DNA of 32,000 bases from Candidatus Saccharimonadota bacterium (lineage in GTDB: Bacteria > Pseudomonadota > Gammaproteobacteria > Enterobacterales > Enterobacteriaceae): assembly GCA_041941765.1 (NCBI GenBank), contig CP145869.1, positions 340,011-372,010 on the forward strand, given 5' to 3'. The translations under genes and the position numbers were made by a program. How positions within the stretch are numbered: the stretch's first letter is position 1; each line of letters starts with the position of its first letter. Positions 1-32,000 of this stretch are shown piece after piece. The notes below the pieces were generated by a model. The model saw only the letters and a list, made by a program, of their open reading frames with translations. It had not been told where the DNA came from and did no database searches.

Positions 1-193
1 AGCTCATGAATTACTCAAAATTAGGGAATTAAATCCTAGTTTAGCATATAAATTAGTAGAAAAAGGTATTTTTTCATTAGAACACTTAGCAGAACAAGGT
101 ATTGATGATCTTTCTGATATTAAAGGCTTAAATAATGAAAAAGCCGGTCAATTAATTATGGCCGCTCGCAATATCTGTTGGTTTAATAAATAA
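1..193 (+). CDS. nusA: Transcription factor NusA, C-terminal end (5' part lies outside the window)
   Basis: Reading from nt 2 gives ...LAEQGIDDLSDIKGLNNEKAGQLIMAARNICWFNK*, collinear with the E. coli NusA C-terminus (...LAEQGIDDLADIEGLTDEKAGALIMAARNICWFGDEA). It is followed by infB, as in the nusA-infB operon. Confidence 0.9.
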   Translation, partial: AHELLKIRELNPSLAYKLVEKGIFSLEHLAEQGIDDLSDIKGLNNEKAGQLIMAARNICWFNK

Positions 194-220
194 ATAACCA
201 TCAATGATAAAAGGAATCTC

Positions 221-2767
221 ATGAAAGAGATTAATATAAAATCTTTAGCAATAGAAAATCAAATGTCAGTAAAGACAATTATAAAAATTTTTGCATCTTT
301 AGGAATATATAAATCTGAAAAAGACGTGATTACGCAAAAAGAAAAAGAATTATTTTTAAATCAATTTAATGAAAAAAAGACCTCAAAAAAATTATCAGTA
401 ATTTTACCACGAAAAATACATAGTACTTTGAATATTCCTGGAATAGGAGGTAAAAAAGTAAAAGTCGAAATACGCAAAAAAATCTATTTTAAAGAACCAA
501 CTATAGAAGAATTTAACCATAATTCTCAAAAAAACAAAATTTATAAAGAATCTAATGCAGATTCTTTATTGATTAACTCCAAACCAAGTCAAGAACAAAT
601 TCTTAAAAAAGAAGAAAATGATGATTTTCAAAGTAAAGTTGAAACTATTATAGTACCTCAAAAAATTGAAGAAACATGTAAAATTACACAAAACGCTCAT
701 ATAATGGCATCAAAAAGAAATAATAATTATCATTTAGATCTTATTATAGAGGATGAAGATCTAAAAGAAGAAGATGATCGTCTTATAACTGAATTGAAAT
801 CTATTCCACATTCCGAAAAATATGATAAAAAGAAGAAATTAAAGATTAATCGTCCTATTCGCAGTGGAAAATCCAAATTTTTACGATCAAGAAAACATAA
901 TCAACCTTTTGAATCTAAAGTCGATGGAGAAGAAGACAAAGTTATTATTCGTAGTAATAAAAATCATAAAAGTAATTTAAGTATTTTACAACAAACTTTT
1001 AATAAACCAGTACAAAGTATTACAAGAAACATTATTCTTAGTGAAACTATTACTGTTGCAGAATTAGCTAATAAAATGGCTATGAAAAGCTCAGAAATTA
1101 TTAAAGTAATGATGAATATGGGAATAATAGCTACTATTAATGAAATTATAGATCAAGAGACAGCCCAACTAATTGCTGAAGAATTAGGACATAAAGTAAT
1201 CTTACGTCGTGAAAATGAGTTAGAACAAGCTATTTTATCTGATAGAGATATGGGATTAATTACTGAAAATAGAGCCCCTATAGTAACTATTATGGGACAT
1301 GTCGATCATGGAAAAACTTCATTATTAGACTATATTAGATCGACAAAAATTGCAAAAGGTGAAGCAGGAGGTATTACTCAACGTATTGGTGCTTATCATG
1401 TAGAACTTGAAAACAAAATTATTACTTTTATTGATACTCCTGGACATGCGGCTTTTAGTGCTATGAGAGTTCGAGGAATTCAATTAACAGATATTGTTGT
1501 ATTAGTAGTAGCAGCAGATGATGGGGTAATGCCACAAACAATAGAAGCAATTAAACATGCTCAAGCAGCTAATGTTCCTATTATAGTAGCTATTAATAAA
1601 ATCGATAAAATAGAAACAAATACTGATAGAATTAAAAAGGAATTATCTTCATATGGAATTAATCCTGAAGAGTGGGGGGGGGATAATCAGTTTATTTCTA
1701 TTTCGGCAAAAAATGGAATAGGAATTGACGATCTTTTAAATGCCATTTTATTACAAGCTGAAATGTTAGAATTAAAAGCTATTCATAAAGGTATGGCAAC
1801 TGGAGTTGTTATAGAATCCTTTATAGATAAAGGACGGGGTCCAGTTGCAACTGTATTAATACGTGAAGGAACCCTTCATAAAGGAGATATTATCTTATGT
1901 GGTTTTGCATATGGACATGTAAAAGCTATGTTAAATGAACAAGGTTCTGAGGTTAATAAAGCCGGTCCTTCTCTACCTGTAGAAATTTTTGGTTTATCTG
2001 GTCTTCCAACTGTAGGTGATGTATTAACTGTAGTACGTGATGAGAAAAAAGCACGAGAAGTTGCATTATATCGTCAAAGTAAATATAGGGAAGTACAATT
2101 ATCTCAAACTAAAAAAACTGCTTTTCAACAGATGTTTAGTAATATTACTAAAAAAAGGATGTTATCTGAATTCAATCTCATTTTAAAAGCTGATACTCAA
2201 GGATCAGTAGAAGCTATTGCAGAAGCATTAAAAAAACTCTCTACAGATAAAATTGAAATAAAGATTCTCATGTTAGGAGTAGGAGGTATTAGTGAAACCG
2301 ATGCAACATTCGCTGCGGCTTCAAAAGCCATTATAATAGGATTTAATGTACGTGCTGATACTTCTGCACGCAAAATAATTGACCAAGAAAATTTAGATGT
2401 ACGCTATTATTCTGTGATCTATAATTTAATTGACGAGATTAAACAATTAATTTTGGGTAGATTCAAACCAGAATCTGAATCTAAAATTATTGGATTAGCA
2501 GAAGTAAGAAGTATATTTAAATCTCCTAAATTTGGTTCAATAGCAGGTTGTATGGTGAAAAATGGTATAGTTAAACGTCATAAACTACTTAAAATTTTGC
2601 GTAATAATATCGTAATTTATGAAGGAGAATTAGAATCTCTACGCCATTTTAAAAATGATGTAAGTGAAGTTCAGAGTGGACTAGAATGTGGAATTGGAAT
2701 TAAAAACTATCATGATATTCAAATTGGAGATTTAATTGAAATTTCTGAAATGATAAAAGTCAAATAA
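221..2767 (+). CDS. infB: Translation initiation factor IF-2
   Basis: 848-aa ORF with G-domain motifs [13 protein letters not shown] and NKID. It is collinear with E. coli IF2 from the N-terminal MxxxxIKxLA through the C-terminal domain. An aagga Shine-Dalgarno sits 5 nt upstream of the ATG. Confidence 0.97.
1674..1682 (+). repeat. G9 homopolymer inside the infB G-domain coding sequence (tgg ggg ggg gat = W-G-G-D)
   Basis: Counted directly: 9 consecutive G at 1674-1682. Confidence 0.95.
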
Positions 2768-2781
2768 CAATAAATAAGAAA

Positions 2782-3156
2782 ATGACTGAAATTACACGTT
2801 TACTTCGAGTAAGTAAAACATTAAAAAAAGAAATTACAATAATTTTACATCATAAAATTAAAGATCCTCGGTTAAAATCCTTAATAACTGTCAATCATAT
2901 AGATCTTTCGCGAGATGGTTATTATGCTAAAGTTTTTTTTACTTTTTTAGATATTCAATCTAATAAGATAGAAATCTGTCAAAAAATTAAAGTTTTACAA
3001 CATGCATCAGGATATATTCGAATGTTACTAGGAAAAGCAATGTCCTTACGTATCATCCCTCAATTAGATTTTATTTATGATTCATCAGTTTCAAATGCAG
3101 TATATATGTATGATTTTATTACTAAGGTATTAAAAACTAATCCTCATGAATACTAA
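2782..3156 (+). CDS. rbfA: Ribosome-binding factor A
   Basis: 124-aa ORF with KDPRL and ASGxIRxLLGKAMxLRIxP segments matching E. coli RbfA. It sits between infB and truB. Confidence 0.9.
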   Translation: MTEITRLLRVSKTLKKEITIILHHKIKDPRLKSLITVNHIDLSRDGYYAKVFFTFLDIQSNKIEICQKIKVLQHASGYIRMLLGKAMSLRIIPQLDFIYDSSVSNAVYMYDFITKVLKTNPHEY

Positions 3157-3931
3157 TTATAATATAATTAATGGTATTTTACTCTTGGATAAACCTTCAG
3201 GAATTTCTTCTAATATTGCACTTCAAACTATAAAAAAAATTCTTAAGGTAAAAAAAGCAGGATATATAGGAACCTTAGATCCTATAGCTACCGGTATGCT
3301 ACCAATTTGTTTAGGTAAAGCAACTAAGTTGGCACAATATTTAGTAAATACAGATAAACATTATTATGTCAAAGCAAAATTAGGACAACGTACTGATACT
3401 TTAGATTGTCAGGGCAAAATAATTAGTGAAAAATCAGTAAAAATTAATCATTTAACCGTTCAAAATATTCTGAATGGTTTTTTAGGAACAATCAAACAAA
3501 TTCCTCCTATGTATTCAGCAATAAAAATTAATAATCGTCCATTATATAAATATGCTCGTGAAGGTATAGTGGTATCACGTAAACCTCGTGAGATTATAAT
3601 TCACCATTTACGATTAATTAATTTAATTGATAATGAATTAACACTTGAAGTATATTGTTCTAAAGGTACATATATTAGAACGCTGATTGATGATTTAGGA
3701 GAACAATTAGGTTGTGGAGCTCATGTAATAAAATTACGACGATTACAAGTAGCTTCATATCCTATTGACTATATGATTACTATTAACAAATTGAAGACCT
3801 TAATAAATTATAATATGAATAATGAAGAAGTTAATACCAAATTAATTTCTATTCTAATTACGATAGATAATTCTGTATCAATTTTATCTAAAAAAAATCA
3901 TTTTTGTTCCTCATCATTGATTTTTTTATGA
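3146..3931 (+). CDS. truB: tRNA pseudouridine-55 synthase TruB, C-terminally short (PUA domain apparently absent)
   Basis: 261-aa ORF with LLDKPxGxSSN, the catalytic-Asp motif GTLDPxATGMLPICLG, and CSKGTYIRTLIDDLGExLGCGAHV. The start overlaps the rbfA stop by 11 nt. Confidence 0.9.
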   Translation: MNTNYNIINGILLLDKPSGISSNIALQTIKKILKVKKAGYIGTLDPIATGMLPICLGKATKLAQYLVNTDKHYYVKAKLGQRTDTLDCQGKIISEKSVKINHLTVQNILNGFLGTIKQIPPMYSAIKINNRPLYKYAREGIVVSRKPREIIIHHLRLINLIDNELTLEVYCSKGTYIRTLIDDLGEQLGCGAHVIKLRRLQVASYPIDYMITINKLKTLINYNMNNEEVNTKLISILITIDNSVSILSKKNHFCSSSLIFL

Positions 3932-4026
3932 ATAACCAATTAAAATCAAAATGATTATTCCACAATTACTATTCACTCATTAAATTAGATCAATAAATAG
4001 ATTATATTTTATAATGGAGTTATCTT

Positions 4027-4287
4027 ATGTCGTTTACTAAATCTCAAATTATCGTTAAATACGGAAAGAGTATTAATGATACTGGTTGTACAGAAGTTCA
4101 AGTTGCTTTATTTAGTCATAGAATAGAAGAGTTACATAAACATTTTGCTCAACATAAAAAAGATTATCATAGTCAGAAGGGATTGTTGGGTATAATCTCA
4201 AAAAGAAAAAATTTATTAGCTTATTTAAAACGTAAAGATATTAATCGTTATACAACTTTGATTAAAACTCTTAATTTACGGAGATAA
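4027..4287 (+). CDS. rpsO: 30S ribosomal protein S15
   Basis: 86-aa ORF with NDTGxTEVQVAL and HKKDxHSxxGLL...LAYLKRKD matching E. coli S15. A ggag SD lies upstream. Confidence 0.97.
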   Translation: MSFTKSQIIVKYGKSINDTGCTEVQVALFSHRIEELHKHFAQHKKDYHSQKGLLGIISKRKNLLAYLKRKDINRYTTLIKTLNLRR

Positions 4288-4364
4288 AAATAAGAATATA
4301 TATTACTTTTAAAAAATTACACTGATATTCTCACTTAAATTATCAGAAAATTAAGGATATTATT

Positions 4365-6494
4365 TTGTTGAATCCAATTATACATACATTTAAATATGGA
4401 CAACATACTGTTTCTTTTGAAACAGGAATGATTGCTAGACAAGCTACATCGAGTGTCATAACTAGGATGGATGATACTGTAGTTTTAGTTACTGTAGTAG
4501 TAAATAAAAAAAAAGTCTCTCTTCATAATTTTTTTCCTCTTACAGTAACATATCAAGAACGTTCTTATGCAGCTGGTCGTATTCCAGGAAGTTTTTTTAG
4601 ACGTGAAGGTCGTGCTAGTGAAAATGAAATTCTTATAGCTCGTCTTATTGATCGTCCAATTCGTCCATTATTAATAGAATTAGAAGAGTTTTATTCTTCT
4701 TATGATATTCAAATTATTGCTACAGTTATTTCTATAGATCCTAGAATTCATCCAGATATTGTAGCCTTAATTGGAACTTCTGCAGCTCTTAGTATTTCAG
4801 GACTTCCTTTTAAAGGTCCTATTGGTGCTGCACGAGTAGGATATATTGGAAATAAGTATATTTTAAATCCAACTATAGAGGAACTTAAATATAGTAATTT
4901 AGATTTAATTGTTGCTGGTACCAAAACTGCAGTTTTAATGGTAGAAGCTGAAGCAAAAGTTATTAATGAAGATCAAATATTAGATGCAATAATTTATGGA
5001 CATGAACAACAACAAATTGTCATTCATAATATAAATGCATTAGTTGAACAAGTAGATCAAAAACCTGTTTATTACTGGATACCTAATGCAATTAATTCTT
5101 TCATCAATACTGAACTGTATACAAAAATTGCTCTTCTATCCGAAGACAAATTTAGTAATGCATATCGTATTATAGATAAACTAAGACGTTATGCAGAATT
5201 AGATGTAATTAAATCTGATGTATTAGCTATAGTACAAACAGAAAATCCTGGTGTAGATGAAAATTTAATAAATAATTTTTTATATAAAATTCAAAAACAA
5301 CTTGTACGAAATTTATTATTAAAAAAAAATATTAGAATTGATGGTCGTGATCAAGATACTATTCGTAAGATAGATGTCCAAACTGGAGTTTTACCAAGAG
5401 TACATGGATCATCTTTATTTACCCGAGGGGAAACTCAAGCTTTAGTTACAGTTACTTTAGGTACTGATCGAGATGCACAAAATCTTGATGAATTAACTGG
5501 AGATCGTACGGATTCTTTTATCTTTCATTATAATTTTCCTCCTTATTCAATTGGTGAAATAGCAATGATAGGACCTCCAAAACGACGTGAAATTGGTCAT
5601 GGTCGTTTAGCAAAACGTGGAATTTTGGCAGTGATGCCCAGTCATGATATTTTTCCTTATACTGTGCGTATAGTATCTGAAATAACTGAATCTAATGGTT
5701 CTTCTTCTATGGCTTCGGTTTGTGGTGCTTCTTTGGCATTAATGGATGCTGGTGTTCCTATAAAAGCAGCAGTTGCTGGAATTGCAATGGGATTAGTAAA
5801 AGAAGGTAATAATTTTATAGTTCTTTCTGATATTATTGGTGATGAGGATCATTTTGGTGATATGGATTTAAAAGTAGCTGGTACCAATGAGGGTATTACT
5901 GCATTACAAATGGATATTAAAATTGAAGGAATTACTAGTGACATTCTGAAATTCGCATTTCATCAAGCTAAAAAGGCTCGTTTAAATATATTAAATATTA
6001 TGGAAAAAGCTATTAGTTTACCTCGTTTGGATATTTCTAAATATGCACCAAGAATACATATCATAAAAATACATCCCGATAAAATTAAAGATGTTATAGG
6101 AAAAGGTGGATCAGTTATTAGATCTGTAACTGAAGAAACAGGTACTATTATTGAGATTGACGATGATGGTACAATTAAAATTGCTTCAGTTGATAGTACT
6201 AAAGCAGAATTAGCTCTTCACCGCATTAAAGAAATTACTGCAGATATTGAAATAGGTTGCTTTTATAGTGGTAAAGTATCTAGGATTGTAGATTTTGGTG
6301 CTTTTATTACTATTCTAATAGGAAAAAATAAATGGAGTAAAGAAGGGTTAATACATATTTCACAAATTTCTGAAAAACGTGTAGAAAAAGTAACGGATTA
6401 TTTAAAAATTGGTCAAATAGTGACAGTAAAAGTACTCAACATTGATAACCAAGGACGTATTCGTCTTACTATGAAAGGCCTAATTAAATCTTAA
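4365..6494 (+). CDS. pnp: Polynucleotide phosphorylase
   Basis: 709-aa ORF, collinear with E. coli PNPase (MLNPIxxxFxYGQHTV..., two RNase PH domains, KH and S1 domains). It uses a TTG start at 4365, the same unusual start as E. coli pnp. An aaggat SD lies at 4353-4358. Confidence 0.97.
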
Positions 6495-6538
6495 TATATA
6501 AAATGTAATAACATCTGTAGAGGTATGTAATATACAAT

Positions 6539-8236
6539 ATGATCAATTTAGTAGTAGAAAAAAGTTTTACTGAATTAGGGTTAAAATTATCTCTTTTAGA
6601 CTCATTAAAGCTTATGGGTTATATTAAACCATCTCCAATTCAGATTAAGTGTATTCCATACTTACTTCAAGGATATGATGTATTAGGTATTGCACAAACT
6701 GGAAGTGGTAAAACTGCTGCATTCCTTTTACCATTATTAAATAATTTGAAAATAGATTTAAGACATCCTCAAGGTTTGATTTTGGTACCTACTAGAGAAT
6801 TAGCAATTCAAGTAACAGAAGCATGTATTAATTTTGCTAAATTTATTTCTAAAATAAATATTTTAGCTATATATGGAGGACAACGTTATGAAATTCAATT
6901 ACATGGGTTGCGTAAAGGTCCACAAATCATAGTAGGCACCCCAGGTCGTTTATTAGATCATATAAGAAAAGAGACCTTAAATTTATCTTATTTACATAGT
7001 TTTATATTAGATGAAGCAGATGAAATGTTGAGAATGGGATTCATTGAAGATGTAGAAAAAATTATGACCAAAATCCCATCTGGTAAACAAATTGCTTTAT
7101 TTTCTGCAACTATGCCTGAACCTATTCGTCGTATTACACGAAAATTTATGAAAGAACCATATGAAGTACGTATTCATACGAATATAACAACTCGTCCTAA
7201 TATCATTCAAAAGTTTTGGATAGTTCAAGGAAATAAAAGTAATGCGTTAATACGTTTTTTAGAAGTAGAAGATTTTGATGCAGTTCTAATATTTGTACGT
7301 ACAAAAACTGCTACTTTAGAAGTAGCAAAAAATTTAGAATATAGTGGTTATAAAACTGCTGCACTTAATGGTGATATGAATCAAACATTACGTGAACAAA
7401 CTTTAGAACGGTTTAAATCTGGGAATCTAGATATTCTTATTGCTACAGATATCGCTGCTCGGGGATTAGATGTTGATAGAATTAGTTTAGTAGTAAATTA
7501 TGATATTCCGATGGATGTAGATTCTTATATTCATCGTATTGGAAGAACGGGAAGGGCTGGTCGTATAGGTAAAGCTTTAGTTTTTGTGGAAAAACGTGAG
7601 CAAAGGTTATTATATAAGATTAAACGTTGTATGAAAGTAGAAATTTCAGAAGTTAATCTTCCAAGTACAGAATTTATTAGTGAACGTAGATTATCAAAAT
7701 TTGCGGCAAAAGTAGAACAACAAATTGAAAGTAATGATTTAGCAAAATATAAAACTTTATTATCAAAAATCCATCCTAAAAATTTTTATGATATTAACAC
7801 TTTAGCAGCTGTACTATTAAAAATAGCACAAGAAAATAATCCATTAATTTTAGCACCTGATAATCTAAGTTTAAATAATAATCAAAAAAAAATTGTACAA
7901 TCGAATGAATTTAAACCTAATAATATGAATTTATATAGGATTGAATTAGGACGTAATCATGGTTTAAAAATTTCAGAACTTTTAGAAATCTTTCATAAGA
8001 AACTTAATAAACATGAGATTGGAAATATCAAACTATTTAGTTATCATACTACTATTGAATTACCTAAAAATAAATCTGAAACTATATTACATAATTTTAA
8101 ACATATCCGTATATTAAATAAATCATTGAAAATAAAATTACTTGGAGATAGCAATTTATTTGTTAGAAGTATATCAAAAAAAAAAAAAAAGAGTTTCTTG
8201 AAAGAAGGTATAAAAAAAATATCGAATAGGATTTAG
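6539..8236 (+). CDS. deaD: DEAD-box ATP-dependent RNA helicase DeaD/CsdA
   Basis: 565-aa ORF with [26 protein letters not shown] and [10 protein letters not shown] motifs plus a Lys-rich C-terminal tail. It sits after pnp, as in E. coli. Confidence 0.93.
8176..8190 (+). repeat. A15 homopolymer inside the deaD 3' coding region (five Lys codons)
   Basis: Counted directly: 15 consecutive A at 8176-8190, 46 nt before the deaD stop. Confidence 0.95.
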
Positions 8237-8501
8237 TAGTTTGAATAGTTAAAACTAATTAATTTTGATTAAAGAAACATTTTTTGTACTTAACGTGAAA
8301 AAGCTTTCTTGATAAAATAATTTCTATAATCAATAAATATAATGAATTGTAAATAAGTAGGTTTGTTTTTTTTTATAGGGTAAAAAGGCTAATAAATAAA
8401 GTACATTTAATTTGACCAGTCGTTCTTTTTTTTTCTTATTTTAAATACATCCTATTTTTTAAAAATGTCAATTTTTTTTATACGAATTAATAGCTTTTAA
8501 A

Positions 8502-8538
8502 ATGTGGCATACAGGTTATCATAAACTGGACGCCACAT
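8502..8538 (-). terminator. Possible grpE terminator hairpin (atgtggc ... gccacat)
   Basis: 7-bp inverted repeat at 8502-8508 / 8532-8538, about 18 nt downstream of the grpE stop on the minus strand and followed there by tttt. The loop is long (23 nt), so support is weak. Confidence 0.3.
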
Positions 8539-8555
8539 TAATTAATCTATTTTTT

Positions 8556-9206
8556 TTATGAAGAGTTCATTTTATACTTAGATACAATTACCATAGCTGG
8601 ACGCAATAATCTTCCATTAAGAATATAACCTGGTTGTATTATTTCTAATACAGTATTGGTTTTTATATCTTTACATTCTTCTATTTCTTTAATAGACATT
8701 GCTTGATGTATATCCGGATTAAAAGGAACTTGTGTTTCTTTAATAACTTTTACTCCATATTTCTGTATGGTATTTAAAAGACATTTGAATGTTAATTCAA
8801 CTCCTTCAATCATCGAAAATAATTGGAGATGAGATTTATCGGCCATTTTAAGTGCACGTTCCAAGCTATCAATTACAGGTAAAAGTTCTCCCATAAATTT
8901 TTCTAAAGCAAATTTAGAGGTTTTTTCCATTTCTAAATCTGCACGTTTTCGAATATTTTGAATTTCTGCTTGAGCACGTAAAAATTGATCACGTTCATGT
9001 TTTTGTGCTTCAAGAAGCTGCATTTCAAGGGTAGCAATTCTCTCTTCATAATTATTATCCTTACTATTATTTTGAGAATTTAAATGATGATTTTTTATTT
9101 CATTATTATCATTGTCACATAATCCATTTTTTTTTTCATTTTCTGTTTTTATTGTATTGTTATTATTCGTTATGGTTGATTTTTTATCTTTGCTTTTACT
9201 ACTCAT
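8556..9206 (-). CDS. grpE: Nucleotide exchange factor GrpE
   Basis: The C-terminal two thirds are collinear with E. coli GrpE (FALEKFxxELLPVIDSLERAL...GYxLNGRxxRxAMVxV). I prefer the ATG at 9206 (MSSK..., as in E. coli MSSKEQ) because a ggagaa SD lies at 9211-9216. The ORF-track start at 9236 is a GTG 10 codons upstream. Confidence 0.9.
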   Translation of the reverse strand: MSSKSKDKKSTITNNNNTIKTENEKKNGLCDNDNNEIKNHHLNSQNNSKDNNYEERIATLEMQLLEAQKHERDQFLRAQAEIQNIRKRADLEMEKTSKFALEKFMGELLPVIDSLERALKMADKSHLQLFSMIEGVELTFKCLLNTIQKYGVKVIKETQVPFNPDIHQAMSIKEIEECKDIKTNTVLEIIQPGYILNGRLLRPAMVIVSKYKMNSS

Positions 9207-9246
9207 GAAATTCTCCAAATCTGCACAATTCTTCACTGATTTGATT

Positions 9247-9276
9247 ATTATATAGATGAGTAAGAGAGTTTCAAGA
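9247..9276 (-). promoter_or_regulatory. Candidate sigma-32 type heat-shock promoter upstream of grpE
   Basis: The minus strand reads tCTTGAAA (9276-9269), 13 nt, then CTATATAAT (9255-9247). The -35 matches the sigma-32 consensus CTTGAAA exactly; the -10 is an AT-shifted version of CCCCATnT. Confidence 0.35.
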
Positions 9277-9332
9277 CAAGTTATAATTTGTTATATATTA
9301 ATTATGTTTGTATTAAGAAAATGGTATAAATA

Positions 9333-10217
9333 ATGAAAAAAAAATTTAATAATATTGGTCTAGTGGGACGACCACGCAATCCAAATGCATTAATTACACT
9401 TAAAACTATTTTAGAATGGTTAAAGTTCAAAGGATATGAAGTTTATATTGAATATAATTTAGCTCATAAATTTAATATTCATAATATTAAAAAAGACAGT
9501 TTAACAAATATTGGTAAACAAGCAGATTTAGCAGTAGTTATTGGTGGTGACGGTAATATGCTTCGAGCAGCACGAGTATTAGCTAAATATAATATTAATG
9601 TAATTGGTATTAATAGTGGTAATTTAGGTTTTTTAACAGATCTTACTCTTAGAAATGCTCAATATTACTTAAATGAGGTGTTAAAAGGTCATTATATTAT
9701 TGATAACCGTTTTCTACTTGAAGCAACTATAGGTTGTTACCCAAATTATCCAAAAAACCATTATTATTTAGCCATGAATGAAGTGATTATTCATACTGGA
9801 AAAGTAGCACATATGTTTGAATTTGAAGTATATATAGATGATCAATTTGCATTTTCTCAACGTTCAGATGGTTTGATTATTTCTACTCCTACTGGATCTA
9901 CTGCTTATTCTTTATCAGCGGGAGGAACGATTTTAACTCCCTCATTAGATGCAATTATTTTAGTTTCTATGTTTCCTCATACTCTTTCTTCAAGGCCGTT
10001 AGTTATTAATAGTAGTAGTATTATACTGATACGTTTACGTTTTTCCGATATGCATCTTTATATGAGTTGTGATAGTCAGATTATGCTGTCTCTAAATATA
10101 GGTGAAGATATTGTAATAAGACGAAGTATTTATAATCTTAATTTGATTCATCCAATAAATTATAATTATTTTAATATTTTAAGTAATAAATTAGGATGGT
10201 CAAAAAAGCTTTTTTGA
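9333..10217 (+). CDS. nadK: NAD kinase
   Basis: 294-aa ORF with [11 protein letters not shown] and [14 protein letters not shown], and a C-terminus LGWSKKLF identical to E. coli NadK. It is divergent from grpE, as in E. coli. Confidence 0.93.
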
Positions 10218-10268
10218 TCTTTATTGACTTATATTGCTTTTTATGATGTTATTAATATATAATTATTT

Positions 10269-10739
10269 ATGATAAATAAAAAAATACATACTATTACTAA
10301 TAATAGACGTGCTTATTATGAATATTCTATTGAAGATACATTTGAAGCTGGTATTATATTACAGGGCTGGGAAGTAAAATCTCTTCGTTTAGGAGGACAA
10401 GTCCAAATAAGTAATAGTTATGTCTTATTACATAATGGAAATGCTTATTTAGTAGGTACTCATTTTCAACCTACACCCAATGTATCTAATCATATAACTT
10501 GTAATCCAATTCGTGAAAAAAAATTATTACTTAAACAAAGAGAATTAAAAATTTTATATGGTAAAGTAAAGCATAAAAGATATACAGTGATTGCTTTATC
10601 TTTATATTGGAAAATAATTTGGTGTAAAGTACTTATTGGAATTGCTAAAGGTAAAAAACAATATGATAAACGTGTTCATATTAAAAATCGTGAATGGAAA
10701 ATTGATAAAGAACGTTTTATAAAAAATAAAATGATATAA
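10269..10739 (+). CDS. smpB: SsrA-binding protein SmpB
   Basis: 156-aa ORF with [29 protein letters not shown], immediately upstream of the tmRNA gene. Confidence 0.95.
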
Positions 10740-10757
10740 ATCTAATAATAAGATATT

Positions 10758-11131
10758 GGGGCTGTTTTTGGATTCGACGTAAAGAGTGAAATCTTAGGTG
10801 CATGTCAAGGTGCGGTAGGCCTTGTTAAAAACCGCAATAAATAGTCGCAAATAACGACAATTATGCTTTAGCAGCCTAAAAAACTGTGTTAGAGCCCTCT
10901 AATTCTTAATCTAATAAGCTCTTAAGAAAAGAATAAAAAGAGGTCATTTAAAAATAAGAGCTCGCGTATCTGCTAATCCTAATAAAGATACGTTAAATGA
11001 TTATATAGGATAGTTTATTAATAGTGTGTCGGTCAACTATTAAATAAATGAATAAAAAAGACTAGACTAAACATGTAGTACCAAAGACGTAGACATTACG
11101 GACGCGGGTTCGAATCCCGCCAGCTCCACCA
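10758..11131 (+). ncRNA. ssrA: tmRNA (SsrA), one-piece form with encoded CCA
   Basis: The 5' ggggctg pairs with the 3' cagctcc, including the G3:U alanine identity pair, and is followed by acca. A T-arm-like ggacgcgggttcgaatcccgcc is present, along with an internal tag ORF. It lies next to smpB. Confidence 0.93.
10847..10879 (+). other. tmRNA tag-peptide reading frame, ANNDNYALAA*
   Basis: gca aat aac gac aat tat gct tta gca gcc taa. Compare the E. coli tag ANDENYALAA; the C-terminal YALAA degron is conserved. Confidence 0.85.
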
Positions 11132-11284
11132 AAAAATATTTTATAATCAAAATATTAAATCAGACTTTGTAATTAATTATAAAATTAAATACCTTTATTT
11201 CTAACCAGTTAAAAATAAAGATTTATTAAATTTTTCAAGAGATGTTTAGTTTAAAAAAAATACTTTTATAGTATTTGAAATAGA

Positions 11285-12352
11285 ATGAAGGATTTATTAA
11301 AAATGCCTAATGCATTAAACCATTATAATAATATTCAGAATCAACTTATTATTACAAGCCCAAAAGAGTTAAAGAAATCTTATCCATGTAACGATAAATT
11401 AACATTACAAATATCTAAATTTCGTAAAAAAATATCTGCAATTATTAATGGATCTGATAATCGTTTATTAATAATATGTGGTCCATGTTCTATTCATGAT
11501 CCGCAAGCAGCAATAGAATATGCCAAAAAACTAAAATATTTGTCTAATCAAGTACATGATAAAATGTATCTTATTATGCGTGTTTATTTAGAAAAACCAC
11601 GAACTTCAATAGGTTGGAAAGGATTAATTAATGATCCATATAGGAATAATTCTTGTAATATAGAATCAGGATTAAAAATATCACGTCAACTACTTTTAGA
11701 ACTTACAAATATAGGAATTCCGCTGGGTACAGAAGCATTGAATCTTAATACTATACCATATTTGGAAGATTTGTATAGTTGGATGTCAATAGGAGCAAGA
11801 ACTACTGAATCACAACCTCATCGCGAGATAGTATCAGGATTATCAATACCAATTGGTTTTAAAAATACTACTGATGGAAATTATCATAAAGCAATAAATG
11901 CAATAATTACAGCAAACGTACCACATACTTTTTTAAGTATTAATTCATCGGGAAAACTTTGTGTATTACAAACTCGTGGAAATAACCAATTACATGTAAT
12001 CTTACGTGGAGGAGATCAGAAAACTAATTATGATTCTGAAACGATTTTACAATGTGTAGAAGCTATGAAAAACGCTGGTTTATATCCATCTATTATGGTT
12101 GATTGTAGTCATGATAATTCTAAACGAGATTATCGTTCTCAACCCGAAGTGGCTCAATCAGTAATAATGCAACGTCGAAAAGGTAATAATTTTATTATTG
12201 GATTAATGTTAGAAAGTAATTTATATGAAGGAAACCAATTATGGAACTTACCAAGTGAAAAAATACAATATGGTATTTCATTAACTGATGCATGTATTAG
12301 TTGGAAAACTACAGAAATACTTCTTCAAGATATTTATAAAACTTTACAATAA
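11285..12352 (+). CDS. aroF: 3-deoxy-7-phosphoheptulonate (DAHP) synthase, class I
   Basis: 355-aa ORF with CGPCSIHDP, KPRTSxGWKGLINDP and IGARTTESQxHRE motifs. I chose aroF over aroG/aroH because tyrA follows directly (the aroF-tyrA operon) and the sequence resembles E. coli AroF. An alternative start at 11303 (MPNALN...) fits the E. coli N-terminal length better. Confidence 0.85.
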   Translation: MKDLLKMPNALNHYNNIQNQLIITSPKELKKSYPCNDKLTLQISKFRKKISAIINGSDNRLLIICGPCSIHDPQAAIEYAKKLKYLSNQVHDKMYLIMRVYLEKPRTSIGWKGLINDPYRNNSCNIESGLKISRQLLLELTNIGIPLGTEALNLNTIPYLEDLYSWMSIGARTTESQPHREIVSGLSIPIGFKNTTDGNYHKAINAIITANVPHTFLSINSSGKLCVLQTRGNNQLHVILRGGDQKTNYDSETILQCVEAMKNAGLYPSIMVDCSHDNSKRDYRSQPEVAQSVIMQRRKGNNFIIGLMLESNLYEGNQLWNLPSEKIQYGISLTDACISWKTTEILLQDIYKTLQ

Positions 12353-12364
12353 AGGGCTGAAATA

Positions 12365-13492
12365 ATGCTAGCAGAATTAGAAGTATTACGTGATAAGATA
12401 GATCAGTTAGATAAATTATTATTGAATATAATAATTAAAAGAATGAAATTAATAGCTAAAATAGGTAAAATTAAATATATATATGGATTACCTATTTACG
12501 TTCCCGAAAGAGAAAAATCTATGTTAGCTATGCGTCGTAATGAAGCAGAACAACTTGGTCTTTCTCCTGATTTTTTTGAAGATATTTTACGTCGTATAAT
12601 ATATGAATCTTATTCGATAGAATCTCAACAAGGTTTTCAACCAGTATATCCATTATTGCGTCCTATTGTTATAATAGGAGGTAAAGGTAAAATGGGACAG
12701 TTTTTTTATCACTTACTATGTTTATCCAATTATAAAGTAAAAATTATTGATAAAGATGATTGGAAAAAATCCCATCAAATTTTATCAAATGCTGCAATGG
12801 TAATTATTAGTGTACCTATTCGAGTTTTTGACCAAATAATAGAACAATTACCTAAACTTCCAGATGATTGTATTTTAGTCGATTTATCTTCTATTAAAAC
12901 TATGCCATTAAAAGCAATGTTATCTACTCATAATGGTCCTGTATTAGGATTACATCCTATGTTTGCTCCTAATAATAGTGATAATTCTGTAAAAAAAATA
13001 ATGATATGGTGTAATGGTAGAAAACCAGAAGCATATCAATGGTTTTTACAACAAATAAGCCTTTGGGGAATGCGTTTACATTGTATTAGTGCTGTTCAAC
13101 ATGATCAAAATATGGCTCTTATTCAAGCATTACGACATTTTACACATTTTGTATATGGATTACATTTGCAACAAGAAAATATTCAAATAGAAGATTTATT
13201 AAATTTTGGAACTCCTATGTATCGATGTGAATTATTTATGATGGGAAGATTTTTCGCTCAAGATCCTACTCTTTCTGCTGATATTATCATGACATCTAAG
13301 ATAAATTTACAATTAATTAAACGTTATTATCTATGTTTTGGAGAAGCCATTAAAATTTTGGAAAGTGGAGATAAAAACCAATTTATAAACTCTTGTATTC
13401 AAATCAAAGAATGGTTAGGGGTGTATAGTCAGCAATTTCTTGCTAATAGTAATTGGTTAGTTAATTATCATAATATGATGAATAGAGAGTAA
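12365..13492 (+). CDS. tyrA: Bifunctional chorismate mutase / prephenate dehydrogenase (T-protein)
   Basis: 375-aa ORF. The N-terminus [20 protein letters not shown]...[18 protein letters not shown] and the region [12 protein letters not shown]...[13 protein letters not shown]...[18 protein letters not shown] are collinear with E. coli TyrA. Confidence 0.93.
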
Positions 13493-13905
13493 AGAATTTT
13501 AGTGAGTTAATTTGAAAATAATTAAAAAGCTTTAATTTTTTATACAATGTTTTAAGAAGGATTAATACTATTTAAATATATTTAGTTTTAAGATCATTAT
13601 TTCAATCGATTAATCACTCATATCTAAATAATATATATTCTATAGTGGAATTTTTAGAGATTTAAGTAAACAAATTACTAACCGTTCTTTTAAAGCTGAA
13701 AGATGTTTTTGTACATTATGCTTTTATTAGTTATACATATATATAATAACTATAAATTCAATTGAGCTGATCTTATTATAATTAATAGAAAAAGTTTTAA
13801 TATTGAGTTATTAAATATTATACGTGAAAAATAAAAAAAATTATTCAATAATGACATTAATTGAATTATCACTCGGTTTGATTTTTTTTTATAATAATAA
13901 TACTC

Positions 13906-14877
13906 ATGCCATCTAAAACCCTGACTGCTCTGATATCTGAAAAACAAATAGGACAACGTTTGGACCAAGTATTAGTAGAATTATTTCCTCAATATTCTCG
14001 TTCTTATTTAAAAAAAATGATTTTAAATAAAAACGTTTTGTTAGATAATAAGATCTTTGATAAACCCAAAACTAAGATAAAAAATCTTACTAAAATCTTT
14101 ATTAAGATACCAGAACCTGTAAATCTTTTTAACGCCCAACCCATGGATTTAAATATCATTTATGATGATGATGATCTTTTAATTATAAATAAACCTATGA
14201 ATTTGGTAGTTCATCCAGGAACAGGTAATTCTAATGGAACATTACTCAATGGTATATTATATTATTATCCAAAAAATATTAGTGTACCTCGAGCAGGAAT
14301 AATTCATCGGTTAGATAAAAATACGACCGGTTTAATGATTATAGCTAAAAAACCTAGTATCCAAAAATATTTAGTTGAATCTCTAAAAAAACGTAATATT
14401 ATTCGTCAATATGAGGCTATTACCATAGGAGTTATAAATTACTCTAGAGGATACATAAATAAGTCAATTCGTCGTCATCCTAATAAACGTACAATAATGA
14501 AAATTGATTTGTTAGGAAAATCTGCTATCACTCATTATCGTGTACTCGAACGTTTTAGAGCACATACACATATTTTGTTACAATTAGAAACCGGAAGAAC
14601 ACATCAAATCAGGGTACATATGGCATCTATTAATCATCCTCTTGTAGGTGATGAATGTTATGCCGGAAAAAATTTACTAAACCAAATTCCATATGATATT
14701 TCCTTAAATGTATTATATCAATTAAAAAAATTTAAGCGTCAAGCGTTACATGCTTCATATTTAGGTTTTTATCATCCTATTCGCAGAAAATATATGGAAT
14801 ATAAAGCACCATTACCTCAAGATATGTTAGATTTAATTTCTATATTACGTACTGACTTATTACAAAATATAATCTAA
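13906..14877 (+). CDS. rluD: 23S rRNA pseudouridine synthase RluD
   Basis: 323-aa ORF with an S4-like N-terminus, the catalytic motif HRLDKNTTGLM, GRTHQIRVH and ALHA. It sits between the tyrA side and clpB. Confidence 0.9.
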   Translation: MPSKTLTALISEKQIGQRLDQVLVELFPQYSRSYLKKMILNKNVLLDNKIFDKPKTKIKNLTKIFIKIPEPVNLFNAQPMDLNIIYDDDDLLIINKPMNLVVHPGTGNSNGTLLNGILYYYPKNISVPRAGIIHRLDKNTTGLMIIAKKPSIQKYLVESLKKRNIIRQYEAITIGVINYSRGYINKSIRRHPNKRTIMKIDLLGKSAITHYRVLERFRAHTHILLQLETGRTHQIRVHMASINHPLVGDECYAGKNLLNQIPYDISLNVLYQLKKFKRQALHASYLGFYHPIRRKYMEYKAPLPQDMLDLISILRTDLLQNII

Positions 14878-14916
14878 AAATCAAACAATTTTATAATAAT
14901 TAATGAAGGATTATTT

Positions 14917-17472
14917 GTGCACTTAGATCGTTTTACAAATGAATTTAAATTAGCGTTAGCTGATGCATCATATATAGCTTTAAAAAATAATAACCAATTT
15001 ATTGAACCATTACATGTTATGTTAGCATTTTTAAATCAAGAAAATGGATTTTTTCTAGGTCAATTAATAAATTCAATGGGAGTTAAAACAATAGATTTAT
15101 TACGTAAAAAAATTGAACAATTGATTGACAATCTTCCTAAAATTTACGGTAATAATGTAAATTGTCAATATTCTAATGAATTAATACATATTTTGAATAT
15201 ATGTAATCAATTAGCACAAAAACAAAAAGATACTTTCATTTCATCTGCATTATTTTTATTGGCTATAATGAGTAAAGATGGGTTATTAACTGATTTATTA
15301 AAATCTTTAGGTATAAATCAAGAAAAGGTTAGTAATATTTTTACCAATTTACGGGAAAACCAAGCTGTGAATAATTTAGATATATTTAAAAAATATTCTC
15401 ACGATCTTACTGAAAGTGCTGAAAAAGGAAAATTAGATCCCGTAATTGGACGTGATGAAGAAATCCGTCGTACTATTCAAGTTTTACAACGTCGTACTAA
15501 AAATAATCCAGTTTTAATTGGTGAACCAGGGGTTGGAAAAACAGCCATTGTTGAAGGATTAGCTCAAAGAATTGTGAATAAAGAAGTACCTGAAGGATTA
15601 AAAAGTAAACGAGTATTAGCATTAGATATGGGAGCTTTATTAGCTGGTACCAAATATAGAGGAGAATTTGAAGAGCGTTTAAAATTAGTTTTAAAAACTA
15701 TAGGTCAACAAGAAGGGAATATCATTTTATTTATTGATGAATTACATACTATGGTGGGAGCAGGAAGAACCGATGGAGCTATAGATGCTAGCAATATGCT
15801 CAAACCTGCTTTAGCACGTGGAGAATTACATTGTATTGGAGCAACTACATTAGATGAATATCGTCAATATATTGAAAAAGAGGCAGCATTAGAAAGAAGA
15901 TTTCAAAAAATATTTATTACTGAACCAACCATAGAGAATACTATAGCTATTTTACGAGGATTAAAGGAACGTTATGAATTACATCATCATGTTCATATCA
16001 CTGATCCTGCAATTATAGCAGCAGTAACATTATCTCAACGTTATATTCCTGAAAGAAAATTACCAGATAAAGCTATTGATCTAATTGATGAAGCCGCGGC
16101 TAGTATACGATTACAAATTGATTCAAAACCCGAATCATTAGATCGTTTAGAACGTCGTATTATACAACTCAAAGTTGAACAACAAGCATTAAAAAAAGAA
16201 ACAGATTCTTCAAGTCTTAAACGTCTTGCTGCTATTAATGCAGATATTCTCTCAGACGAACAAAAGTATACTCAATTACAAACTGATTGGATTAAAGAAA
16301 AACAACTCTTATTAGAAATACAAGCTATTAAAAGTAAATTAGAAGAAACTAAAACCTTATTAGAACAAGCGCGCAGATCAGCGGATTTATCACGAATGTC
16401 GGAACTTCAATATGGAATTATTCCCGAACTAGAAAAACAATTAAATATAATCAAATCTCAGAAAAAGTCTATGCATTTTTTACGTAATCGAGTAACAGAG
16501 ATAGAGATAGCTGACGTATTATCACGTTGGACAGGTATTCCTATATCTCGTATGATGGAAGGAGAACGTAAAAAATTCTTACGTATAGAACAATCATTAC
16601 AAGAAAGAATAATTGGACAACAAGAAGCTATAGAAGCAGTAGCTAATGCCCTTCGTCGTAATCGTGCAGGATTATCAGATACTAATCAACCAATTGGTTC
16701 TTTTTTATTTATTGGACCGACAGGAGTTGGTAAAACTGAACTATGTAAAGCTTTAGCTAATTTTATGTTTGATAGTGATCATGCTATGATACGTCTTGAT
16801 ATGTCAGAATTTATGGAAAAACATAGTGTATCGCGTTTAGTTGGAGCTCCCCCAGGTTATATTGGTTATGAAGAAGGAGGTTACTTAACTGAAATAGTTA
16901 AACATCGTCCTTATTCCGTCATTTTACTAGATGAGCTAGAAAAAGCGCATTATGATATTTTTAATATTTTACTTCAAGTTTTAGATGATGGTCGTTTAAC
17001 TGATGGTCAAGGTAAAACTGTTGATTTTCGCAATACAATTATTATTATGACTTCAAATTTAGGTTCAGATCTGATTCAAAATCAGGTTGAAAAATTTTCT
17101 TATGATAAAATCAAAGATCTTATTTTAAAAAGAGTTAATCAATATTTTCGTCCTGAATTTATTAATCGTATTACTGAAATAGTAGTATTTCATCCTCTTA
17201 ATAAAAAGCATCTAAATGCAATAGTAAAAATTCAATTACAAAAACTTAATCTTCGTTTACAAGAACAAGGTTATCAACTTGATATTTCTAATAATGTATT
17301 AGAATTTTTAGTTGAAAAAAGTTTTAATTCTTCATATGGAGCAAGACCTTTAAAAAGAATTATTCAAAATACTATTGAAAATCTTTTAGCTCGAGATATT
17401 TTAGCTGGAAAACTTAGTATCAATAAACCAATCAAATTAGATTATATTCAGGGAAAACTGGTTTATTCTTAA
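14917..17472 (+). CDS. clpB: AAA+ disaggregase ClpB
   Basis: 851-aa ORF with a GTG start aligned to E. coli MRLDRL. Two AAA modules are present ([15 protein letters not shown] / FIDELH and [15 protein letters not shown] / LLDELEKAH) with a coiled-coil middle domain. It is near-collinear with E. coli ClpB. Confidence 0.97.
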
Positions 17473-17954
17473 CCTTTATTTTTTTTATCACAAAACATAA
17501 CATATTTAGTATCATTTACTGTAGGTGATTTAGCAGCTTTTCGAGCTAATTCATCACAAAGCTCATTATCAGTATTTCCAGAATGTGCTTTAATCCAATT
17601 CCATTCAATTTCATGATAACTTAATTTTTTATAAAGACGTTGCCATAAATCTATATTTTTTACCGGATGTTTATTGTATGTTAACCAACGGCTCTTTTTC
17701 CAATTATGGATCCAATATTTGATTCCTAATTGTACGTATTTACTATCAGTATTTATTTGTACAATACATGGTTGTTTTAACAATTCTAAAGCAACAATTA
17801 CAGCTATAAGTTCCATACGATTATTTGTAGTTAAATAAAAACCTGTGCTTAGTAACTTTTTATATTTTTCATAATATAATATAATACCATATCCTCCTGG
17901 TCCAGGATTTTTTAAGCAAGAACCATCTGTAAAAATTTTTACTTTTTTATACAT
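17469..17954 (-). CDS. rnhA: Ribonuclease HI
   Basis: [17 protein letters not shown], TTNNRMEL, TDSxYV and WIHNWKK motifs. I prefer the ATG at 17954 ([13 protein letters not shown] aligns with E. coli MLKQVEIFTDGSC); the ORF-track start at 17987 adds 11 unaligned residues and would overlap dnaQ. It is divergent from dnaQ, as in E. coli. Confidence 0.9.
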
Positions 17955-17973
17955 TTTAAAATTATTATAATTT

Positions 17974-18705
17974 ATGAAAAAATCCATTACAAGACAAATT
18001 GTCTTAGATATTGAAACTACAGGAATGAATAAATTTGGTATATGTCATGAAGGACACCGAATTATAGAAATAGGTGCTGTAGAAATTTCTTATAGACATT
18101 TTACTGGTAATAATTTCCATACTTATTTAAATCCTAATAGATCAATAGATCCTATTGCAACTTCTATTCATGGAATTACTCAAGAATTTTTATTAGATAA
18201 ACCTTTTTTTTCTCAAATTGTAGATTCATTTTTAGATTATCTTAAGGGATCAGAAATCATTATACATAATGCTTCTTTTGATATTGGTTTTATCAATTAT
18301 GAAATTCAAATGTTAAATCGTAACATTCCAACTCTTGAATCATTATGTTGTTCTATTACAGATACACTTTTATTAGCCCGTAAATTATTTCCTGGCAAAA
18401 GAAACAGTCTTGATTCGCTTTCTAATAGATATCATCTTAATTATAAAACACGAAGATTGAAACATGGTGCTCTATTAGATGCTGAAATTTTAGCTGAGAT
18501 TTATTTAGCCATGACAAGTGAACAAATTTCATTAGATTTTTTTAGTAAAAATAACAAAAAAAAAACCATATCGTCAAAATTATGTTTGACTAATTCAATA
18601 TCTGTACTATGTGTAATTAAAGCTAACCAACAAGAAAATCTTCTTCATGAGAATTATTTAAATCTTATGTTTCAAAAAACTGGTATATGTTTATGGAATA
18701 GTTAA
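17974..18705 (+). CDS. dnaQ: DNA polymerase III epsilon subunit (3'-5' proofreading exonuclease)
   Basis: 243-aa ORF with [12 protein letters not shown] (Exo I), HNASFDIGF (Exo II) and [18 protein letters not shown] (Exo III). Confidence 0.93.
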
Positions 18706-18822
18706 ATAATGAATATTAGAAAATATTAATAACATTTTAATTAGTTGATTTGTATTTAACCTTATAAATAATATTAATCATATTATCCTTGCTAAAAATT
18801 AGATAGCATCTTAATATTTTTT

Positions 18823-18850
18823 ATTGAAAAATTAACGATAATCCTTATTT
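18823..18850 (+). promoter_or_regulatory. Candidate sigma-32 type heat-shock promoter upstream of ibpA
   Basis: aTTGAAA (18823-18829), 13 nt, then CCTTATTT (18843-18850), compared with the consensus CTTGAAA-N13/14-CCCCATnT. It would leave a 5' UTR of roughly 120 nt. Confidence 0.4.
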
Positions 18851-18976
18851 TAATATTTAAAATGCTTTATTTACTAAAATTAAAATTAGTCGCTATACTT
18901 CTTAGTAGGTACTCATAATAAGTAGTAAAAGAAGTTCATAATGATTTTTTTTTAATTACTCAGGAGGTTTTTTATA

Positions 18977-19495
18977 ATGACTTATCGTTCTGCTTTTTCA
19001 TTAATTCCTGGAATAATTACTGATAATCTTTTTTCTGATCGTTTAGATCGTATGGATAGGTTATTTAGTAGATTAACAGGTGATACTCCTTTATCTGATT
19101 CTCCATGTTATAATCTTATTCAGATAGATGATAATCATTATAGTCTTACAATTAGTGTCCCTGGATATAAAGAAAAAGATTTAGATATTACTTTACAAAA
19201 TGGACAACTTACTATTACTGGTAAACATGAGTGCAAAAATAAAGGAAAAAACAAAGAAGATAGAAAAAATGTTAGGTGGTTACATAAGGGATTTTCTTCG
19301 GCTGATCAATTTAGTCTGAGTTTTAATCTTCATAATCGTGTAAAAGTACAAAGTGCTGTGTTAGAAAATGGATTATTGAAACTTGAATTAGAATATGAAA
19401 TTCCTGAAGAACATAAACCCCACAAGATAACTATTGATAGCCCGGTTAAAAACTCACTTATGCAAGATCAACAAGGATTAATAAAAAATAAATAA
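18977..19495 (+). CDS. ibpA: Small heat-shock protein IbpA/IbpB family (alpha-crystallin domain)
   Basis: 172-aa ORF. YNLIQIDDNHYSLTISVPGYKEKDLDITLQNGQLTITGKH and LENGLLKLELEYEIPEEHKP are collinear with E. coli IbpA. It also has a Lys-rich insertion and a C-terminal extension. A strong aggagg SD lies at 18962-18967. Confidence 0.85.
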   Translation: MTYRSAFSLIPGIITDNLFSDRLDRMDRLFSRLTGDTPLSDSPCYNLIQIDDNHYSLTISVPGYKEKDLDITLQNGQLTITGKHECKNKGKNKEDRKNVRWLHKGFSSADQFSLSFNLHNRVKVQSAVLENGLLKLELEYEIPEEHKPHKITIDSPVKNSLMQDQQGLIKNK

Positions 19496-19505
19496 AGATT
19501 TAAAA

Positions 19506-19536
19506 AAAATATAACCCCTATCTGGGGTTATATTTT
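19506..19536. terminator. Bidirectional rho-independent terminator between convergent ibpA and metG
   Basis: Perfect 13-bp stem (aaaaatataacccc-type arm 19506-19518 pairing with 19524-19536) and a 5-nt loop tatct, with a GC core cccc/gggg. A-run and T-run flank both sides. It lies 10 nt after the ibpA stop and 2 nt after the metG stop. Confidence 0.7.
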
Positions 19537-19538
19537 AT

Positions 19539-21173
19539 TTAGTTTACATCTACTAAGATAGAATTAAGAGTTTGCATTTCTATCCGATTATAAAGATTTT
19601 GAAAAAGTGAAATTTTATGATTTAATAATGGAGAGTTGATTTGATTCCACTCTAACTTACAGTTTAAAAACTTTTCGGAACGTTCAGTAAGAGTAGGAAT
19701 TATAGGTTTAAGAAATGTCATTAAAATTCTAAATAAATTTAATCCCATAGTACATATAGATTGTAGTAATGTTTTTTTATGAACTAATAACCATGGTTGT
19801 TGTTCAGTTATATAGGTATTAGCTAAATTAGCTAAAAATATGATTTGTTTAATAACTTGACTAAATTCACGATTTAAAAAAGCATCTTCTATGGTTTTTG
19901 AGTATTTAATAAAGCATTCATATAATTGTGGATTTTGTAATTCATTACCTAACCAACCATAAAAATCTTTATTAATAAAACTTGCTGTTCTAGCTGCTAA
20001 ATTTACTATTTTATTTACAAGATCTGTATTTATACGTTGTATAAAATCTTGTAAATTTAAATCAATATCTTCTATATTAGAAGATAATTTACTAGCATAG
20101 TAATAACGTAAACTGTCAGCGTCTAAAAATTTTAACCAAGTACTTGCTTTAATAAAAGTATTTCTCGACTTAGACATTTTCATTCCATTAATTGTTACAT
20201 ATCCATGTACAAAAATCTTAGTGGGTTTACGAAAACCACTAGCTTCTAGTATTGCAGGCCAAAAAAGACTATGAAAATAAATAATATCTTTACCTATAAA
20301 ATGACATAAACTAATTGTAGAATTTTGATTCCAAAAATCATCAAAATGTATATCTTTTCTTTTATGACATAAGTCTTTAAAAGTGCTTATATAAGCAATA
20401 GGTGCATCTAACCAAACATAAAAATATTTATTAAGAAAATTAGGAATTTTAAAACCAAAATATGGAGCATCACGTGAGATATTCCATGGCTGAAGACCTA
20501 TCTGAAACCATTCTTGTAATTTATTAACTACTTGTTCTGATAAACAACCGGATCTAATCCAAGAGTATAACATTTTAGTAAAGAATGGAAGATCAAAAAA
20601 TAAATGTTCTGAACTACGTAGAATAGGGATAGTGCCTGTTATTACTGATTTAGCATTAATTAAATTAGTAGGATGATAAATGGATCCACAAATTTCACAA
20701 TTATCACCATATTGTTCCGATGCTTTACAAATAGGACAAGAACCTTTAACAAAACGATCAGGTAAAAACATTTGTTTTTCGGCATCATATAATTGATTTA
20801 ATATGTATTTTTTAATCAAACCTTGTTGTTGTAATTTATAATAAATACTTTTTAAAATTTCATAATTATCTTTAGTATGTGTTGAAGAATAGTTATCATA
20901 ATTAATATTAAATTCAGAGAGATCTTTTTTATGTTCTTCATATATTTTGTAAATCATGTTTTCAGGATCTAAACCATCTTGTTGTGCTTTTAATAAGATT
21001 GGAGTTCCATGTGCATCATCAGCACAAATAAAAAATGTTTGATATCCACGCATTTTTTGATAACGAACCCAAATATCAGCTTGAATATGTTCAAGTAAAT
21101 GTCCTATATGAAGAGAACCATTGGCATAAGGTAATGCACATGTTACTAAAAATTTTGTATAATTTTTGTTCAT
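19539..21173 (-). CDS. metG: Methionyl-tRNA synthetase, catalytic core only (no C-terminal tRNA-binding/dimerisation domain)
   Basis: 544-aa ORF with the HIGH motif (LHIGHLLEH), KMSKS (MKMSKS) and zinc knuckles [18 protein letters not shown]. Confidence 0.95.
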
Positions 21174-21409
21174 TATAAATTCTTATAAATTAGTAAATAT
21201 TTAAAATAATAGAAAAACCAAATAATATTAGTAGTTTAAATCATGGTTAGATCTAGTAATTATAATTATAGAGATTTTGTTAGTATAATAAATGCTCTTT
21301 TAAAATGGTATGTTGTGGTATATAGTAATAGGTTATCACATTCTTAATTTATTCAATAAGAAATAGCATTGTTGATTAAAAATTAAATGTTGAGATAATA
21401 AATAAATAT

Positions 21410-21429
21410 TACTCTAACTTATTAGAGTA
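21410..21429 (-). terminator. Possible terminator hairpin downstream of yegQ
   Basis: tactctaa-ctta-ttagagta: an 8-bp perfect stem with a 4-nt loop, 18 nt downstream of the yegQ stop on the minus strand, followed there by a T-rich stretch. Confidence 0.35.
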
Positions 21430-21446
21430 TAAGAACGTTTTTTGTA

Positions 21447-22739
21447 TTATAAATTAAGTATTAATAATGCAAAATTTAGTTGAATATTAGTGGAAACTGG
21501 TATCCAAACTAAATGACCATTACCAGGGGCTATATTAATAGACTGAAATTGATGGTTTTCTATAAATGTTATTTTACTATGAAGATTATTAGATGGAGAA
21601 ATAATTTCAATACTATCGCCTTTAGAGAATTTATTTTTGACTGCTACTTGTGCTAAATCTCCTCTACGTTTTCCAGTAAATTCTCCTATAAATTTTTGTT
21701 TTTTAGATATAGAATAGCTGTAATCAAAATTTTGTAAATTATTATGACGAGATAAAAAGCCTTCAGTATAACCTCTATGCGATAAGCCTTCTAGTTTTTC
21801 TAATAGCAAATGATTAAATGATTTTCCTAATATAGCATCATCAATTGCTTTTCGATAAATTTGTGTAGTTCTTGCACAATAATAAAAAGATTTTGTTCGT
21901 CCTTCTATTTTAAATGAATGTACACCAATTTTCATTAAACGTTCTATATGTCTTATGCCTCGTAAATCTTTTGAATTAAAAATATAAGTTCCATGTTCAT
22001 CTTCAAAAGATGTCATATAATCTTTTTCTGAATCCTCAGGATTTTTTATTAAAAATAATTTTTTAGTAGTAGATTTATTAGATTGATGAAAAGGAACAAT
22101 ATTTCCTATATTATCTTCTTTACCTTCTTGAACGCTATATTTCCATCGACAATTATTAGTACATGCCCCTTGATTGGAATCTCTTTTATTAATATAATTA
22201 GATAATAAACATCGTCCGGAATATGCCATACACATTGCACCATGAATAAAAATTTCCAATTCCATATCCGGAACAACTGCATGTATTTCTTCAATTTCTT
22301 CTAAAGAGAGTTCTCTAGATAAGATTATTCTTTTTAAACCTATTTTATGCCAAAATAATACGGCAGCCCAATTTACTGTATTAGCTTGTACTGATAAATG
22401 AATCGGAATGGTAGGACAAACATCTTGGATCAACATTATTACTCCTGGATCTGAAACAATTAAAGCATCTGGTTTTAAATCAATAATAGATTTTAAATCA
22501 TGAATTAATGTTTTGATTTTTGAATTATGTGGAGTAATATTTATTACAATATAAAATTTTTTTTTAAGCAGATGAGCTTCATTAATGCCTATTTGTAATT
22601 GTTCATAATTAAATTCATTATTACGAACACGTAAACTATAACGTGGAGATCCAGCATAAACTGCATCGGCACCATAAGCAAAAGCATAACGCATATTTTT
22701 TAAGGTACCAGCAGGAGAGAGTAATTCAGCTTTAAACAT
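21447..22739 (-). CDS. yegQ: Peptidase U32 family protein YegQ (TrhP, tRNA U34 hydroxylation pathway)
   Basis: 430-aa ORF. The N-terminus MFKAELLSPAGTLKNMRYAFAYGADAVYAGSPRYSLRVRNNEF is nearly identical to E. coli YegQ, and HGAMCMAYSGRCLLSNYINKRDSNQGACTNNCRW is also conserved. Confidence 0.9.
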   Translation of the reverse strand: MFKAELLSPAGTLKNMRYAFAYGADAVYAGSPRYSLRVRNNEFNYEQLQIGINEAHLLKKKFYIVINITPHNSKIKTLIHDLKSIIDLKPDALIVSDPGVIMLIQDVCPTIPIHLSVQANTVNWAAVLFWHKIGLKRIILSRELSLEEIEEIHAVVPDMELEIFIHGAMCMAYSGRCLLSNYINKRDSNQGACTNNCRWKYSVQEGKEDNIGNIVPFHQSNKSTTKKLFLIKNPEDSEKDYMTSFEDEHGTYIFNSKDLRGIRHIERLMKIGVHSFKIEGRTKSFYYCARTTQIYRKAIDDAILGKSFNHLLLEKLEGLSHRGYTEGFLSRHNNLQNFDYSYSISKKQKFIGEFTGKRRGDLAQVAVKNKFSKGDSIEIISPSNNLHSKITFIENHQFQSINIAPGNGHLVWIPVSTNIQLNFALLILNL

Positions 22740-22912
22740 TTAATAAATATTATCTATATAAATTTTCGATATGGAGATTAGAAATTGTTAAAACAATAAG
22801 ATTGTTAATGTATAATAAATATTAATTATATTAGGTATTATGATGAATGTAAATGCGAATATTATAATATTGCTAATAAGGTTTCTTTATTAATTTATTA
22901 AGGAGAAAATTT

Positions 22913-23806
22913 ATGATGAAACGTATTATTCTTTTTATAATTACAAATTTTAGTATAATGTTAATAATTGGATTAGTTCTTTCTATTGTAGGTATTAATT
23001 CGCATAATATTCTACAACTTCTAATATTAGCTGGATTTACAGGTTTTGGAGGATCATTAATTTCTCTCTTTTTATCAAAAAAACTAGCTTTGAAGTCAGT
23101 AGCTGGAACAGTAATTACGAAACCTAATGATGAAGATCAAAAATGGCTTATAGAAACTATTTCAAAACAAGCGAAAAAAATGCGTATTACTATGCCTGAA
23201 GTAGTTATTTATCCGGCAACAGATCTTAATGCATTTACTACAGGTCCTAATCATAATAATTCATTAATTGCAGTATCTACTAGTTTATTAAAAAATATGA
23301 CTAAAGATGAAGTTGAAGCAGTTTTAGCACATGAAATGAGTCATATTTATAATGGTGATATGGTTACTATGACTTTACTTCAAGGAATAGCAAATACTTT
23401 TGTATTTTTTATTTCACATTTACTAACTCAATTGTTTTATTCATTAAATCCTAATTCTAATACTAATTCTAGTATTTCTAATTATGTTACAAGTTTTGTG
23501 ATTTCAATTTTACAAACAGTAATTGGATTATTTGCTACTATTATTATAATGTGGTTTTCACGTAAACGTGAATTTTATGCAGATGCTGGTTCAGCGAAAT
23601 TGGTAGGAAGTGATAAAATGATTGCTGCATTGCAACGTTTAGAATCTACAATTGCACAACCATCCCAAGAAATAATAAGTCCTCTAAAACCGTTTTGTAT
23701 TAATGGTGAGAGTAAAAAACATGCTTTTTTAATGGGAATTTTTATGTCACATCCTTCTATACAACAACGTATTAAAGCCTTACGTAGTTTAAAATATCTC
23801 AAATAA
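22913..23806 (+). CDS. htpX: Membrane zinc metalloprotease HtpX
   Basis: 297-aa ORF with N-terminal TM helices, the HEMSH zinc motif (AHEMSHIYNGDMVTMTLLQG), REFYADAGSAKLVG and MSHPSIQQRIKAL. An aaggagaa SD lies upstream. Confidence 0.93.
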   Translation: MMKRIILFIITNFSIMLIIGLVLSIVGINSHNILQLLILAGFTGFGGSLISLFLSKKLALKSVAGTVITKPNDEDQKWLIETISKQAKKMRITMPEVVIYPATDLNAFTTGPNHNNSLIAVSTSLLKNMTKDEVEAVLAHEMSHIYNGDMVTMTLLQGIANTFVFFISHLLTQLFYSLNPNSNTNSSISNYVTSFVISILQTVIGLFATIIIMWFSRKREFYADAGSAKLVGSDKMIAALQRLESTIAQPSQEIISPLKPFCINGESKKHAFLMGIFMSHPSIQQRIKALRSLKYLK

Positions 23807-23834
23807 AAAATATTTATTATAAATAGGATGATAA

Positions 23835-24539
23835 ATGCGAATCTTAGCCATTGATACATCTACTGATGTATGTTCAGTAGCATTTTTTAATAATGGAGAA
23901 ATTAGCTCACAATTGAAATATTCTTCAAAAAAACATGCTAAAATCCTTTTATCTATGATACTGAATCTTCTTAGTAAATCAGAAATATCTTTAAATCAAC
24001 TTGATGCTTTAGCATATAATTGCGGTCCAGGTAGTTTTACTGGATTGCGTATTGGAATTAGCATAGTTCAAGGAATTGGGTTAGGAAAAAATTTACCTCT
24101 AATTGGAATATCTTCATTAGCTGTAGTAGCAGAAACTGCTTGGTATTTAACTAAAATTAAAAGAGTGTTAGTAGCACTTAATGCCTATAGGAGGAAAATA
24201 TATTGGGCTAAATATCAACGTAGTAATTTATTCAATTCGATTTGGAAAGGAGTGGAAACTGAAACAATACTGAAACCATTAAATGTAAAATCGGAAATAT
24301 CTAGTTTAAATGGAATGTGGTGTGTAGCTGGAAATGGATGGGATATATATCCAGAATTAATGGATATAAAAAAATTATATGTATCTACTTCAATCAGTAT
24401 TATACCTATAGCATATAATATTTTACCTTTAGCTATAATTAAATATAAAAAAGGTAATATTTGTTCAGCTGATTGTAGTCTTGTTGAGCTACATTATGAT
24501 TATTTATCCTCCTCAGGGTGGAAGAAATCTTTCCCCTGA
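23835..24539 (+). CDS. tsaB: tRNA t6A37 biosynthesis protein TsaB (YeaZ)
   Basis: 234-aa ORF with MRILAIDTSTDVCSVA and GPGSFTGLRIGISIVQGIGLG, typical of TsaB/YeaZ. Confidence 0.88.
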   Translation: MRILAIDTSTDVCSVAFFNNGEISSQLKYSSKKHAKILLSMILNLLSKSEISLNQLDALAYNCGPGSFTGLRIGISIVQGIGLGKNLPLIGISSLAVVAETAWYLTKIKRVLVALNAYRRKIYWAKYQRSNLFNSIWKGVETETILKPLNVKSEISSLNGMWCVAGNGWDIYPELMDIKKLYVSTSISIIPIAYNILPLAIIKYKKGNICSADCSLVELHYDYLSSSGWKKSFP

Positions 24540-24613
24540 TATGATTAAGATTGAAGTTTCGTAATACCCAAAAATTATTTCTTACTTAATAAATTTTGAG
24601 ATAATAAATTTAT

Positions 24614-25035
24614 TCATTGATCTTCTAATATAAAACGTGAGCTTAAGACTTCTCCTACTTTAGATAAAGCCTTTTTAAAATCTAGATAATTATCATCATT
24701 AATACTAACACATAAATATATATCATATAATTTTCTTAAACAATGTGTATTATTTTGTAATGCAACAATAATTTTTGTAATACAGAAATTATTTTCTTGT
24801 AAAACATGACTATTAATAGGCGTGTATAAACATAAAAATGTCCAGATGATAAATAATCTAATAAATATGAGCAAAAAATAGTTATGGTTTTTTCATCAAT
24901 TACTTCATAAATTTTTTTATGAGGTTTAAAACCTATAAGATTATAATACGCTATAAGTAGTCTTTGTCGTGTTTTTAATAGACCATCTACAATAGATTGA
25001 TTTATAGTAATATTTTTTTTTAATTGATTTAGCAT
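24614..25035 (-). pseudogene. rsd: Regulator of sigma D (Rsd), interrupted by a frameshift; appears as two overlapping ORFs
   Basis: ORF 24736..25047 encodes MLNQL...LLIAYYNLIGFKP...FCSYLLDYLSSGHFYVYTRLL, matching E. coli Rsd residues 1 to about 77. ORF 24614..24874, in a different frame, encodes ...HVLQENN...NDDNYLDFKKALSKVGEVLSSRFILEDQ*, matching the Rsd C-terminal half. The frames switch around 24806-24818. The span 25035..24614 is 422 nt, which is not a multiple of 3. The likely start is the ATG at 25035, with a ggag SD at 25042-25045. Confidence 0.75.
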
Positions 25036-25403
25036 ATTAAACTCCATACATAACTATTTTATTATTAATTTATAATTATTACACTTAATTGAAAAATTAG
25101 AATGTAATTAATTTTTTTAATAACAATTAGTAGTAATAATAATTCTTAGGATATAAAAAAATGACTTAGTGATGATCTTACGATTGTTTTTTACTTGTAT
25201 TGTAATATAAGATATAGAACAATAAAAAACTTGATCAAATTAGGAAAGAATAAGAATTATTAAAAAAGTTAAAATTATCCATAAAATGAATTAATATTCA
25301 TTGAACTAATAAAATATGAGAAATTAAAAAAAATTTTAATAAAATATTTAAATTTTAAATAGAGTTAGTAACTCTCATAAAATAATCTAAGGATAATTAC
25401 ATT

Positions 25404-25676
25404 ATGAATAAGACTCAACTGATTGAAAAAATAGCAAAAAAATCTGCCTTATCTAAGTTACAAGCAAAAATAGCATTAGAATCTACTCTAACTTCTATCA
25501 CAGAATGTCTTCAAGCAGGTGAAATAGTACAAATAATTGGTTTTGGAACCTTTAAAGTCAATCATCGTGCTGAACGAATAGGACGTAATCCTCAAACTGG
25601 GCAAGAAATTAAAATAGCTGCTACTAATGTTCCTGCTTTTGTATCTGGTAAACTTTTAAAAAAAGCAGTTAAATAA
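25404..25676 (+). CDS. hupA: DNA-binding protein HU-alpha
   Basis: 90-aa [14 protein letters not shown]...[45 protein letters not shown] is closest to E. coli HupA rather than HupB. An aaggat SD lies upstream. Confidence 0.93.
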
Positions 25677-25694
25677 TAAAAATGGCCTCAAATC

Positions 25695-25715
25695 GGGGTG
25701 GATTTTATCTACCCC
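25695..25715 (+). terminator. Probable rho-independent terminator after hupA
   Basis: ggggtgga-tttta-tctacccc: an 8-bp stem with one G:U pair and a GC-rich base, 19 nt after the hupA stop, followed by a modest T-containing tract (ttgaatattt). Confidence 0.5.
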
Positions 25716-25771
25716 TTGAATATTTAAATCTCGGAAATTAATAATTTTAATTATAGCAAATTACTATTTAT

Positions 25772-26374
25772 ATGAAACTAAAAAAACTTGGTATATTTTT
25801 ATATATATTTTTATTTTTAATAAATTCAATTATTGCAGCTCCTTTTATTGAGGGAGAACATTATATGACATTGAATAAACCAATTTATGGTATACCAAAA
25901 GTAGTAGAATTTTTTTCGTTTTTATGTCCTCATTGTTATCAGTTTGAATCTCTTTTTCATCAAAAAATAAATATTTCCTCTCAATCTCAAATTAAAACTT
26001 TTAAATATCATATTGCAATATCTTCAAATGAAGAACTTTTAACTAAAGTTTGGAGTATTGCAATCGCTTTAGGAATAGAAAAACAGACTATTTTACCAAT
26101 ATATAATACTATTATTAATAATAAAATCTTGTCTTATAATACTTTTTGTAAAATATTTACTAATTTAGGTATTTCTAAAAGAAATTATGATTATTTATGG
26201 AATAGTTATACTATAAGATTATTAACTGTAAAACAGCAACAATCAGCTAAAAGAATAGGAGTAATACAAGTTCCTACGATAGTTGTAAATGGAAAATATA
26301 TCATTAAAAATGATATGATAAAGAATTTACAAGAATATAATAAAATAATTAGCTATCTTTATAATCTACACTAA
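25772..26374 (+). CDS. dsbA: Periplasmic thiol:disulfide oxidoreductase DsbA
   Basis: 200-aa ORF with a signal-peptide-like N-terminus, the active site FFSFLCPHCYQFE (CPHC), and VPTIVVNGKY near the C-terminus. It lies next to polA, as in E. coli. Confidence 0.87.
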   Translation: MKLKKLGIFLYIFLFLINSIIAAPFIEGEHYMTLNKPIYGIPKVVEFFSFLCPHCYQFESLFHQKINISSQSQIKTFKYHIAISSNEELLTKVWSIAIALGIEKQTILPIYNTIINNKILSYNTFCKIFTNLGISKRNYDYLWNSYTIRLLTVKQQQSAKRIGVIQVPTIVVNGKYIIKNDMIKNLQEYNKIISYLYNLH

Positions 26375-26390
26375 ATTTAGTTTAGATTTT

Positions 26391-27293
26391 ATGAATATTA
26401 ATAAATTGAATTCTTGTTTTTTAATTGATGGAACTTTTTATGTTTATAAAGCTTATTATGCGTTACCTGCTTTAACTAATAGTTTAGGAGAACCTACTGG
26501 TGCAATTTATGGTGTATTGAATATGCTTAATAATATTTTAGAAAATTATAATCCGAAATATATGTTAGTAGTTTTTGATGCTCCACAAAAAACTTTTCGA
26601 CATAAATTATTTCCTCAATATAAATCACATAGATTATCTATGCCTAATTCTTTACAGCTTCAAATTCAACCATTATATAATATAATTAAGGCTATGGGAA
26701 TTCCTATATTAATAGCACAAGGAGGTGTAGAAGCTGATGATATTATTGGTAGTTTAGCACAATCTATAGAACTTCAAGGAGGTACAGTTTTTATAGATAG
26801 TAATGATAAAGATATAGCACAATTGGTTACATCTAATATTAGAGTAATAAATACGAGCAATAATACAATTCTAGGACCATTAGAAGTTTGGAAGAAATAT
26901 GGAGTACCTCCTAATTTAATGATTGATCTTATAGCCTTAATGGGAGATTCTTCAGATAATATTCCTGGAATACCAGGAATAGGCATTAAAACTGCACAAA
27001 AATTATTAACTTATATAGGTAATCTTAATAAAATATTTTCTAATCTACGTAAAGTAGCTGAACTCTCTTTTCCAAGAGCTAAATCTTTAGCATTAAAATT
27101 AGAAAAATCTAAAGATATAGTATTTCTTTATCGTATTCTTGCTACTATAAACACTAATATTCCGATTCAAATGAATTATAATGAATTAAGAGTAACTAAA
27201 CCCAATCGAAACCAATTCCTAAGATTGTGTCAATATTATGAATTTAAAAATTGGATCCATAAAATAAAAAAAGATCTATGTAATTTAAAATAA
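26391..27293 (+). CDS. polA: DNA polymerase I reduced to its 5'-3' exonuclease (FEN) domain
   Basis: 300-aa ORF collinear with E. coli PolA residues 1 to about 320 (LIDGxxYxYxAYxAxPxLTNSxGEPTGAxYGVLNML, VVFDA, GVEADDIIG, DKDxAQLV, ALMGDSSDNIPGIPGIG). The stop falls where the Klenow fragment would begin. It shows synteny with dsbA. Confidence 0.88.
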   Translation: MNINKLNSCFLIDGTFYVYKAYYALPALTNSLGEPTGAIYGVLNMLNNILENYNPKYMLVVFDAPQKTFRHKLFPQYKSHRLSMPNSLQLQIQPLYNIIKAMGIPILIAQGGVEADDIIGSLAQSIELQGGTVFIDSNDKDIAQLVTSNIRVINTSNNTILGPLEVWKKYGVPPNLMIDLIALMGDSSDNIPGIPGIGIKTAQKLLTYIGNLNKIFSNLRKVAELSFPRAKSLALKLEKSKDIVFLYRILATINTNIPIQMNYNELRVTKPNRNQFLRLCQYYEFKNWIHKIKKDLCNLK

Positions 27294-27430
27294 TAAATTT
27301 TAATTAATTAGATCAATGTATTTTTATTGAAAAATAAATATTAATTTAATATTGTTTCTTATATTAACATATTAATTAATAGTAGTATGTAATAATAATT
27401 TATATGTAATGATATTAATTAAATCAAATA

Positions 27431-27514
27431 TGCCCAGAGCGGGATTCGAACCCACATAGCTATATTGCTGAGGGATTTTAAGTCCCTTGTGTCTACCACT
27501 TCCACCATCCGGGC
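27431..27514 (-). tRNA. leuZ: tRNA-Leu (anticodon UAA), class II long variable arm, no encoded CCA
   Basis: The reverse complement gcccggatggtggaagtggtagacacaagggacTTAAaatccct... folds as a cloverleaf: a 7-bp acceptor stem with one G:U, anticodon stem aggga/tccct, loop ctTAAaa, and T-arm gtgggttcgaatcccgc. It is close to E. coli leuZ. Confidence 0.9.
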
Positions 27515-27536
27515 TATAATAAATACTTCTTAAGTG

Positions 27537-27607
27537 AGGCGCGTCTCGGAATTGAACCGAACTATACGGATTTGCAATCCGTTGCATAACCACTCTGCCA
27601 ACGCGCC
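27537..27607 (-). tRNA. cysT: tRNA-Cys (anticodon GCA), no encoded CCA
   Basis: The reverse complement ggcgcgttggcagagtggttatgcaacggattGCAaatccgtatagttcggttcaattccgagacgcgcct has a perfect 7-bp acceptor stem, anticodon stem acgga/tccgt, loop ttGCAaa and discriminator U. The order cysT-leuZ matches the E. coli glyW-cysT-leuZ operon. Confidence 0.9.
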
Positions 27608-27881
27608 ATATATAATAATATTTTTATTAATTTTACTCAATAAGTTAATATTATTAAATTAGTTTTTTGTATTTTTGCTATAAAAAATAATTATTTATTG
27701 CAACTAAAAATAGTTTATATAATAAAAATAACACTTTTAGTAAAAAAAAGTAAATAAATAAATTATATATAATAAGTATTATTAATTAATTTGATATATT
27801 TTAAAAATATAGATTTATTTTTTAATGTATTTAATAGTTAATAAACATGAAGACTTTTTATTTAATTAAACTTTTTTCAAA

Positions 27882-29879
27882 TTAATTTTCGATTGGATCT
27901 ACATCTAATGACCATTTTATGTGTTTAACTTTAGGTAACGCAAAAATAGTTTTGATATTAAATTTAATAATATCTTGTAATTTTCTACGTATAGGATGTT
28001 GTAAAAGTAATTGCCATCGATATTTTCCATTGCACTTACTTTGTAATGCAGGTATAGGACCCATAATTAACAATTGATTATCAGTAATAGTATTAAATAA
28101 CTTACGTATTTGATGAAGAAACATTTTTGCATGATAATTATCATTATCTTCTGCTCTAATTAGTACATGGTTTGTATAAGGTGGTAATGAAATTATTTTT
28201 CTTTCTTTCAAAATTTCATCAGTAAAAGACTCATAACTTTGATATAATAATTTATTTAATAAAGGATGATTGGGATGATAAGTTTGTAATAATATTTCTC
28301 CAGATTTTTTAAAACTGACATATCTAGCAACCTGTATATAAAGTTGTGCTAAACGTTCAGAGGAACGAAAATCTCCTGAAAATAAAGCTCCATCAATATT
28401 TAATAAAGCTACTAATGTCACTTGAGGAAAATGATATTCTTTAGCTGCTAATATTTGTGTCCCTATTAAAATTCTAGCCTTTTTCTGTAAAAAAGGTGTT
28501 AAATAGTATTGAATGGTTTTATTATTTATTGTATCACGATCAATACGTGAGATTGGTATATTAGGAAAAATTTTTTTTAGTTGGTATTCAATTTGTTCAG
28601 TACCAATTCCTAATTTAATAAGATTCCTTATTCCACAATTTTCACAAATTTCTGGAATTGGAGTTGTATTATTGCAATAGTGACATTGTAAGTATTGATA
28701 TTCTTTATGATATGTAAAATTATGATTACATAAATTACATTTAGCAATCCATCCACATTTTTTACAAATCATTGCCGTTGAAAAACCACGTTTATTTAAA
28801 AATAAAAATACTTGATTATTACATTGTAAATGTAGAGTAATTTTCTTTATTAAAACATTAGATAACCCTGTTAATCTTTGGTTGGCTGTTTTTAAATTAA
28901 TAATCTGTGGTTTAAACAACCAAGGAGATATATTAGTTTGTGGTTTTAGTTGTAATAATTTATATTTACCTAATTGAACATTATATAAAGTTTCTAATGA
29001 TGGAGTAGCTGAACTAAGTACAATAGGTATATTGAGTTTTTGAGATAAAAATACTGCTAAATCTCTTGCTTGATATTTCCATCCTTTTAGTTGTTTATAA
29101 GAACAATCATGTTCTTCATCAATGATAATTATTCCGAGACATAAAAAAGAAGTTAAAAGAGCTGACCTTGTACCTATAAGAATATAAATTTCTCCTTTAC
29201 GAACTTTCATCCAAATTTTTAAACATTTAGTATTATTAATACCTGAATGTATCACGTCTATTGGAATATTAAAAGTTTTCTTCAAACGTGTCATTAGTTC
29301 AGATATTAAACTAATTTCAGGGACTAATATAAGTACTTGACGACCTATAGTTAAAATATAATGTATTATATGTAAATATACTTCAGTTTTTTCTAATTTA
29401 GTAAAATAAGTTAATAACCAAGCATTAAATTTATCAGACTGATTACATATAGTTTTAATAGCTATTTTTTGTTGATCATTTAATACTGATTTTAATTTAG
29501 GATATATTACAGTATTATTAATTGTTTTAGAAAAATCCGAATGCCAATCGGTACACTTTTGACCTTTTCTTAATAAACTAGGAAGAGAAAAAAATAGTAT
29601 TTTACCTAAAGGGTAATGATAATAATCTGCAGCCCAACGTAACATATTCCACAATTCTGGATTAAATAAAGATTGATTATCAATAATCTGATTAATCTTT
29701 TTTAAAGATTTTATAGGAATAGAAGTTGTAGGTTTAATATTTATAATAATTCCAATTATATTACGATTACCAAAAGGTACATTTACTCTAGTACCTATTA
29801 GAGGTTTTAGATGTATCGGACAAATATAATCAAATTTTTCAAAAATCCTAATAGGTAAAACAACTTGAACAATAAGCAT
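27882..29879 (-). CDS. priA: Primosomal replication-restart protein PriA (helicase motifs I and VI degenerate)
   Basis: 665-aa ORF collinear with E. coli PriA. The N-terminal DNA-binding region (VPFGNR...WAADYYHYPLG), DEEH box (IIIDEEHDCSYKQ), SATP, the Cys-rich zinc region (CKKCGW...CNLCNH...CHYCNN...CENCG) and the C-terminus KWSLDVDPIE are all present. It is divergent from rpmE, as in E. coli. Confidence 0.9.
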   Translation of the reverse strand: MLIVQVVLPIRIFEKFDYICPIHLKPLIGTRVNVPFGNRNIIGIIINIKPTTSIPIKSLKKINQIIDNQSLFNPELWNMLRWAADYYHYPLGKILFFSLPSLLRKGQKCTDWHSDFSKTINNTVIYPKLKSVLNDQQKIAIKTICNQSDKFNAWLLTYFTKLEKTEVYLHIIHYILTIGRQVLILVPEISLISELMTRLKKTFNIPIDVIHSGINNTKCLKIWMKVRKGEIYILIGTRSALLTSFLCLGIIIIDEEHDCSYKQLKGWKYQARDLAVFLSQKLNIPIVLSSATPSLETLYNVQLGKYKLLQLKPQTNISPWLFKPQIINLKTANQRLTGLSNVLIKKITLHLQCNNQVFLFLNKRGFSTAMICKKCGWIAKCNLCNHNFTYHKEYQYLQCHYCNNTTPIPEICENCGIRNLIKLGIGTEQIEYQLKKIFPNIPISRIDRDTINNKTIQYYLTPFLQKKARILIGTQILAAKEYHFPQVTLVALLNIDGALFSGDFRSSERLAQLYIQVARYVSFKKSGEILLQTYHPNHPLLNKLLYQSYESFTDEILKERKIISLPPYTNHVLIRAEDNDNYHAKMFLHQIRKLFNTITDNQLLIMGPIPALQSKCNGKYRWQLLLQHPIRRKLQDIIKFNIKTIFALPKVKHIKWSLDVDPIEN

Positions 29880-29942
29880 AATATATTTATTGATTGTATT
29901 TAAATAATTTTTTTATAAATTGTAAGCTTTAAGAGGTTTAAT

Positions 29943-30149
29943 ATGAAGAAAAACATTCATCCTAATTATAATTTTATTACTGCAACATGTAGTTGTGGTA
30001 ATATAATAAAAATTCGATCTACTTTAAAATCCAATTTATTTTTAGATGTATGTTGTCAATGTCATCCATTTTATACGGGAAAACAGCGTATTATTGATAC
30101 AAAAGGTCGTGTTGAAAAATTTAATAAACGTTTTAATTTAGTTAACTAA
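29943..30149 (+). CDS. rpmE: 50S ribosomal protein L31 (zinc-binding type)
   Basis: 68-aa ORF: [20 protein letters not shown]...[13 protein letters not shown]...[10 protein letters not shown]. All four Cys residues are present. Confidence 0.95.
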
Positions 30150-30181
30150 AATAATTTTTTTTGAATTATATTTAAATAATA

Positions 30182-30210
30182 TTGAAAATATTACTATTTA
30201 TATATATAAT
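30182..30210 (+). promoter_or_regulatory. Candidate sigma-70 promoter for the 16S rRNA gene
   Basis: TTGAAA (30182-30187), 17 nt, then TATAAT (30205-30210), with an A/T-rich upstream stretch, about 140 nt upstream of the mature 16S 5' end. Such hexamers occur by chance in AT-rich DNA. Confidence 0.35.
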
Positions 30211-30251
30211 ATAATGTTTGAATATGTATTATATTAAATAAAAATGAATTA

Positions 30252-30266
30252 ATTCATGTGTGCACT
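30252..30266 (+). other. 5' arm of a putative 16S precursor processing stem (pairs with 31932-31946)
   Basis: attcatgtgtgcact is complementary to agtgcatacatgaat downstream of the 16S gene (15 bp with one G:U). The geometry resembles the RNase III stem that brackets enterobacterial 16S. Confidence 0.6.
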
Positions 30267-30350
30267 AACGAACATGAAATTATATTACTTCAATAAATTT
30301 AAAAGAAGTATATATAAAATAAGTGAGTTTTTCTTATTTTATTAGTTTTT

Positions 30351-31910
<1,560 letters not shown>

Positions 31911-31931
31911 ATAACTTAAATCATGTATTCG

Positions 31932-31946
31932 GAGTGCATACATGAA
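31932..31946 (+). other. 3' arm of the putative 16S precursor processing stem
   Basis: agtgcatacatgaat, 22 nt after the 16S 3' end, is complementary to 30252-30266. Confidence 0.6.
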
Positions 31947-32000
31947 TGATTTTAGATTAAAAAGGTTTTTATTAATGAAGATAGTTAGTTATTATTTATT

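What the first reader, a model, noticed from the sequence alone, without database searches (positions are those of the whole stretch)
27882..29879. PriA is kept as a full-length ORF, but its ATP-binding P-loop and helicase motif VI are destroyed
Two helicase motifs are lost while the flanking residues align without gaps.
- Walker A: E. coli PriA reads LLAGVTGSGKTEVY. This gene reads LLTYFTKLEKTEVY. I verified the codons act tat ttt act aaa tta gaa aaa act on the minus strand at 29411..29385. All three glycines of GxxGxGKT are replaced (Y, K, E); only K-T remains.
- Motif VI: E. coli QVAGRAGRAGKQGEV becomes QVARYVSFKKSGEI (cag gtt gct aga tat gtc agt ttt aaa aaa, 28334..28305). The GRxGR arginine-finger element is lost.

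Other parts are intact: the N-terminal DNA-binding region, DEEH (motif II), SATP (motif III), all eight zinc-region cysteines and the C-terminus.

This pattern suggests selection is keeping a scaffold or primosome-loading function while ATPase and helicase activity has been given up. In E. coli, Walker-A mutants such as K230R lose helicase activity yet still support primosome assembly and most priA functions. A natural helicase-dead PriA would be a neat in vivo confirmation.
Basis: partly seen in the sequence, partly recalled or inferred. Interest (0 to 1): 0.7.

Follow-up and report, generated by a model that had tools for sequence, protein, structure and literature searches.

The report
Natural helicase-dead PriA kept by selection
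A beetle endosymbiont keeps a full-length replication-restart protein PriA whose ATP-binding site is wrecked but whose other domains are still under normal purifying selection, which makes it a natural "pseudohelicase" of a kind already shown in Deinococcus and seen here to recur in several insect symbionts.

Summary
The ORF at 27882..29879 (-) is priA of Candidatus Dasytiphilus stammeri, the strain from the beetle Psilothrix viridicoerulea. Walker A reads TYFTKLEKT instead of AGITGSGKT. Motif VI has lost both arginines and one codon. No substitute P-loop or GRxGR exists anywhere in the protein.

The four closest strains (64-70% identical) keep canonical motifs, so the loss is specific to this lineage. 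An independent assembly of the reads gives the identical protein.

The gene is not decaying. My codon model rejects dN/dS = 1 (p = 7e-14). Relaxation is confined to helicase lobe 1 (0.24 against 0.10 background, p = 6e-4). The 3'-DNA-binding and C-terminal domains are unchanged (0.18 against 0.18), and seven neighbouring genes show no lineage effect.

That allele needs PriB, and the published gene tables list no priB, priC or dnaT for this strain and no dnaC or dnaA entry at all.

It is not unprecedented. Deinococcus PriA is a proven pseudohelicase. I also found similar motif erosion in Ishikawaella, Erwinia haradaeae, and Sodalis-like and Arsenophonus symbionts.

Verdict: a new member of a known kind, of moderate interest.

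The parts
27882..29879 (-). priA coding sequence, 665 codons plus stop. It encodes a winged-helix-less PriA with a dead ATP site.
   Evidence: The protein is identical to P0001 from Ca. Dasytiphilus stammeri, and an independent assembly gives the same protein.
29568..29879 (-). 3'-DNA-binding domain (residues 1-104), conserved.
   Evidence: Pfam PF17764, E = 3.7e-27. There are 6 lineage-specific changes, against 7 and 7 in two sister strains. dN/dS on this branch is unchanged.
29490..29567 (-). Short linker (residues 105-130) in place of the winged-helix domain. The deletion is shared with the four closest strains.
   Evidence: Alignment. No PF21213 hit for P0001-P0005. The best fold match is the 6DCR winged-helix-deletion PriA.
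28914..29489 (-). Helicase lobe 1 (residues 131-322). Selection is relaxed on this lineage only.
   Evidence: 30 lineage-specific changes, against 6 and 3 in sister strains. dN/dS is 0.242 against 0.101, p = 6e-4, and still well below 1 (p = 2e-10). The result holds under an alternative topology.
29385..29411 (-). Destroyed Walker A / P-loop: T-Y-F-T-K-L-E-K-T (residues 157-165) in place of A-G-I-T-G-S-G-K-T.
   Evidence: There are 8-9 nucleotide changes, and 6 of the 7 ancestral G's have become A or T.
29109..29120 (-). Motif II, DEEH (residues 254-257), retained.
29001..29012 (-). Motif III, SATP (residues 290-293), retained. The preceding Gly has become Ser.
28635..28766 (-). Cysteine-rich zinc region. 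All eight Cys are present (372, 375, 381, 384, 399, 402, 412, 415).
   Evidence: These columns are invariant. Pfam PF18319 scores 21.8 bits, below its cut-off of 26.
28425..28463 (-). Damaged motif V: GTQILAAKEYHFP (residues 473-485). It has a one-codon insertion plus M to I, G to E and H to Y.
28305..28334 (-). Destroyed motif VI: QVARYVSFKK (residues 516-525). It has a one-codon deletion, and both arginines of GRxGR are lost from their positions.
27885..28214 (-). C-terminal domain (residues 556-665), conserved.
   Evidence: Pfam PF18074, E = 3.2e-18. There are 5 lineage-specific changes, against 5 and 4 in sister strains.
29943..30149 (+). rpmE (ribosomal protein L31), the divergent neighbour. 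The synteny is conserved in all related strains.

Best explanation
This is priA of the Dasytiphilus strain from Psilothrix viridicoerulea, and it has become a pseudohelicase.

On this one lineage the nucleotide-binding site was lost:
- P-loop glycines replaced by Y, K and E
- motif V Gly replaced by Glu, plus an inserted residue
- both motif VI arginines gone

The protein therefore almost certainly cannot bind or hydrolyse ATP, translocate or unwind DNA. This is inferred from sequence and has not been measured.

The rest of the protein is still maintained by purifying selection at the same intensity as in strains with an intact motor. That covers the 3'-end-binding domain, the aromatic-rich DNA-binding loop, the zinc-binding cysteine-rich region and the C-terminal domain. 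This part is shown here.

The most likely retained job is the ATP-independent half of PriA's function. PriA would recognise abandoned forks and D-loops made by the RecA, RecBC and RuvABC proteins that the genome keeps, bind and remodel SSB-coated lagging-strand DNA, and act as the landing platform on which DnaB is put back. The published gene tables list no priB, priC or dnaT for this strain and no dnaC entry for any strain. The hand-off to DnaB must therefore be direct, or go through SSB, as proposed for the Deinococcus pseudohelicase. It cannot use the E. coli PriA-PriB-DnaT-DnaC relay. This last step is inferred.
For: Identity and motif loss.

Lineage specificity: the four closest strains (64-70% identical) and the more distant Dasytastes- and Danacea-type strains keep canonical motifs I and VI.

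Not an artefact: an independent assembly gives the identical protein. All indels in motifs V and VI are in frame.

Selection:
- Whole-gene dN/dS on this branch is 0.21 against 0.15 background. A value of 1 is rejected at p = 7e-14.
- By partition: 3'BD+linker+CTD 0.180 against 0.182 (p = 0.97); lobe 1 0.242 against 0.101 (p = 6e-4); lobe 2+CRR 0.208 against 0.150 (p = 0.18). A value of 1 is rejected in every block at p <= 2e-10.
- The result holds under the alternative topology.
- Seven neighbouring genes (1592 codons) give 0.153 against 0.150 (p = 0.89), so there is no lineage-wide relaxation.
- Of 65 lineage-specific residue changes, 30 fall in lobe 1. Two sister strains have 9 of 57 there (Fisher p = 4e-4).
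- At 200 columns invariant in 16 relatives, only 14 differ here. Four are the P-loop residues and the rest are conservative.

ORF survival: with the substitution spectrum measured at fourfold sites on this branch, a neutral priA would be expected to carry about 20-30 stop codons by the minimum time needed for 6 of 7 P-loop G's to decay. The probability of no stop is below 1e-13.

Predicted fold: PriA-like. The best match is 6DCR with TM 0.69-0.72.

Context: gene tables of the genome paper.

Precedent for a working PriA without a motor.
Against: No biochemistry exists, so loss of ATPase activity is inferred from motif chemistry only. Lys-Thr of the P-loop, DEEH, and motifs Ia, III and IV survive, so some residual or unusual nucleotide binding cannot be formally excluded.

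Branch dN/dS averages the time before and after the loss. Synonymous sites are near saturation in this genome (GC3 about 10%), so the absolute values are rough. Nei-Gojobori figures are much higher than the model-based ones.

The timing argument assumes that the P-loop changes accumulated one at a time at the neutral rate.

The absence of priB, dnaT, priC, dnaC and dnaA rests on the published KEGG tables. I did not search the whole genome myself.

E. coli genetics predicts that a helicase-dead PriA without PriB is as bad as no PriA. The proposed PriB-independent loading role therefore has no enterobacterial precedent.
Confidence: 0.72

Rival explanations
1. The gene is an early pseudogene. PriA is no longer needed in this strain, and the ORF is merely not yet interrupted.
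For: The same window shows ongoing erosion of DNA-metabolism genes: rsd is frameshifted and polA is cut down to its 5'-3' exonuclease. At the protein level the PriA branch is about twice as long as in sister strains. Nei-Gojobori three-taxon arithmetic on the values gives a branch dN/dS near 0.8.
Against: dN/dS = 1 is rejected in every domain block. The non-helicase domains show no relaxation at all: 0.180 against 0.182, with an approximate upper bound of 0.25. Changes at otherwise invariant columns outside the P-loop are few and conservative. The probability of an open 665-codon frame falls below 1e-6 after neutral evolution over only 10% of the branch. Both indels are in frame. priA is kept in all 20 sequenced strains.
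Confidence: 0.08
2. The protein is still an active ATPase and helicase that uses a non-canonical nucleotide site. Lys-Thr, DEEH and motifs Ia, III and IV remain, and older kinetic work on PriA proposed a second, weaker nucleotide site.
For: K164-T165, DEEH, LVPEI and SATP are retained. [quoted passage not shown] Lobe 1 is still under purifying selection, at 0.24.
Against: All three P-loop glycines are replaced by bulky or charged residues (Y, K, E), with Glu directly before the Lys. Both motif VI arginines and the motif V glycine are also gone. In E. coli a single conservative K230R change abolishes ATPase, helicase and translocase activity. The relaxation is centred on exactly the motor lobe. 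Retention of lobe 1 is explained by its DNA-binding face and its structural role.
Confidence: 0.07
3. The motif changes are sequencing or assembly errors, or come from a minority variant in the symbiont population.
For: The genome is a metagenome-assembled genome from a single host sample.
Against: A second, independent assembly of the reads (Logan, SRR27812163) gives the identical protein. The changes are 20 or more point substitutions plus two in-frame indels spread over three motifs. They follow the G/C-to-A/T spectrum of this genome, and lobe 1 carries about 25 further substitutions. Errors do not produce that pattern.
Confidence: 0.02
4. The protein has taken on a different job. It could be, for example, a structural SSB or DNA-binding factor, or a fork-protection factor, that no longer loads DnaB at all.
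For: All known partner proteins of the enterobacterial pathway are reported absent. E. coli genetics says helicase-dead PriA without PriB does not support restart.
Against: The pattern of constraint is that of an ordinary PriA minus its motor. The same domains are conserved at the same dN/dS as in strains with intact PriA. This argues for continuity of the non-motor function rather than a new one. Deinococcus PriA, which also lacks a motor, binds forks and DnaB.
Confidence: 0.11

Closest known systems
Deinococcus radiodurans PriA pseudohelicase (Lopper, Boone & Morrow 2015, PMC4504706)
   Same: It is a full-length PriA whose helicase motifs have departed from consensus, retained in the genome. 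It was shown to lack ATPase and unwinding activity while still binding ssDNA, forked DNA and DnaB. It acts without the E. coli-type PriB/DnaT relay.
   Different: The Deinococcus-Thermus change is ancient and phylum-wide. It affects motifs I and II, with Lys to Arg in GKT. Here the loss is recent, confined to one strain within a genus whose sister strains are canonical, and it hits motifs I, V and VI while DEEH and Lys-Thr remain. The present case is untested biochemically.
E. coli priA300 (K230R) and K230A/D laboratory alleles
   Same: These are ATPase-, helicase- and translocase-dead PriA variants that still assemble primosomes and give nearly wild-type cells (review PMC5778457).
   Different: Those alleles depend on PriB and DnaT, and priA300 priB-null equals priA-null. 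The published gene tables for this symbiont list neither, nor priC, and contain no dnaC entry. The natural protein has many changes, not one, and also lacks the winged-helix domain.
Engineered E. coli PriA winged-helix-deletion protein (PDB 6DCR)
   Same: It is the best sequence-collinear and best fold match. The natural protein lacks the same segment.
   Different: 6DCR keeps an intact motor. The natural deletion is ancestral to five Dasytes-clade strains, four of which keep canonical helicase motifs.
PriA of other host-restricted Enterobacterales symbionts: Ca. Ishikawaella capsulata, Ca. Erwinia haradaeae, the Sodalis-like symbiont of Drepanosiphum, and Arsenophonus of Ornithomya
   Same: These are full-length PriA proteins with eroded motifs (I, II, IV, V, VI in various combinations). 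All keep the eight CRR cysteines, the 3'BD and the CTD.
   Different: Most are more advanced, with motifs II and IV also gone. I found no paper describing this pattern. Their partner-gene content was not examined here.

Membership tests
PriA / primosomal protein N' (TIGR00595) | Whole-protein match to the curated family model above its cut-off | tested here: met
   TIGR00595 scores 517 bits against a cut-off of 230. The more specific enterobacterial equivalog NF004065 scores 839 against 858, just below its cut-off.
PriA / primosomal protein N' (TIGR00595) | N-terminal 3'-DNA-binding domain | tested here: met
   PF17764, E = 3.7e-27, residues 5-100.
PriA / primosomal protein N' (TIGR00595) | Winged-helix domain (present in enterobacterial PriA) | tested here: not met
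   About 65 residues are missing, and there is no PF21213 hit. The deletion is shared with P0002-P0005. Many representatives of 654-692 aa align to the query in a single stretch, so shorter PriA proteins that may also lack this segment occur elsewhere. This is therefore not disqualifying.
PriA / primosomal protein N' (TIGR00595) | Cysteine-rich zinc region with eight Cys inserted in helicase lobe 2 | tested here: met
   C372, 375, 381, 384, 399, 402, 412 and 415 are invariant. The Pfam model scores 21.8, below its cut-off of 26.
PriA / primosomal protein N' (TIGR00595) | C-terminal domain | tested here: met
   PF18074, E = 3.2e-18.
Active SF2 helicase | Walker A, GxxxxGK[ST] | tested here: not met
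   The motif reads TYFTKLEKT, and no alternative exists anywhere in the protein.
Active SF2 helicase | Motif II, DExH | tested here: met
   DEEH at residues 254-257.
Active SF2 helicase | Motif VI arginines (QxxGRxGR) | tested here: not met
   The motif reads QVA-RYVS, with a one-codon deletion.
Active SF2 helicase | ATP hydrolysis and DNA unwinding | not testable with these tools
   This needs the purified protein.
PriA pseudohelicase (Deinococcus type) | Descends from PriA, has lost catalytic motifs, and the gene is retained under selection | tested here: met
   Motif loss. Purifying selection.
PriA pseudohelicase (Deinococcus type) | No ATPase or helicase activity, but fork DNA binding and DnaB interaction | not testable with these tools
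   Shown biochemically only for D. radiodurans.
Pseudogene | Frameshift or premature stop, and dN/dS near 1 | tested here: not met
   The frame is open and uninterrupted. dN/dS = 1 is rejected at p = 7e-14. Both indels are in frame.
E. coli-type PriA-PriB-DnaT-DnaC restart pathway | priB, dnaT and dnaC present in the genome | not tested
   Only 32 kb of the genome was available, and it holds none of them. The genome paper lists priB in the Danacea clade only, and dnaT and priC in no strain. Its KEGG table, which was stored uncut, has no dnaC, dnaA or rep entry.

The most novel reading that the evidence does not exclude
Loss of the PriA motor may be a recurrent, selectively tolerated step in the genome reduction of enterobacterial insect symbionts. 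At least five lineages were seen here: Dasytiphilus, Ishikawaella, Erwinia haradaeae, a Sodalis-like symbiont and an Arsenophonus symbiont.

In genomes that also lack PriB, PriC, DnaT and DnaC, and apparently DnaA, the motor-less PriA would be the main, ATP-independent DnaB-loading platform. It would work directly on RecA/RecBC-made D-loops. PriA's essential core activity would then be structure recognition plus helicase recruitment without any known adaptor. Recombination-dependent loading might even serve as the routine way these symbionts start replication.
Probability: 0.2. Interest if true: 0.8.

Novelty: new member of a known kind. Interest (0 to 1): 0.55.

Why it matters
PriA's helicase motifs are conserved in almost all bacteria. 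Yet E. coli tolerates motor-dead alleles, so what the motor is for, and what PriA does without it, remains an open question.

This case offers a clean natural comparison. Sister strains 64-70% identical differ in having a live or a dead motor, and selection on the non-motor domains is unchanged. It occurs in a genome whose published gene tables list none of the partners that make motor-dead PriA work in E. coli.

Together with the other symbiont lineages found here, it gives a set of independent natural experiments. They could be used to define the minimal, ATP-independent function of PriA and to ask how DnaB is loaded without DnaC, DnaT or PriB.

Tried and rejected
1. Dating the loss from decay of G/C in the P-loop. 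Fourfold G/C sites on this branch are saturated (28 of 28 changed). Only a lower bound on the time since loss could be obtained, so I used it only for the stop-codon survival argument.

2. Pairwise Nei-Gojobori dN/dS. dS plateaus near 0.4 because GC3 is about 10%, which inflates the ratios (0.32-0.56). Biopython's YN00 failed on many domain subsets. I replaced both with my own GY94-type maximum-likelihood branch model that shares synonymous branch lengths across partitions.

3. Looking for a displaced P-loop or GRxGR elsewhere in the protein. None was found.

4. Looking for priB, dnaT or dnaC in the window. None is present. The rest of the genome could not be fetched, so I relied on the genome paper's tables.

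5. AlphaFold with a 17-sequence alignment gave only a moderate model (pLDDT 70, pTM 0.58). I used it only to confirm a PriA-like, winged-helix-less fold, not for any active-site argument.

6. Literature searches for prior reports of motif loss in symbiont PriA found nothing specific.

7. I looked for a Shine-Dalgarno sequence upstream of priA. None is evident in this strain or its sisters, so this was uninformative.
Full report
**What is there**

The ORF at 27882..29879 on the minus strand encodes 665 residues.
- Pfam finds the PriA 3'-DNA-binding domain, a DEAD/ResIII helicase core, a sub-threshold PriA zinc ribbon and the PriA C-terminal domain.
- NCBIfam TIGR00595 (priA) scores 517 bits against a cut-off of 230.
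- Solved E. coli and Klebsiella PriA structures match at E = 1e-203 to 1e-206.
- The protein is identical to a database entry from a Candidatus Dasytiphilus stammeri genome of 464,075 bp.
- Table 1 of Wierz et al. 2024 gives that size for the symbiont of the dasytine beetle Psilothrix viridicoerulea.
- The window is about 26% G+C. It carries ordinary housekeeping genes, from infB to a 16S rRNA gene.
- priA lies divergent to rpmE, as in its relatives.

**Checking the observation**

I aligned the protein with 16 relatives and with 24 relatives.

| Motif | This protein | Relatives |
|---|---|---|
| Walker A | LLTYFTKLEKTEVY | LLAGITGSGKTEVY |
| Motif VI | QVA-RYVS-FKKSG | QVAGRVGR-GKKSG |

At the DNA level:
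- The P-loop core differs from the inferred ancestor by 8-9 substitutions, nearly all G/C to A/T.
- Motif V carries an in-frame 3-nt insertion.
- Motif VI carries an in-frame 3-nt deletion.
- No Walker-A-like or RxGR pattern exists anywhere else in the protein.
- DeaD, ClpB and IF2 from the same window keep canonical motifs.

DEEH, SATP, LVPEI, the aromatic-rich loop residues, all eight CRR cysteines and the C-terminal domain are kept.

First, the winged-helix domain (about 65 residues) is missing. This deletion is shared with the four closest strains. The best fold match of an AlphaFold model (pLDDT 70) is the engineered E. coli winged-helix-deletion PriA, 6DCR. Second, the motifs do not all align without gaps.

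A separate Logan assembly of run SRR27812163 encodes the identical protein, so an assembly error is unlikely.

**Who else has it**

Thirteen Dasytiphilus PriA sequences were recovered.
- The four closest keep canonical motifs I, V and VI. They come from the Dasytes plumbeus/virens, D. niger and two further Dasytes-clade genomes (the latter two assigned by me, from genome size and gene numbering, to D. aeratus and D. alpigradus) and are 64-70% identical.
- A neighbour-joining tree of seven flanking proteins plus PriA gives (P0005,(window,(P0004,(P0002,P0003)))), with 82-100% bootstrap support.
- The loss therefore happened on the terminal branch leading to the Psilothrix strain.
- A second clade (P0014, P0074, P0105; I take it to be the Listrus clade, from its cluster member counts) keeps Walker A and DEEH but has an altered motif V and has lost the second motif VI arginine. 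Two of its members 74% identical to each other still show dN/dS of about 0.15.

**Is it decaying?**

At the protein level the window's PriA branch is 1.4-2.1 times as long as those of its sisters. Most of the flanking genes give ratios scattered around 1.

The excess is localised. The counts of lineage-specific changes are:

| Region | Window strain | Two sister strains |
|---|---|---|
| All residues | 65 | 34 and 23 |
| Helicase lobe 1 | 30 | 6 and 3 |
| 3'BD | 6 | 7 and 7 |
| CTD | 5 | 5 and 4 |

The enrichment in lobe 1 gives Fisher p = 4e-4.

Standard pairwise estimators behaved badly at GC3 of about 10%. I therefore wrote a GY94-type codon likelihood model with F3x4 frequencies. Branch lengths are in synonymous units and shared across partitions.

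| Data set | dN/dS, window branch | dN/dS, background | Test of equality | Test of dN/dS = 1 |
|---|---|---|---|---|
| Whole priA | 0.209 | 0.146 | p = 0.075 | rejected, p = 7e-14 |
| 3'BD + linker + CTD | 0.180 | 0.182 | p = 0.97 | rejected, p <= 2e-10 |
| Lobe 1 | 0.242 | 0.101 | p = 6e-4 | rejected, p <= 2e-10 |
| Lobe 2 + CRR | 0.208 | 0.150 | p = 0.18 | rejected, p <= 2e-10 |
| Seven neighbouring genes (1592 codons) | 0.153 | 0.150 | p = 0.89 | not tested |

- The lobe 1 result survives the alternative placement of the window strain (0.223 against 0.101, p = 0.0014).
- The relaxation is therefore gene-specific and domain-specific.
- At 200 columns invariant in 16 relatives, the window protein differs at 14. 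Four are the P-loop residues and the others are conservative.

**Has the ORF been kept since the loss?**

I measured the substitution spectrum at fourfold sites on this branch: A 0.20, T 0.17, and G/C 28 of 28 changed. I then computed how fast a neutral priA would acquire stop codons.
- About 3-5 stops are expected after 2% of the branch.
- About 13-20 stops are expected after 10% of the branch.
- Losing 6 of the 7 P-loop G's needs at least 17-28% of the branch, at the 95% lower bound.
- By that time the probability of an open frame is below 1e-13.

This assumes that the P-loop changes accumulated singly at the neutral rate. With that caveat, the frame has been held open by selection after the motor was lost.

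**What it probably does**

The conserved parts are the ones that recognise the 3' end at a fork or D-loop, bind ssDNA and SSB, and carry the zinc-binding region. The part released from constraint is the motor.

[quoted passage not shown] It does so only through PriB and DnaT, and a priA300 priB-null strain looks like a priA null (review PMC5778457).

For this symbiont the genome paper reports the following:
- priA, recA, recB, recC, ruvABC and ssb in all strains
- priB only in the Danacea clade
- priC, dnaT, recD, recG and recFOR in no strain
- no dnaC, dnaA or rep entry in the KEGG orthogroup table, which was stored uncut; dnaB and dnaG are present

I could not check the whole genome myself.

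Taken at face value, the retained function cannot be E. coli-style primosome assembly. The closest working model is Deinococcus radiodurans PriA. That protein has no ATPase or helicase activity but binds ssDNA, forks and DnaB (PMC4504706).

I therefore propose an ATP-independent fork and D-loop recognition platform that hands DnaB to the lagging-strand template directly or through SSB. The selection evidence is shown here. The loss of ATPase activity and the DnaB hand-off are inferred.

**Wider pattern**

A full HMMER scan of 1.84 billion representatives returned 150 PriA proteins. Seven lack a Walker A and ten lack GRxGR. Those that carry names are all host-restricted symbionts:
- Ca. Ishikawaella capsulata
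- three Ca. Erwinia haradaeae strains
- a Sodalis-like symbiont of Drepanosiphum
- an Arsenophonus symbiont of Ornithomya

Their motif tables form a graded series. Some have lost only V and VI, or II, V and VI. Others have lost I, II, IV, V and VI. All keep the eight cysteines, the 3'BD and the CTD. The ratio of lobe 1 identity to terminal-domain identity drops from about 1.2-1.36 in canonical proteins to 0.85-1.2 in these. In the window protein it is 1.02. I found no paper describing this pattern.

**Verdict**

It is wrong to lean on the E. coli K230R analogy and to imply a first.

This is a new member of a known kind, the PriA pseudohelicase. Its value is as a recent, well-bracketed natural experiment in a genome reported to lack every known PriA partner, and as one of several apparently independent symbiont cases.

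Noticed in passing
P0128, P0133, P0140, P0194, P0125, P0122, P0159, P0178, P0226 (proteins): PriA of other insect symbionts has eroded helicase motifs in graded combinations. The symbionts are Ca. Ishikawaella capsulata, Ca. Erwinia haradaeae (three strains), a Sodalis-like symbiont of Drepanosiphum and Arsenophonus of Ornithomya, plus three unnamed contigs. All keep the eight CRR cysteines, the 3'BD and the CTD. This looks like a recurrent and apparently unreported pattern.
   Followed up: partly
L011 10001-12202, L012 10001-12205 (P0014, P0105) and P0074: In this second Dasytiphilus clade (which I take to be the Listrus clade) PriA keeps Walker A and DEEH. Motif V has an inserted residue and Gly to Val, and the second arginine of motif VI is lost. 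The gene is still under purifying selection (YN00 dN/dS 0.145 between two members). This may be an independent, earlier stage of motor loss.
   Followed up: partly
window 29490..29567 and the same place in L002, L005, L006, L008: The winged-helix domain of PriA (about 65 residues) is deleted in all five Dasytes-clade strains. The natural protein mimics the engineered E. coli winged-helix-deletion construct, 6DCR.
   Followed up: partly
window 26391..27293 (+) and 27294..27881: polA is reduced to a 300-aa 5'-3' exonuclease ORF. tblastn with a sister strain's polymerase ORF finds no remnant of the polymerase domain in the window. The D. plumbeus/virens genome shows the same state. Three other strains keep a separate 576-603-aa polymerase ORF next to the exonuclease ORF.
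   Followed up: partly
window 24608..25047 (-): rsd (regulator of sigma D) is frameshifted near 24811-24814. Two overlapping ORFs of 103 and 86 aa replace the 148-167-aa protein of sister strains, so this is a likely pseudogene.
   Followed up: partly
window 27372..27593 (-): The 73-aa ORF listed here is spurious. It overlaps tRNA-Leu(taa) at 27431..27514 and tRNA-Cys(gca) at 27536..27607, which explains its 'conservation' in other strains.
   Followed up: yes
window 10758..11131 (+) and 10269..10739 (+): A tmRNA gene with tag peptide ANNDNYALAA lies directly after smpB, so trans-translation is retained in this 464-kb genome.
   Followed up: no
window 17469..17987 (-): rnhA (RNase HI) is present, overlapping the start of dnaQ. 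An intact RNase HI argues against R-loop-primed (cSDR-type) replication as the reason for keeping PriA.
   Followed up: no
Supplementary file 2 of PMC11191362: The KEGG orthogroup table for all 20 Dasytiphilus genomes contains dnaB and dnaG but no dnaA, dnaC or rep entry. If this is correct, these symbionts lack both the initiator and the helicase loader.
   Followed up: partly
L011 13324..14170: Only short glnA fragments remain downstream of priA in this strain (56-aa and 31-aa ORFs with glutamine synthetase domains). The strain carrying P0015 (L013, which I take to be Dasytastes-clade) has an intact 469-aa glnA at the same place.
   Followed up: no
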